Source: Nitrospirota bacterium
GTDB lineage: Bacteria > Nitrospirota > UBA9217
NCBI GenBank assembly: GCA_963796285.1
Contig: CAWCKW010000013.1
Span: forward strand, 224,001-288,000
Length of the DNA stretch: 64,000 bases
Direction of reading: 5' to 3'
Positions within the stretch are counted from its first letter, which is position 1, and each line of letters begins with the position of its first letter. The notes below the pieces were generated by a model, which was not told the origin of the DNA, ran no database searches, and was given only the letters and a program-made list of their open reading frames with translations. Below are positions 1 to 64,000 of this stretch, piece after piece. The translations under genes and the position numbers were made by a program.

Positions 1-673
1 ATCCATTTTAATGCCGGGGCCCATAGTAGTAGAAATAGTCACGTTCTTAAGATACTTTCCCTTACTCGAGGCAGGCTTTGCCTTCAAGATGGACTCAAGC
101 ACCGCTTTAGCATTGTCCGTCAGTTTGCTCTCGTCAAACGATGCTTTGCCCACCGGTACATGCACAATACCCGCCTTCTCCACACGATACTCCACCTTAC
201 CAGCTCTGATATCTTTAATGGCCCTTGCCACGTCGAAAGTGACCGTGCCGGTCTTGGGATTCGGCATCAAACCGCGGGGCCCGAGTACCTTACCGAGCCT
301 GCCAACGAGGCCCATGATATCCGGCGTCGCCACGACCGTATCGAAATCGGTCCAGCCTTCTTTTTGTATTTTCTCAGCGAGGTCCTCGGAACCTACATAA
401 GTCAGCTCCAGCGTCCCTCGCCTCTTTTTCCTTCTCACCCTTGGCGAAGACAAGGATCTTAACCTTTTTCCCGGTTCCGTGAGGGAGGACAACCGTTCCC
501 CGGACCATCTGGTCGGCCTGCTTGGGGTCCACTCCGAGGTTCACTGACAGATCAACGGTCTCATCGAACTTGGTCCTCGCTGTTTTCTTGGCAAGCCCGA
601 CTGCCTCTTCGAGACCATATGACTTTGTCCTGTCCACCAGTGCTGCAACTGCTTTGAATTTCTTCCCTGCCAT
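1..673 (-). CDS. rplA: 50S ribosomal protein L1 (3' end runs off the window; frameshift near 399)
   Basis: [35 protein letters not shown], continuing in another frame to [21 protein letters not shown]; downstream of rplK. Confidence 0.97.
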
Positions 674-684
674 GGTTCCTCCTC

Positions 685-715
685 GCGGTAATAGCGGCCG
701 TTGTCGGCCTCCCGC
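685..715 (-). promoter_or_regulatory. L1-binding mRNA leader (autoregulatory site)
   Basis: Minus strand GCGGGAGGCCGACAACGGCCGCTATTACCGC: two stems around a GGAG/GCTA internal loop, directly before the rplA RBS. Confidence 0.7.
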
Positions 716-775
716 AATAAAATCAATTTCGAAACACGAATTTAGGATTTAGCGCCTAGAAGTTCAAGTTGGTCG

Positions 776-1201
776 TTAATCTACTACATCCAGCCCCATG
801 CTCTTCGCCGAGCCCTCGATCATGCGCATGGCTGATTCTACGCTTGCCGCATTGAGGTCGGGCATCTTCGTCTGCGCAATCTCCTTTATCTGGGCGCGGG
901 TCACCTTACCGATCTTGTCCTTGTTCGGTACACCGGAACCCTTGACGATACCGGCGGCCTTCTTGAGCAGTTCCGCTGCCGGAGGAGTCTTGGTGATAAA
1001 GGTGAAGGACCTGTCGGAATAGACCGTGATGATAACTGGGACGATAGTATCGCCTAGCTTTTGGGTCTTGGCGTTAAACTGCTTGCAGAACTCCATGATG
1101 TTCACGCCATGCTGACCGAGCGCGGGACCTACGGGCGGTGCCGGATTGGCCTTTCCTGCTGGAACCTGAAGCTTTATTTTTCCTGTAATCTCTTTTGCCA
1201 T
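776..1201 (-). CDS. rplK: 50S ribosomal protein L11
   Basis: [28 protein letters not shown]. Confidence 0.99.
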
Positions 1202-1262
1202 TGATAACTCCCACCTTAAATTTTAACTTTTGATCCTGACTCTAAAAATGTCAACCTTGAAT

Positions 1263-1805
1263 TTATTTTTCTTTCTCCCGCTCAACCTGAAGAAATTCCA
1301 GTTCCACCGGCGTCGAACGACCGAATATGCTCACCATCACTCGAAGCCGTCCGTGAGCAGGGTTCACGTCTTCCACCGTGCCGATGAAGCTGCTGAACGG
1401 CCCATCGATCACCCTGACCCGATCGCCCTTCTGATACGCATGCTTGGGTTGGGTCTGGGCAACGGCGCCCTCTTCCGCCTGTTTGAGGATGGCCTTCACC
1501 TCTTCATCGGAGAGCGGCGTCGGGTTCGTGCTTCCTCCGACAAAGCCTGTAACCTTGGGCGTATCTTTCACAATATGCCACGTATTGTCGTCCATCTCCA
1601 TCTCGACGAGAATGTAGCCGGGGAAAAACTTCCGCTGCGACTTGCGCTTCTTCCCCCCTTTAATGGAAAGGACCTCTTCGGTCGGGACCAGAATCTGTCC
1701 TATTTTTTCCTGCAACGAAAGTTTAGAGACGGTCTCAAGGATGCTGGCCTTTACTTTGTTCTCAAAACCCGCATACGTATGGATCACATACCAGTTCATG
1801 GGCAT
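1263..1805 (-). CDS. nusG: Transcription termination/antitermination factor NusG
   Basis: WYVIHTYAGFENKV, FFPGYILVEM, KOW motif VIDGPF. Confidence 0.98.
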   Translation of the reverse strand: MPMNWYVIHTYAGFENKVKASILETVSKLSLQEKIGQILVPTEEVLSIKGGKKRKSQRKFFPGYILVEMEMDDNTWHIVKDTPKVTGFVGGSTNPTPLSDEEVKAILKQAEEGAVAQTQPKHAYQKGDRVRVIDGPFSSFIGTVEDVNPAHGRLRVMVSIFGRSTPVELEFLQVEREKEK

Positions 1806-1813
1806 AATTGTCC

Positions 1814-1999
1814 TTACTTAAAGGCAAGGGTCATCAATCTCCCCAACCCTAAATCTACCAAACCGAGAAAAAAGGCGGCGATGAGCACGGTAGTGATCAC
1901 CACCCAGGTAGAACCTATGACCTCCTTTTTTGTCGGAAACACAACCTTTTTGAGTTCCAGCTTTACTTCTTCGAAGAATTCCGCGATCTTTTTGAACAT
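1814..1999 (-). CDS. secE: Preprotein translocase subunit SecE
   Basis: EVKLELKKVVFPTKKE plus one TM helix, between tRNA-Trp and nusG. Confidence 0.95.
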   Translation of the reverse strand: MFKKIAEFFEEVKLELKKVVFPTKKEVIGSTWVVITTVLIAAFFLGLVDLGLGRLMTLAFK

Positions 2000-2029
2000 G
2001 AGAAAGGCCTCTTTCTACACAGGAGAATA

Positions 2030-2105
2030 TGGCAGGCCAGGAGGGACTCGAACCCCCAGCAGCCGGATTTGGAGTCCGGAGCTCTACCATTAGAGCTACT
2101 GGCCT
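2030..2105 (-). tRNA. tRNA-Trp(CCA)
   Basis: Cloverleaf, anticodon loop CTCCAAA, GTTCGA T-loop, CCA end. Confidence 0.97.
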
Positions 2106-2139
2106 GTGTTCTATTCAGCAGCATCCGGATGTATCTCGA

Positions 2140-2292
2140 TTATGCTTTGGTTTCCTTATGCGTCGTGTGCTTGCGGCAGAATCGGCAATACTTGTCCAAG
2201 TTCAGCTTGTCAGGAGTATTCCTCTTGTTTTTGGTCGTTGAATAGTTTTTCCGCTTGCACTCACCGCAAGCAAGTAATACGATTTCACGCAT
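2140..2292 (-). CDS. rpmG: 50S ribosomal protein L33 (zinc-binding CxxC form)
   Basis: Hand-translated [50 protein letters not shown]; too short for the ORF track. Confidence 0.96.
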
Positions 2293-2381
2293 GTCAATTG
2301 CCTCACCCTTCTCGATTTCAGATTTCAGCTCGTTGATCGCGAATCATTCATTCCGCGATCCGCAGGCTTCAATGTTTTTAT

Positions 2382-3581
2382 TTACTCGATCACTTCGGTA
2401 ATAACGCCTGCGCCCACGGTCCTGCCGCCTTCGCGGATGGCAAAACGCAGGCCCTTGTCCATGGCGATCGGCCCGATAAGCTCTACCGAGCAGGTCATGT
2501 TGTCGCCCGGCATCACCATCTCGACGCCTTCAGCGAGCGTCACCACGCCCGTCACGTCCGTGGTCCGGAAATAGAACTGGGGACGGTACCCCTTGAAGAA
2601 CGGGGTGTGGCGGCCGCCTTCTTCCTTCGTGAGAACATAAGCCTCGGCCTTGAATTTGGTGTGCGGCGTGATGCTTCCCGGCTTTGCCAGGACCATGCCG
2701 CGCTCCACGTCTTCCTTCTTGATGCCGCGGAGCAGGACGCCGACGTTGTCTCCGGCTTCGCCCTGGTCCAGAAGCTTTCGAAACATCTCGACGCCCGTCA
2801 CCACGGTCTTCTGCGTGGGCTTGATGCCCACGATCTCAATTTCATCGCCTACCTTAACAATGCCGCGCTCGATCCTGCCCGTGACCACCGTTCCGCGACC
2901 GGCGATGGAGAACACGTCTTCCACCGGCATAAGATAAGGCTTGTCTATTTCGCGCTTGGGCTGGGGAATATAGCTGTCAACGGCTGCCATAAGCTCCAAG
3001 ATGCTCTTGTACTCAGGCGCATTGACGTCCTTGCTCTCGCTCTGGAGGGCCTTTAACGCACTCCCCTTCACGATCGGGGTCTTGTCCCCGGGGAACTGGT
3101 ATTTGGTCAACAGCTCACGGATCTCGAGTTCCACGAGCTCGATGAGCTCGGGGTCATCCACCATGTCCACCTTGTTCATGTATACCACGATATAGGGCAC
3201 ACCGACCTGACGGGCAAGCAGGATGTGTTCACGGGTCTGGGGCATGGGGCCGTCTGCGGCGGAGACCACGAGGATAGCTCCGTCCATCTGGGCGGCTCCC
3301 GTGATCATGTTCTTTACGTAGTCGGCATGGCCTGGGCAGTCGACATGGGCATAATGACGGTTGTCCGTCTGGTATTCCACGTGCGCCGTGGCAATCGTGA
3401 TGCCGCGTTCCCGTTCTTCCGGGGCCTTGTCGATGTTATCGTAGGAAACAAAGGTTGCGAAGTTCTTGAACGACAACACCTTCGTTATGGCCGCTGTCAA
3501 CGTCGTCTTGCCGTGGTCCACATGGCCGATGGTGCCCACGTTCACATGAGGTTTTGTCCTCTCAAATTTTGCCTTTGCCAT
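2382..3581 (-). CDS. tuf: Elongation factor Tu
   Basis: [18 protein letters not shown] GTPase motifs. Confidence 0.99.
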
Positions 3582-3642
3582 GCATTCCTCCCTGTAAAGG
3601 TTAAAGGTCGATAGGAACTGGTTATACGCACTGCTTTTTTAC

Positions 3643-3718
3643 TGGAGCCCATGAGCGGGATCGAACCGCTGACCTCATCCTTACCAAGGATGTGCTCTGC
3701 CAACTGAGCTACATGGGC
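3643..3718 (-). tRNA. tRNA-Thr(GGT)
   Basis: Cloverleaf, anticodon loop CTTGGTAA, CCA end. Confidence 0.96.
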
Positions 3719-3770
3719 GACTTAACCTGTTTAAATGGTTAAAAACTGTTCAAGCCACTTGAATGGTTAA

Positions 3771-3847
3771 TGGAGCGGGAAACGGGATTCGAACCCGCGA
3801 CCCCAAGCTTGGAAGGCTTGCGCTCTAGCCAGCTGAGCTATTCCCGC
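3771..3847 (-). tRNA. tRNA-Gly(TCC)
   Basis: Cloverleaf, anticodon loop CTTCCAA, CCA end. Confidence 0.96.
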
Positions 3848-3925
3848 GTTTTATTTCGAATTGCGGATTGCAGATTTCAGATTTTCAATCTGCACTCCGC
3901 AATCATCAATCCGCATTTCATGAAG

Positions 3926-4011
3926 TGGTGGGGAGGGGAGGTTTCGAACCTCCGTAGGCTGACGCCGACAGATTTACAGTCTGTTCCCTTTGGCCACTCG
4001 GGCACCTCCCC
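3926..4011 (-). tRNA. tRNA-Tyr(GTA)
   Basis: Long variable arm, anticodon loop CTGTAAA, CCA end. Confidence 0.96.
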
Positions 4012-4058
4012 GATGGATACAACAAACCCTGATCTAGCATGAACAATAACTGTAAAAG

Positions 4059-4134
4059 TGGAGCCACCGAAGGGAATCGAACCCCCGACAGGCTGATTAC
4101 AAATCAGCTACTCTACCAACTGAGTTACGGTGGC
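4059..4134 (-). tRNA. tRNA-Thr(TGT)
   Basis: Anticodon loop TTTGTAA; canonical Thr-Tyr-Gly-Thr-tuf order. Confidence 0.96.
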
Positions 4135-4319
4135 AGAACCATACGGACAGACCACGCCCCTGCCTGATTAAAATAAATTCCATATCTTACCGTAAGATAG
4201 CGAAAGGAAGCATGTAATCCCGCGTCAAAGAATTGTAATTATAAGAGATTGTGGATGATCTTGTCAAGCAAAAAGATTAATACACGTGGTTTTATCAAAA
4301 TAGCCAAGTTGTACAGCGC

Positions 4320-5084
4320 TCATGACTTAGAGGAAATACCGCTCTTCTCCCGTCGCTGTCTGAGTACTTCATACAAAAGAGCCCCCGATGCTACAGATAC
4401 ATTCAGTGAATTGATCCGCCCCATGAGCGGCAGAGACACCAGATAATCGCAATGCTCCCGCACGAGCCGGCGGATGCCTTTGCCTTCCCCGCCAACCACG
4501 ATTGCGGTTGGACGAACAAAATCCGCCTCCCAATACACCAGATCACCACCCGCCTCGGCACCAGCAATCCATACGCCACTCTTTTTGAGGTTCTCGAGAG
4601 TGTTCACCATATTCACAACCTTGACAACTGGCACGTATTCCAAGGCACCGGCTGCTGTTTTGGCAGTGGTCTCCGTAAGGCCCGCCGCCCTTCGTTCGGG
4701 GATAATGACACCATGTACACCAGCAACTTCGGCTGTTCTGAGGATGGCGCCAAGATTTCTCGGGTCTTCCACACCATCAAGGATCAGGAAGAGCGGTGCT
4801 TGCCCCTTCTGAGCTGGAATCTGCAGCAAATCGTCGAGCGTGGCGTATTTACGAGCAGCAATGACAGCCAGCACACCCTGGTGCAGGGCATTCGGTGCCT
4901 CCCGGTTCAATGCGTCTCGAGTCGTCACCCTGACCTCGATGCCACTCCCCTTGGCCAGCCGGATGATCTCCCGGACCTCCCGGTCCGACTTTCGCTGCTC
5001 GGCGATCAAGACGCGCTGGACCGACCCTCCAGCCCTGAGCGCCTCGATCACAGGGTTGATCCCAAATATTTTATCTCTTTGCAT
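4320..5084 (-). CDS. rlmB: 23S rRNA Gm2251 methyltransferase (SPOUT)
   Basis: LDGVEDPRNLGAILRTA, GGEGKG, INSLNVSVA; follows cysS. Confidence 0.93.
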   Translation of the reverse strand: MQRDKIFGINPVIEALRAGGSVQRVLIAEQRKSDREVREIIRLAKGSGIEVRVTTRDALNREAPNALHQGVLAVIAARKYATLDDLLQIPAQKGQAPLFLILDGVEDPRNLGAILRTAEVAGVHGVIIPERRAAGLTETTAKTAAGALEYVPVVKVVNMVNTLENLKKSGVWIAGAEAGGDLVYWEADFVRPTAIVVGGEGKGIRRLVREHCDYLVSLPLMGRINSLNVSVASGALLYEVLRQRREKSGISSKS

Positions 5085-5228
5085 ATGATGGGGGAATCTT
5101 TAAATTCATATTTACAAACTGAAAATAATACTACGTATTCAATATCACAAACTGCGATTTGGCATTCATGTTTATTATTTGGAATTTATTGGGAAGCTGG
5201 CACTTGGGGTTTAGTGCAGATCAGTGAG

Positions 5229-6704
5229 CTACTTCGGTTTCCACACCGTGCCGTCGGACCGGTCGAAAAGCTCCACTCCGCCGTCGTCAAGAACCTTGCG
5301 TATCCGATCGGCCTCGGCCCAATCCTTACGCGCCCGGGCCTCGTTCCGGAGATGAATGAGTTCCTCGATCCGTTCGACGGAGAGCGAAACCTTGCTGTCA
5401 GCGAGCCTTCCCTCCTTGAACCATTCCTCGGGATCGCGGAGGAATATGCCGAGGGTCTTGTTCACATCGTCGAAGGACGCTGCTGCTGCCGACAACAGCA
5501 AGGTCACGGCGTCTTCGTTCTTTTTGTCCGCTTCCGCAAGGACTCTATTCACCTCGCGGACCAGATCGTAGATAAGCCCGATGGCGAAGGCGGTGTTGAA
5601 GTCATCATCCATGGCTTCTTCAAATGCCCTGGGCAGATTCAGGATCTTTTCATAAAGCGGCCGGTCAACGACCTCAATGACATCCTCGGGCCTGACTGCA
5701 GGATGTCTCTTCCCGGCGAGAAACTTTAATATCCCTTCCTTCATCGTATAAAATCGGTCGATCCCCGCCCGTGCGTCCTTAAGGTTCGCATCGGAAAAAT
5801 CGATCGGGCTGCGGTAGTGCGTGGATAGCAAGAACAGCCTCACCACCTCTCCGTCATACTGGTTCAGGATGTCCCGGATGGTAAAAAAGTTGCCGAGCGA
5901 CTTGGACATCTTCTCCTGGTTGATGTTCACGAACCCATTATGGAGCCAGTAGTTCACGAACGTTTTGCCCGAGTAGGCCTCGCTCTGCGCGATCTCGTTC
6001 TCGTGGTGCGGGAAAATCAGGTCCTTGCCGCCTGCATGAATATCGAAGGTCTGTCCCAGGTGCTTGAACCCCATGGCCGTGCACTCGATATGCCATCCCG
6101 GCCTGCCCGGCCCCCAAGGGCTGTCCCAAACCGGCTCGTCCGGCTTCGATTTCTTCCAGAGGGCGAAATCGAGCGGATCGACCTTGCGCTCGTCAACCTC
6201 TACACGCGCTCCTGCTTTCAGGTCATCGAGGTTCCGTTTTGAGAGTTTGCCATACTCCTTGAAGCTAGCCACGCGGAAGAACACGTCACCATCAATAACG
6301 TAGGCATGTCCTTTTGCCACAAGACCCTTAATGACCTCGATCATCTCTGCAATATGCTCCGTGGCCTTGGGCTCGAGGTCCGGCCTGCCAACACCCAATC
6401 GCTTCATGTCCTCCTGATACGCAACGATGTACTTATGCGCCACCTCTGAGGCAGTGATCCCTTCCTCCTTCGCGCGGTTAATGATCTTGTCGTCGACATC
6501 AGTGAAATTCCGCACATAGGTCACGTCAAAACCCTTACGCCTGAAGTACCTCTGGATCAGGTCAAAAGCCACGGCCCCGCGTGCATGTCCGAGGTGGGAA
6601 AAATCATACACGGTCACACCGCAGGCATACATGGTCATTTTGCCGGGATGAATCGGGATAAATTCCTCTTTTTTCCCGCTCAATGTATTGTAAAGCTTTA
6701 TCAT
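5229..6704 (-). CDS. cysS: Cysteine--tRNA ligase
   Basis: CGVTVYD..HLGH, GRPGWHIEC, KMSKS; start set at MIKLYNTL. Confidence 0.98.
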   Translation of the reverse strand: MIKLYNTLSGKKEEFIPIHPGKMTMYACGVTVYDFSHLGHARGAVAFDLIQRYFRRKGFDVTYVRNFTDVDDKIINRAKEEGITASEVAHKYIVAYQEDMKRLGVGRPDLEPKATEHIAEMIEVIKGLVAKGHAYVIDGDVFFRVASFKEYGKLSKRNLDDLKAGARVEVDERKVDPLDFALWKKSKPDEPVWDSPWGPGRPGWHIECTAMGFKHLGQTFDIHAGGKDLIFPHHENEIAQSEAYSGKTFVNYWLHNGFVNINQEKMSKSLGNFFTIRDILNQYDGEVVRLFLLSTHYRSPIDFSDANLKDARAGIDRFYTMKEGILKFLAGKRHPAVRPEDVIEVVDRPLYEKILNLPRAFEEAMDDDFNTAFAIGLIYDLVREVNRVLAEADKKNEDAVTLLLSAAAASFDDVNKTLGIFLRDPEEWFKEGRLADSKVSLSVERIEELIHLRNEARARKDWAEADRIRKVLDDGGVELFDRSDGTVWKPK

Positions 6705-6836
6705 AGACAAACAGTCCTCAGGTGATGTAAGCTTTTCGTAGGATAATGGCTGTTCCGCCTCAGTCGGAGTGAAGTGAAATATTATAGATTGCGGCAATCT
6801 TTGTCAAGAAGTTTCGCATACAAGAGGGGGCCAACC

Positions 6837-7343
6837 ATGACAGTCAAACCATGCAGATTCGTAGTACAGGAGCACAAAGCCTCGCGACCCCACTATGATT
6901 TCCGTCTGGAGATCAATGGCGTGCTCAAGTCCTGGGCGATCCCCAAGGGTCCGTCCATGAATCCCGCGGACAAGCGGCTCGCCATCATGGTTCCTGATCA
7001 TGTGCTCGAATACATAGACTTCGAAGGCATCATTCCCGAGGGCAATTATGGCGCTGGACCGGTGGTCGTTTGGGATGCAGGAGAATTCGTGTTGCTTGAG
7101 GCCGACGGTCCTGACGAGGCGCTGACAGCAGGCAAGCTCACTTTTGAATTGAACGGGAAGAAGCTCAAAGGCGTCTTCACCCTTGCGCAGATGAAGGGCC
7201 TCCCAAAGGGCACGGGAAAAGAATGGCTGCTCATAAAGAAGAAGGATACTTATGCGCTGCCCTACTTTGCGATAAAGACGGAGCTTACGCCCGTAAAAAT
7301 CTCAAAGCTTAAAGAACGGAAGCCGCCCTGCGATACAGAGTAG
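6837..7343 (+). CDS. Stand-alone LigD 3'-phosphoesterase domain protein
   Basis: FVVQEHKASRPHYDFRLE, LKSWAIPKGPS, HVLEYIDFEGIIPEGNYGAG. Confidence 0.9.
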   Translation: MTVKPCRFVVQEHKASRPHYDFRLEINGVLKSWAIPKGPSMNPADKRLAIMVPDHVLEYIDFEGIIPEGNYGAGPVVVWDAGEFVLLEADGPDEALTAGKLTFELNGKKLKGVFTLAQMKGLPKGTGKEWLLIKKKDTYALPYFAIKTELTPVKISKLKERKPPCDTE

Positions 7344-7609
7344 ATCTACTACCTTCTTCCCGCCCAAGGGAACTCCCGTTTCTTCCCCGGCCTGCCTAAA
7401 GTAATAAAGAGGATAAAACCGCAACCCGCGCAACCAAAACCGGCTGGGGGCAAGGCCAGTCTCAGTAAAAGAAATTTTTCTTGAGTTTTGCCTCATAAAA
7501 TACTATAGTAAGCGCTCATTGGTTCGCTACGGAAGACGCCCCTATGCGCTCCCTTCTGTTCTCTGCACTCGCTGCGGCAGAACATACCATCACTTTCAGG
7601 AGATCTATA

Positions 7610-8641
7610 ATGTCCAGAGCAGACAGGTTCATCAATGCATGCAGACGTCAGCCGGTGGACTGCACCCCGGTGTGGATGATGCGCCAGGCGGGACGCTATT
7701 TGCCGGAATACCGAGAGATCAGGGCGAAGCACACCTTCCTCGAGATGTGCAAAACACCCGAGCTCGCCGCGGAGGTGACGATCCAGCCGATCCGTCGCTA
7801 CGAAATCGACGCGGCCATCATCTTCGCGGACATCCTGCTGCCGCTCGAGCCCATGGGCATCGGCCTCGAATTCGCCAAGGGCGAGGGCCCGGTGATCCAC
7901 AATCCCGTTCGCACCATGTCGGACGTGCAGAAGCTCAAGCCCATCGACGCGGCAACACAGATCGAATACCTCATGACGGCGATCAAGATCGTCCTGAAGG
8001 AACTGAACGGCAAGGTGCCTCTGATCGGATTCTCAGGCGCGCCCTTTACGCTTGCCTCGTATATCATCGAAGGCGGCGGGTCAAGAAATTACGAGCACGC
8101 CAAGACCATGATGTTCGCCGAGCCGAAGGCCTGGCACAAGCTCATGGAACATCTGACCGGCGTCATCATCAACTACCTGAACGCCCAGATCGACACCGGC
8201 GTGCAGGTGGTCCAGCTCTTCGACTCCTGGGTCGGCGCGCTCGGACCCGCGGACTACCGCGAGTTCGTTCTGCCTCACCAGAAGAACGTGATCGCCGGCG
8301 TCAAGAAGACCGTGCCGCTCATCCACTTCGCCAACGGGGCAACGCATTTGCTTGAGATGGTTGCGGAAGCGGGCGGCGACGTGATCGGACTCGACTGGCG
8401 ATGCAACCTGGACGAGGCCTGGAAGCGCGTGGGACATGACAAGGGGGTACAGGGAAACATCGACCCCATCTCGCTCTTCGGCACGAAGGAATTCATCCGC
8501 AAGCGCACCAAGGAGATCCTTGACCGCGCCGGAAACAGAAACGGCCACATCATGAACCTGGGGCACGGCATCCTGCAGCAAACGCCGCTCGACCACGCTG
8601 CAGAGTTCATCAACGCAACGCATGAAATGAGCAAGAGATAG
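7610..8641 (+). CDS. hemE: Uroporphyrinogen decarboxylase
   Basis: PVWMMRQAGRYLPEY, NLGHG. Confidence 0.98.
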   Translation: MSRADRFINACRRQPVDCTPVWMMRQAGRYLPEYREIRAKHTFLEMCKTPELAAEVTIQPIRRYEIDAAIIFADILLPLEPMGIGLEFAKGEGPVIHNPVRTMSDVQKLKPIDAATQIEYLMTAIKIVLKELNGKVPLIGFSGAPFTLASYIIEGGGSRNYEHAKTMMFAEPKAWHKLMEHLTGVIINYLNAQIDTGVQVVQLFDSWVGALGPADYREFVLPHQKNVIAGVKKTVPLIHFANGATHLLEMVAEAGGDVIGLDWRCNLDEAWKRVGHDKGVQGNIDPISLFGTKEFIRKRTKEILDRAGNRNGHIMNLGHGILQQTPLDHAAEFINATHEMSKR

Positions 8642-8644
8642 GAC

Positions 8645-8718
8645 CAGGGTCAAGGGTTCGATAGCCAGGGTTCAGGGTAAAGACTTTCCCGGCCCTCGGA
8701 CCCTGAACCCTGACCCCC
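8645..8718. repeat. Heptamer-repeat hairpin (CAGGGTT/AACCCTG type)
   Basis: cagggtcaagggttc..cagggttcagggt pairs with accctgaaccctgacccc. Confidence 0.7.
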
Positions 8719-8726
8719 TTTTTATA

Positions 8727-9626
8727 ATGTCGAATCTCACCGCCGTCATACTCATCGCCCTTGGCGGACCCCGTTCACTTGACGAAGTCGGGCCATTTAT
8801 GGCTGCCTTCATGGAACGTCCTGCGCCGGTGCCCGTCGTCACCGCCGTGGTCGAGCGTTACAAGCTCATCGGCGGCAAGTCCCCCCTTCCCGACCTCGTC
8901 AAGGCCCAGGCAGACGCCTTGGAAAAAGAACTCGGCACCGGGTATCGGGCATACGAAGGATTCCGATATACCAAGCCGATGGTGGCTGAATCATTCGACC
9001 GGGCCATCAAGGACGGAGCTCGTCGCGTGATCGCGCTTTCCATGTCGCCTTTCTCAACCGAGGTCACGACCGGCGCATACAGAAGCGCCTGCAATGGGCT
9101 GGGAAGCGGGGAAACCTGCCCGCTCTTTATCCCGAGCTGGCATGACAATCCCCTGTTCATCGACTCATGGGGTGAAAAGGTCCGAGCAGGACTTGCCAGG
9201 TTTCCAGAAACTCTGCGGGACCGGGTCGTCGTCATCTTCACGAGTCACAGCATCCCCATCCGATACATCGCAGCCGGCGACCCGTACCAAAAACAAGTTG
9301 AAGAAACTGTCGGTCTTGTCGTCAACAAGACCGGAATAAAAAACTGGCGCATTGCCTGGCAAAGCAAGGGTGCGCGGGCGACGGAACCCTGGATCGGGCC
9401 CGAGGTAGAGCCCACGCTTGACCAGATCGCCCGTGAAGGCTTCAAATCGATTCTTGAAGTTCCTATCGGTTTCACCTGTGACCACATGGAGACGCTCTAT
9501 GACATCGATATCGTCCATCGGGCGCATGCGAAAAAGCTGGGGCTCAAGTTTGAACGCGCTGAGTCTCTGAACACCTCGCCGCTCTTTATTAAAACCCTGG
9601 CGGATATTATAAAAAAAATAGTATAA
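8727..9626 (+). CDS. hemH: Ferrochelatase
   Basis: IGGKSPL, FTSHSIP, GDPY, PIGFTCDHMETLYDID. Confidence 0.95.
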   Translation: MSNLTAVILIALGGPRSLDEVGPFMAAFMERPAPVPVVTAVVERYKLIGGKSPLPDLVKAQADALEKELGTGYRAYEGFRYTKPMVAESFDRAIKDGARRVIALSMSPFSTEVTTGAYRSACNGLGSGETCPLFIPSWHDNPLFIDSWGEKVRAGLARFPETLRDRVVVIFTSHSIPIRYIAAGDPYQKQVEETVGLVVNKTGIKNWRIAWQSKGARATEPWIGPEVEPTLDQIAREGFKSILEVPIGFTCDHMETLYDIDIVHRAHAKKLGLKFERAESLNTSPLFIKTLADIIKKIV

Positions 9627-9718
9627 TAGGTAAGTCACCGAAGATAGCAAAGACGAAGAATAAGGGTAAGAACTTCTTCTTGGTGACTTGATAAGATCGT
9701 GGTAAAAAGAGGACATAC

Positions 9719-11143
9719 ATGCCAAGAGTCATCATAATAGGCGGTGGCATCGCCGGCCTGGCAGCTGCCGTCCATCTCAAGTCCGGGGCCAAGGCCTACG
9801 GCAAGACCATTGATGTGCTGCTGCTCGAAAAGAACAGTCGTATCGGCGGCAAAATCGTTACCGAGAAACACGACAAGTACCTCATCGAAGGCGGGCCCGA
9901 CAGCTTCCTTCCGGAAAAGGTCTGGTCCGTGAATCTCGCTCGCCATCTCGGCCTCGGGCCAGAGATGCTGCCGTCAAACGACCAGTTCAAGGGGACCTTC
10001 ATCTATTCACGGGAAAGACTTCACTCCTTGCCGGAAGGCGTGATGCTCATGGTCCCCACTTCGTTCTGGCCTATGGCTAAGTCCCACCTCATCACCTGGC
10101 CCGGCAAGATCCGGATGGGAATGGAACTGTTCGTGCCGAAACGGAGATCACGGGATGATGAAAGCCTTGCCTCTTTCGTCACCCGCAGGCTTGGCCGTGA
10201 GTGTCTGGAAAAGATCGCGGAACCTCTCGTGGCCGGTATCCATACGTCGAATCCCGATAACATGAGCGTCCTCGCGACATTTCCACGCTTTGTGCAGATG
10301 GAGCAGAAGAGCGGAAGCCTGATCCTCGGCATGATCTCAACCATGAAGGCCCGGCCTCACGCAACGCTCAGCGGCCCATCATCCAAAGCCGGATCGCCGA
10401 AAATGACCTACTTCATGAGCTTCAAGAACGGCATGCAGACCCTGTCACAGGCCTGCGCGGATCTCATTGGTCGGGATTCGATCCGGCTCAACGCCGGGGT
10501 CAAGGCTGTTGAGCCGAAGGGGAATAGATACGCGGTGATTCTCGAGAATGGCGAGGCCCTTGAGGCAGACCATGTCATGCTGGCCCCGGCTGCTTACGAT
10601 TCCGCTAACATGATTAAAGGAATGGATGCGAACCTTGCCGCGCAGATGAACACGATTGAATGGTCGTCGTCCGCCACGGTCTCGATCGCGTTCAAGAAGG
10701 AAGATGTGAAGGTCCCGCTCAAAGGGTTCGGGTTCATCGTACCCCGTGTTGAGGGCAGGCGGATCAACGCAGCCACCTACAGCTCCATCAAGTGGTCCTA
10801 CCGCGCGCCTGACGACACGATCCTGGTCCGCGTCTTTGTTGGAGGCGGCCACCACGAAGAGCTCGTACACGAGCTCGATGAAGCGGGCATGGTCAGGATG
10901 GTGCTCGAAGAGCTGGATACCGTCCTCGGAATCAAGGCAAATCCCCTGTTCTCGAAAGTCTACCGCTGGTACAGGGGGATGCCGAAGTACACGGTAGGGC
11001 ATCTCGATCGGATCGCGCTCATGGACCGAATGCTCGCCACCCATCCGGGACTTCATCTTATCGGCTGCTCGTACAAGGGGATAGGCATCGGCGACTGTGT
11101 GCATGAGGCGCAGATCGCAGCGGAGAAGATATTGAAGAGTTAG
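9719..11143 (+). CDS. hemY: HemY-type proto/coproporphyrinogen oxidase
   Basis: GGGIAGL FAD motif, EGGPDSF, GIGIGDCV. Confidence 0.93.
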   Translation: MPRVIIIGGGIAGLAAAVHLKSGAKAYGKTIDVLLLEKNSRIGGKIVTEKHDKYLIEGGPDSFLPEKVWSVNLARHLGLGPEMLPSNDQFKGTFIYSRERLHSLPEGVMLMVPTSFWPMAKSHLITWPGKIRMGMELFVPKRRSRDDESLASFVTRRLGRECLEKIAEPLVAGIHTSNPDNMSVLATFPRFVQMEQKSGSLILGMISTMKARPHATLSGPSSKAGSPKMTYFMSFKNGMQTLSQACADLIGRDSIRLNAGVKAVEPKGNRYAVILENGEALEADHVMLAPAAYDSANMIKGMDANLAAQMNTIEWSSSATVSIAFKKEDVKVPLKGFGFIVPRVEGRRINAATYSSIKWSYRAPDDTILVRVFVGGGHHEELVHELDEAGMVRMVLEELDTVLGIKANPLFSKVYRWYRGMPKYTVGHLDRIALMDRMLATHPGLHLIGCSYKGIGIGDCVHEAQIAAEKILKS

Positions 11144-11171
11144 GCAGGCAACTTGTTGGGATACGATATTT

Positions 11172-11203
11172 GGCCGAAGGGCTATGCCCCTCGGTCTTTT
11201 TTA
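11172..11203 (+). terminator. Rho-independent terminator
   Basis: ggccgaagggc-tat-gcccctcggtc followed by a T run. Confidence 0.7.
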
Positions 11204-11295
11204 TTCCTGTAGCGAACGACGAATCGTCAGTAAACTGTCGCTTCATGAGGATATCAGTAGCAAAAGCATCTAAGTAAAATGTAAATACTCGGAGT

Positions 11296-12569
11296 CATTG
11301 ACGTCCGCTAAAAACTAAAAAGGCATGGCCTGAATACCTCGATTGTTGGATAATAGGATTCGCCAGAACACTATTCCAGCAAGGAGGAACAAGCCATGCG
11401 CAAGTTGGAAACGATCTTCGGAGAGTTGCTGAAACTTGTACCGAGATATCAGTTCGAAAAAGCCGTAAAACAGTACCAGGGAGACAGATACGTCAAGTCC
11501 TATACGACGTGGCACCAGTATATCACGATCTTGTTCTCCCAGGTCAAGCAAAAAGACAGTATCCGGGACATCGTGACGGGACTGGAAGCTAACGAGTCCC
11601 GATGGTATCACCTGGGGCTCACCGGCATTCACCGGAGCACTTTCTCGGATGCCAACAACAAGCGGAGCTTTCAGATATTTGAAGATTTGTTTTATCATCT
11701 TCTCTCTCGCTGCAAGGACTTGACACCGAAACATCGGTTCAAGTTCAAAAATGAATTGTATTCAATCGATGCTTCAGTGATCGATCTTTGCCTCTCGGTC
11801 TTTCCCTGGGCCAAGTTCAGAAAGACCAAGGGAGCGATTAAGATGCATTGCCTCTATGACCACTCCGGGGCACTGCCGTCGTTTGTAACGATCACCGATG
11901 GTAAGAAACACGATGTCACGGTGGCTAAGGACGTCGGTTTCCCCCTGTCTCCGGACAGCATCGTTTCTGTAGATCGGGCGTATATCGACTACAAATGGCT
12001 GAATTCACTGGACGAAAAGCGCGTCTGGTTCGTCACTCGCGCCAAGTCCAATATCGATTGTGTCGTTACCGGACAGCATCCGGTTTCCGGGAAAGGGGTC
12101 CGGAAAGACCAAACGATTCTTTTAGCCGGACCCCGAACGAAGCACCATTATCCCAAAGAACTTCGGATGATCGAGTTCTACGATGAAGGAAACCAAGAAG
12201 CACCTGACGTTCCTCACCAACAATATGAAACTCGCGGCATCAACGATAGCGGCGATCTATAAGTCCCGGTGGCAAATAGAACTGTTCTTCAAATGGATCA
12301 AACAGAACCTGAAGATCAAATCGTTCCTCGGGACCAGCAAAAACGCCGTAATGACTCAAATCTGGGTGGCAATGAGCTATTATTTGCTGCTCACATACAT
12401 CAAATACCAGACGAAGTACGACACTCCCTGCTGACTTTGAGTCGCCTTATCAGGGAAACGCTTTTTGAACGAAAGAACCTAATCGATATTCTTACATTGA
12501 AACCCGAACGGCTCTTAGCCGTTCGAGATGAGCCCATACAGGGATTGCTGTTTTAACCGGACAGCGATG
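11296..12569 (+). mobile_element. IS4-family insertion sequence (1274 bp)
   Basis: Imperfect IRs CATTGACGTCCGCTAAAA / CATCGCTGTCCGGTTAAAA; flanks ACTCGGAGT and ACTCGGATT. Confidence 0.88.
11396..12556 (+). CDS. IS4-family DDE transposase (two frameshifts)
   Basis: IDASVIDL, VDRAYID, YKSRWQIELFFKWIKQNL (YREK motif), spread over three frames. Confidence 0.92.
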
Positions 12570-12837
12570 ACTCGGATTCATAAATAACATTCAAGCCCCA
12601 CACGATTCATCTACTAGATGAGTCATGTACCATTGACAACAACGGGGCTAAAGTCCACTCCGGCCTCCGGATCCAGGCTACTGCGCTGTCAAATCGTTGG
12701 CAGCAGTAACGATCAGAATATATAAAGGGACATCCTGTTCTGATTTTTTCAACTCAGGGTGTCCCTTGTTTTGCTTTCTGGACATTTTATCGGAGGAGCA
12801 GGCAGGGATATCCAGCCTAAGGCTTTGCGTAAATAGT

Positions 12838-13540
12838 CTACAGGTCACGGTGTTGCGATTTGATCGATGTATGTTCTATATAGTCGGCCAGAAGTCGTTT
12901 GGTCTTCGCAGTGATATCTGTAAACATGAGTCCGTATTGATGGTCTTCATGTCCCGGGGTTTGCTCAAGGGACACTGATGATCTTGCCTGAAACCTCGAT
13001 TTTCAGTGCATTGGGGAGATAGAACGTGCAGAACAACCGGGTGCCTTCGGCAAGAGGAGTATCGCTTTCGATCAGCATTCCCGTGGCGCTGATATTCCTG
13101 ACGCGGCTCAAGAATGGTTCATCATCAATGCGGCCATCAACGCTGGCGCTCAGGAGAACGCGGAGCATCTCCCTCGCGGCAATATCAAGGAGCTGCTGCG
13201 CTTTTACCATGAGCACGAAGGGGTGGACCGGATACTGCAACACTACGTTCGCCCTGCATTGCACGCTCCGCTCGGTCGCTTCCGGGGTGTCTGCACAGAC
13301 CATGATCATGGAAACTGCCCGGAGGTCCTCATCCTCCCTGATCATTGAACAGAACTGCTCGCTGGCCATGCCGGGCATATCAAGTTGAGCGATAATGAGG
13401 TTCACCCGCTCGACTCGATGAATTTTCAGCGCCTCATCGCTCGTTGCTGCGACAAGTACCCTGAGGTCCGTCCGTTTCAGGAAGGCATCATTCTGTTCTA
13501 ATAAAACGTGAAGATCGCGCGCGATCAGTATTTTTTTCAT
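12838..13540 (-). CDS. Receiver-like + PilZ domain protein (frameshift near 12970)
   Basis: KKILIA..LIIAQLDMPG receiver fold; REMLR and NISATG PilZ motifs; tail YGLMFTDI..LADYIE in another frame. Confidence 0.8.
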
Positions 13541-13674
13541 GACTGACTCGGATAGCCTCCCCGAGAAGACAGTACTATAACTCGATTATATTTGCAAGGT
13601 AGTTTTTACGCGCGAAAAGGCAGGACGGGTCTTGAGCGGTAGCAAAAACCTGACCCAGTCCGTCCCCCCGAGCT

Positions 13675-14247
13675 TCAGCCCTTTTCCCGATACCGGAAAC
13701 AATCGACGACATGGTCGTTGACCATTCCTACAGCCTGCATGAAGGAATAGCAGATGGTCGGTCCGACGAACTTGAACCCCCGTTTCTTAAGGTCCCTGCT
13801 CATGGCTTCAGCCTCAGGTGTAGTTACGGGTATCTCAGCAAGACGTTGGCATGCGTGGCGGATCTGCTTTCCCCCCACGAATCGCCAGAGGTACGCGTCC
13901 AGCGAACCGAACTCCTTCTGGGCTTCCAGGACCAGCCGGGCATTGGTTATGGCGGCCTCGATCTTTAACCGGTTACGGATGATGCCTTCATCCTTCAGCA
14001 GCCGCTGCATGTCCCGAATCGTGAATCGCGCCACGACCGCGGGGTCGAAACCCCGAAAGGCCTTCCGATAGTTCTCGCGCTTCTTGAGCACCGTGGACCA
14101 GGACAACCCGGCCTGCGCGCCCTCCAGCACGAGGAACTCGAAAAGCTTCCGGTCGTCATGGAGCGGTACGCCCCATTCCTCGTCATGATAAGCGATCATC
14201 AGCGGATCGTCTGACGTCCAGGAGCACCGTTTGACATTCTTCTTCAT
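13675..14247 (-). CDS. tag: DNA-3-methyladenine glycosylase I
   Basis: RCSW, YHDEEWG, LEGAQAGLSW, GMVNDHVVDC. Confidence 0.96.
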   Translation of the reverse strand: MKKNVKRCSWTSDDPLMIAYHDEEWGVPLHDDRKLFEFLVLEGAQAGLSWSTVLKKRENYRKAFRGFDPAVVARFTIRDMQRLLKDEGIIRNRLKIEAAITNARLVLEAQKEFGSLDAYLWRFVGGKQIRHACQRLAEIPVTTPEAEAMSRDLKKRGFKFVGPTICYSFMQAVGMVNDHVVDCFRYREKG

Positions 14248-14397
14248 GGCAACTCACTTTCTTGAACCGGGTCATAAACCGGTTTTTGCGCAGAAGCAGT
14301 CTGGAAGTATAAGGGTGGTCCCTAAACGAAAGGCCGGAGAAATTTCTCTCCGGCGATGATCTTTTAAACGTACGTAACGCTGGACTCGACCAAATAG

Positions 14398-14879
14398 TTA
14401 GGCGGTCTTTCGCGTCGATCGAGCTTTTTTTGGCTTGACCTTTGCCTTGGATTTGAGCTTAGATGCTTTACGTTTCTTCGGCGCATGCCAATTAAAGGGG
14501 ATGGGCTGAAGCATACTCACGCGGTTACCCTCCGGGTCGATGAACGATACATATTGTCCGACGTTGGGAATTTCCATAGGTTCCCCCAGCACGTTACCCC
14601 CCGCGGCTTGCACTTTCTTGATCGATCTCTTGATATCGTCAACTGCGATAACGATGGACGGATATTGCGCGGGCCAGTCGGGTTTTCTCGGGTAAAAGCC
14701 GCCGTTGATCCTTCCGGGCTTTTTGGGGCCTTTCCCGCCGGTTTCCGTGGTTGCTGCAGTAACATAATTACCCATCTCCTCGCCAAACATCTGCGTCTTC
14801 CAGCCAAAAGCCGATTTATAGAACTTCGCCATGCGCGCCCGTCGTCTTAAGGCATCTCAAAGTGTACAACGGGATCCAT
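14398..14879 (-). CDS. VOC/glyoxalase family protein (disrupted near the N-terminus)
   Basis: MDPVVHFEMP then a stop and frameshift, then AKFYKSAFGW..INGG..FIDPEGNRV. Confidence 0.8.
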
Positions 14880-15167
14880 AATGTATCCTCCTTGGCATTA
14901 ATGAGTACTTCTCGATTCAACTATATCGCGCAGAGCATTCAAAGTCAACCGCGCTTGAAAGAGGGACTCACGAAGAAATGCACTTTCGGAACCCGAGAAA
15001 CAAAAAGACCGGAAAGATTTTCTCTCCAGTCATAATCGCGCAAGCTGCGCAACTGGTTCAGCACGCCTGTCCTCAGCTACCTGCTTAAGATCCTACTCTA
15101 ACGACCCAAGCTGCGAATGCGCGCACGAAGCCCGAAACGTCACCAAAGTTCCGGCACTACAAGCTGA

Positions 15168-15419
15168 CTACGTCCCTTCCTTGACTTCATTGATCTCTTC
15201 CGCTACGAGACCATGAGCCTCCCGATGGACTGCGGCCGCCGCTTCTTTGCTCGGAGCCTCCACCAGACAAAAGGCTTTTCCCGCGCCTTCATCGAACCAG
15301 TATTTCAGGTACTTCACGCCATACTTGCCCTGAACTTCAAGATCTTTCGCATGGGCGCCGGCAATTGCTTTAGCCGTCAATCCAGGTATATTCTTGTGAA
15401 TATCCAAATAAAGTGACAT
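15168..15419 (-). CDS. DUF4242 / SCO4226-like protein
   Basis: AHAKDLEVQGKYGV, FCLVEAPS..VHREAHG. Confidence 0.85.
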   Translation of the reverse strand: MSLYLDIHKNIPGLTAKAIAGAHAKDLEVQGKYGVKYLKYWFDEGAGKAFCLVEAPSKEAAAAVHREAHGLVAEEINEVKEGT

Positions 15420-15649
15420 TTTGCAGGTCCTCCTTTCAGGTCATTCTCGTCGGGCGAACCGACGTACTCCCGGAAGCCTTCCATGGAGTTGTTAATATTA
15501 TAGCACAATCAGTGGAAAAGTGGACACAATAGGTCTTCTATTACCTATTAAAGTCCCCATGTTTTTTAGCAGTCTTATCGGGGGGGGCAATGATTGAAGG
15601 TGCTACCGACGTTGGGACTTTGATGCATTTGGTGCATGCGACAGAAGAA

Positions 15650-15684
15650 AAAAGCCGGCAGAGATATATCTCTGCCGGCCTTTG
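15650..15684 (-). terminator. Terminator after groEL
   Basis: gccggcagagat/atctctgccggc hairpin with an adjacent A run. Confidence 0.75.
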
Positions 15685-15721
15685 TGTTTCAGTTCCTCGT
15701 GAAAGGAAACTTTTCATTCTC

Positions 15722-17391
<1,670 letters not shown>

Positions 17392-17436
17392 TCAATACGT
17401 TGTTTGATTCATCCAATACCGTAACCTTCAGGAACC

Positions 17437-17703
17437 TTAGCTCAGAACCCCCAGCACGTCTTCTTCTTTTACGATCAGGTACTCGATATTGTCGAGATTG
17501 ATCTTGGAGCCGGAGTAGCGGTCGAAGAGGATCTTGTCGCCAACCTTGAGGGACTTCACATCATCGCCCACGGCCTCAACTTTTCCGCTCTGCGGCTTTT
17601 CTTTCGCCGAGTCGGGAATGTACAGACCTCCCGCGGTCTTCTCCAGTTCCGCTGTGTAGCTTACGAACACCCTGTCTTTCAATGGCTTGAATTTGACACT
17701 CAT
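17437..17703 (-). CDS. groS: Co-chaperonin GroES
   Basis: PLKDRV, GGLYIPDSAKEKP. Confidence 0.97.
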   Translation of the reverse strand: MSVKFKPLKDRVFVSYTAELEKTAGGLYIPDSAKEKPQSGKVEAVGDDVKSLKVGDKILFDRYSGSKINLDNIEYLIVKEEDVLGVLS

Positions 17704-17750
17704 ATGCTCAACTCCTTTCGTGAATTGTACGTTTTATTATAGCAGAAAAC

Positions 17751-17777
17751 TTAGCACTCGTTTAAGGCGAGTGCTAA
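17751..17777. promoter_or_regulatory. CIRCE element (HrcA operator)
   Basis: Perfect TTAGCACTC-N9-GAGTGCTAA upstream of groES. Confidence 0.97.
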
Positions 17778-17804
17778 TATATGGCTGAGGGCTGAAAAAA
17801 GCAA
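17776..17804 (-). promoter_or_regulatory. Sigma70-type promoter of groESL
   Basis: TTGCTT-N17-TATATT; the -10 box overlaps CIRCE. Confidence 0.6.
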
Positions 17805-18032
17805 ACCCTAAATTAAGCGATTATAGACAATTCTATCCAGATATTACAGGATTTTGGTAAAAATTGTGGAATTACTGATTTTTTGAAGTAATTTAACAAA
17901 CCCCGCATAAATAGTATCTCTTAGCAAGTTGAACCCGGTTGTTTATTGTCCCCAGCAAGTACAAAAAAGAAAAGCAGGGAAGATATCCCTGCTTTTCCAA
18001 TTCATTAGCCTTTTTCTCTCGAATCTCTTTTT

Positions 18033-19396
18033 CTATTTTCCCGTTTTTGCCGTTGTAGGAATATTCTTGAAAACATCCTCGGCCTTCACTGCTGGCTTGA
18101 GTATCTCGATGGCCTTCTGTATCTGGATATCGTCTTTCTTTTCTTTCGGCGTGACTTCCATCGTGAAATCGTCTTCAATGGCAGTTCGCAGGCTTTTCTT
18201 TTTTCTTCTCTTCTTTGACCGTATCGTTCTGCAGGTGGCGTTCGAGGTCCTTTTCGCGCACGACCACGTGCAGTGAATCAGTAGTCCCCTCTTTCACCTC
18301 TTTTACTGTAGGCAGTTTCACCTCGATGTCCGGTGTGATGCCCACGTTCTGGATCGAGCGGCCGCTCGGCGTATAATACTTTGCCGTCGTCAGTCGGATG
18401 CCACCCCCGCCCTCGAGGGGGAATACCGTCTGGACCGATCCCTTGCCAAAGGTCTGCGTACCCACGATCACCGCACGCTTTGAATCCTGCAATGCTCCTG
18501 CAACGATCTCGGACGCGCTCGCGCTCCCCGTGTTCACAAGCACGACAATGGGGAATCCCCGGGGCGCTTCCGGTCCGCTTGTGAGAAAGTCCTTCCGGTC
18601 GGTCTTCAGCCTGCCCTGGAGATACACCACGAGCTTATCCTTGGGCAGAAATTTGCTGCTCACGTCCACGGACGCATCAAGGAGCCCTCCCGGGTCATTC
18701 CGCAGATCAAGGACCAGTTTCTTCATCCCCTTTGCCTCCAGGCCCTTCAAAGCCTTTTCGAGCTCCTCGCCGGTCTGCCCCTGGAACTGCATGATCTTGA
18801 TATACCCGATCTCATTGTCCAGCATCTCGGACTTTACACTCATGACCTTGATGACATCGCGAGTGATCTTGAACTCTTTGGGCTTGTCCCATCCTTCGCG
18901 GAAGATAAGGAGACGCACCTGCGTGTTCTTGGGGCCGCGCATCTTGTCCACGGCCTGTTCAATCGTCATGTCCTTGGTCCAGTCATCGTTGATCTTCATG
19001 ATCTTGTCGCCTGCTGCGAGACCTGCGCGGAACCCGGGCGTGTCCTCGATCGGCGCGATGATCGTCAGCTGCTGGTTCTTGATCCCGATCTGGATCCCGA
19101 CACCCTGGAACTCGCCCTTGATGTCCATGTTCATCTCTTTGAACGACCGCTCGTTCATATAGGATGAGTGCGGGTCGAGGCTCTGGACCATGCCCCGGAT
19201 GGCGCCCTGCATCAGATCCTTGGTGTCTGGATCCTCCACGTAGTTGCGTTTGACAAGCTCAAGTGCCTGAGTAAATGCCTTCAGTTCGTCATAGGTATCG
19301 GGCTTGGCCTGCACCAACCCCTGCCCGATCAGGATGCCGGTCAACAGCAGCGATCAGCGCGGCCATCAGAAACTTCTTTTTGTTGATTCGTATCAT
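18033..19396 (-). CDS. ctpA: S41 carboxyl-terminal processing protease (frameshifts near both ends)
   Basis: PDZ domain, DLRNDPGG, SASASEI, TFGKGSVQ. Confidence 0.93.
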
Positions 19397-19686
19397 ATCA
19401 TCATCCTCCATATGGTTCTGCATAATAACTCTCCTGAAAAAGTATCAGCAGTAATAGCAATCGGGCATAGTGAAAAATATACCGTGCTTTTGTAAATTTA
19501 AACGTAATCACATAGGTCCTGAGAAAAGACCATTAAACCTGAAAATGTTCCTGCAAAAAAGCTGAGACCGCAAAGGAAAGCAGCCCTTTTGTTCGTAAAA
19601 AATCTTTGCGTATGTTGAGCCTTTGCGGGAGATTTTTTACTTTTTTTGATCTAAGTGACAGCGACTTTTCAGTATCAATTTCCAAG

Positions 19687-20870
19687 TTACTGCTTCGCCA
19701 ACCACTGGAGCGGGTCTTGAGCCTCGCCGTTCCGGCGTATCTCGAAGTACAACTTCAGTCCCTTCAGGCTGCCGGTCTCGCCCGCCAGACCGAGCACCTG
19801 GCCTCTGGCCACCTGGTCCCCTTTGTTCAGATCCAGCCGCGAGAGGTTGCCGTAGAGCGAGTAAAAACCGTTTCCGTGGTCAAGGATCATGAGCTTTCCG
19901 TAGCCTTTGTACCAATCCGCATACGCAACCTCGCCGTCCTGCACCGCTCGAACCGATTCGCCTTCGTGTGCCTGGATCTCGATACCTCTGCGAAAAACCA
20001 TGGTGCCGAACTGGGGATGGCGTTGCATGCCAAACCGGGTCAGTACCTGTCCTTCGAGGGGCCAGGGGAGCCGGGTCCTGTCACGATCCGCGGTTTCGTG
20101 CCATTGTCGGGAAGCAGGAGGGACCGCTTTCGCAGCCCTCTTTTCCTGCTCGCCTTTTTTGATCATGGCCCAGAGGCTGGCGGAAGATTCTTCAAGCTCG
20201 CGCAGGGACTGCTCGTATAGGCCCTTCTCATGCCGCACACTCGCGAGGATAACGGCTTTTTTTTTGTTCCGTGCCTCCAGCGCCGCTTTCGTTGCTGCAA
20301 TCGCCCGCTTGCGTGCAAGCATCTCGTTTTTTTTCTCTGCGATCTCCGCCTGACGCATCGCGAGCTTTGTCAGGGCATTGCTGTACTCCCTCATCATAGC
20401 CCGGTCACGTTCGGCGATAATGCCGAGATACTTGATCCGCTTCAGCGTCTGGCCCAGCCCGTCCGGAGAAAGTATTGCAACTGCATACCCGCTCCGGCTC
20501 AACTTGTAGAGCGCCCGGAGCCTCTGGCTGTAATTCTCCTTAAGCGCGGCAAGCTCGCGGTTGAGCACGGCGTTGTTCTGTTCGACCTCCCGAAGGGCCG
20601 CCTCGGAATCTCGCAGCCGCTGCTGCTGGCCGGTGAGTTCCGCGCTTCCGGTTTGGATGTCCCGGTCGATCGTTTCGAGTTCCGAGAGGATAGAACGCTC
20701 TTTGCGGTCCGCCCGCTGTCAGTTCCTTTTTTTTCTCGCGCATCTCGCGCTTGATACGCTGAAGCTCCTGTTTGTCGGCCGACCGGTCCGCGGCTGCGGA
20801 AAAGCCGCTCAGCCAAAGCGCGATCACAACAACGCAGCAGAAAAACGCGGGTGCCTGTCGTCGTCCCCAT
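19687..20870 (-). CDS. envC: EnvC-like murein hydrolase activator, M23 domain (frameshifted)
   Basis: Long coiled coil, LPWPLEG, GYGKLMILDH, LYFEIRRNG; follows ftsX. Confidence 0.88.
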
Positions 20871-20873
20871 GCG

Positions 20874-21760
20874 CTACTCCAGGAACCTGCCGACTGAGAC
20901 CAGCCCGCCCGTAAGACCAAGCACGCCGCCGCCGATAATCATATATGTTACCACCGAAAGCGGTAGGAAGTCCAGCCCATTTGGCCGCGACAGGAAAAGA
21001 ACGACCTCCTGCGGCAACGCATAGTACACACCCGCAAGGATGCCGATGGCAAGAGCCGAGCCAAGCATGGAGAGCATCATGCCTTCGATCAGGAACGGCC
21101 CCTGGATGAATCCCCTGGTCGCCCCGATCCACTGCATCAGCTCGATCTCCTGACCCCGTGAGTATAGCGCGAGCCGCACCGAATTGGAGATGATGAACAC
21201 CACGGTCACGCCGAGCAGGACAGCGGTGCCAGTCCGCCATAGGTGATCGCATTGTAAAAGCCTGACAGCACTTCGGCGCCCTGTTTCCCGTAGGACACGT
21301 CTTCCACGCCGGGATAGTCGGATAATTTCCCGGCCAAGGCCTCAAGCCGTTCCGTATCAACAGAACGGCGGTCAAAGGTGATCTCGTAGGAATCAGGCAG
21401 CGGGTTCTCTGCCAGACCCTGGATCAGCGCCTCCTGTCCCTTCAACTCCTTTTTGAACAACAGAAGCGCATGGGCCCTGGATAGATAGGTGACCTTCTTC
21501 ACGCCCGGCTCGATCTTGATCCGGTGTTGGATAAAATCCTTCTCATGCTCCGTCAACCCGTCCTTCAGGTACACGGACATCTCAAGACGGTCCCCCATGG
21601 AATTCACCGCAGCCTGAAGGTTCAGGAACACGATCAGAAAAAAGCCCACGATCAACATAGCCATGCTGATCGTTCCCACCGCGAGGAGGTTCACAAGACT
21701 GTTGGCGCGGAGTCCGCGGAAGGCCTCGGCGATAAAGTAGAACAGGCCGTATCCTCTCAC
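20874..21760 (-). CDS. ftsX: Cell division permease FtsX (frameshift near 21210)
   Basis: ENPLPDS, IISNSVRL..EIELMQWIGAT..PFLIEG. Confidence 0.92.
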
Positions 21761-22496
21761 GGCTCTCTCTCCTCAGCCGCTGTTCCGGCCGTTCCCCCGT
21801 CCGGCTTCAACAGGGGAGGGGATACCGGGCGCTGAAGGTGGCTGCCGTCGTCAATAACCTTACCACCCTCCATGATGATGATCCTGCGCTGCATCTTCCG
21901 CACCGTTTCCCAGTCGTGGGTGGCCACCAGCACGGTTGTGCCCTTCATGTTGATTTCCCTGAACAGACGGAACACCTCCTGGGCACTCTGGGGGTCCAGG
22001 TTGCCCGTGGGCTCGTCGGCAAGCAGCACCTGAGGTTCGTTCACGAGCGCGCGGGCCACGGCGACCTTCTGCTGCTCTCCACCGGAGAGTTTTGGCGGCG
22101 TCAAGTGGCTCTTCTTTTCCATCCCGACCTTCTTGAGCACCTGGTACACACGCCGCTCGATCTCGCCGAAGTCGTGCCCACCACTTTGAGCGCGAGTGCG
22201 ATATTTTCAAATATAGTCTTGTGGGAGAGGAGTTTGTAGTCCTGGAACACGAAACCAATATTACGCCTGAGGTAGGGAATGGTCGAGGATTTCAAACGGG
22301 AAGTGTTCATACCCTGCATGACGATCCGCCCCTCGTCCGCTTGTTCGGCGCAGAAGAGGATCTTGAGCAGGGTGGACTTGCCGGCACCGCTCGGGCCGGT
22401 GACGAAAGCAAACTCGCCTTTGTCCACGGTGAAGCTCACGTCGCGCAAGGCGGGAATACCTTCATAATATTTTGTCACCTGATAAAGCTGGATCAT
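21757..22496 (-). CDS. ftsE: Cell division ATP-binding protein FtsE (frameshifted)
   Basis: GPSGAGKST, IGFVFQDYKLL, LSGGEQQ, LADEPTGNLD. Confidence 0.93.
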
Positions 22497-22646
22497 GCAT
22501 TAGTTCTCAAATTATAAGCTCCAAATCCCAAATAAACTTCCCCATCGCACTGTCCGGAATTCAAAACAGTTTTAGCGCTTTACATTTGGAATTTTGATAG
22601 TATCTGTAAGTTGCTCTTTATTTTTCTGCAGCTTCCCGCTCGTTCG

Positions 22647-23588
22647 TCAATGTTGTTTTTTCTTAATAGCTTCCTTGACCGCGGAAACGATGTCGCCCGC
22701 CGACATGCCGTATTGCTTCAGAAGCCCTTCCTGATCACCGGAAGTACCGAAGGTATCCCTGACACCGATGCGCACCATCGGGACCGGTGCGGATTCGCAA
22801 AGCACCTCGGCCACGGCGCCGCCCAGACCGCCGATGATCGAGTGCTCCTCGGCGGTCACGATCGCACCGCTGTACTTCGCTGCCGCGATTATGGCGTCAA
22901 TATCGATCGGCTTGATCGTGGACATGTTGATCACACCCGCGTCGATCCCTTCTGCCTTCAGCAGGTCGCGCGCCTTGATCGACTCGGCAACCATGATGCC
23001 CGTGGCGATGATGGCCGCGTCCTTGCCCTGGTTGAAGACGTGGGCCTTGCCGATCTTGAACGTATACCCCTCCCCAAAGAGCGTGGGCACCTTGTTCCTC
23101 CCCACACGAACATAGCAGGGGCCTTGGTATTCGGCCACGGCCTCGATGGCCTGCGTTGTCTCGGGCCCGTCAGCAGGGACGATCACGGTCATGTGCGGGA
23201 GCACGCGCATCACGGCAATGTCCTCGACGGACTGGTGCGAGCCGCCGTCCTCACCCACGGTAATGCCGGCGTGACTCGCCACAATCTTCACATTCATGTT
23301 CGGATAGCAGATGGACTGCCGCACCTGCTCCCAGGCCCTGCCCGTTGCGAACACCGCAAAGGTGCTCGCGAACGGCAGCTTGCCGGCTATGGCGAATCCG
23401 GCCGCCGTGCCCATCATGTCCTGCTCGGCAATCCCGATATTGAAGAACCGTTCCGGGAACACCTTGGCAAATTTCGAGGTCTTCGTCGAACCCGACAGGT
23501 CCGCGTCCAGCACCACTACATCATCCCTCTTTTTTCCGAGGGCCACCAGCGCGTCCCCGTATGCATCTCTCGTCGCTATCTTCGTCAC
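22647..23588 (-). CDS. Transketolase C-terminal subunit
   Basis: NIGIAEQ, GEDGGSHQ, EEHSIIGGLG. Confidence 0.93.
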   Translation of the reverse strand: MTKIATRDAYGDALVALGKKRDDVVVLDADLSGSTKTSKFAKVFPERFFNIGIAEQDMMGTAAGFAIAGKLPFASTFAVFATGRAWEQVRQSICYPNMNVKIVASHAGITVGEDGGSHQSVEDIAVMRVLPHMTVIVPADGPETTQAIEAVAEYQGPCYVRVGRNKVPTLFGEGYTFKIGKAHVFNQGKDAAIIATGIMVAESIKARDLLKAEGIDAGVINMSTIKPIDIDAIIAAAKYSGAIVTAEEHSIIGGLGGAVAEVLCESAPVPMVRIGVRDTFGTSGDQEGLLKQYGMSAGDIVSAVKEAIKKKQH

Positions 23589-23697
23589 GTTACCCCCTAT
23601 AGCTTATTGCGGATTTCAGATTGCCCCGGCTCTTGCGAAAACGCCGGGACACGCGGAATGCGGATTTAACAGCCCTCCAATCCGAAATCCGCAATTT

Positions 23698-24540
23698 TTA
23701 TTTACACACCGTTTCTTCCGACAACTCTTTCAACGCGATCTCGAGTTCGTCCTTCGATGGCGTGGCGCCATGGAACTCCACCTTGCCTTCGAACTGCTTC
23801 GAGCCCTTGCCCTTGACCGTCCGGCAAACAATCACAGTCGGCTTTCCCTTGATTGTTTCAGCCTTGTCGAGCGCAGACGTGATGGCACCCAAATTGTGAC
23901 CGTCGATATCAAGTACTTCCCAGCCAAAGGCACGCCATTTGTCCGTGATCGGCTCTACACCCATCACCTTGGCAACCGGCCCGTCGATCTGGAGCCCGTT
24001 ATTGTCCACGAGCGCGCACAGATTGTCGAGCTTGTAGTGCGCCGCGGTCATGGCCGCTTCCCACACCTGGCCCTCCTGCAGTTCGCCGTCGCCGAGCAGT
24101 GCAAACACCCGGTTCGGTGTCTTGTCGAGCTTGTGGGCCAGCGCAATGCCGTTCGCCACGGACAGGCCCTGACCCAGCGAACCCGTCGAGATCTCGACGC
24201 CCGGCACATACTTGCTGTCCGGATGGCCCTGGAGCCGCGAGCCGAGCTTCCGGAGCGTGCAAAGCTCCGCATGCTCGATGAAGCCCGCGTGAGCGAGCAC
24301 CGTGTACAGGAGCGGCGCGGCATGGCCCTTCGAGAGGATGAAATGGTCACGTCCCTTCCAGTCCGGCTTCTTCGCATCGTATTTCATCTTATAGAAGTAA
24401 AGCGCTGTCACGATATCAGCCGCGGACAGGCTGCCGCCAGTGTGGCCCGAGCCGCATTCGGTCAGCATCTTCAATATGTCTATCCGAACTCTTCTGGCCC
24501 TGTCCGTCAATGTCTTCAACTGCTCTATTGATGCCGCCAT
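23698..24540 (-). CDS. Transketolase N-terminal (ThDP-binding) subunit
   Basis: LSKGHAAP, STGSLGQG, GDGELQEG. Confidence 0.94.
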   Translation of the reverse strand: MAASIEQLKTLTDRARRVRIDILKMLTECGSGHTGGSLSAADIVTALYFYKMKYDAKKPDWKGRDHFILSKGHAAPLLYTVLAHAGFIEHAELCTLRKLGSRLQGHPDSKYVPGVEISTGSLGQGLSVANGIALAHKLDKTPNRVFALLGDGELQEGQVWEAAMTAAHYKLDNLCALVDNNGLQIDGPVAKVMGVEPITDKWRAFGWEVLDIDGHNLGAITSALDKAETIKGKPTVIVCRTVKGKGSKQFEGKVEFHGATPSKDELEIALKELSEETVCK

Positions 24541-24671
24541 GCACTTGTCCTCCTGAGTGGGTCTGAGTAATGAGCAACCACGAAAGATGTACTGTTCACA
24601 AAGAAAAGCGTCCAGTTGATTTTCATACGGGCCGGTCCCACAGGTAGCTGCGGCGCGAAGGTGTTTCGGAA

Positions 24672-25115
24672 CTAGTTATTTTCCCGGTCTTGCTGTTCCT
24701 GGGCAAGAAAGTCCAGGATGATATCGTCGAGACCTTTGTCTTTCACCGGCTCTATGGACGGAGGCGACGGTGGCGGAGTTGGTTGTTTTTCAGTCCGGGC
24801 CGGTGAGTCCGGCGCAGGCGCGGACCCAGTGGATGACGTGTAGGTGGATTCGTGAGGCGCATCATTCAGGTTCAGCTTGCCCTTCAACAGATCCCGGATC
24901 ATTTGCTTGTGCTGCTCCATCATCAGCTCGCGTACCACTTCCTCAAGGCAGTCCGCCTTGAGGATATCGGCGTAGCTGGTCTTGCGCGAGGCAAGGATAG
25001 CGCCTTGAAGATATAAGAGAGAGGTTATATATGGATTGTTGGTCCCGCCATCCTCGGTCTGGCAATGGTAGATCTTCGCCTGGAATTTGAAATCGGTGTT
25101 GTAGCCCGTAAGCAT
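24672..25115 (-). CDS. Conserved hypothetical protein
   Basis: MLTGYNTD..YHCQTEDGG..EQHKQMIR, Pro-rich linker, LDDIILDFL tail. Confidence 0.75.
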   Translation of the reverse strand: MLTGYNTDFKFQAKIYHCQTEDGGTNNPYITSLLYLQGAILASRKTSYADILKADCLEEVVRELMMEQHKQMIRDLLKGKLNLNDAPHESTYTSSTGSAPAPDSPARTEKQPTPPPSPPSIEPVKDKGLDDIILDFLAQEQQDRENN

Positions 25116-25200
25116 AGATGGATATTATACAAAGCCGGGCAGGAAGTTGCAAGCCTTTTTGCTTGACAGCAAAAGAAGGTTAGTGTAACTTTTATCCCGT

Positions 25201-25287
25201 GCCGGCGTGGTGAAACTGGTAGACGCAGAGGACTCAAAATCCTCCGGGGGCAACTCCATGTCGGTTCGACTCCGACCGTCGGCACCA
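25201..25287 (+). tRNA. tRNA-Leu(CAA)
   Basis: Anticodon loop CTCAAAA, long variable arm, CCA end, TTGACA upstream, terminator hairpin downstream. Confidence 0.96.
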
Positions 25288-26341
25288 ATAAAAAGATCGG
25301 CTTTTGCCGGTCTTTTTTGTTTTCTGTTAGTCGGCATAGAACAAAGGGGCATGGGGGAAGGATTCCCCTTTGCTTCCGGGGAAACTCATGAAGGGGCTGA
25401 CCCCTTCGTGAAGCGAAGCGCATGAGATTTTGTCGCCGGCACCATGTTTTTTCTCCACATTTCGACAGTCCTCCCCCTGTAACTTTTTTCTTCAAACTCG
25501 ACAATGTGCCTATTATTGTGTCTATGAGTCCGGATAAGTATTTCCTGCGCATCTTGAGTGTGGGGGACGATCGTCTCTCTCAGGCGTTCCGTAAATCTGC
25601 TGCATTGACGATATGTTATAAACGGTCAGATATCGAGCGCATTTTGAAGCTGAAATTTTTCTAGTCACAATCTCAGAAACGCCGGGCTGTAACCATTTTT
25701 TCCCTCCATGCAATAAGTTTTTTGCGCGTCATATTTTCTATAAAGTTTATATGTTATAATTGTTGAAAAGTCAGTTGAAATCTACTTATCTCGATCAAGG
25801 CGTCAAGATCAATGATGTCGAAGGAGCATCCGGCGATTATCCTGCAGACAAGGTTTTTCGTTTATAGTACCAGAGTTGCCCCGGTTTTCTTGGACACTCC
25901 TTTATAATGGAAAGGCGCTTGGTACAATTTTGACAATTTTACATTCTTCGAATGAAAATCCTATGTTTCGCATATTTCCATATATCTAATTGATTAGAAA
26001 TAACTTTTATTTTTTAGGGCTTGTCAGAAAATTTTACACCTCCAATTAATTATAATCAAGCATTTGAAATTAAACGGTTCCAATTTCTAGCACTTTAATT
26101 GCACGAATATAGTATATGAGCTTACCTTTTATATCAATTTTATCCATAAAAACATTCTAGATAAGAGATAAGCACTTCAGTCTGTATGAAACTAACTAGT
26201 CTTGTTAAAGCCGGGAAGAGAGTGATCCCGCTTGCACTTTAATTAGCATGTGCAAAGGGGGGCAAATGTAAGCGCTGAAGCAATATATTAATAAATTTCG
26301 CCCCATTGTATTGCTCAGTATCGCAAGAAAGGAGTCTAGAC

Positions 26342-26758
26342 ATGGTAAAATTAAATCCGTATTTAATAGTAATCATGATCGTACTCCTCATTATGTTCGG
26401 AGCCCATATGGTGCACAGCCGGGTGGTTGATGGCTTGGAACACGAAAAGATGCACGCTGTGCGAACAATTGATAAGGAAATCCAAAAGCTGAAAATTCTC
26501 AAAGCCATCATTGCTTGCGAGTCAAGCAACCGCCACGTAATCGGGACGTTATCTGAGGTAGGCGTAGACATCGGAAAATGTCAGATCAACACATACTGGC
26601 ATGAAGCAAAGGCAGAGTCCATGGGATTGAACCTCTTCGACCCTGATGACAACATGGAATATTGCCTGTACCTTTTTAAGTCCGAAGGAGTTAAGCCGTG
26701 GAGGAGCTCTCAAGTCTGCTGGCAACAGGCGCTTGCGAAGGAAGATATATATTTTTGA
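26342..26758 (+). CDS. Membrane-anchored lysozyme-like / lytic transglycosylase protein
   Basis: N-terminal TM helix; IACESS (catalytic Glu), GKCQIN, DPDDN, GVKPW. Confidence 0.75.
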   Translation: MVKLNPYLIVIMIVLLIMFGAHMVHSRVVDGLEHEKMHAVRTIDKEIQKLKILKAIIACESSNRHVIGTLSEVGVDIGKCQINTYWHEAKAESMGLNLFDPDDNMEYCLYLFKSEGVKPWRSSQVCWQQALAKEDIYF

Positions 26759-27468
26759 CTGGTTCAAGAGAAACTGTACCTTAATAATTACATCTGGAAT
26801 GGCATTGGAACTGTTTCCTGTTACGGATGGAAAGTTCGCGACTGACCATTCTTGGCCGATCAGAGTGACAAATTCTATTTCTTGTCGTATTTTTTCCCAT
26901 TAACAGAGACAATAATCTCTCAACGCCTGATCCCCGAGCGTTCTGCAAGTAAATCCTTCAGTAGAGATCCCACAATTCAGAAGACGTTAATGAGAGCGGT
27001 TTATGATCGCGTCGATCTGCTGCGATATGCCGTTCCGGAGCTGCGGCTCGGTCCAGAAGTTGTTCCCGATCTTCAGCACCTCGTCGTCGGTCCCCACGGC
27101 CTTGCCTGACAGCCTTCGGGCTTGTGCCCGTAGCTCCCCAGGATGATAACGCTGACAAGACCCACCCTGCCGCTTGCTGGATATGACGTATTCATAAAAA
27201 ACGAACAGGACACACCTTAAATGTCAGGATAAAACTGTCCTTGACTTTGTGTCTACTATATTTGTATACTTTACGAAAATCAAAGGGCCTCCGATGTCCC
27301 GCTGATGCGAACAGCGGCAATTTGTTACTGGTGTGCGCATAGATCCGGCCTTCTGAAGAACTGGAAATTATCCGTGGGAATAATTATGCACTAGGTTTTC
27401 CTTTGGATGTACTTTTCTCGATTGTATCCAACGATTGAGTGCTATGAAATTGGAGTGACTATACGATC

Positions 27469-28176
27469 ATGCAGGATAAAAGGCGGTATAAGAGATTCCG
27501 TGTGGATTTAGTAGAAATAAACGGCCAGATGAGCTTGGCCGACAAAGTACAAATCCTTGACATCAGTCTCGGCGGAGTTTCATTGAAGGCTGACCGGAGA
27601 CTGAATATCGGCAAAGAATATTTGATCAAGCTTCAGGAAAAAGGGAAAAACCTTCAAGTGAAGGGCACCGTTGTTCGCTCCGAACTGAGCGGCATTGAAC
27701 AGAAAGCCGACGGGCAAGGCGTCTCAATATTTACGGTAGGCATGATGTTTAAAGAAGGCTTTGCTGACAAGTTAGCCGATTTTCTTAAGCCTATTGAGCA
27801 AACGACAAAAAAAGAAGCAGCGCCGTCTGTTGCTGATCGGAGGCTCAATGTCAGGTTTAATATCACGACCCCCCAGGAGAAGATATTGAGTTATCCTTTA
27901 CAGTTTAAGGTGAAATCAATCAGCTTGGGCGGCATGCTTATCCAAACCGAGCAGGCCGTGGAAATAAATAGTAAGATCCCCATGGAATTGTCACTGAAAG
28001 CTGACACCGCAGTTAAGTTTATCGGACGAGTTGCCTCATGCGCCACGACGGAATATACGGGTCAAGCTTACTATGACATAGGGGTAGAGTTCACCGATCT
28101 GGCGGATAAGGATACGAAGTTTCTCAAGACCTTCATAGACTATTTGGCGGGAATTGAAGCGAAAGACAAAGGATAA
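27469..28176 (+). CDS. Tandem PilZ domain protein
   Basis: RRYKR..DISLGG and RRLNVR..SISLGG. Confidence 0.9.
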   Translation: MQDKRRYKRFRVDLVEINGQMSLADKVQILDISLGGVSLKADRRLNIGKEYLIKLQEKGKNLQVKGTVVRSELSGIEQKADGQGVSIFTVGMMFKEGFADKLADFLKPIEQTTKKEAAPSVADRRLNVRFNITTPQEKILSYPLQFKVKSISLGGMLIQTEQAVEINSKIPMELSLKADTAVKFIGRVASCATTEYTGQAYYDIGVEFTDLADKDTKFLKTFIDYLAGIEAKDKG

Positions 28177-28401
28177 AAAGCAAGCGAGACCATTGTTGTA
28201 ACGCTGTCATTGACTGCCCGCTGTTTACTGCATTCCCACTGCCCTGATCTCCATGCCCGTTCGGCCCGTAACTCTCTGCTCGAAAAATAAGCTCCATTGC
28301 TTCCGCACCCTGTTCCACCTTCATCTTGCGATAAATGACAGGACAAAATAAAAAGGGCCTGGTTTTCCAGACCCTTTGACCTGATACGCTTAATAAAAAC
28401 A

Positions 28402-28671
28402 CTATTCAATATTGAACATTGCCACTTCCTTGAGCCCTGGCGTATACTGCCCTACTGGCACCAATTTCTTGTTGTCCTTGATGCAGCTGATGACCGTGTT
28501 CCAGAGTTTGGCGAGGTCTTCTTTTTCCTTGCCGGTTTCCGGCGTCATCTTGAGAAGTGTTCCTTCGATATCGATCTTCACTCGTTCCTCCTGAATAATA
28601 TATTGTTCAACCTTAAATGATGTTCCCTGCTGGCTGCCTGTTAGTATGTAGAAGATTCGTGGATTGGTCAA
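28402..28671 (-). CDS. Hypothetical protein
   Basis: 89-aa ORF with plausible composition, followed by a terminator-like hairpin. Confidence 0.55.
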   Translation of the reverse strand: MTNPRIFYILTGSQQGTSFKVEQYIIQEERVKIDIEGTLLKMTPETGKEKEDLAKLWNTVISCIKDNKKLVPVGQYTPGLKEVAMFNIE

Positions 28672-28806
28672 GTCATTTTTTTATCATCCCGGGGAGACCT
28701 GGTATCAACAGCTATACTGCCATCCACCACAGTGTACGGTGTGAGCAACGCCCCGCCGCGACGAAATGATTGCTGCGATGCTTTAGTCCGGACAAGGTAT
28801 CGATGA

Positions 28807-29343
28807 TTACCGATATTCCAGCTCTGCTCTGAAGAACGCATAGGCCTCATTATCAAAAATACAGAACTCGACGAGTTCAAGCGGACCGGCTGGATTGCCT
28901 TGCAGGAACGCGGCAGTCTCGGCCACCAGGATCTTCGCGCACCGGTCCTTGGGAAAACCGAAGATACCGGCGCTGATCGCAGGGACAGAGATGCTCCTGA
29001 GCCCTTGCTCCACGGCAAGGGCAAGCACGCTGTTGATCGCCCTCTTCAGCTTATCGTCCTCGTTGCCCTCTCCCATCCTCGGCCCAACCGCGTGAATGAC
29101 GTAACGCGCTTTCAATTTTCCAGCCGTTGTGATCGCGGCACCGCCGACCGGCACATAGCCGATCTTGTCGCTCTCGTCCTGAATGACCTTTCCGCCTTTT
29201 CTCACAATTGCCCCCGCAACCCCGCCGCCGTGCTGCAGATGGCTGTTTGCCGCGTTCACGATCGCGTCAACGTCGCGCTCGGTGAGGTCTGCAGACACAA
29301 GCCGGATGGTCGTCTTGTTGATCTTTTTTTCGATCGGATCCAT
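28807..29343 (-). CDS. Macro domain protein (MacroD-type ADP-ribose deacylase)
   Basis: AIVNAAN, GGGVAGAI, HAVGP, PAISAGIFGFP. Confidence 0.95.
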   Translation of the reverse strand: MDPIEKKINKTTIRLVSADLTERDVDAIVNAANSHLQHGGGVAGAIVRKGGKVIQDESDKIGYVPVGGAAITTAGKLKARYVIHAVGPRMGEGNEDDKLKRAINSVLALAVEQGLRSISVPAISAGIFGFPKDRCAKILVAETAAFLQGNPAGPLELVEFCIFDNEAYAFFRAELEYR

Positions 29344-29537
29344 GAAGCACCTCCTAACCTGGGCAAACCGGAACCAAAAGGCATGTCAGAGCGTGCAGGG
29401 GACGCACAGTTAGATGAAAAATCTGACAACGTATATTTTTTTCTCTTCGGTCTCTATGCATCGGTGAGACATTTTCTTGCCATTTTGAGAAGAATTTTAT
29501 TCTTAACAAACTACAACACGCCGATACTGAATTATTA

Positions 29538-30806
29538 TCACCACGAAGGCCTCGAAGAAAATTTTTCCCTCTCCCTTCCTTCGAATATCCTCACCTTCCC
29601 GAACTCGCCATCATACCCCGGCGCGATTTGGATGTTCCCTGCTCTCATGCGCGAGACGGCCTCGCGGATGAGCGCTGTGCCGGCGCGCTCAATATCGTCG
29701 AGCGGTACATCCAGCAGTATCTTGAACTCGTTGCCGAGCCGTTCGAGCATGGGCAAATACAGGGCGTTCACCTTTTTCGTGTTCACCCCGCATTCCAAAC
29801 CCTCGGCAATGATCTCAGGCAAGGGGATGATGGAGGCATAGGAGGGCGCGCCCGCAAGCCTGAAGCCTTCTTCCCGGTCAGCAAGCTTCTCGACCCGGTG
29901 CATTACTCCCACGGTCACCTTCCTTCCGCATACCGGGCAGAGGTAATTATGGCATATCGTCTCTTTCGGCGTCAGGCTCACGCCGCAGTCCCGGTGGCCG
30001 TCGTAATGATATTTCCCCTGCTCGGGAAAGAACTCGATGGTCCCGAGAAAACCTTTTCGCGTCTTGATGGCCTGCATGATTGCAGCATAGGTGATGTTCG
30101 TGTCGAGGATATTCGCCTCGCGCCCGATCTTTGACGCAGAGTGGGCGTCGGAGTTCGAGACGAGCGTGATCGCATCAAGGGCCGAAAGCCGCCAATTCAT
30201 GAGCGGGTCTGAGGACAGCCCGGTCTCGATGGCATGGATATGGGGTGTCAGCTCTTCGTAACATTCCTGAAGTGAATCGAATCCCGAAGCCGCGCCGAGG
30301 ACGGAGAAGTGCGGCGTCCAGGCGTGGGCAGGGATAAGCATGGCATCGGGTGAAACGTCGAGGGTGATCTGAAGCAGCTTCTTCGCATCGAGCCCCAGGA
30401 TCGGCCTGCCGTCGGAATTGAGGTTGCCGATCCTGGACAGGACTAGGTTCAAGCGCTCAGCCCTCGCGATGTCCGGCGCGAGGATAATGGAATGTACCTT
30501 TCGCGTCTTGCCGTTCTTGCTGTAGATGCTGCTGACCTCGGCCGACAAGATGAACGAAACCTCCGACTGGCAGGATTCGGGAACGTCGTCAGTCCAATAC
30601 TTTTTCTTGAGTGCGAACAACCCGTTGCCGAGAGGGTCAAGCTTCTCCTTCAGTTCTTTGATCCACTGCGGATGGGTGAAATCCCCGGTGCCTATGACGG
30701 TGATGCCCTTGAGCTGCGCCCATTTCCAGATACCCTCCGGGCACATGTCCGGGCTCGTGGCGCGTGAATAGTGGGAATGGACGTGAAGGTCGGCAACAAA
30801 TCGCAT
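29538..30806 (-). CDS. Endonuclease Q family protein (PHP domain)
   Basis: DLHVHSHYS, GTGDFTHP, ETGLSSD, NSDAHS, GKYH, CPVCG, PGYDGEFG. Confidence 0.9.
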   Translation of the reverse strand: MRFVADLHVHSHYSRATSPDMCPEGIWKWAQLKGITVIGTGDFTHPQWIKELKEKLDPLGNGLFALKKKYWTDDVPESCQSEVSFILSAEVSSIYSKNGKTRKVHSIILAPDIARAERLNLVLSRIGNLNSDGRPILGLDAKKLLQITLDVSPDAMLIPAHAWTPHFSVLGAASGFDSLQECYEELTPHIHAIETGLSSDPLMNWRLSALDAITLVSNSDAHSASKIGREANILDTNITYAAIMQAIKTRKGFLGTIEFFPEQGKYHYDGHRDCGVSLTPKETICHNYLCPVCGRKVTVGVMHRVEKLADREEGFRLAGAPSYASIIPLPEIIAEGLECGVNTKKVNALYLPMLERLGNEFKILLDVPLDDIERAGTALIREAVSRMRAGNIQIAPGYDGEFGKVRIFEGREREKFSSRPSW

Positions 30807-31056
30807 GGCGGGATTATAACATGAAACTGTTTTTTTGCCACGGATTTGCACGGAAACGCGCGAACGAGGTCGGTTGGTAGTTTCTTGTCCCTCAGTTTAT
30901 CCATGAAAGACCTCCCTCGTACGGATTTGGAACGCATCACTATCGCCTAGTTCACGGGTCACATCCAACTTACCATGACGCTTGACTTGGCCTCCTTATT
31001 CCGATAAGGTTTGGCGATATATCTTAATAATTGGTTACTATTACAGGGAGCAAATC

Positions 31057-31302
31057 ATGATCGACCGACAGTCCAACGATCCTCTACACGGCATCACTCT
31101 GGAAATGATCCTTACCCAGCTGGTCGAACACTATGGTTGGGAAGAAATGGGAAGAATGGTCAAGATCAAATGTTTTACGAATGACCCGAGCATCAAGTCC
31201 AGCTTGCAGTTTCTGAGAAGGACCCCCTGGGCGAGAAGTAAAGTTGAAGCCCTCTATTTGAGATACAAAAGGGAGTCCGCGAAGAAACCGAAGAGTACGT
31301 GA
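31057..31302 (+). CDS. VF530/DUF2132 family DNA-binding protein
   Basis: [25 protein letters not shown]. Confidence 0.9.
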
Positions 31303-31413
31303 GCAGGGATCGAGCAGCCTGACAGGCGAACAATGGGGTTGTTAACCATTGCAGCTGATGCACAAACTCGTTGTTGATCTCTCAGGTCGTAGAAAAAATA
31401 CCAATGTCACAAA

Positions 31414-31492
31414 CTCGCACCCTGAAGGGTGCGGCTACCTTAATGAAAAATCATTGCCTCGGTATTGGTAGCCGCAGGCTTTAAACCCGTGG
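31414..31492. repeat. REP-type inverted pair (GTAG family)
   Basis: cgcaccctgaagggtgcggctacc ... ggtagccgcaggctttaaacccgtgg. Confidence 0.7.
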
Positions 31493-31520
31493 GCACCTTC
31501 TCCCCGCCCCGGTTGCTCCT

Positions 31521-32033
31521 TCATGATAGCGATCCGCTGTGGGACTCAAACCATCTCCGATCGGCCAGCACGACCGAGGTCTCTGTCTGCCGCTCGGGGA
31601 TGGACCAGTATTTCCTGAGCAAACGGCCCTCCTCTTCCTTCGAGACCAGCTGAAAACCGTGCTTCTCGTAGAACCTGATGGCCCAGATCGCGGCTGCCCA
31701 GGTGCCGACGAGCGTGGGACGCGTTGCGAGTGTTTTGAGATGGGCGATCAGCGTTCCGCCGATTCCCCGGCCCCGAAAGGCCGTGTTGACATAGGCGTGG
31801 CGGATGAGCGTTACGTCCTGCACATCTTGAATGCCCATGACGCCGACGATCTCCCCGTCTATTTCATGACCCCGGAAGATCACGCCCGCGTCTATCTCAT
31901 GTCGAAGATACGCCCGGGACATATACGGTTCTCTCCAGCAATCCGCAGGGATAACGCCCTTGTATGCCCGGGCGGAGTCGTTGATGATGGCGTAGAGTGT
32001 CTCGAAATCGTTATCAGAGCAATGTCGGATCAT
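31521..32033 (-). CDS. GNAT family N-acetyltransferase
   Basis: RHAYV..FRGRGIG, AIRFYEKHGF. Confidence 0.9.
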   Translation of the reverse strand: MIRHCSDNDFETLYAIINDSARAYKGVIPADCWREPYMSRAYLRHEIDAGVIFRGHEIDGEIVGVMGIQDVQDVTLIRHAYVNTAFRGRGIGGTLIAHLKTLATRPTLVGTWAAAIWAIRFYEKHGFQLVSKEEEGRLLRKYWSIPERQTETSVVLADRRWFESHSGSLS

Positions 32034-32215
32034 GACCTCTCCGGTACCTTGTCCATCTCCCGGTAACGCCGCTTGCATGCAACCTGAAAACGGCAGTGAA
32101 GCATGGTGGACAGATGGACGCCGGGGAAAACCCGGCGCACCGTAAGAAAAAAAGGGTGAGCAGTCGATGAACGACTATTCACCCGTTACTTTCAACCCTT
32201 CACCTCTCTTTGGAT

Positions 32216-33451
32216 CTATTCCACCGCAACGACGAACTTCTTCTTGAAATCCGCTGGGCTCATCTTTGCCGTTGCTGCGAGTTTGTTGAGATTCTCTCCT
32301 TCCATGTCTTCCTTCTCGAGACGGATCATATACCGTCGCGCCATGTGGTAGTCATCGGCGGTCGTATCTACGACGCGGATGCGGGTCTTGCTTGTCTTGG
32401 GGTCCAGGAGGTCCGCGAACTTGATCGGAAGACAGATTCCGTCCTTTAACATGATCATGGCGCCGGTGCCGCCCGCGATCAGGAACCGCACGGCGCTGTA
32501 ACCCAGATAGCGCGTGTACTCGCGGTCAAAGGAGATGGGCGGATGGCAGCGAAGTTCATAGCCGATGTCCTTGGCAATGATGGTGGTCTTGAGCCCGAGG
32601 GCTTTCAGCTCCGCCGTTACCCGCTGTTTCAGCATATCGCCCAGCGGCACCTCGGCGAGGCGAATGTTGCCGTGCTCGTCCTTCGGCACGTCCTTCATGA
32701 TCGTCAGCTCCGCGGGATCGAACCGGATGGCAACACCCTCGGCGATCACGGCCACGCCGTAATCCCTGCCCGTGGCCATGCGCTTGATGATGGCCCCCGT
32801 GAGGATGGCAACCACCTTGTTCAAGGAGATCTTGCTCCCGAGCTCCTCGGGAATGAGTGTCAGCGTCGCGCCGGCGCCCATTCCCATGCCGAGCGCCAGA
32901 TGGCCGGCCGACCGGCCCATGGCCACAACGAAGTACCAGCGGAAAGCCGTCTTGGCGTCCTCCATCAGGTTTTCCACGAGCTGCGTACCCAGCTGCCGGG
33001 CCGTCTCGAACCCGAACGTCGGGACGCCGTGCGGAAGCGGCAGATCATTGTCGATGGTCTTCGGCACATGGCAGACAGCGATCTTACCTCCTGCCGCCTT
33101 CTCCACCTGCGTGGCGGTGAACGCCGTGTCGTCGCCGCCGATGGTGACGAGGTACTTGACGCCTAGCTCATTCAACGTCTTGATCACGTTGGCCATCTTG
33201 GCGGGATCCTTGGTGGGATTGTCCCGCGACGTGCGGATGATCGACCCGCCGCGCGTGTGGATGCGCGAGATCTCCTCGGGGTGCAGGATCCTGATATGCG
33301 ACGCGTCCCCTTTGCCGAGCCACTTGAATCCGTCGTAGATGCCGACCACTTCCAGTCCCTGCTTCACCGCTTCGAACGTGACCGCGCTGATCACCCCGTT
33401 GATGCCGGGAGCGGGTCCCCCGCCGATAACTATTGCAAGTTTTTCTCCCAT
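32216..33451 (-). CDS. pfp: Pyrophosphate-dependent phosphofructokinase
   Basis: GGGPAPGIN, GGDDT (Asp diagnostic of PPi use), PKTIDND, MGR. Confidence 0.92.
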   Translation of the reverse strand: MGEKLAIVIGGGPAPGINGVISAVTFEAVKQGLEVVGIYDGFKWLGKGDASHIRILHPEEISRIHTRGGSIIRTSRDNPTKDPAKMANVIKTLNELGVKYLVTIGGDDTAFTATQVEKAAGGKIAVCHVPKTIDNDLPLPHGVPTFGFETARQLGTQLVENLMEDAKTAFRWYFVVAMGRSAGHLALGMGMGAGATLTLIPEELGSKISLNKVVAILTGAIIKRMATGRDYGVAVIAEGVAIRFDPAELTIMKDVPKDEHGNIRLAEVPLGDMLKQRVTAELKALGLKTTIIAKDIGYELRCHPPISFDREYTRYLGYSAVRFLIAGGTGAMIMLKDGICLPIKFADLLDPKTSKTRIRVVDTTADDYHMARRYMIRLEKEDMEGENLNKLAATAKMSPADFKKKFVVAVE

Positions 33452-33783
33452 GATCGCCTCCTGATCGGTCCTTCCTGATGGTTACGTCTGCTTCCGGTCC
33501 TTCTGTTCCACATCCCGCGCAAATGTAGCAAAACAAAGGGTACTTGTCAACCCTGAAACAGGCGCCGGGCCGATTCAATGGGGAACGCCGGTTTATTCAT
33601 TTTTTCAGACCGGTTGTCCGGATTTGTCATCCGGCCCCTGTGTCAATCTTGGATCGCCGTGTACAACGCGCGCGACTGAACAAAAATCGGTTGACACCTT
33701 CCGTCTAACACGCTATTATTTGCAGGCTACCAGCGCGGCAGTGCTGAGCGGGCATCCATTCTTTTTTTATAAGGGAGACCGGT

Positions 33784-34260
33784 ATGAACACCTATTCGAT
33801 CGATGAAATCATTGAGATGGCGATCCGGACGGAAACGCTCGGGTATCAATTCTACACCACTATGGCAGATAAGTTCAAGAAGGACGAAGGCCTTGCCAAG
33901 CTTTTTACCACCCTGGCTTCGAAGGAAAAGGTTCATGAGAAGGTCTTTACCGAACTGAAGACGATGGTCGCGAAGAAAGGGGCCGAGCCGGTCGAGTGGG
34001 AAGAGGTGAGCAATTACATGCGGGCCTTTGTCGAATCTGAATTTTTCCTCGGCAAGGGCAAGGCCCTTCCGGCCATGGACCATGTAAAGACCGTGCAGGA
34101 TGCAGCAAAATTCGCGATGGGGTTCGAAAAAGAGACGCTGCTCTACTTCCATGAGCTGCGGGACATCGTGAGAGAGAAAGAGATCGTCGACCAGGTCATC
34201 AACGAGGAAAAAAGCCACATCCGCTGGCTCGGTGCGTTCCTGGAGGGTCTGGGGAAATAA
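33784..34260 (+). CDS. Ferritin-like / rubrerythrin family protein
   Basis: Two ExxH diiron motifs (EKVH, EKSH). Confidence 0.88.
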   Translation: MNTYSIDEIIEMAIRTETLGYQFYTTMADKFKKDEGLAKLFTTLASKEKVHEKVFTELKTMVAKKGAEPVEWEEVSNYMRAFVESEFFLGKGKALPAMDHVKTVQDAAKFAMGFEKETLLYFHELRDIVREKEIVDQVINEEKSHIRWLGAFLEGLGK

Positions 34261-34471
34261 CAAACGGATCTAACCGTCGACATCCACCCCGGGGACACGG
34301 AGAAAAGCACGCTGAAGCTGACGGGTTTCTGCTCCGTGCCCTCCGCGCCTCCGGGGTGAAAACCCGCATTTAAGTGCTCATCATAAATTGACTTTCACCG
34401 CCCTTTCGGTTACAATTCCGCTCGTTCTGCTTTGCTGTTCCATCTATTTTTTTACTTCTGGAGGACATGCT

Positions 34472-36031
34472 GTGGCCAAAGTAACGCGCGCGCTGATCAG
34501 TGTTTCGCACAAGGAAGGCATCCTCGATTTTGCGAAGGGGATCGAAAAACTCGGCATTGAGATACTGTCCACGGGCGGAACGGCAAAGATGCTCCGCGAT
34601 GCCGGGGTCAAGGTCAAGGACGTATCGGAGTTCACGGGGTTCCCCGAGATGCTCGACGGCAGGGTCAAGACCCTGCACCCCAAAGTGCATGGAGGGATCC
34701 TCGGCAGGCGCGGCAATCCCGAACATGTAAAACAGATGAACCAGCACGGCATCGAGCCCATCGACCTGGTGGTCGTGAACCTCTACCCCTTTGAGCAGAC
34801 CGTTGCCAAACCCGGTTGTACGCTCGAGGACGCGATCGAGAACATCGACATCGGCGGCCCGACCATGCTGCGTTCCGCTGCCAAGAACTATACTGACGTA
34901 GCCGTGGTCGTGTCGCCCCGTGACTACGACCGCGTGCTCGACGAGCTCCGGAAGCACGGCGAGGTGTCCGCGAAAACGCGCTTCGAACTCTGCCGAACCG
35001 TTTTCCTCCACACCGCACGCTACGACAGCGCGATCTCGGCCTGGCTCGACAGCCAGGTCCCGACGGACGAGAAGACCCGCTTCCCCAACATCCTCACGCT
35101 CCAGTTTGAGAAGGTGCAGAACCTGCGCTATGGCGAGAACCCGCACCAGCAGGGCGCCTTCTACAGGGAATTCGGGCGCAGGGAGCCGAGCGTTGCTCAC
35201 GCAAGGCAGCTGCAGGGAAAAGAAATGTCCTTCAACAACTTCCTCGATGCCAACAGCGCGCTCGAACTTGCGAAAGAGTATGATCGGCCAGCCGCGATCA
35301 TTGTAAAGCACAACAACCCCTGCGGCGCGGCCACGGCAGCAACGCCCGTGGAGGCCTATCGCAACGCGCGTGACTGCGACCCGGTCTCGGCCTTCGGCGG
35401 CGTGATCGCCTTTAACCGCATGGTTGACCTGGATGCCGCCAAAGAGATCGCGGCCACGTTCGTGGAAGTCGTGGTGGCGCCCGAATACGCGCCTGATGCG
35501 CTCGAAGAGCTCAAAAGGAAAAAGGACCTGCGGCTCCTCGACATCGGGCCCACGGTGACAGGCGCTCCCGAAGGTATGGACATGAAAAAAATCGTCGGCG
35601 GGCTTATCTATCAGGACCGCGACCTCGGCCGGATCGCCGACGTCAGGAAGCTGACCGTTGCGACCGCGCGGAAACCCACGGATGACGAATACGAGGCGCT
35701 CGCCTTCGCCTGGCGGGTCTGCAAACACGTAAAGTCGAATGCCATCGTCTTTACTACGAAAGACCGGACCATCGGCATCGGGGCCGGCCAGATGAGCCGT
35801 CTTGATTCGGTGCGTATCGCTGTGATGAAGGCGCGATTCCCGCTCAAGGGGACCGTGCTCGCGTCTGATGCCTTCTTCCCCTTCCGCGACGGACTCGATG
35901 AGGCCGCGAAGGCCGGCATAACTGCGGTAATCCAGCCCGGCGGGTCGCTCAAGGACGAAGAGGTGATCAAAGCGGCGGATGAACATGGCATTGCCATGGT
36001 CATGACGGGGATGCGGCATTTCAGGCATTGA
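34472..36031 (+). CDS. purH: Bifunctional AICAR transformylase/IMP cyclohydrolase
   Basis: GRVKTLHP, LRYGENPHQ, ASDAFFPF, RHFRH. Confidence 0.99.
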   Translation: MAKVTRALISVSHKEGILDFAKGIEKLGIEILSTGGTAKMLRDAGVKVKDVSEFTGFPEMLDGRVKTLHPKVHGGILGRRGNPEHVKQMNQHGIEPIDLVVVNLYPFEQTVAKPGCTLEDAIENIDIGGPTMLRSAAKNYTDVAVVVSPRDYDRVLDELRKHGEVSAKTRFELCRTVFLHTARYDSAISAWLDSQVPTDEKTRFPNILTLQFEKVQNLRYGENPHQQGAFYREFGRREPSVAHARQLQGKEMSFNNFLDANSALELAKEYDRPAAIIVKHNNPCGAATAATPVEAYRNARDCDPVSAFGGVIAFNRMVDLDAAKEIAATFVEVVVAPEYAPDALEELKRKKDLRLLDIGPTVTGAPEGMDMKKIVGGLIYQDRDLGRIADVRKLTVATARKPTDDEYEALAFAWRVCKHVKSNAIVFTTKDRTIGIGAGQMSRLDSVRIAVMKARFPLKGTVLASDAFFPFRDGLDEAAKAGITAVIQPGGSLKDEEVIKAADEHGIAMVMTGMRHFRH

Positions 36032-36327
36032 TCTAAAAAAAAGGATGCGATCCTTCTCACTCGGGGAGAAACAGTCAACTTCTTTGACCCCGAGTTACCC
36101 CGGGTGGGTAAAGCGCGATTACGGGGTGAATCCGGATTTGATTATGGAGGATCACGTTTTTCATCATTTAATCCCGTTGGAAATATCGCAGTACAGTCCT
36201 CGATGTGCATCGCACGGTTCAGCCTGCTGTCGGAAGCATCTGAAAGGGGTCAATCCACCCCTATCCACGTCAAGGACTGAGACTTGGATTCATTTCTTCC
36301 GGCTTACTCGGGTTAGGTGAAGTGCTC

Positions 36328-36900
36328 ATGAAAAAAGCATTTATCATGGCTGCCCTCTGCTTATTCCTTCTTACATGTGGATGCCGGAAAACAGGGACAC
36401 GGAAGGCCCCTCATGTTCCCGTGGCAACAGAACCGGCAATGCAGCATGGAGAATTGCAGTCGCCGTATTACTCGGGTCTCATCGAAGAATACCGAAGGAT
36501 CCTTGCGGAAGATCCGAACAGCCTCGCGGCGATCACCGCCCTCGGCAATGCCTACTTCGATAACGGTCAGTGGAAAGATGCGATCACGATATACGAACAT
36601 GCACTCCTCATCAACCCGGGGGACGCGGACGTGCGAACAGACCTGGGGACGGCCTACCGGAATATTGGAATGGCGGACCGCGCGCTTGCCGAATACCGTA
36701 TTGCGCTCAAACATGATCCCGGACACTTAAATGCGCGATACAACACAGGGGTCGTTTATGCCATGAATAAAAAAAATTACAGGGAAGCGATCCGCATTTG
36801 GGAAGATCTTCTGAAAATCGCTCCGAATTATCCCCAGGCTGAACAGATGAGGTCCATGATCATGACCTTTAACAAAGCACCCAAGAAGGATATCCGATGA
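36328..36900 (+). CDS. TPR-repeat exported protein (possible lipoprotein)
   Basis: Signal peptide ending LTCGC; several TPR repeats. Confidence 0.85.
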   Translation: MKKAFIMAALCLFLLTCGCRKTGTRKAPHVPVATEPAMQHGELQSPYYSGLIEEYRRILAEDPNSLAAITALGNAYFDNGQWKDAITIYEHALLINPGDADVRTDLGTAYRNIGMADRALAEYRIALKHDPGHLNARYNTGVVYAMNKKNYREAIRIWEDLLKIAPNYPQAEQMRSMIMTFNKAPKKDIR

Positions 36901-37160
36901 TCCGCTTTTTATTGTTTTTTTTCGTCATTTTGTTGATCTATTCCGCGCTCAAGACCGTGGTCCGGTCAGCGGTCAAAGGTTACCGCGAGGATGAAAAAGG
37001 GCGAAGCAAGCGTATCCTGGGTGATGAAATGGTGCTGGACCCCGAGTGTCATACCTATGTGGTAAAGGACCGCGCAGTGACCCGGCACATCCGGGGCACG
37101 CTCACCCACTTCTGCAGCGACGCCTGCGCCCGGCAGTATGAGGACAAGAACCGCTCGTGA
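36897..37160 (+). CDS. Membrane protein with YHS/TRASH-like domain
   Basis: TM helix, MVLDPECHTYV, HFCSDAC. Confidence 0.8.
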   Translation: MIRFLLFFFVILLIYSALKTVVRSAVKGYREDEKGRSKRILGDEMVLDPECHTYVVKDRAVTRHIRGTLTHFCSDACARQYEDKNRS

Positions 37161-37174
37161 TCACGGGTGCATGA

Positions 37175-37804
37175 ATGGTCCCTATGCTAAGGAATAGTAG
37201 TTTTACTCTCAGGCTCCTTGCCGCGTTTCTGCTGCTCAGCTGTATTTCTCCGGCTCCTGAGACGCCGACCGGAAAAAGAAACTCCCAGGCGTCCCTGCTC
37301 TCGTCGATCACCGGTGTGCTCAAACTCGTTATCAGGAAATCCCGGTATTCCGTAACCCTGTATAAAGGCGAGATGCCCGTGAAAACGTATCGGGCGGTAT
37401 TCGGCAAGGGCTACCCAAACGGTGATAAACAAATGCAAGGTGACCAGCGGACGCCGGAAGGAGAGTTCTACATCTGCGCCATGAACGACAGCAAGCGGTT
37501 CTATAAGTTCATGGGACTCAGCTACCCGGGTTTGAAACACGCGGGGGCCGGACTCCGGTCCGGGATGATCTCTCCCCATGAATATGCGATGATCAAGAAG
37601 GCGATCGAGGAACGGCTGCCGCCACCGTGGGGTACGCGGCTCGGCGGGGCCGTGGGGATCCACGGGAGAACGGTGGAAACCGGGAACGCGCAGACGTCTG
37701 TCGGCAAAAACTGGACCGACGGCTGCATCGCCCTTGCCAATGCCGATATTGACGAGATCTATGCGGCAGTGTCCATCGGCACGCCGGTGACGATCCTGCC
37801 ATGA
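37175..37804 (+). CDS. L,D-transpeptidase (YkuD family)
   Basis: GDQRTPEG, GIHG..WTDGCIAL. Confidence 0.9.
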   Translation: MVPMLRNSSFTLRLLAAFLLLSCISPAPETPTGKRNSQASLLSSITGVLKLVIRKSRYSVTLYKGEMPVKTYRAVFGKGYPNGDKQMQGDQRTPEGEFYICAMNDSKRFYKFMGLSYPGLKHAGAGLRSGMISPHEYAMIKKAIEERLPPPWGTRLGGAVGIHGRTVETGNAQTSVGKNWTDGCIALANADIDEIYAAVSIGTPVTILP

Positions 37805-39054
37805 AACAGACCCAACCTGAACCCGGCCGCCGTTACCCCCTTCTCGAAAAGTATCGAAAGGAAATGTCCCGCTGCGTCAAGTGCGGTTCCTGTAGCGCCG
37901 TCTGTCCATCGTACCTGCACGAACGCGATGAGTCGTTCTCGGCCCGCGGCAGGATGACGCTCATCAAAGCGGTATTGGATGGACGGCTCTCCTTCTCCGG
38001 GATCATCAAAGACCGCCTGAAAACGTGCACAAACTGTCTGGCCTGTGAAGCCTCTTGCCCGAGCAATGTGCCCGTGACGGATATCATCCAGGCTGCTAAA
38101 GAACAGGCGGTAGCCGAATCAGGCATTGGGATGCTCAACAGCGTAATCGCCACACTGATGAAGCAGCCTGCCTTGTTTCGCGCCGCTGCGTGGCTGGCGC
38201 CGGCTGTGCTTCATTACTCAAAAAATCAGGGGTCACGAGGAGCGCGCGAACGCTCAATGTTCAACGTTCAACGTCCAAAGGAAACCCGGAGGAGAGGCAG
38301 GGTTGCTTTTTTCCCCGGGTGCGCGGTTGACTATTTTCAGCCGGACATTGGTAAGGCGGTGATTGGCGTCCTGAGCGCGATCGGATACGACGTGATCGTG
38401 CCAGAAGGCCTCAAGTGCTGCGGCAGACCGCTTCTGTCGCTCGGCGACCGACGAGGGGCGGAAGAGCTTGCTGCATACAACGCCGCGCTCTTTGAAGCCC
38501 TTGAGGTGGACACGATCGTCACCGCCTGCGCCTCCTGCGGCTTGACTTTTAAAAAGGAATATCCTTCACTTCTCCGGCCCGGCGCGAAGACGCCGGTCGT
38601 GCTCGATATCAATGAATTTCTGTCTGGCCGGATCGCAGGGATCGATCTTAACCCGGTACGTAAAAGCGTAACGATCCACGACCCGTGCCACCTCGGCAGA
38701 GGTCAGGGTCTGTCGCGGACGGTGCGGAACCTGCTTCAGGCCATCCCCGGCATTTCTCTCGTGGAGATGAAGGATGCGGACCGCTGCTGCGGATTCGGCG
38801 GGGTGATGCGGGTAACCCATAGGGCGCTCTCCGATGGTATTGCAGCGGACAAGGTAAATAATATTATTGCGACCCGCGCTGCTGTGGTTGCCACGGGCTG
38901 TCCCGGTTGTTGCATGCAGATCGCAGATGCGCTGAGGCGACAGGGTTCCGAAATCGAAGTGCTACACCCGGTGCAGCTGTTGGAAGAAGCCCTTTCGAGT
39001 GCGGAATTGGAATCGACTGGGCCGCGGATCAAGGAACCAGGGTCCGGGAAATAA
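37801..39054 (+). CDS. GlcF-like Fe-S protein (2x[4Fe-4S] plus two CCG domains)
   Basis: CVKCGSCSAVCP, CTNCLACEASCP, CCG, HDPCH, CCGFGG. Confidence 0.9.
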   Translation: MKQTQPEPGRRYPLLEKYRKEMSRCVKCGSCSAVCPSYLHERDESFSARGRMTLIKAVLDGRLSFSGIIKDRLKTCTNCLACEASCPSNVPVTDIIQAAKEQAVAESGIGMLNSVIATLMKQPALFRAAAWLAPAVLHYSKNQGSRGARERSMFNVQRPKETRRRGRVAFFPGCAVDYFQPDIGKAVIGVLSAIGYDVIVPEGLKCCGRPLLSLGDRRGAEELAAYNAALFEALEVDTIVTACASCGLTFKKEYPSLLRPGAKTPVVLDINEFLSGRIAGIDLNPVRKSVTIHDPCHLGRGQGLSRTVRNLLQAIPGISLVEMKDADRCCGFGGVMRVTHRALSDGIAADKVNNIIATRAAVVATGCPGCCMQIADALRRQGSEIEVLHPVQLLEEALSSAELESTGPRIKEPGSGK

Positions 39055-39102
39055 CGAACAAGAAGGGACAGCTCATTAAATTTTGTATCGAAACAGCGAA
39101 CA

Positions 39103-39192
39103 TACGGGATCCGCGAGGCAGCAAGCCTCGGCGTAGTTGATGGAGTGACCACCAAGCCCTCAGCTTATTGCCAAAGAGGGCAGGGGCTTCAA
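39103..39192 (-). mobile_element. Probable IS200/IS605-derived end remnant (hairpins only)
   Basis: Minus strand GAAGCCCCTGCCCTC...GAGGGCTTGGTGGTCAC and AACTACGCCGAGGCTTGCTGCCTCGCGG resemble IS605-type end hairpins. Confidence 0.45.
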
Positions 39193-39196
39193 ATAG

Positions 39197-39282
39197 GTGA
39201 TCGATAAGTGGTGACGCATCCGCTCACGGACAGCGGCATCGAGAAGTTCCTGGCGGACTGGAAAAAGCTGGAGAAGAAGTAG
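39197..39282 (+). pseudogene. 3' fragment of transaldolase/FSA gene
   Basis: VTHPLTDSGIEKFLADWKKLEKK* matches the HPLTDxGxxxFLxDW C-terminal motif. Confidence 0.75.
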
Positions 39283-39378
39283 AATTATTTTGCCACGGAT
39301 GGACGCGGATAAAAGCACCTCATTTTTTTCTTGATCGGACTTTAGCCGTGTTCACCTGTGGTCAGAGAAAGGCCTACT

Positions 39379-39606
39379 ATGCCTATCTACGAATATCACT
39401 GCAACGCCTGCGGCGCTGAATTCGAAAAGCTTGTCTTCGGGTCGACCGCGGAGGTCTCATGCGAGACGTGCGGGTCGAAGAACACGGGCAAGCTCTTGTC
39501 GCGCTTCGGCATGGGCAGGTCCTCGGGCGGGTCTTCGGCAGGCGCAACGAGCGGCAGCTCGGGTTGCGGCGGCTGTTCATCGTCGTCCTGTGCGGGCTGC
39601 AAATGA
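39379..39606 (+). CDS. FmdB family zinc-ribbon protein
   Basis: MPIYEYHCNACG..FE..CETCGS. Confidence 0.9.
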   Translation: MPIYEYHCNACGAEFEKLVFGSTAEVSCETCGSKNTGKLLSRFGMGRSSGGSSAGATSGSSGCGGCSSSSCAGCK

Positions 39607-39813
39607 TCGCATCACGGACCCTGGGAGGTTGGTACACGACGTTAGCCACCCCCTAGTGATATGAAACGCATTGCACGGAATCCGGTGTTGACCCGCAAGT
39701 ACCCGAAAAAATTACATTCAGCTGTTAATTTTTGTATTGACGAGGAGGGTATCGAAGGGGTACCATGTTCTCACCTGTCGTTCAGGTATTTTATCGTTTC
39801 TAAAAAAGAATTC

Positions 39814-40500
39814 ATGTCATTTATATTATTTCTTGCAGCCGGATTCATACTTGTCCCTTCTTTTGCCTTCGCATGGGGTCCCATGACCCATATGTATCTC
39901 GGCAATGAAATCCTTTCGTGCGCTCCTTTATTACCCGCAGGAATACTGGCACTCCTCAAAAAGCATAAACAGGATTTTCTGTACGGCAATCTCATGGCCG
40001 ACATGATCCTCGGGAAGAAATACCTGCCCGAGGACAAGAGCTCGCACTCCTGGGATGTCGGGCTGAAGCTCCTGGACCAGGCAAAGACCTGGCCCGAGCG
40101 GGCATTTGCCTACGGCTTCCTGGGGCACCTTGCCGCCGACACCGTGGCGCATGAAACCCTCACGGATGAGATGGGAAATATGGGGCATACGTGGATCGAG
40201 TTGAAAGCGGACAGCCTCATCGACAAGACCTACTGGCTCCAGACCGTCATGATCAGCAAAAAGGTCAAGAAGCGGAGCCACTTGCTGCTCGAGAATTCCC
40301 TGGACCGCTACATGTTCTCCTTCAATACCAACAAGCGGATCTACAAGAGCATGGTGTTCCTCTCGTTCCTGAACAAGAAGAGAAGAAGCGGCGTTGACAG
40401 GGCACTTATCCATGAACTCCACGAAGAGTCCCTTGCGCGCATGCTCGACCTGCTCCAGAACGGCACCGAGTCCGAGGTGCTGAACAAGAACCCGCTCTGA
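39814..40500 (+). CDS. Zinc-dependent phospholipase C family protein
   Basis: Signal peptide, AWGPMTH, GNLMAD, HLAADTVAH, HTWIE. Confidence 0.85.
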   Translation: MSFILFLAAGFILVPSFAFAWGPMTHMYLGNEILSCAPLLPAGILALLKKHKQDFLYGNLMADMILGKKYLPEDKSSHSWDVGLKLLDQAKTWPERAFAYGFLGHLAADTVAHETLTDEMGNMGHTWIELKADSLIDKTYWLQTVMISKKVKKRSHLLLENSLDRYMFSFNTNKRIYKSMVFLSFLNKKRRSGVDRALIHELHEESLARMLDLLQNGTESEVLNKNPL

Positions 40501-40596
40501 CCGCGCGCAGAACTCCGCATTCGATCCTTTTCGTTACGCGTTTATTCTTCTATCATGTCAGTATCGATCTGCTATCAAGCCGAAGGAGAGGCACGT

Positions 40597-41079
40597 ATGG
40601 ACATGACTACCGTAACGGTTGATATTCCTGAAGGCTGCAACATCATCCTCGGTCAGACTCACTTTATCAAAACCGCAGAAGACCTGTACGAGATCATCGC
40701 GACGACCGTCCCTCAGGCAAAGTTCGGCATTGCTTTTACCGAAGCGTCCGGCCCCTGCCTCATCCGCACCGAAGGGAACGACGAGGAACTCATTACCGCC
40801 TGCGTGAAAACACTTCAGTCCGTCGGCGCTGGCCACGTATTCTGCATCTATCTCAAGAACGCCTTCCCCGTCAACATCCTCACGCCGATCAAGAACTGTC
40901 CCGAGGTCTGCCGTATCTTCTGCGCCACGGCGAACCCCCTCGAAGTAGTGGTTGCGACAACAGCCCAGGGCAAGGGCATCCTCGGCGTGATCGATGGTTT
41001 CTCACCGAAAGGCGTGGAGGCACCGGCTGACAGGGCGCAGCGGAAAGAATTCCTGCGGAAGATCGGGTACAAGCTGTGA
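40597..41079 (+). CDS. Adenosine-specific kinase (DUF355)
   Basis: GQTHFIKT, FTEASGPCL, IFCATANP, LRKIGYK. Confidence 0.9.
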   Translation: MDMTTVTVDIPEGCNIILGQTHFIKTAEDLYEIIATTVPQAKFGIAFTEASGPCLIRTEGNDEELITACVKTLQSVGAGHVFCIYLKNAFPVNILTPIKNCPEVCRIFCATANPLEVVVATTAQGKGILGVIDGFSPKGVEAPADRAQRKEFLRKIGYKL

Positions 41080-41273
41080 TATTAAATAAAAACCTGCAAT
41101 GTCCTGCGAAGGGTTTCATCGCGCCTTTTAGCATAATACATCCTGCTTGGATGCGTCTCTTGATGTAAAAACCCGCTTGATTAATTCCGCCAAAGGCGGT
41201 AAACTGCATGGACTTAAATCATGATTCACCAGACGATGGCCTGAATCAAATCAAATAAATAGGGAGCAAAAAA

Positions 41274-42050
41274 ATGAAACGATTTTCTGGATTTGCTGCA
41301 TTATGTGTAGTTATCGCCATGTTGGCCTTTTCCGCTGTCTCTGCTTTGGCTATCACGGATAAACCTTCACCAATGCCGACGCCGGAGGTGAAAGCGACAA
41401 AAGCACAAACTGCTTCCGATACCTCTTCCCTTTCGGGAAAGGTTGTGGAAACAATGAATTCCGGCGGGTACACCTACGTCCGCCTTGAGAAAAAAGGAAA
41501 GAAGACGTGGGTAGCTGTACCGCAGATGAAGGTCTCAGTGGGTCAGCAGATGTCATTACAGCCTGGCCAGGAGATGGTAAATTTTACGAGCAAATCGCTC
41601 GGCAGGACGTTCGACTCGATCATCTTCTCAGGCGGTCCAACATCAGCTTCGCAGTCCGCGAGCAGCAATGAGAAGGGAGTCAAGAAGGCCGCAGGTAGCA
41701 AGGCGGCCTCTCCCCCTGCCAAGGACATAAAGGTGGCAAAGGCAACGGGTCCGGACGCTTATACTGTCGGTGAAATATTCGAGAAACGAACCGCATTGCA
41801 TGAAAAAACCGCCGTGGTCAAGGGGAAGGTTGTAAAGGTATCCGCCGGGATCATGGGAAAGAACTGGATCCATCTGCAGGACGGTACCGGAGATCCGAAA
41901 CAGGGCACCAACGACCTGGTGGCCACCTCCAATGACAGCCCCTCCCTGGGAGATGTTATAACGGTCAAGGGTACTATCTTTAAGGACAAGGACTTCGGGG
42001 CCGGCTATAAGTATTCCGTGATAATGGAAAAGGCGAGTATTCAACGCTGA
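41274..42050 (+). CDS. Exported protein with two OB-fold-like domains (NrfJ-like N-domain)
   Basis: Signal peptide; GKVVETMNSGGYTY..WVAVP; IMGKNWIHLQDGTG..DKDFGAGY. Confidence 0.75.
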   Translation: MKRFSGFAALCVVIAMLAFSAVSALAITDKPSPMPTPEVKATKAQTASDTSSLSGKVVETMNSGGYTYVRLEKKGKKTWVAVPQMKVSVGQQMSLQPGQEMVNFTSKSLGRTFDSIIFSGGPTSASQSASSNEKGVKKAAGSKAASPPAKDIKVAKATGPDAYTVGEIFEKRTALHEKTAVVKGKVVKVSAGIMGKNWIHLQDGTGDPKQGTNDLVATSNDSPSLGDVITVKGTIFKDKDFGAGYKYSVIMEKASIQR

Positions 42051-42076
42051 CCCCGGGGATAAGAAGATAATATCCA

Positions 42077-42108
42077 AAAGCCCCGTGCCGTGCGCGGGGC
42101 TTTTTTTT
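42077..42108 (+). terminator. Rho-independent terminator
   Basis: aaagccccgtgc-cgt-gcgcggggctttttttt. Confidence 0.8.
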
Positions 42109-42197
42109 CCACTTGTATCTTTACTTTTATTCTGTAATCGTGCATAATTCGCCCACACTTTAGCTGCTCATCAAGTTGACGATTGCAAGGAGGATCC

Positions 42198-43859
42198 ATG
42201 GCATCAGTGAACAGATTACCCAGGTCGCCCTGGCGGGCGATGATCGACGGCGCATTTTACGCCAATTCGGTGCGCAAGACCACCATGGCGGAGCTCTATA
42301 AACTGGCGATCAAACAGCCCGAGGTAATGGCGACAGCCCATCCCTTTTACAAGCCGTCCCAGTTCGGACTGCCGAAGGACGCTAAGGTGCTTATTTCGAA
42401 CGATGGCGGCATTGTTGGCAGGACGGCTCGAGCCCGCAGACTCGTACGCGAGATGGGCAAGGACCGGGACAAGTACCTTCGCATCCTGGGCGAGGTAACC
42501 TATCAGCTGACCAAGCGGGAGTGCCTGTGGCTCGAAGCGACAGTAGGGCTGCACAAGGATTTCATGGTGAAGGCGCACTTACTCAGCCCTGCCACGGATG
42601 CCAAGAACATGCTCGACTGGGGCGTCAATTTCGCGCCCTGGATGAAGCCCTGGAGTGAAGCCTATAAAAAATCGAAGAAGCTCGATGAGCCGGACATCCT
42701 GGTGCTGGCCGATCCCGAGTGGACGGACCCCGAGTTCCCGAACGGGCTCGTGATCATTGACGAGGAGGAAAACTGCATCGCCATCCTCGGTCTCCGGTAT
42801 TTCGGCGAACGCAAAAAGGGGACCCTGACCCTGGCCTGGACCATCGGTGTGCGCCAGAACATGGTGGCCTGCCACGGCGGCATCAAGACCATCGGCAACC
42901 ATCCTCCGGTCGCGGTGTTCGGTCTCTCCGGCTCCGGCAAGTCGTCCATCACGAACAGCCACGACCACGGCGGCACGCTCAAGAAGAGCGAGAAAGTCAC
43001 CGTGATCCATGACGACGCGTTCCTCATCGCATTGGATGAAAACCTCACCGTCGCGCTCGAACCGAGCCTCTTTGACAAAACCGACGCGGTCCAGTTCCGG
43101 GACCCCCTCATCAAGTATTTCTACTCCGCCCAGAATGTGTCGGTAACCGATCTCGGCAACGGGAAACGCGAGATGGTGTGCGAGGACATCAGGAATGACA
43201 ACGGCCGGTGCATCAAGTCCCGCGACATGTTCAATATCGCCGATTCCTGCGCCAGGCCGAAGCAGCTCATCTGGCTTCAGAAAGACCAGTCCCTGCCGCC
43301 GGTCATGAAGGTCTCGGATATCGGTCTCTCGGTGGCTATGGGCGCTTCGCTCAGTACGCTCCGCGCCAAGGGCGTGGAGAACGTGCCGAGGGAAGAACTG
43401 TCCAGGCTCGTGATCGAGCCTTTTGCCAATCCCTTCCGAGTCCATCCGCTCCTGGAGGATTGCCGCCAGTTCCTGAAGCTTTTCAAGCTCGGAACCGAGT
43501 GCTACATCATGAACACGGGTCACTTCGGCATACCCGGTGATGAGACCAAGGTCCCGAAGGAGCTGTCACTCAACATTGTGACCCAGATGGTGCGCGGCAC
43601 GATCGAGTGGCGCGAGTGGAAGTCCTTCCCGGGCCTTCTGCTTCCTGCAAACGGTGCCGATATTTTCGGCGAAGATTTTGACAAGAAATTCAAACCTTCG
43701 ACGAACCCCGAGTATCTCCAGTTCCTCCGTAACCGGATGCAGGACCGCATCACCTTCCTGTCGAACAAGCGCGATCTCGAAATGGACATGGACAGTGCGT
43801 TCATCGATCCGCTCGTAGCAGCACGGACCGTGATCGACCGGAGATTGAGTCCGATATAA
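42198..43859 (+). CDS. Phosphoenolpyruvate carboxykinase (ATP) family, divergent
   Basis: YFGERKKG, CHGG, GLSGSGKS, IHDD, NGR, NPFR, MNTG. Confidence 0.85.
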   Translation: MASVNRLPRSPWRAMIDGAFYANSVRKTTMAELYKLAIKQPEVMATAHPFYKPSQFGLPKDAKVLISNDGGIVGRTARARRLVREMGKDRDKYLRILGEVTYQLTKRECLWLEATVGLHKDFMVKAHLLSPATDAKNMLDWGVNFAPWMKPWSEAYKKSKKLDEPDILVLADPEWTDPEFPNGLVIIDEEENCIAILGLRYFGERKKGTLTLAWTIGVRQNMVACHGGIKTIGNHPPVAVFGLSGSGKSSITNSHDHGGTLKKSEKVTVIHDDAFLIALDENLTVALEPSLFDKTDAVQFRDPLIKYFYSAQNVSVTDLGNGKREMVCEDIRNDNGRCIKSRDMFNIADSCARPKQLIWLQKDQSLPPVMKVSDIGLSVAMGASLSTLRAKGVENVPREELSRLVIEPFANPFRVHPLLEDCRQFLKLFKLGTECYIMNTGHFGIPGDETKVPKELSLNIVTQMVRGTIEWREWKSFPGLLLPANGADIFGEDFDKKFKPSTNPEYLQFLRNRMQDRITFLSNKRDLEMDMDSAFIDPLVAARTVIDRRLSPI

Positions 43860-44159
43860 GACCTGTTTGCCACGGCGTACCTGCACGCAGGCCGCAGGCA
43901 GAAAACAAGAAGAGTACAGATAAAGCTACGCGGCCGGAGAATATAATTCTCCGGCCTTTCCATTTGCCACTTCTTTGCTTAAGTTGCATCTTTTCAAAAA
44001 ACCGCTTTTTATTGGGGCCTCGTACTTTAGCTGTACCCATCCTGACTCATCCCCCTTCCCCCTGTGCTATCATTAAAGTACTGCTAATAATTGTCTGACC
44101 GAAATGACACGAAGTGGCATGAGAGACAATTCATCAACCCGTTCGAGAGGGAGGTTGCC

Positions 44160-45275
44160 ATGAAGATCACCGTGAGCGTCATCAAGGCTGATATCGGATC
44201 TGTGGGTGGGCATATTGCACCTTCGAGTAAACTGTTCGAGACGGTGAAGAAGCATGTGCACGAGAAAGGCAAAGGATTTCTCATCGACAGCTATGTGAGC
44301 TTTACCGGCGATGATGTTGCTATCCTCATGACCCACACGAAAGGCGTGGGAAACGAGCTAGTCCATAAACTTGCCTGGGACGCCTTTGTATCGGGGACCG
44401 CGGTGGCGAAATCACAGGGACTCTATGGCGCCGGCCAAGACCTGCTGAAGGACGCCTTCTCAGGCAACGTCCACGGCATGGGGCCCGCGGTCACCGAGAT
44501 GGAGTTCGAGGAGCGTCCCGGTGAACCGATATTGTTCTTTGCCGCCGACAAAACCGACCCGGGCGCCTACAACCTCCCGCTCTACCTGGCGTTCGCGGAC
44601 GCCATGAACACGCCGGGACTGATGCTATCACCCAAGCTGGCCAAGGGGTTTAAATTCGTGATCATGGACGTGAACCACACGGAAGGCGACAGCGTCATCG
44701 AACTGAACGCTCCGGAAGACCTGTACGATATCGCCACGCTGCTCAGGGATCCGGAGCGGTTCGTGGTAGAATCGATCTGGTCACGTGCCGCGGGAACGCA
44801 GGCCGTGTCCGTGGCAACATCGCGGCTTCACAATATCGCCGGCAAGTATACAGGTAAGGACGATCCGGTGATGCTTGTCCGGACCCAGATGGACTTTCCG
44901 GCGACCGGCGAGGTCCTGCAGCCCTTTTCCATAGGCCACTTCGTGGCAGGCTGCATGCGCGGTTCCCATAATATGCCGATCATGCCGGTGAAGCTGAACT
45001 CCACCATCAGCTATTTCGACGGTCCGCCGATCGTGAGCTGCGCGACGTTTTGCATTCGCGAGGGCAAGCTTACGGAAATCATCGACGCCTTTGACCATCC
45101 CTTCTGGGACCGGGTGCGTGACCATGTAGCGGACAAGGCCATGGATATGCGGAAACAGGGGTTCTTCGGAGCCGCCATGCTGCCCATGAACGAGCTGGAG
45201 TACACGGGGATCATGGAGAAGCTTGCGGTCCTCGAGAAAAGGTTCGCTGTGAGGACAAGATCGCTGGCAGCCTAG
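44160..45275 (+). CDS. fbp: Fructose-1,6-bisphosphate aldolase/phosphatase (class V)
   Basis: KADIGSVGGH, YGAGQDLL, DKTDPGA, YTGKDDP, ELEYT. Confidence 0.95.
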   Translation: MKITVSVIKADIGSVGGHIAPSSKLFETVKKHVHEKGKGFLIDSYVSFTGDDVAILMTHTKGVGNELVHKLAWDAFVSGTAVAKSQGLYGAGQDLLKDAFSGNVHGMGPAVTEMEFEERPGEPILFFAADKTDPGAYNLPLYLAFADAMNTPGLMLSPKLAKGFKFVIMDVNHTEGDSVIELNAPEDLYDIATLLRDPERFVVESIWSRAAGTQAVSVATSRLHNIAGKYTGKDDPVMLVRTQMDFPATGEVLQPFSIGHFVAGCMRGSHNMPIMPVKLNSTISYFDGPPIVSCATFCIREGKLTEIIDAFDHPFWDRVRDHVADKAMDMRKQGFFGAAMLPMNELEYTGIMEKLAVLEKRFAVRTRSLAA

Positions 45276-45637
45276 TAATTAATATCACCGGGTCAATAAG
45301 AAGATCGCAAGGCCGGGGACAATTCTCCGGCTTTTTCATGCGCGGCAGGTTTATTGTAACATAGAGAAAACAGATCGTATGAGTGCTGATTCCCGAGAAT
45401 CCTTCCACTAATCCGATAATTCTGCCACCCATGCCGACTTTTAAACAATTACTTAATACTGTTTATATCGTGGATTTTATGACATGGTTTTCGAATGATA
45501 ACTTCTTCCTGAACTCATTGAAGTAGCATATCATTGAAACACATCAAGTTACATTCTGTATCTGTTGGAAATCTCTTAAAATACCCCATCGAAAACATTG
45601 ACAAATTTTCATAGCGGTGCTTGTATCTAAGTAGTTC

Positions 45638-45678
45638 TCGATAAAGCCAAACCCTTCGCGAGGGGGGACGGACTGCCC
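45638..45678 (+). ncRNA. Truncated c-di-GMP-I (GEMM) aptamer lacking P3
   Basis: TCGATAAAGCCAAACC-CTTCGCGAGGG-GGGACGGA joined directly to CTGCC. Confidence 0.7.
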
Positions 45679-45791
45679 ATGCTTAGTTCCTTGATATCAG
45701 ACTCCAGGGGAAATCATCGATATCGCTCATCGGAAAAAACCGCGGCTGTGCTTTTTGCAAGGTCGTATCGAATAGAGAGGATACACGCCAT

Positions 45792-46506
45792 ATGAAGCAA
45801 AAGCCCCTTGCATCCTCACCCTCGGGCACACAAGACACGCAGGCAGATGCTTTTTTCTCCTCCTTTTTTGCCGACCCGAAGAAAAATCCCCATTATCGCA
45901 ATCACGTCGAGTTCTATCCGGCCAGGACTGTGATCGTGAGGCAGGAGACATCCCGCGAATGCCGTCTACCTGATCGAGCACGGCTTGGTGAAGCTCGTGA
46001 AGGAAAACTCGAAGGGCATCAAGGTGATCATCGGTCTTCGCCATCGCGACTGGTTGATCGGGGCTCCTACCATTTTCCTTGACAAACCCTATAACTTCAC
46101 GGTCATCGCCTTGCTCCCCACGATGCTTCGCGAGATTCCCAAGGAGGATTTCCTGGAACATATAAAAAAGGACGAACGGTTTTCCCAGCATGTCCAGCGT
46201 GCGCTCAGCCAGCAGGTCTTCGACATGATGAATTGGGTTGAGGCCATGAAATGCCTTTCTGCGGAAAATCGCCTGATGCGTTTTCTGGCCAAAACAGTCC
46301 GTGAGATGGAACCCTTCGGATTAGATAAGCCCGACGGTTTCGCGTTGCCGCTCTCTAATCAGGAACTCGCCCAGCTTCTCATGATTACTGCGGAGCACCT
46401 TTGCCGCGTGCTAAAAAAAATAGAGAATAAGGGCCTCATCAGACATTCAAAGGCGTCGCTGGTCGTGACCGATCCCGCACGCCTCTTTCAGTTGGCCGCT
46501 CACTGA
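45792..46506 (+). CDS. Crp/Fnr family transcriptional regulator (frameshift near 45955)
   Basis: cNMP-like domain (VYLIEHGLVKL), SAENRL, HTH SNQELAQLLMITAEHLCRVL. Confidence 0.85.
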
Positions 46507-46679
46507 GCCGGTTTTTGGAGCGACATCATCTCTAACCAGCATCCTTTCCAGTCCGATCATTCCGAATAAGGCGCTTTATTGCAGCTAAATGTGCATTGAT
46601 CTATATCGATCGCTGATTGATCTAGATCAATGACAAATCCTAAAATCTCAGTTATATATCTATTAACAATTACCGCTTT

Positions 46680-46756
46680 CTCGATAAAGCCAAACCCGGC
46701 GTGAGGCGGGGACGGAAAGCAACGGATCTTTGAAGACAAGACGGCCGAGCTGCCAA
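46680..46756 (+). ncRNA. c-di-GMP-I (GEMM-I) riboswitch
   Basis: CGATAAAGCCAAACC..GTGA..GGGACGGAAAGC, P3 stem, GCCGAGCTGCC; G at the position equivalent to Vc2 G20. Confidence 0.9.
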
Positions 46757-46784
46757 AGTTCTCAGAATGAGTATTCTGGGAACT
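46757..46784 (+). repeat. dif/Xer-like site 1
   Basis: AGTTCTCAGAA-TGAGTA-TTCTGGGAACT. Confidence 0.75.
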
Positions 46785-46799
46785 TATAAAGGAGAAATT

Positions 46800-47431
46800 A
46801 TGAGAAATTCAGGCACCAGACTTTTACAGTGGTTTTTATTTTTGGCAATTATTGCACTAACCGGATGTGCAAATAATCAACAGGCGTATCAAAAGGCATT
46901 TGATAGTCAACATTCACTTACCCAAAATCAGTGCGCCTTCACGCAGCCGCCTGAAAGTATTTTCAAGATCGTAAAACAAGTATTTATTCAGCAAGGATTC
47001 ACTATTGAAAGCGCAGACTTAAAGTCGGGCATAGTAAAAGCCGTACGAAACATGCAGGATAAGGAAAATCCTGAGATTTCTTACAATATTAGTGCATCAG
47101 CAGATATTTTAGAAGTAACAGGTTCTGAAACAAATGTCTCTTTGGCTTCAAGCCAACAGACAATTCTCCACCGCGCCTCTACTACCTGGTGGCACCTACT
47201 TTGGATCCTACCGATCATTCCTACGGGAACCGAATATCAAACCTTAGTCATCAAGGAAGGCAATATTACTGACCCAGGTTATTATTCCGATTTCTTCAAT
47301 TCTTTGAGAATTGCAGTGACAAAGTATGATTTGGCTGTAAAGGCTGCTGCAAAGGCCGCTGAAAAAGCAAAGGCAGAAAGAGTGCCACCGAAAACGCAGT
47401 GAAGATAAAAGCAGAGACGGAGGCAAAATGA
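46800..47431 (+). CDS. Lipoprotein, DUF2242-like (probable frameshift near 47385; track stop 47402)
   Basis: Lipobox LTGC; VFIQQGFTIESAD; AT-rich codons. Confidence 0.7.
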
Positions 47432-47465
47432 GGTTAGACCTATTTAATGGAGAAAGGAGAAAGCT

Positions 47466-48841
47466 ATGAAGAAAAGATATGATATGCAATTGGTACTGGT
47501 ATTTCTGTTTGTAGCGGCGCTCGCCGCCTGCAGTGGGGGGGGGGAGGTGGCGGGAGTAATAGCACTGCGCCGACAGCGCCGTTTATCACCGCCACGGTAT
47601 ACTACAGCGTGGCCACGGGGACCAATCAATCCGGTAGGCTCCAGGTTGATGTATTTACCGACAGTTCACAGTCAACGCCAATAGCGAACGCCACAGTAAC
47701 CGTAAATGGGACCGCTATCCCCTACAATACTTCAAATGCTCGGTATGAGGGGAACAATTTGTCAATAGACGCGAGTGCTACGGTCAATCTCAGTGTGACC
47801 ATACCCGGAGACGCTACCTACACCGCAACAGGCACCCAATTCACCACATTCCCAAACGTCACTGCTCCTACGTCGGGCGCTACATGGCAGGCAGCCAATG
47901 CCAATACCATCACCTGGACAGCCGGTGCGCCGACCGCAGGTGCAACGTATTTTGTCGGAGTTTTAGACAGTACCGGAAAACTCGTCTATCCTGCAGGGAA
48001 TACTCACCCTCTTAATATCCCTACAAGCTCTACCTCCTATATTATCCCTGCAAGCAGTTTAACGGCGGGAAGTTATTCTGTTTTTGTGGGAATTGGAACA
48101 GCAGGCATAGGCGAATATTCGGGAGGAATACCAATAGCCAACGCGGCTGCCGGTTCGGGTCTATGGATAGGCGGGATTACAGCCTTAGTCCCGATCACTG
48201 TAGGCGCCGGCAGCTCGGCTATCACGGGCCAAGCCGTCGACAAGGCTACGGGCAACCCGATGGCCGGCGTAACCGTCTCCGCCATGGATGCAACATCCCC
48301 CGGCACTGAGCTTTCAACGACGACAACTGACAGCAGCGGGAACTTCACCGCGAGCGTGCCATCGGGTCAAAGCGTTTATTTACATCTGGCCACGAGCGGA
48401 TACGTGAACAAGAACACCCACAATGTCTCTACGACCGGATCGCTGGCGTTTTCCAGCATAAACATGTTCACAACTGCCCAGGGTGTCCAGATCGCGAATG
48501 GACTTGGGCAGTGCCTTAGCGCAACGTCTTGGACCGATCCCTGCATCCAGAACATCGGGTGGGCGAATTTCGGCGCCAAGCTTACGGGCGGCTCGAACGC
48601 GGCAGGAGTTACCATCTCCGCATCGCCATCAGGAACGACGATCGGATACAACAACGGGAGTGGCGTCTATAACGGGGCTTCCACGATAGCCTCTCCGGGA
48701 GGCCTCCCGGCTGCTGCCGGGTACACCAGCACGCAGGCACATTACGCGTTCACCGCGACGAACGGGAGTACAACGATTGGCCCGGTTAACATATGGCTCG
48801 TAAAAGGCGAGCTTGGAGGGTATACCTTCAACGGCTTCTAA
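47466..48841 (+). CDS. Ser/Thr/Gly-rich lipoprotein with carboxypeptidase-regulatory-like domain (out of frame at G10 tract)
   Basis: Lipobox LAAC-SGGG; ITGQAVD..GNPMAGVTVS..TTTDSSGNF. Confidence 0.8.
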
Positions 48842-49011
48842 ATATTATCCTGAACCATAATAAAAAAACCTCCTATGCAGTGTCCCGCGTAGTAGGTTTT
48901 TTATTCATGGTATGCTCCTGAGCCGGAGGGAGTTTCTGAAGTATTCCGTGGTAGCGAGCACTCTTATCGCTGCGGCATAAGGTGTGGGCAATCAATTTAA
49001 GGAGGAAACTC

Positions 49012-49425
49012 ATGAAAAAGATACTGATAATAGCTGTGATAATAGCGCTGACCGCTATTAGTGGAATTGCTTTTGCCGAGGATCTCGTGCAGATCCCCGT
49101 CGCCAAAGAAGCTCTCGTGGGAACATGGGTGGGCGAATGGGATGAGGGTTACAACGTGAAAGGGAAACACCTTTCTGGTGAAGTTGAGATAATTTTTAAT
49201 AACACAGATTCTTTTGACTACGCCAGCAGCAAAAAGAAATTTACAGGCAAGATAGTAGACATATCCTCCGAAAAAATCGAACTGACCGACGGCAAATCCA
49301 GGACCGACAGCTACAAAATGTACAAGGACGCCAATGGGAATTTGGTGCTCAAGGGCACCTATTCCGATACCAGTCCAAGTAAGGGATTCAAAAGGGGAGA
49401 AATTATTGTGAAAAAGAAGCCCTAA
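49012..49425 (+). CDS. Secreted hypothetical protein
   Basis: RBS GGAGG, signal peptide ending AFA, LVGTWVGEW beta-barrel-like start. Confidence 0.8.
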   Translation: MKKILIIAVIIALTAISGIAFAEDLVQIPVAKEALVGTWVGEWDEGYNVKGKHLSGEVEIIFNNTDSFDYASSKKKFTGKIVDISSEKIELTDGKSRTDSYKMYKDANGNLVLKGTYSDTSPSKGFKRGEIIVKKKP

Positions 49426-49445
49426 CAACACATGTCTTCCGGAAC

Positions 49446-49484
49446 TTCAAAACCCCTGCCGCTCTTTGCGCAGGGGTTTTTGAA
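49446..49484. terminator. Bidirectional terminator closing the first module
   Basis: ttcaaaacccctgc...gcaggggtttttgaa, ending 6 bp before site 2. Confidence 0.75.
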
Positions 49485-49490
49485 ATCACC

Positions 49491-49518
49491 AGTGCCCAGA
49501 ATGAGTATTATGGGAACT
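49491..49518 (+). repeat. dif/Xer-like site 2
   Basis: AGTGCCCAGAA-TGAGTA-TTATGGGAACT. Confidence 0.75.
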
Positions 49519-49637
49519 TCAAAAGAAAGGAGGTAATGTTAAAAAATGCAGGTCGAAAGAAGGGCGTTTTGCTTCAAATATTCTATTCGGGCCTGGAGCT
49601 AGGAAAACTCTAGGCACTCTGTCAAGGAGGAAACGCC

Positions 49638-52274
49638 ATGGAAAATGGAAACAGTTGGGCAAAGACAGCCGGCTCATTCGTTATTTTCATTCTTTTCCTT
49701 GTGGCTTCATCTTTTCTGCCTTCATGCGGAGGAGGCGGTGGCGGCGGTGGCGGGGCACCCGCGCCAGCCCCGCCAGCCGCGCCAGCCTCTGTGACGGCTG
49801 ATGCAGGGAACGGCCAGGTCACCATCAGCTGGGATGCGTCTACCGGGGCCACCTCGTACAACATTTACTACAGCACGCTCCCCGGTGTCACCAAGACCAG
49901 CGGCACCAGGGTCACTGGGGCCGTAAGCCCAATGGACGTCACCGGCCTCACCAATGGAACCACCTACTACTTCGTGGTAACGGCGGTGAACGCCAACGGC
50001 GAGAGCGCCGAATCCATCCAGATCTCCGGCACCCCCTCCGCGTCTCCACCGCCGGCAGCCCCCATCGGGGTCAATGCAACGGCCGGTGATGGTCAGGTGA
50101 TCGTGAGCTGGACTGCCGCTGCTGACGCGACATCTTACAACATCTACTGGTCGACTACATCTGGTGTTACGAAGACCAACGGCACAAAGATCACCGGTGT
50201 CAGCAGTCCGTATACGCATACAAGCAGGACAAACGGGACAACCTATTTCTATGTTGTCACTGCTGGTAATTCTTTCGGAGAGAGTGTGGAATCGGCTCAG
50301 GTATCGGCGACACCGATCGCAACGACTCTCTCCTTGCAGACGATTGCTGTAACTTCCGATAAGGTCGCGGTCGAATGGGGAATCAACCCGCAGTTTATCG
50401 CCACCGGGAGTTACAGCGACGGGTCAACAAAAGACCTGACGGCCACGGTTCTGTGGAGTTCCACAAACTCGGCGGTGGCGATCGTGGATGCCACCGGCAT
50501 CGTGACCACGAGAGGAACCGGCAGTACGACAATTCAAGCAGCCTCGGGTTCCGTCATCGGCTCCGCCACGTTGACCGTTACTTCCCCGGGGCACTTTCTA
50601 TTGAAGAATGTCGGGCTATGGACCCAATTCGACCGCCGTGGCTATTCTGACGGGTACTATGGTGGCGAGATCATTCAAATGTGGGACCAAATCGATTGGG
50701 TGACGGGCAGCATCGTCTCGCAGGAAGTATCGCTCCAGCTCGACAAGATGAAGGCCATGGGAGTAAACGTAATCACCTATCAGTTTCGCGGAGCCGATAA
50801 TTCCGATGAGCTCTTCACATATCCCGATTGCAACATCGCACCGGTGCTGGGCCTCCAATTCCCCCAACCGACGGCAACGGAACTTGCGAACCTGCCACGT
50901 TTCTTCGACATGGTGCAGAGCAAAGGAATGAAGGTGTGGTTGAGTCTGATCAACACGCATATGGAGGAGCAGCCCCCGACCAATTCTCAGACATGGTTGG
51001 GGGCTATTTTGGGGGCCATCGGCAATCATCCGGCGCTTGACCTGGTACTCCTAGATGGTAGTGCACATTGGATCCAGGATATGACTAGTCCGACAGGCAC
51101 AACGTGCGGCACCCAGGCTGAGGCGATGCTATACCAAGGGAATGACTCCATCCCTGCTAAGTACGTGCAGTGGGCGATCGGTTTTGCGATGTCGCAGGGC
51201 ATCCCCGCCCGGAAGCTCTCTGCTGAAGCCATCGTCGGCGATTTCTTCGTGGATAGCATGCCGCCGGCCGGATACGAAGCCACCGATGGCCATCTGTGGC
51301 CTACGACCCCTGTTTTAAAAAAGATTTTCGATAACCTCAACATACCCGCGAGCGAGCGGACTTACGCGTTGTCCCTCTACGAGCACTGGAAATGCTCGTC
51401 CGCGCAATCGCTCCCATGTACCGACCTGAACCCTCACGACTGGGCCGACCAGACCTTACAAAATGTGATCAGCGTGGTGGGCAGCGGTCCGAGGATTGTG
51501 ATCCCGGAAATGGGCGTCATGAACCCCGTGGACCGGGTGAACTGGAATACACAACATGCACTCGAAAGCCTTGTCTTCCTCATGCAAAAACACGGCATAG
51601 ACAGTGGCTCATTCTGGCAATGGGTGGCTTCTGACAACGATAAAGATTCCGATCCGACCCAGTCCGATCCGGTGAAACGACGGGGCGTAGAGTTCATCTA
51701 CACCCCGGTGCAGAAGGAAGTCGTCGACATGGGCGGCTTCCACGTACCGGTGGTACCCAACGGTTCCTTCGAAGATACGATCGTCAACAGTGTGCCGGTG
51801 AACTGGATCAAGGCAGGCAACGGCACGGTTTCCCAGTATCTGTTGACACAGGAATCAGGTCAACCCGAAGTGCCTTCGCGAGGCACGCACGCGATGCGGA
51901 TCGTCACCGGCAGTGGACCAAACGATAATATTTCTGCGACAAGTGCCATGATCCCGGTTATCGCCGCGACCACCTACACGACAACGGCAAACATGCGTTT
52001 TGCCTGGACCGGGGACCCCAGCCCGGGCGGTTCGTCTGCATCTCGCCCACAGGTGTTCATCAACATTCTTTATTTTCAACAGAACGGGACCCCATCAGGT
52101 GTAACCACAAAGGATTTGTTCTCGTTCTTCCAGGAGGACAGCACGACCGGATTCGCCACTTTCCCGCAACAGTACACGACGCCGAGCGATGCGGCATTCG
52201 TCGAGGTCCAGTTCGGCGCCATGCGGAACGGGTTACCAACACAGATTACCCTGGATGTTGATAATGTCCGATAA
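49638..52274 (+). CDS. Large lipoprotein: 2x FN3, Big_2 Ig-like, glycoside-hydrolase-like barrel, CBM-like C-terminus
   Basis: LPSCGGGG lipobox; duplicated FN3 (SYNIY..NGTTY.YVVTA); QFIATGSYSDGS; KMKAMGVNVI, VIPEMG; VPNGSFE. Confidence 0.8.
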   Translation: MENGNSWAKTAGSFVIFILFLVASSFLPSCGGGGGGGGGAPAPAPPAAPASVTADAGNGQVTISWDASTGATSYNIYYSTLPGVTKTSGTRVTGAVSPMDVTGLTNGTTYYFVVTAVNANGESAESIQISGTPSASPPPAAPIGVNATAGDGQVIVSWTAAADATSYNIYWSTTSGVTKTNGTKITGVSSPYTHTSRTNGTTYFYVVTAGNSFGESVESAQVSATPIATTLSLQTIAVTSDKVAVEWGINPQFIATGSYSDGSTKDLTATVLWSSTNSAVAIVDATGIVTTRGTGSTTIQAASGSVIGSATLTVTSPGHFLLKNVGLWTQFDRRGYSDGYYGGEIIQMWDQIDWVTGSIVSQEVSLQLDKMKAMGVNVITYQFRGADNSDELFTYPDCNIAPVLGLQFPQPTATELANLPRFFDMVQSKGMKVWLSLINTHMEEQPPTNSQTWLGAILGAIGNHPALDLVLLDGSAHWIQDMTSPTGTTCGTQAEAMLYQGNDSIPAKYVQWAIGFAMSQGIPARKLSAEAIVGDFFVDSMPPAGYEATDGHLWPTTPVLKKIFDNLNIPASERTYALSLYEHWKCSSAQSLPCTDLNPHDWADQTLQNVISVVGSGPRIVIPEMGVMNPVDRVNWNTQHALESLVFLMQKHGIDSGSFWQWVASDNDKDSDPTQSDPVKRRGVEFIYTPVQKEVVDMGGFHVPVVPNGSFEDTIVNSVPVNWIKAGNGTVSQYLLTQESGQPEVPSRGTHAMRIVTGSGPNDNISATSAMIPVIAATTYTTTANMRFAWTGDPSPGGSSASRPQVFINILYFQQNGTPSGVTTKDLFSFFQEDSTTGFATFPQQYTTPSDAAFVEVQFGAMRNGLPTQITLDVDNVR

Positions 52275-52554
52275 GGCGGGTAGAAAAACCGGATTAGTCT
52301 TGTGAATGCGTGAAGGGGCGGAGGTTTCTTTCTACTCTCCGTCCCTTCTCATTCCGTAGGCTAACTATACAGCCTTGGCCCTGATACATTAACAAATCTC
52401 TCAGGTTCCATTCCACTAATAACGCTGCAAAAGCAATAACGCAATATAAGTGAATCAACGATGAACTAGTTAAAAAAAGGAGCAGACACTGCTCCACGGT
52501 AAACCCGGGAGGGATTTGGTCCAATAACCATGTCCCTCCTTTTCTGAAAGCTCC

Positions 52555-52582
52555 ATTTCCCAGAATGGGTATTCTGGGAACA
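52555..52582 (+). repeat. dif/Xer-like site 3
   Basis: ATTTCCCAGAA-TGGGTA-TTCTGGGAACA. Confidence 0.72.
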
Positions 52583-53036
52583 ATCCAAATCATTACACTT
52601 GCCCAGGTGGGCAAAGACGCCCATCTGGATTTTTTAACGCTATATTTTTTAACCTTGTCTGAATGATTTCTCGAACGGTCTTAATGCACTCGGCAGGAGG
52701 TCCGCGTTATGTGCAAGATCAATCCGTATTCGATGATAGTTTCATTCTCTTGAAATTACTGAGTAGTAGAAATCAACAAGTACAGGCCTACTGCCTGATG
52801 AAAGATTGCAAGCCGAATTCGCAATAAACCGATCAAGACTACACACGCAGCCAGAGTCTAAGAATAGAATATATTAGACGTTATCGATACCTATGACAAA
52901 ACCATCCCCTGACAGTACTTGCCGCAGCGCTCAGATGAGATGCGCTGCGGCGAAAAGTTAACTACTCAAGACCGCGGTGATACAGTGTATTTTTCTTAAA
53001 GATCCGTCCCCTTCGTAGAATTTAGCGGCAACGGAT

Positions 53037-53448
53037 CTATTTTTTTACTTCTTTGCCGGCCTCAGCCTGTTTCCGTTTCCTGCCCGTAAAATAAGCTTCC
53101 ACGGGGTTCCAGTCAAAGGACACATCTCTTCCCATAAGGGTGGATACGCCTTTTACGGCCAGGTTCACGACTTCGGCCAGCACTACGAAGAAGAATCCCA
53201 CGGGCAGCATAACGATGTACGCCAATCCGATGAACGGGGCGGCCGCTATCTTGCCGGCGATACTTCATGGTTTCCCGATAGCCGTTCTGTTTGATGTGCT
53301 CCAGGTCATCCTTGCCTGCGCTGACGACCGTGGCGAAGGGCTTGGGTTTCAGGACCTCCCAGAATACCAGAAACGTGGCGATGGACAGAACGGATATAAT
53401 GTATTCTATTCCCTTTACATGTGTGATGAAATCAACAAGTGTATACAT
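53037..53448 (-). CDS. Membrane protein with HmcD-like N-terminus (frameshift near 53258)
   Basis: MYTLVDFITHVKGIEYII..FW; continues AAPFIGLAYIVMLP..SFDWNPVEAYFTG. Confidence 0.7.
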
Positions 53449-53530
53449 AGCGTTTCCTCCTTAAGTTCCGGCAGATGTTCATCCGCCTGATCTGGAAAAT
53501 CCGCGCGCCCTATGCGCACAGGTATTTATG

Positions 53531-53887
53531 CTATTTTGACTCCTTCTTGCTCTTCTTCTTGTTCTTGCCTGCCAGGTACGCTTCCTTGGGCCGCCATTCG
53601 AACGACAGGCTTGTTCCGACCAGGCTCAAGAGCCCGTCGACCATCTTTCCCGCTGCGAGTGTTGCAACCGTCGCGATGCCGATGAACGGTAGGGATATGA
53701 CATAGAACAGGCCGATGACCGGTCCGGCGATCAGCATAACGCCCGTGGGGATTCGGAAATAGGTCGACGACTCTGCTCCACTCAAGATCGCTTCCTGTCC
53801 AACATCGATCCTTTGTCCGTTCACCAAATCCCAGTATGTCCCCTTCCCAACTTTGGTACCCGCCTTATAGCCTAGCTTGGTTTTCAT
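53531..53887 (-). CDS. Hypothetical membrane protein
   Basis: RBS AGGAG; GKGTYW, GPVIGLFYVISLPF, SFEWRPKEAYLAG. Confidence 0.8.
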   Translation of the reverse strand: MKTKLGYKAGTKVGKGTYWDLVNGQRIDVGQEAILSGAESSTYFRIPTGVMLIAGPVIGLFYVISLPFIGIATVATLAAGKMVDGLLSLVGTSLSFEWRPKEAYLAGKNKKKSKKESK

Positions 53888-54352
53888 CTCCGTATCTCCT
53901 TTCTCATTTTATTTGTTGATTAATATATATCAGGAAGCAGGGTATTTGTATATTGGAAGAAGTTCCCATTTGCAGGAGCAATTTATCCCAGTCTTCAATA
54001 GAAAAGATAGTGCTATGGCAGCATAAACGCTATTAGACACCCTGGCAAATTTGGAGTCTGACCTATAAATATAAGAAACGAACACATCTAACCGGTCGCT
54101 CAACCTGGAGTCTGAAGCACGTGGGCTGGCTCAAAGATGATGGAAATTTCCATCAGTATGCTGCAACTGTCATCATTACACACCACCGCGAGATTGCGGC
54201 GATCATCCCGGAAAGTTGGTCTGATAGAGTTGGTGAATATCGATTGAAATATAAGGTACCTGATCCTTCCTGAACTGTTATGACTTTTGTATTGTGCTAA
54301 TATTAACGTAAACAGGTTATTAAGGATTAAATCACTATTTAAGAGGGATGAC

Positions 54353-55273
54353 ATGCAAACCATCTTAGGTGCAGGGGGGATTATCGGAACAGAATTAGCA
54401 AAGAGCCTTCCCAACTACACAGACAGAATTCGTCTGGTGAGCCGTCATCCCAAAAAGGTAAATTTAACCGATGATTTAGTCTCCGCCGACCTTTTGGATG
54501 CCAGGCAAACGTTGGATGCGGTCCATGGTTCTGAGATTGTTTACCTCACGGCCGGCCTTCCCTATAATATCAAAACGTGGCAAAGCCAATGGCCCATCAT
54601 CATGAAAAATGTCATTGATGCATGTAAGAAGCAGAACGCCAAACTGGTTTTCTTCGATAATGTCTATTCTTATGGACATGTCAATGGATGGATGACAGAA
54701 AATACCGCTGTGAATCCATCGAGCAAAAAGGGCGAAGTGAGAAAAAAGATCGCTGATATGATAATGGAGGAAATAGGCGGAGGGAATTTACAGGCCATAA
54801 TTGCACGGGCAGCGGATTTCTACGGGCCCAATACCCCGCTCAGCTTTGTAAATGTCATGGTCTTTGACAATTTCAAGAAAGGGAAGAAGGCGCAGTGGCT
54901 GATCAATGATAAGGTCAAGCATTCTCTCACGTATACTCCCGATGCCGGTAAGGCAACCGCCATTTTGGGGAATACCGAGAGTGCCTATAACCAGGTTTGG
55001 CATTTACCAACGGACAGGAATGCTTTAACAGGGAAGGAATTTATCGAAAAAGCGGCAGCCGAGTTTAAATGTTCACCCCGTTATCTGGTTCTTCCCCGCT
55101 GGATGGTACGAATGGCGGGATTTTTTAACAACAATGTCCGGGAAAGCGTGGAGATGCTTTATCAGAATGATTCAGAGTATCTCTTTGATAGCAGCAAATT
55201 CGATAAGGCATTCGATTTCAAGGCAACTTCGTACTGTCAAGGGATCCGGGAAACCGTGAAGTCGATGAAATGA
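54353..55273 (+). CDS. NAD-dependent epimerase/dehydratase family protein
   Basis: ILGAGGIIG, DNVYSYG, ARAADFYGP. Confidence 0.9.
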   Translation: MQTILGAGGIIGTELAKSLPNYTDRIRLVSRHPKKVNLTDDLVSADLLDARQTLDAVHGSEIVYLTAGLPYNIKTWQSQWPIIMKNVIDACKKQNAKLVFFDNVYSYGHVNGWMTENTAVNPSSKKGEVRKKIADMIMEEIGGGNLQAIIARAADFYGPNTPLSFVNVMVFDNFKKGKKAQWLINDKVKHSLTYTPDAGKATAILGNTESAYNQVWHLPTDRNALTGKEFIEKAAAEFKCSPRYLVLPRWMVRMAGFFNNNVRESVEMLYQNDSEYLFDSSKFDKAFDFKATSYCQGIRETVKSMK

Positions 55274-55420
55274 TTCTCGACTTTAATTTTCATCGGGGCA
55301 AAATCACTATACACAAAATCACTATACCCTTGCACTATGAATATCAACAGGTATAATGATACTTGTCGCGTGCGAGGTGCGGCAAAACACTCGTCCCACA
55401 AATCATGGGGTAAGTGAGCT

Positions 55421-55855
55421 ATGGACAATACATTGTTAGAAGGGTATCCGGTCGTGATCGACATTCCCATTGCGTGGGGGGACATGGACGCGTTCCAGCA
55501 CGTGAACAACGTCGCCTACTTCCGCTACTTCGAAAGCGCCCGCATCGTGTATTCCGAAAAACTCGGGTTGCACATGCTCAAAGAGCAGACCGGCATCGGC
55601 CCCATCCTCGGCTCTACAAGCTGCAGGTATAAACTCCCTCTCACCTATCCCGATACGATCTCGGTCGGGGCAAAGATCACGGGTATGGAAGAAGACAGGT
55701 TCACCATGAAGTACGTGGTCGTGAGCCACAAGCATCAGAAGATCGCGGCAGAGGGCGACGGTGTAATTGTGATGTACAACTACACCGAAGGCAAAAAGAC
55801 CGCTATCCCTGAGGTGATCAGGAAGAAGGTCCTTGCTTTTGAAAAGATGGGCTAG
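55421..55855 (+). CDS. Acyl-CoA thioesterase (hotdog fold)
   Basis: WGDMDAFQHVNNVAYFRYFESAR. Confidence 0.92.
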   Translation: MDNTLLEGYPVVIDIPIAWGDMDAFQHVNNVAYFRYFESARIVYSEKLGLHMLKEQTGIGPILGSTSCRYKLPLTYPDTISVGAKITGMEEDRFTMKYVVVSHKHQKIAAEGDGVIVMYNYTEGKKTAIPEVIRKKVLAFEKMG

Positions 55856-56100
55856 ACGATCGATCGGACTGGTCTGAACCAATTTAGCATGGGATATTGG
55901 ATTTCGACTCGTTCACAATGAGCTGCCGGCGGGTCGAAGCAGTATGCACATGAACTCAGTCAAATTGAGATACTTTCCTAAAAGGCTCTACCGCGAGACG
56001 CGGAGGCGCGGAGAAATGCACCTTGAAATACGTTCCGATTTTCTTTGCGTCCTCTGCGATCTTTGCGGTGAAATTCGACTTATTACGAGTTCAGGAATGA

Positions 56101-56571
56101 ATGATGACGAATAACGATATGCTGCGAACGCTCAGATACGCGCTCAACTTGAGCGATGCCGCGATGATGGACATCTTTAATCTGTCCGGACATGCCCTGG
56201 AGCCATCTGATCTCGCAGGCCTATTGAAAAAGGAAGATGAGAGAGGTTATCGTATCTGCAGCGACGCTGAGCTGGGATTGTTCTTGGATGGCTTGATAAC
56301 TCGTAACCGAGGCAAGCGGGAAATTGCTCCAGATCAAGTGAAGGGGCCGGCCGTTCCTTTGAACAACAATGCCATACTGAAAAAACTAAGGATCGCCCTT
56401 GAACTGGATGAGGAGAATATGCTCGGCATCATGAAGCTGGCCAATATCACAGTGTCAAGGTCAGAGCTGACCGCATTGTTTCGCAAGAAAGAGCATAAGA
56501 ACTACAAGGAATGCGGGGACCAGTTTCTCAGGAGTTTTTTAAAAGGACTCACTGTTCGGTATCGAGCGTGA
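56101..56571 (+). CDS. DUF1456 (YehS) family protein
   Basis: TNNDMLR, NNAILKKLRIAL, CGDQFLR. Confidence 0.92.
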   Translation: MMTNNDMLRTLRYALNLSDAAMMDIFNLSGHALEPSDLAGLLKKEDERGYRICSDAELGLFLDGLITRNRGKREIAPDQVKGPAVPLNNNAILKKLRIALELDEENMLGIMKLANITVSRSELTALFRKKEHKNYKECGDQFLRSFLKGLTVRYRA

Positions 56572-56636
56572 TAACGCCCCGGAGCTGGCTACGCGACCTG
56601 CGGCGATGAGAGCAGAAAGGCGTATTTCAACGTCCT

Positions 56637-56909
56637 ATGAACGATAGCGAGAACGACAGCCTGTTCCACTTTCCCTGCCTGTTCCCGATCAAGGTAATGG
56701 GGAAAAATACTGATGAGCTTTACCCGGTCGTGAGTGCGATCATGGGAAAGCATGTGCCCGGGCTCAACGGTGTTACCTTTGAGAGCCGTCTGAGCAGCGG
56801 CGACAAGTACTTATCGATCACGGTCACGTTCACTGCGCAGAGCAGGGCGCAGCTGGACGCAATTTACCTGGACCTGAACGGACACGAACTCGTGCTCATG
56901 ACGCTCTAG
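56637..56909 (+). CDS. YbeD/DUF493 family protein
   Basis: FPCLFPIKVMG, SSGDKYLSITV, QLDAIY. Confidence 0.9.
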   Translation: MNDSENDSLFHFPCLFPIKVMGKNTDELYPVVSAIMGKHVPGLNGVTFESRLSSGDKYLSITVTFTAQSRAQLDAIYLDLNGHELVLMTL

Positions 56910-56912
56910 GTG

Positions 56913-57557
56913 CTATCCCTTCCTGATCTGGCAGGTCTTGAAGACCCCTTCTATCTCCTGCTTCAGCGCGTTGAAGTTCCCCTTTCCTTTCGTCCTGATG
57001 ACCACCCTCCGGTAGCCTTCCTTCACGCCCTCATAGGAGGTCAGGATCCCCAGGAGGCGGAAGCCGTGTGTTCGTATGATGTCCGCAACCTCCCGTATGG
57101 AGCCTGACCTGTCCTCGATGGTCACACAGATCCGGTGGCCGCCATGCCGTACTCCGGTGATATCCACCAGGGCGCGGAAGATGTCCATGTCCGAGATGAT
57201 GCCGACGACGTTCCCGGTATCCAGCACCGGCAGGCATCCGATGCCATGGTCCAGCATGACCATGGCCGCCTCTTCCACCGGCGTGTCAGCGGTCGTAGTA
57301 ATGACCTTGGTATTCATGATCTCCTTGATCCTGGTCTTCGCCAGGAGGTAGTGAAGTTCATAGATATCGAGCGACGTGGCCTTCGATGGGCTGTACTCCT
57401 TGATGTCCCGGTCCGAGAGGATGCCTTTCAGCTTGCCTCCTTTGACAACCGGAACGTGCTTGATGGATTGTTCTTTCATCACAGAAAGGGCATCAGAGAT
57501 ATACTCGTCAGGCTCAACGGCATAAACCTTTTTCGTCATCCAGTCGGAAACATACAT
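56913..57557 (-). CDS. CBS + ACT domain protein (AcuB-like)
   Basis: Two CBS repeats, PSKATSLDIYELHYLL, ACT motif EDRSG. Confidence 0.88.
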   Translation of the reverse strand: MYVSDWMTKKVYAVEPDEYISDALSVMKEQSIKHVPVVKGGKLKGILSDRDIKEYSPSKATSLDIYELHYLLAKTRIKEIMNTKVITTTADTPVEEAAMVMLDHGIGCLPVLDTGNVVGIISDMDIFRALVDITGVRHGGHRICVTIEDRSGSIREVADIIRTHGFRLLGILTSYEGVKEGYRRVVIRTKGKGNFNALKQEIEGVFKTCQIRKG

Positions 57558-57834
57558 GGCCACCTCCGAAGTATCAATCCGCGACAGAGGGAACCAAAAA
57601 AAGCAACACGCTGTTTTGTGACTTACCTTCGCGCTTTCGCGCCTCATGTGGTAATATTTATCGCCGACGAATTTGTCAACACAACAGAACTTGATGATCT
57701 TGCAAATAAGTTAATTGTTCTCACACGGAGACACGAGATTCGTAGGGGATATCCCAATCTCTCTGGTGCATCCCTCTTCCCGCTCTTTAGGGGGTGATAG
57801 GTTTGAGATTGGGTGTTTGGTACCTGTCTCACCG

Positions 57835-58531
<697 letters not shown>

Positions 58532-58539
<8 letters not shown>

Positions 58540-59254
58540 TCTGCGCCTCTCCCAGATACGCCTCGACCACGAGGGGGCTGCTCCGGATCTGGAGCGGCGT
58601 TCCTTCGGCGATCTTCTCCCCGTAGTTCAGCACCACGATCCGGTCGGATATGGCCATGATCACCTTCATGTGGTGTTCGATGATCATGATGGTGATGCCC
58701 CTGTCCTTGATCTTTCGTATGATGCCGATGGACTCATCCAGCTCGGCCGGGTTCAGCCCGGCAAAGGACTCGTCGAGGAGCAGCAGTTCGGGCTGCGTGG
58801 CAAGCGCCCGCGCGATCTCGAGCCGTTTTCTCTTCCCGAGCGGCAGTCCCCGCGATATGACGTCGCGGTCCTCATACAGTCCCGTGAACTGGAGCGACTC
58901 GCGTGCGATCTCCACGGCCTGGTTTTTATCCTTTGCGCGGAGGAATGACGATGCAATGACGTTGTCCAGCACGCTCATCCGCTGGAGCGGCTTCACGACC
59001 TGGAAGGTCCTGGCAATGCCGCGCCGGCAGATCTGGTGCGGTTTGGAACCTGAGACCTTCTGGTCCTTGAAATAGACCTCGCCCCGCGAGGGATGATAAA
59101 AGCCGTTCACCACATTGAACATGGTCGTCTTGCCCGCGCCGTTCGGCCCGATGAGCCCGAGGATCTCGCCTTTTCGCACCTCGAAGGATACGTCCTTGAT
59201 GGCGGCAATGCCGCCGAAGAACCGGGAGACCTTTCGTATCTCAAGGAAGCTCAT
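58532..59254 (-). CDS. livG: Branched-chain amino acid ABC transporter ATPase
   Basis: [26 protein letters not shown]. Confidence 0.93.
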
Positions 59255-60192
59255 GAGGGCCTCCGCGCAAGACCGACCAGTCTCTTCAGTTTCGGAAAAT
59301 CACCGACGATCCCGTTGGGCAGAAAGATGATGATGACGATCAGCAGGATGCCGAAGAACGTATGATGCGCCGTGCCGAGCATCGGGATGGACCTGATGGC
59401 CTCGGCAAGGATCACCATGATGATCGCGCCGACGATGGGACCCGAGAAGGTCGCGGCGCCGCCGACCATGACGACCATGATCGCGATGATCGAAATGTCG
59501 TGGAGCGCGAAGACCACCTTCGGGTCGATATACCCCATGTAGTTCGTGTAGAAGGCGCCGGCGAACCCGGTGATCACCCCGCTCAGGCACAGCGCGATGG
59601 TCTTATAGAGCGTCGTGTTGATGCCGAGGGACTCTGCCGCGTCCTGGTCCTCCCGGATGGCGACGAAGTAGTAACCCAGCTTGGATCCGATGACCTGCTT
59701 GATAAGCATGAACGACAGCGCGGCGATGGCCAGGATGATGTAATAGTACCAGGTCTTTTCGATCCAGCTCCGCTCGCGGATCATGATGCCGAGGTCACCG
59801 CCGGTAACCTGCACCAGGTTCTCGGCGACGATCCTGAGGATGACGCCGATGGAGAGCGTGGCCAGGGCGAAGTAGGGGCCGCGCAGCCTCAGGCAGATGT
59901 AGCCGATGACCAGGGCGAAGACGGTGACCACGACGATGCTGGCGGGCACGCCCCACCACCCCGAGATCCCCAGCTTGCTGTACAGCATGCCGCTCGTATA
60001 GGCCCCGACGCCGAAGAAGGCGGCATGGCCAAAGGAGACCTGGCCGCAGTAGCCGCCGAGCAGGTTCCAGGCCATGCCGATCACGGACCACATGATGACC
60101 AGGATCAGGATGTGCATGAGGTAGCTGTTCAAACCCAGGAACGGGATGAGAGCCATCAGCACCAGGGCTATGGAAGGCAGATATTTTTTCAT
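59251..60192 (-). CDS. livM: Branched-chain amino acid ABC transporter permease
   Basis: [40 protein letters not shown]. Confidence 0.92.
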
Positions 60193-60199
60193 ACTCGCG

Positions 60200-60276
60200 C
60201 CCCCTCACCCCGGCCCTCTCCCGCGAGGGGCGAGGGGGTAGTCCCTCCCTTGATGGGAGGGATGAAGGGAGGGTGA
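60200..60276. repeat. REP-like palindrome (CCCTCACCCC..CCCTCTCCC family)
   Basis: ccctcaccccggccctctcccgcgaggggcgagggg and ccctcccttgatgggaggg..gagggtga. Confidence 0.7.
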
Positions 60277-60283
60277 ATGTTTT

Positions 60284-61213
60284 TCATTTTCCAAACTTTC
60301 TCGTCTTCAACAGCGACGCTACGCCGCCGGGAATGAAGATCAGCACGGCTATAAAGATGACGAACCGGCCGACAGGGGCCCACCCCATGCCGATATAGGT
60401 TGCGGTGAGAGACTCGAAAAGACCCAGGATCAGGCCGCCGATGATGGCCCCCACCGTGGAGCCGAGTCCGCCCAGGATGGTGATGACAAAGGCGATCAGC
60501 GTGAACTGTCCGCCGATATCAGGATAAATATAGTAGATGGGAATGAAGAGGCAGCCCGCCGCTCCCACGAGGGCGGACCCGAGCCCGAAGGTGAGCACCT
60601 GCATCCGCTCCACGTTCACGCCCATCAGCAGGGCGGCATCCTTGTCCTGTGCCGTGGCCCTGATGGATTTTCCCGTGTCCGTCCTGGTCAGGAAGAACCA
60701 GAGCCCTGCCGTGATCAGAAGGGAGAAGACGAACGAGACGCTCCAGGGGAGCGAGAGTGAGAGCTCAATGGGTGAATGTTTCCAGAGATCGGTGAGGTAC
60801 CATGCTTTCGTTCCGTAGGTAACAGGCGTTTGCAGGTAATCGGACTTGAAGATGATCGTTGCCAGGTTTGCCAGCACCATCCCGATAGCGACGGTGAGGA
60901 TCACCTGGTTCTCGGGCAGGATGGAGTCCACCTTGACCACCGGGTTGATCAGGTATTTTTGGAGCGCCATACCGAGCAGAAAAAGGGCCGGCGCTGCGAT
61001 CACGATCGAGAGATAGGGGTCGATATGGAAGTAGGTATAGAGGACGTAGGCGATGTACATGCCCACCATCATGAGTTCGCCATGGGCAAGGTTGATGATC
61101 TTCATGACGCCCATGATGATGGTCATACCGATGCCGATCAGGGCGTAGAGCCCGCCGAGCAGGAGCCCGGATATGAGCGTCTGCAAAAGGACTTCAGTCT
61201 GGACAGAGGACAT
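60284..61213 (-). CDS. livH: Branched-chain amino acid ABC transporter permease
   Basis: INLAHGE, RATAQD..ALLMGV, ILGGLGS. Confidence 0.92.
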   Translation of the reverse strand: MSSVQTEVLLQTLISGLLLGGLYALIGIGMTIIMGVMKIINLAHGELMMVGMYIAYVLYTYFHIDPYLSIVIAAPALFLLGMALQKYLINPVVKVDSILPENQVILTVAIGMVLANLATIIFKSDYLQTPVTYGTKAWYLTDLWKHSPIELSLSLPWSVSFVFSLLITAGLWFFLTRTDTGKSIRATAQDKDAALLMGVNVERMQVLTFGLGSALVGAAGCLFIPIYYIYPDIGGQFTLIAFVITILGGLGSTVGAIIGGLILGLFESLTATYIGMGWAPVGRFVIFIAVLIFIPGGVASLLKTRKFGK

Positions 61214-61222
61214 GGGTACCTC

Positions 61223-61310
61223 AGTGCGGAGTGCGGAGTGCGGAGTGCGGAATAAGACTCAGGCGGATTCTACACGACTTTATTCCGCATTCACTCCGCA
61301 CTCCGAACTC
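61223..61310. repeat. Heptamer (AGTGCGG)x4 hairpin
   Basis: Four tandem AGTGCGG units, then complementary ttccgcattcactccgcactccgaactc. Confidence 0.85.
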
Positions 61311-61313
61311 GAT

Positions 61314-62504
61314 TTATCTTCTCTCCCGCCACGACGGGACCGGGAAGATGGGGGCCTTGCTCACCTGTGATTTGGGCCAGACAGTCTCGAATTCACCCTT
61401 CTGCACCTGGATGGCAAAGGTATCGGCGAAGTTCTGGTTCTGATAGCCTTCCTTGTCCTCGAACTTCACCGGGCCGAATGCGGTGGTAAGATTCGTCGCC
61501 TTCAGCGCATCGCGGATGCCGTCCTGGGTCCAGTTTTTTGCCCGGTCGAGAGCGTTGGCAGTGACGTACATCGCAGCATAGGCCGATGCGCCGTGGTAGG
61601 AGGGGTAGTCGCCGTATTTGGCCTTATATTTATCCGCGAACGCTTTCGCGCCCGGATACTTGACCTGGGGAGTCCAGAGCGTGGCGCTGACGACGTATTC
61701 GGCTGCATCCTTCGCCCCGTTGATGAACTCGGGAATGGCGAACCCGGCCGCCCCGCCGGCGTACAGCTTGGCATCGATGCGCAGTTCCTTGGCTTGCTTC
61801 ATGATGAGCTGCGCCTCGTTGGCATAAGCGACCGTGTAGATCACGTCGGGTTGCGCCGCCTTCACCTTCGACAGGAGCGGCTTGAAGTCGATGGCGCCGG
61901 TCTCGAACTTCTCCTTCAGCACGACCTTCGCGCCGAAAGCGGTAGCGTCCTTCTCCATGGCATCGGCGCCCGAGGTCCCGAACGCCGAGCTTTCATAAAG
62001 AATGGCCATGGTCTTGGGTTTAACCACCTCCTTCAGGAAGGCGACTAAAGCATCGGCGTAGTGCGCATTCACCTGGTTCTGGCGGAACACATACTTATAA
62101 TTCTTCTGCGTGATGTCGTCATCGGCGCTTGCCACGACGAGATAGGGGGTCTTGCGCTCCTCTGCCACGGCGGCGACGGCCTTTGCGCACGCAGAAGTGT
62201 ATTCACCGACAATAATGGGCTGTTTCTTCGAGTCAATGAGCTTCTCGACGATGGCACGTGCGATCTCCGGCTTGCCGTTGGAGTCCTCGAAGGTCAGGGT
62301 GATCATTTTGCCCTTCACACCGCCCTTGGCATTGATCTCCTCGGCGGCCATTTCATACGAACGCTTCATGATCTCGCCGAACTTGGCCGGCTTGCCGGTC
62401 AGGGGAAGCGGGATGGTGAGATCAAAAGTGCCCGCGGCAAAGAGTGTGGTTGCGGACAGTGCGAATACGAACAAGAGAACCATTGCCAGTGATGCTTTTC
62501 TCAT
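61314..62504 (-). CDS. livK: Branched-chain amino acid ABC transporter substrate-binding protein
   Basis: Signal peptide, PLTG, EINAKGGVKG, type-1 periplasmic binding fold. Confidence 0.88.
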   Translation of the reverse strand: MRKASLAMVLLFVFALSATTLFAAGTFDLTIPLPLTGKPAKFGEIMKRSYEMAAEEINAKGGVKGKMITLTFEDSNGKPEIARAIVEKLIDSKKQPIIVGEYTSACAKAVAAVAEERKTPYLVVASADDDITQKNYKYVFRQNQVNAHYADALVAFLKEVVKPKTMAILYESSAFGTSGADAMEKDATAFGAKVVLKEKFETGAIDFKPLLSKVKAAQPDVIYTVAYANEAQLIMKQAKELRIDAKLYAGGAAGFAIPEFINGAKDAAEYVVSATLWTPQVKYPGAKAFADKYKAKYGDYPSYHGASAYAAMYVTANALDRAKNWTQDGIRDALKATNLTTAFGPVKFEDKEGYQNQNFADTFAIQVQKGEFETVWPKSQVSKAPIFPVPSWRERR

Positions 62505-62573
62505 AGATTCCTCCTTATATATTGAGAATGAGACATGCGCCGCAGTGACGAGACTATAGAAAATATAGCATAT

Positions 62574-63315
62574 TTACGTTCCCTTGGACTTGATGAACTC
62601 ACGGTTCAATTTCGCGATGAACTGCACTTTGATCCCCTTGGGGCAGACGGCCTGACATTCGTAGTGGTTGCCGCAGTTGCCGAAGCCCTGGTTCAGCATT
62701 TCGTCTGTCATGACGCAGACGCGGCGGGCGGCCTCGACCTTTCCCTGCGGCAGCTTGGCGAGGTGGGTCACCTTTGCCGCGGTGAAGAGCATGGCGGAGC
62801 CGTTGGGGCAGGCCGCGACGCAGGCGCCGCATCCAATGCACTCGGCGGCATCCATGGCCATGTCCGCGTCATGTTTGGGAATCAGGATCGCATTTCCGTC
62901 AGGCGCGCCGCCGGTGTGGACCGAAATGTAGCCGCCTGCCTGGATGATCCTGTCAAAGGCGCCCCGGTCCACGATCAGGTCCTTGATTACCGGGAAGGCT
63001 TTCGCTCGGAATGGTTCGATGTAGATCGTGTCTCCGTCCTTGAAGTGCCGCATATGGAGCTGGCAGACGGTGGTTTGTTTCCGCGGTCCATGCGGGACCC
63101 CGTTCACGACCTGGCCGCACGTCCCGCAGATCCCTTCCCGGCAGTCGCTGTCAAAAGCGATGGGATCCTCACCCCGTTTGATCAGGCCTTCGTTCACAAC
63201 ATCGAGCATCTCAAGGAAGGACATGTCGTTGCTGATGCCGTTCGCCTCGTACCGGACGAGCTTTCCCTTTGCTGCTTGTCCCCTTCTGACGCCAGACGTA
63301 TAGTGTTAGATTCAT
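62574..63315 (-). CDS. sdhB: Succinate dehydrogenase/fumarate reductase Fe-S subunit (frameshift near 63260)
   Basis: [44 protein letters not shown]. Confidence 0.95.
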
Positions 63316-63335
63316 ATCATCCTCAAAAAAAAGGC

Positions 63336-63527
63336 TCACCACGGAGACGCGGAGAACAACTAAGAAATAAAAAAGCTGAAACAAATGCGTCTCGCGCAAA
63401 GTCGCAAAGACGCAAAGGAAAGCTTAAAGCCTTATCTAAAACTCATGATTTGGCCTTTCTTTGCGGCTTGGCGTCTTTGCGCGAAAATATTCTTGTCCGT
63501 CCTCAGTGACTCCGTGTATTTCGTGGT
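63336..63527. repeat. Nested REP-like inverted repeats
   Basis: accacggagacgcggag / ctcagtgactccgtg enclosing cgcgcaaagtcgcaaagacgcaaag / ctttgcggcttggcgtctttgcgcg. Confidence 0.75.
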
Positions 63528-63535
63528 AAATTTTC

Positions 63536-64000
63536 CTATTTGTAATTTCTCGTTGTCAGCTTTACTGTCTCGAACACCAGCGGCTCTTTATGCAGCTCCG
63601 GCTCTTTGCCAGCACCCCGGTACTCCCAGGCTGAGACATGACTGAAGTTCCGGTCATCGCGCAGTGCCTCGCCGTCATCCGTCTGGTGCTCCACGCGGAA
63701 GTGGGCGCCGCAGGATTCATTTCTTTGCAGGGCATCTCTGGCCAGGAGCTCGGCGAACTCGAGGAAATCGGCAACTCGCCCCGCCTTTTCAAGCTCCTGG
63801 TTCAGTTCCCTGCCGCTGCCGGTTATTTTCACGTTCTCCCAGAACTCGGTACGCAGAAGCGGGATCTTCTTGAGAACCTCTTTGAGACTCACTTCGCTCC
63901 TCGTCATGCCTGCGTGTTCCCACATGATCCTGCCGAGCTCGCGATGGAATTCGGTGACGGTCTTCTTTCCCTGGATAGAGAGAAGCGTTTTCGTAGATGC
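63536..64000 (-). CDS. sdhA: Succinate dehydrogenase/fumarate reductase flavoprotein, 3' part
   Basis: [27 protein letters not shown]; upstream of sdhB. Confidence 0.93.

Follow-up and report, generated by a model that had tools for sequence, protein, structure and literature searches.

Fur boxes, with the small RNA RyhB among their targets, and LexA boxes are repressor operators that overlap the core promoters of dispersed regulons. Integrons carry an intI integrase beside the array, attC sites and promoterless cassettes, and some integrases target the 3' end of tRNA, tmRNA or small-RNA genes. To our knowledge, no regulators or small RNAs have been described for the uncultured Nitrospirota family considered here, and a literature search likewise returned none. 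The pdif sites of Acinetobacter plasmids, in the available part of one account, have distinct XerC and XerD arms, variable 6-bp spacers, alternating C/D and D/C orientation and a dif-like sequence (PMC13141974). Putative mobile promoters and promoter reuse in prokaryotes are the subject of another account, likewise available in part (PMC3575422).

The window analyzed here is a stretch of 64,000 nucleotides from contig C13 of a Nitrospirota genome. The initial annotation had described three directly repeated 28-bp sites at positions 46757, 49491 and 52555, which were thought to partition an island of surface proteins into cassettes moved by a Xer-family recombinase. The positions, sequences and + strand orientation of the three sites were reproduced, as were their spacings of 2734 and 3064 bp and their intergenic placement. 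However, the proposed layout of 11-bp arms around a 6-bp spacer was not; the symmetry is instead that of a 24-bp palindrome, TTCCCAGAAT-GAGT-ATTCTGGGAA, in which two 10-bp arms flank a 4-bp centre. Scanning the window with a degenerate 24-mer, allowing up to 3 mismatches and taking the chance level from 100 shuffles, yielded the three sites and no other match (shuffle expectation 0.00). The entire 3.58-Mb genome contains only one further copy, on the minus strand at C6:102401. The features of the region are listed below.

45637..45681, + strand: second c-di-GMP-I-GGC aptamer copy, truncated (24.5 bits, E 0.004)
46680..46758, + strand: c-di-GMP-I-GGC riboswitch aptamer (RF03167; 64.8 bits, E 1e-14)
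46759..46782, + strand: site 1, palindrome TTCTCAGAAT GAGT ATTCTGGGAA
46800..47402, + strand: gene of a 200-aa lipoprotein, lipobox LTGC
47466..48841, + strand: secreted CarboxypepD_reg-domain protein
48982..49425, + strand: 147-aa secreted protein
49449..49480, + strand: terminator hairpin with U-run, end of module 1 (-20.9 kcal/mol, z -3.89)
49478..49517, + strand: site 2, box TTTTGAAATCACCAG, palindrome TGCCCAGAAT GAGT ATTATGGGAA, then C
49536..49613, + strand: 25-codon small ORF with AAAGGAGG, read from the sequence
49638..52274, + strand: 878-aa lipoprotein with two fn3 domains, a Big_2 domain and a large C-terminal part
52507..52540, + strand: terminator hairpin with U-run, end of module 2 (-21.2 kcal/mol, z -3.58)
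52542..52581, + strand: site 3, box TTCTGAAAGCTCCAT, palindrome TTCCCAGAAT GGGT ATTCTGGGAA, then C
52580..52635, + strand: predicted small RNA of ~55 nt, exact 5' end putative

The gene products agree with the lipoproteins and secreted proteins named in the initial annotation, and the sites do delimit units, each with a terminator or riboswitch on its 5' side and a gene or small RNA on its 3' side. Terminators lie directly 5' of sites 2 and 3, the former being the one already noted at the end of module 1. The palindrome of site 2 spans 49493-49516 and that of site 3 spans 52557-52580, with scores including the upstream box of 54.6 and 51.2 bits, respectively; their centres are GAGT and GGGT. 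The RF03167 aptamer, which exceeds the gathering score of 59 and covers model positions 1-80, adjoins site 1 with zero spacer, such that its 3' end sits where the -35-like box described below belongs. The upstream box of site 1 is poor (CTGCCA), and the site scores 29.2 bits when the box is included, the palindrome by itself scoring 46.6 bits. The start codon of the 200-aa lipoprotein, which matched no Pfam family, is 17 nt past the C that follows the site 1 palindrome and is preceded by AAAGGAG 7 nt 5' of the ATG. The 25-codon ORF begins 18 nt past the C that follows site 2, and may be a leader peptide or the leftover of an earlier gene start. The 878-aa lipoprotein has no full-length homologue among 60 relatives, where matches cover only residues ~9-320, and is accessory.

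A 20-mer core with up to 2 mismatches was used to scan 61 genomes of relatives and gave 40 copies in 15 of them, in the same orientation, compared with 4 for the reversed-sequence control. Motif-bearing genomes make up 13 of the 36 within the same family, and the copies span 8 of 37 genera. Most copies (27 of the 40) stand alone, with no partner within 10 kb, and in one genome, G034, nine copies are distributed over three contigs and both strands. All 25 full-palindrome loci in the genome collection are titled Nitrospirota, Nitrospiraceae or Thermodesulfovibrionales, and the remaining 17-mer matches, which are within coding sequence, come from unrelated phyla. G001 and L065 have a counterpart of the C6 copy, which precedes the gene of a Cys-rich small protein, so that its orthologous position is kept. 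Neighbouring copies in one genome also share the box, as seen in G006 (14 identical nt), G004, G016 and sites 2 and 3 of G000, which implies that whole promoters were copied. This resembles the near-identical promoter segments before unrelated genes in one genome in the available part of the mobile-promoter account, the segment shared by neighbouring copies here being ~45 bp including the box (PMC3575422). Unlike the mobile promoters in that part of the account, the core is conserved as a regulatory motif in at least 8 genera and not only among recent copies.

Comparison of 37 distinct sites, paralogous copies included, revealed a -35-like box (TTGTARACA; longer consensus TTTTGTARACA) at a fixed distance, positions -15 to -5 from the palindrome. 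Because paralogous copies are among them, counts over the 37 sites are not independent. Upstream conservation comprises T at -12 (27 sites), G at -11 (23), A at -9 (31), C at -6 (25), A at -5 (27) and A at -2 (33), and no conservation was found upstream of -15. The non-palindromic centre GAGT is retained in 34-37 of the 37 sites. The copies face their downstream feature: at 16, a Shine-Dalgarno sequence and ORF start follow 1-38 nt 3' of the palindrome (13-38 nt without L145, a doubtful gene call), 10 are of the small-RNA type, 3 have an AATCATT box without a terminator and 8 are of other types. On inspection by eye, L018, which had been called as a small RNA, turned out to be a 57-aa ORF. The downstream genes are unrelated and encode a lipoprotein, a rubredoxin-like protein, a PAS hybrid kinase, STAS and patatin-like proteins, and others. 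Pairing between the arms amounts to 93.0%, compared with 92.5 +/- 0.3 in shuffles (85 of 500 shuffles were as high), and a double-sided change was seen only once. Judging by these alignments, the arms behave like two half-sites conserved independently and not like an RNA stem. The motif thus has a position and orientation fixed relative to the box, the centre and the downstream gene, and it is found at unlinked loci, before unrelated genes and across species, as is expected of a regulon motif.

The sites are best explained as promoter cores with an embedded operator for a regulator acting in trans, and not as recombination sites, a reading to which we assign a probability of about two in three. 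The -35-like box would lie 5-15 nt upstream of the palindrome and a -10-like hexamer in the palindrome centre or right arm. Both the -10 and the -35 hexamer are weak and can be read in two registers, TTGTAR, 17 nt and GAGTAT, or TARACA, 17 nt and TATTCT; site 3 has a G in place of the A required by the GAGTAT register, and a generic scan for sigma-70 promoters did not pick up any of the three sites of the window. The predicted transcription start coincides with the palindrome's right edge, which would leave 5' leaders of ~10-38 nt, and the 10-bp arms would bind a putative dimeric regulator encoded elsewhere. A repressor is most likely, since a protein bound at about -25 to +1 would stand in the way of RNA polymerase. 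The palindrome would then resemble Fur- and LexA-type operators in covering the -10 element and start of many unlinked promoters, kept across genera, although its sequence is unlike that of any operator known to us. Unlike in those systems, no copy was detected in front of a regulator gene, so that autoregulation was not seen. Only 3 of the 14 relatives that bear the motif have the Crp/Fnr-type gene found next to site 1 (at least 47% identity), and no DNA-binding family recurs among 145 neighbouring ORFs (ArsR 2, HTH_17 2, sigma region 4 2); neither co-occurrence nor these ORFs pointed to a regulator. The three direct repeats would reflect a single regulon with three adjacent transcription units, all pointing the same way, in a plastic accessory island where the promoter (~45 bp with the box) was probably copied as genes were gained.

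At site 3, the same start would produce the small RNA of ~55 nt, with an intrinsic terminator at its 3' end. In this RNA, a 5' segment that is conserved and single-stranded (CAAAUCAUUACACUU) is followed by a GC-rich hairpin of 10 bp (52603-52628) and then a U-run; its predicted fold has an energy of -33.5 kcal/mol (z -4.75) and its 3' end was recognized as a terminator-like site. In an alignment of nine copies the 5' 20 nt are conserved and the loops vary; the 10-bp stem is retained through one-sided changes only, with no compensatory pair. No Rfam match was obtained at E <= 5. The architecture is that of a trans-acting small RNA with its own promoter-like element and intrinsic terminator, for which it is a candidate. 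A predicted terminator-ended small RNA among the targets is also a likeness to Fur and RyhB. If the promoter-operator reading is right, the feature is of an ordinary kind, yet it provides a sharp and testable regulon motif and a small RNA, both new for Nitrospirota. The motif links surface lipoproteins, redox-type small proteins, signalling proteins and the small RNA.

The similarity to dif on which the initial annotation relied is at chance level. The match of 20 of 28 positions between site 2 and the quoted E. coli dif was reproduced, but six places in the genome reach that level, site 2 among them; site 1 matches at 18 and site 3 at 16. Against the genome's own dif candidate, sites 1, 2 and 3 match at 18, 18 and 17 of 28 positions, and other genomic 28-mers are as dif-like (78 at >=18 and 376 at >=17). 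The canonical dif-like 28-mer is located on another contig, at C12:786,711, 2.2 kb from the peak of cumulative GC skew at 788,876, whereas the skew of C13 is monotonic across the region. The sites were thus rejected as the chromosomal dif, being away from the skew switch, symmetric (10-4-10) and dif-like only at chance level. The statement that the window holds no recombinase was borne out: five PF00589 matches were listed, all on C12 or C3 and none on C13, and C12 carries two full Xer-like genes. A pdif module array was also rejected, as all three sites are direct and do not alternate. The locus resembles the pdif systems, as far as the available part of their account goes, in that ~28-bp sites bound gene modules whose content varies among relatives with junctions in the sites; it differs from that part of the account in its symmetric arms, its conserved centre, its direct and chromosomal copies and its chance-level dif likeness (PMC13141974). 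An integron assignment failed on the missing tyrosine recombinase on C13, the lack of attC-like sites and modules that have their own promoter-like element and terminator.

Rearrangements in relatives bear on whether the palindrome is instead the core site of a tyrosine (Xer-like) recombinase and the modules its cassettes, possibly in addition to a promoter function. The inverted arms and 4-6-bp centre would suit a simple core site of this type, and the variation in module content anticipated by the initial annotation was observed. Module 2 is absent from the closest relative, G004, which has the left flank of site 2, one palindrome and the right flank of site 3, and from environmental contigs of runs X1 and X5 (joints 49455 to 52545 and 49504 to 52569), with junctions in or next to the palindrome. 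Nonetheless, breaks are as frequent at riboswitch copies, where three of five long joints lie instead of at palindromes, and the centres of sites 2 and 3 differ. The gene directly upstream of the small RNA varies as well (878 aa in G000, 147 aa in G004, 162 aa in G006 and 333 aa in G016), and Xer-like recombinase ORFs or fragments are found 0.3-0.45 kb downstream of five of the nine small-RNA copies (G008, L066, G016 twice and G006). These recombinase genes, the module 2 break inside the palindrome, and the poor box and abutting aptamer at site 1 all count against the promoter-operator reading. However, the recombinase tracks the small RNA and not the palindrome; only two gene-type sites have one within 3 kb, and the array genomes G000 and G004 are without an extra recombinase. 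The majority of copies are single and dispersed on both strands, an arrangement in which recombinase activity would cause deletions or inversions of large parts of the chromosome. The fixed box, orientation and start-codon distance are unexpected of att sites, the canonical dif candidate is elsewhere, and no circle ('goes back') joints between sites are listed among the assembled contigs of public runs. A recombinase core site is thus considered unlikely. The variable gene upstream of a fixed unit, ending in some relatives with a tyrosine recombinase gene, is reminiscent of integron arrays, which differ in their intI-type integrase and attC sites and in that the recombinase is missing here where the arrays are; the relatives' recombinases score 35-63 bits against integron-integrase model cut-offs of 265-435. 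By eye, homology between linked and unlinked small-RNA copies stops right past the U-run, which points to integration at the small-RNA 3' end, and the position of the recombinase gene or relic past the small-RNA terminator is like that of integrases that target such ends. Unlike in those systems, five genomes showed no second partial small-RNA copy (attR), and in G008 housekeeping genes follow the recombinase directly. It is very improbable that the palindrome has a dual use, as the operator-bearing promoter core and the crossover site of the relatives' small Xer-like recombinase, by which genes, each bringing a regulated promoter of its own, would be captured immediately 5' of the small-RNA gene. 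Only this minority reading would be a real surprise, implying integron-like gene capture in uncultured Nitrospirota with each new cassette under regulon control. The Xer-moved, integron-like array first proposed did not withstand these comparisons, given the box, orientation and start distance, the separate dif, the riboswitch breaks, the arrays without extra recombinase and a motif found singly upstream of many unrelated genes in at least 8 genera, an outcome that the initial annotation had itself listed as refuting.

Two other readings keep the palindrome within gene expression. The box with GAGTAT or GGGTAT could be the promoter of an alternative, general-stress-type sigma factor, with no separate repressor and an incidental dyad. 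GGGTAT-type -10 elements mark sigma-B/F promoters, the asymmetric centre and the box are strictly conserved, and the genes are heterogeneous and stress-like (rubredoxin-like, rhodanese, a STAS antagonist in at least 3 loci, a PAS kinase). Sigma recognition leaves unexplained, however, a perfect 10-bp dyad in 37 sites; the STAS operon of L078 has neither a sigma factor nor an anti-sigma kinase, and sigma region 4 occurs in just two of the neighbouring ORFs, so there is only a slim chance that this reading is correct. The element could also act as RNA, a 10-13-bp hairpin at the 5' end of leaders and the small RNA with a role in stability, processing or protein binding, and at site 1 as the expression platform of the riboswitch that precedes it without a spacer. 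Folding is good at site 1 (-14.0 kcal/mol, z -5.1) and site 3 (-13.4 kcal/mol, z -3.6), and left-arm position 3 is a T opposite G in 20 sites, a wobble pair in RNA. Against this, the fold of site 2 is weak (-6.1 kcal/mol, z -1.7), covariation is not above that of shuffles, and 26 of 370 cells are unpaired and uncompensated. Many copies have a terminator U-run directly 5' of the box, so that a promoter able to transcribe the entire hairpin would not fit, and conservation ends at -15. A function as RNA is therefore regarded as highly improbable.

Repeated regulatory elements, promoter-operator copies on the preferred reading and c-di-GMP-I-GGC aptamers, mark the seams of the plastic accessory island, and such seams can mimic site-specific cassette systems. 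The truncated aptamer copy, in which 37 model positions are missing, is a rearrangement breakpoint in relatives (joints 45664 to 46708 and 45667 to 48919), and through the latter joint the riboswitch precedes the gene of the 147-aa secreted protein instead. Composition does vary along the island, for which a varying codon style had been noted by eye, but it does so gene by gene (GC ~0.41, 0.57, 0.45 and 0.56-0.60), and hence also within module 1 and not only across the sites. The CarboxypepD_reg gene is present in the window as two ORFs, a 72-aa signal-peptide ORF and a 410-aa ORF, and environmental contigs have 2 nt missing at 47601, within this gene.

The three near-palindromic elements of the island are present as described in the initial annotation, as direct copies on the plus strand of the window at 46757, 49491 and 52555 (sites 1–3), separated by 2734 and 3064 bp. 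A degenerate 24-mer search with up to 3 mismatches recovered only these three positions in the window, with 0.00 expected from 100 shuffles. Symmetry defines a repeat unit of 24 bp, the palindrome TTCCCAGAAT GAGT ATTCTGGGAA, in which two 10-bp arms flank an asymmetric 4-bp centre (GGGT at site 3). The 11-6-11 division proposed earlier is thus a possible cut and not the natural one, which is 10-4-10. In the assembly of the genome under study (13 contigs, 3.58 Mb), in which the window spans C13:224001-288000, a single additional copy lies on the minus strand at C6:102401. With a weight matrix derived from related genomes, which included the box (a -35-like element upstream of the palindrome), scores above 18 bits were confined to these four sites, the control giving none. 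At the lower threshold of 8 bits, matches number 25 in this genome, reverse readings included, versus 6 in the control.

The genome contains two full Xer-like genes, both on contig C12, together with a canonical dif-like 28-mer, ATGACTGATAA TGTATA TTATGTAAACT, at C12:786711-786738. The cumulative GC-skew maximum of C12 lies at 788,876, 2.2 kb away, and this 28-mer is likely the true dif site. The claimed 20/28 match between site 2 and the quoted E. coli dif was reproduced, but it is not distinctive, six such places occurring in the genome. Sites 1, 2 and 3 match the genome's own dif candidate at 18, 18 and 17 of 28 positions, respectively, and 78 other 28-mers reach 18. The pdif sites described in PMC13141974 have distinct arms, variable spacers and alternating orientation, whereas the window sites have like arms, a conserved centre and direct orientation.

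Features surrounding sites 1–3 (window coordinates)
45637-45681, plus strand: truncated c-di-GMP-I-GGC aptamer, upstream of the Crp/Fnr-type gene
45792-46506, plus strand: Crp/Fnr-type regulator gene beside site 1, interrupted, its two parts in different frames
46680-46758, plus strand: full c-di-GMP-I-GGC riboswitch aptamer (RF03167), 64.8 bits against a gathering score of 59
ATG at 46800, plus strand: 200-aa lipoprotein gene downstream of site 1, preceded by AAAGGAG
47466-48841, plus strand: CarboxypepD_reg gene, a 72-aa signal-peptide ORF and a 410-aa ORF, with a 2-base difference at 47601
49449-49480, plus strand: terminator of a 147-aa gene, directly followed by site 2
52507-52540, plus strand: terminator of an 878-aa gene, directly followed by site 3
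52580-52635, plus strand: small RNA candidate, ~55 nt, with unpaired stretch CAAAUCAUUACACUU, 10-bp GC hairpin and U-run

Each of the three sites heads a transcription unit, because a terminator or aptamer precedes it and a gene or non-coding stretch follows. Site 1 touches the full aptamer with zero spacer and lacks the box. Site 2 is followed by a Shine-Dalgarno sequence and a 25-codon ORF, then by the 878-aa lipoprotein gene. After site 3 comes a conserved non-coding stretch in which ~20 unpaired bases lead into a 10-bp GC hairpin and then a U-run. An Rfam 15 scan of the palindrome and small RNA returned no family at E ≤ 5, the riboswitch being the sole match. The GC content varies from gene to gene, also within the segment between sites 1 and 2 (module 1), whose interior has a terminator-like site at 48873-48892 and, when compared with relatives, shows a seam at 48919. 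One base at 45950, in the Crp/Fnr-type gene, is absent from contigs of the public sequencing runs X1, X6 and X9; the gene is thus either truly frameshifted in this strain or misassembled. The 2 bases at 47601 are absent from the X1 and X9 contigs, and the 72-aa and 410-aa ORFs look like a single gene split by this difference. In relatives, rearrangements have their seams at the aptamer copies. Cover here is very high in run X6, with a mean word depth of 426 for the bin, which means that the aptamer is either widespread or present in multiple copies in that run.

The anatomy of the element was derived from 37 distinct copies, seven loci (four non-Nitrospirota records and the doubtful L068, L115 and L130) being set aside. 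The box, TTTTGTARACA, is conserved at positions -15 to -5 on the upstream side only, and among the 37 copies no conservation extends upstream of -15. Conserved upstream positions are T(-12) in 27, G(-11) in 23, A(-9) in 31, C(-6) in 25, A(-5) in 27 and A(-2) in 33 of the 37, and the asymmetric centre GAGT is retained in 34–37 of them. Two promoter registers fit this arrangement, TTGTAR-17 nt-GAGTAT and TARACA-17 nt-TATTCT, in the second of which the copy at locus L009 matches TTGACA perfectly. In both registers the predicted transcription start coincides with the palindrome's right edge. Neighbouring copies of one genome also have the box in common, which argues that the copied unit is the whole promoter of ~45 bp.

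Classification of the 37 copies by rule placed a Shine-Dalgarno sequence and an ORF start 1–38 nt downstream of 16 (13–38 nt apart from the doubtful L145), a candidate small RNA after 10 (by eye, L018 is instead a 57-aa ORF), and an AATCATT box without terminator after 3. The remaining 8 were classed as other, although several of these, site 2 included, have a Shine-Dalgarno sequence within 25 nt by eye. The downstream genes are mutually unrelated and encode, among other products, lipoproteins, rubredoxin-like, rhodanese-like, patatin-like, cytidylate-kinase-like and small zinc-ribbon proteins, a PAS hybrid histidine kinase and a STAS protein.

Allowing up to 2 mismatches, the 20-mer core was found in 40 copies in 15 of 61 related genomes, versus 4 in a backwards-read control; the bearers include 13 of 36 genomes of the same family and represent 8 of 37 genera. 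One relative, G034, has nine copies dispersed across three contigs on both strands. The C6 copy, which precedes a small Cys-rich gene, is retained at the equivalent position in G001 and L065. No partner lies within 10 kb of 27 of the 40 copies and the genes that follow are unrelated, a pattern that the initial annotation had itself held to speak against recombination sites. In a species-level genome collection the exact 17-mer matched at least 117 stretches, where by our own arithmetic ~70 are expected by chance. Among the stretches listed, 25 have the full palindrome, all titled Nitrospirota, Nitrospiraceae or Thermodesulfovibrionales, and the remaining matches are coding sequence in unrelated phyla. 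Two weaker palindrome copies, 490 bp apart, were found in L115, a record titled delta proteobacterium MAG, which may reflect mis-binning of the contig or a wider distribution of the motif.

When the arms are treated as an RNA stem, 93.0% of cells pair compared with 92.5 ± 0.3 in shuffles, 85 of 500 shuffles being as high; the variation is small and the pairing test weak by itself. In the arm comparison 26 of 370 cells are unpaired and uncompensated, a double-sided change was seen once, and the fold of site 2 is weak (-6.1 kcal/mol, z -1.7). On these values the arms behave as two independently conserved half-sites, which would suit a dimeric DNA-binding protein. Sites 1–3 are not among the calls of a generic sigma-70 scan, and an alternative-sigma promoter with no separate repressor is a minor reading beside that of a protein bound to two half-sites. 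The Crp/Fnr-type regulator beside site 1 was rejected as the binder: at 47% identity or more it occurs only in G001, G003, G005 and G010, is present in 3 of 14 motif-bearing relatives, and in G010 occurs without the motif. No DNA-binding Pfam family recurs among 145 ORFs within 3.5 kb of the sites, a tally of non-overlapping ORFs of 70–330 aa from which 13 redundant 3-kb loci were removed. The STAS operon was considered as an rsbV-rsbW-sigB-like autoregulated sigma operon and rejected, no sigma factor or anti-sigma kinase following it in L078. A literature search for the palindrome arm as a bacterial repressor site matched only primers and STAT sites.

Copies of the small RNA were found at L014, L025, L009, L021, L012, L017, L043 and L066, each behind a predicted palindrome-bearing promoter, and no literature on Thermodesulfovibrionia small RNAs with promoters was found. 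A second non-coding group (L024 and L039 in G003, L026 and L038 in G005, L037 and L030) has the box CGAATCATT(A/T)CTGGC.TA.ATATTTC with no nearby terminator and may represent either long leaders or a paralogous RNA. Some of its members precede a PAS hybrid kinase gene, which carries a weaker palindrome of its own.

The initial annotation had taken the palindromes for Xer/integron-type cassette seams, and rearrangement does occur at them. In the closest relative, G004 (90–95% identity across shared parts), a single palindrome joins the sequence left of site 2 to that right of site 3, the small RNA included; this arrangement occurs twice, and the 878-aa gene is missing. Of 21 public runs, used as assembled contigs (share at most 0.17), X1, X5, X6 and X9 were compared with the window, uncovered parts of the segment between sites 2 and 3 (module 2) carrying no evidential weight; the joined form recurs at 49455 to 52545 in X1 and 49504 to 52569 in X5. 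Neither a circle junction between sites nor a transcript end was seen in these assemblies, which by their nature reveal neither. As the 878-aa gene also lacks a full-length homologue in 60 relatives, module 2 is a strain-level gain or loss with seams in the repeat. The expected strain variation at the sites therefore holds for module 2. However, three of the five long joints (45664 to 46708, 45667 to 46712 and 45667 to 48919) fall at the two riboswitch aptamer copies, so that any repeated regulatory element in the island is a seam, as expected from ordinary recombination between short repeats.

The gene immediately upstream of the small RNA differs from genome to genome, and the most recurrent neighbour is a cluster of tyrosine recombinase ORFs (13 ORFs, 10 loci, partly redundant), both of which favour recombination sites. 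The recombinase nevertheless tracks the small RNA (5 of 9 copies) and not the palindrome, only two gene-type sites having one within 3 kb (in one case on the other strand), and the array genomes, G004 and the one under study, lack it. Single copies scattered over both strands would put the chromosome at risk from an active recombinase, an att-site model does not account for the fixed box, orientation and start-codon distance, and the unit copied is a whole promoter. The cassette interpretation is thus mostly unsupported, and gene capture upstream of the small RNA by a promoter that doubles as a recombination site appears improbable. We favour, at a probability of roughly two in three, a regulon promoter that has a palindromic operator embedded in it and was copied within an accessory island, one of its copies driving a new small RNA.

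Intact recombinase ORFs lie 0.3–0.45 kb downstream of the small RNA at L034:9132-10385 (G008) and L066:4322-5407, and fragments occupy a like position in G016 (twice) and G006, loci L036 and L033 among them; the spacer from small RNA to recombinase gene or relic is conserved. All score far under the XerC, XerD, XerA and integron-integrase cut-offs. By eye, the similarity between recombinase-linked and unlinked small-RNA copies stops just past the U-run, the trace expected of integration at the 3' end of the small RNA gene, which suggests that this end is an integration site. A search for a partial second small-RNA copy (attR) in G008, G016, G006, G004 and the genome under study gave only chance-level short matches. 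Housekeeping genes directly follow the recombinase in G008. The same genome has a 1199-aa ORF (L034:3491-7090, minus strand) that on visual inspection resembles a reverse transcriptase-Cas1 fusion and lies 1.7 kb upstream of the unit formed by palindrome and small RNA.
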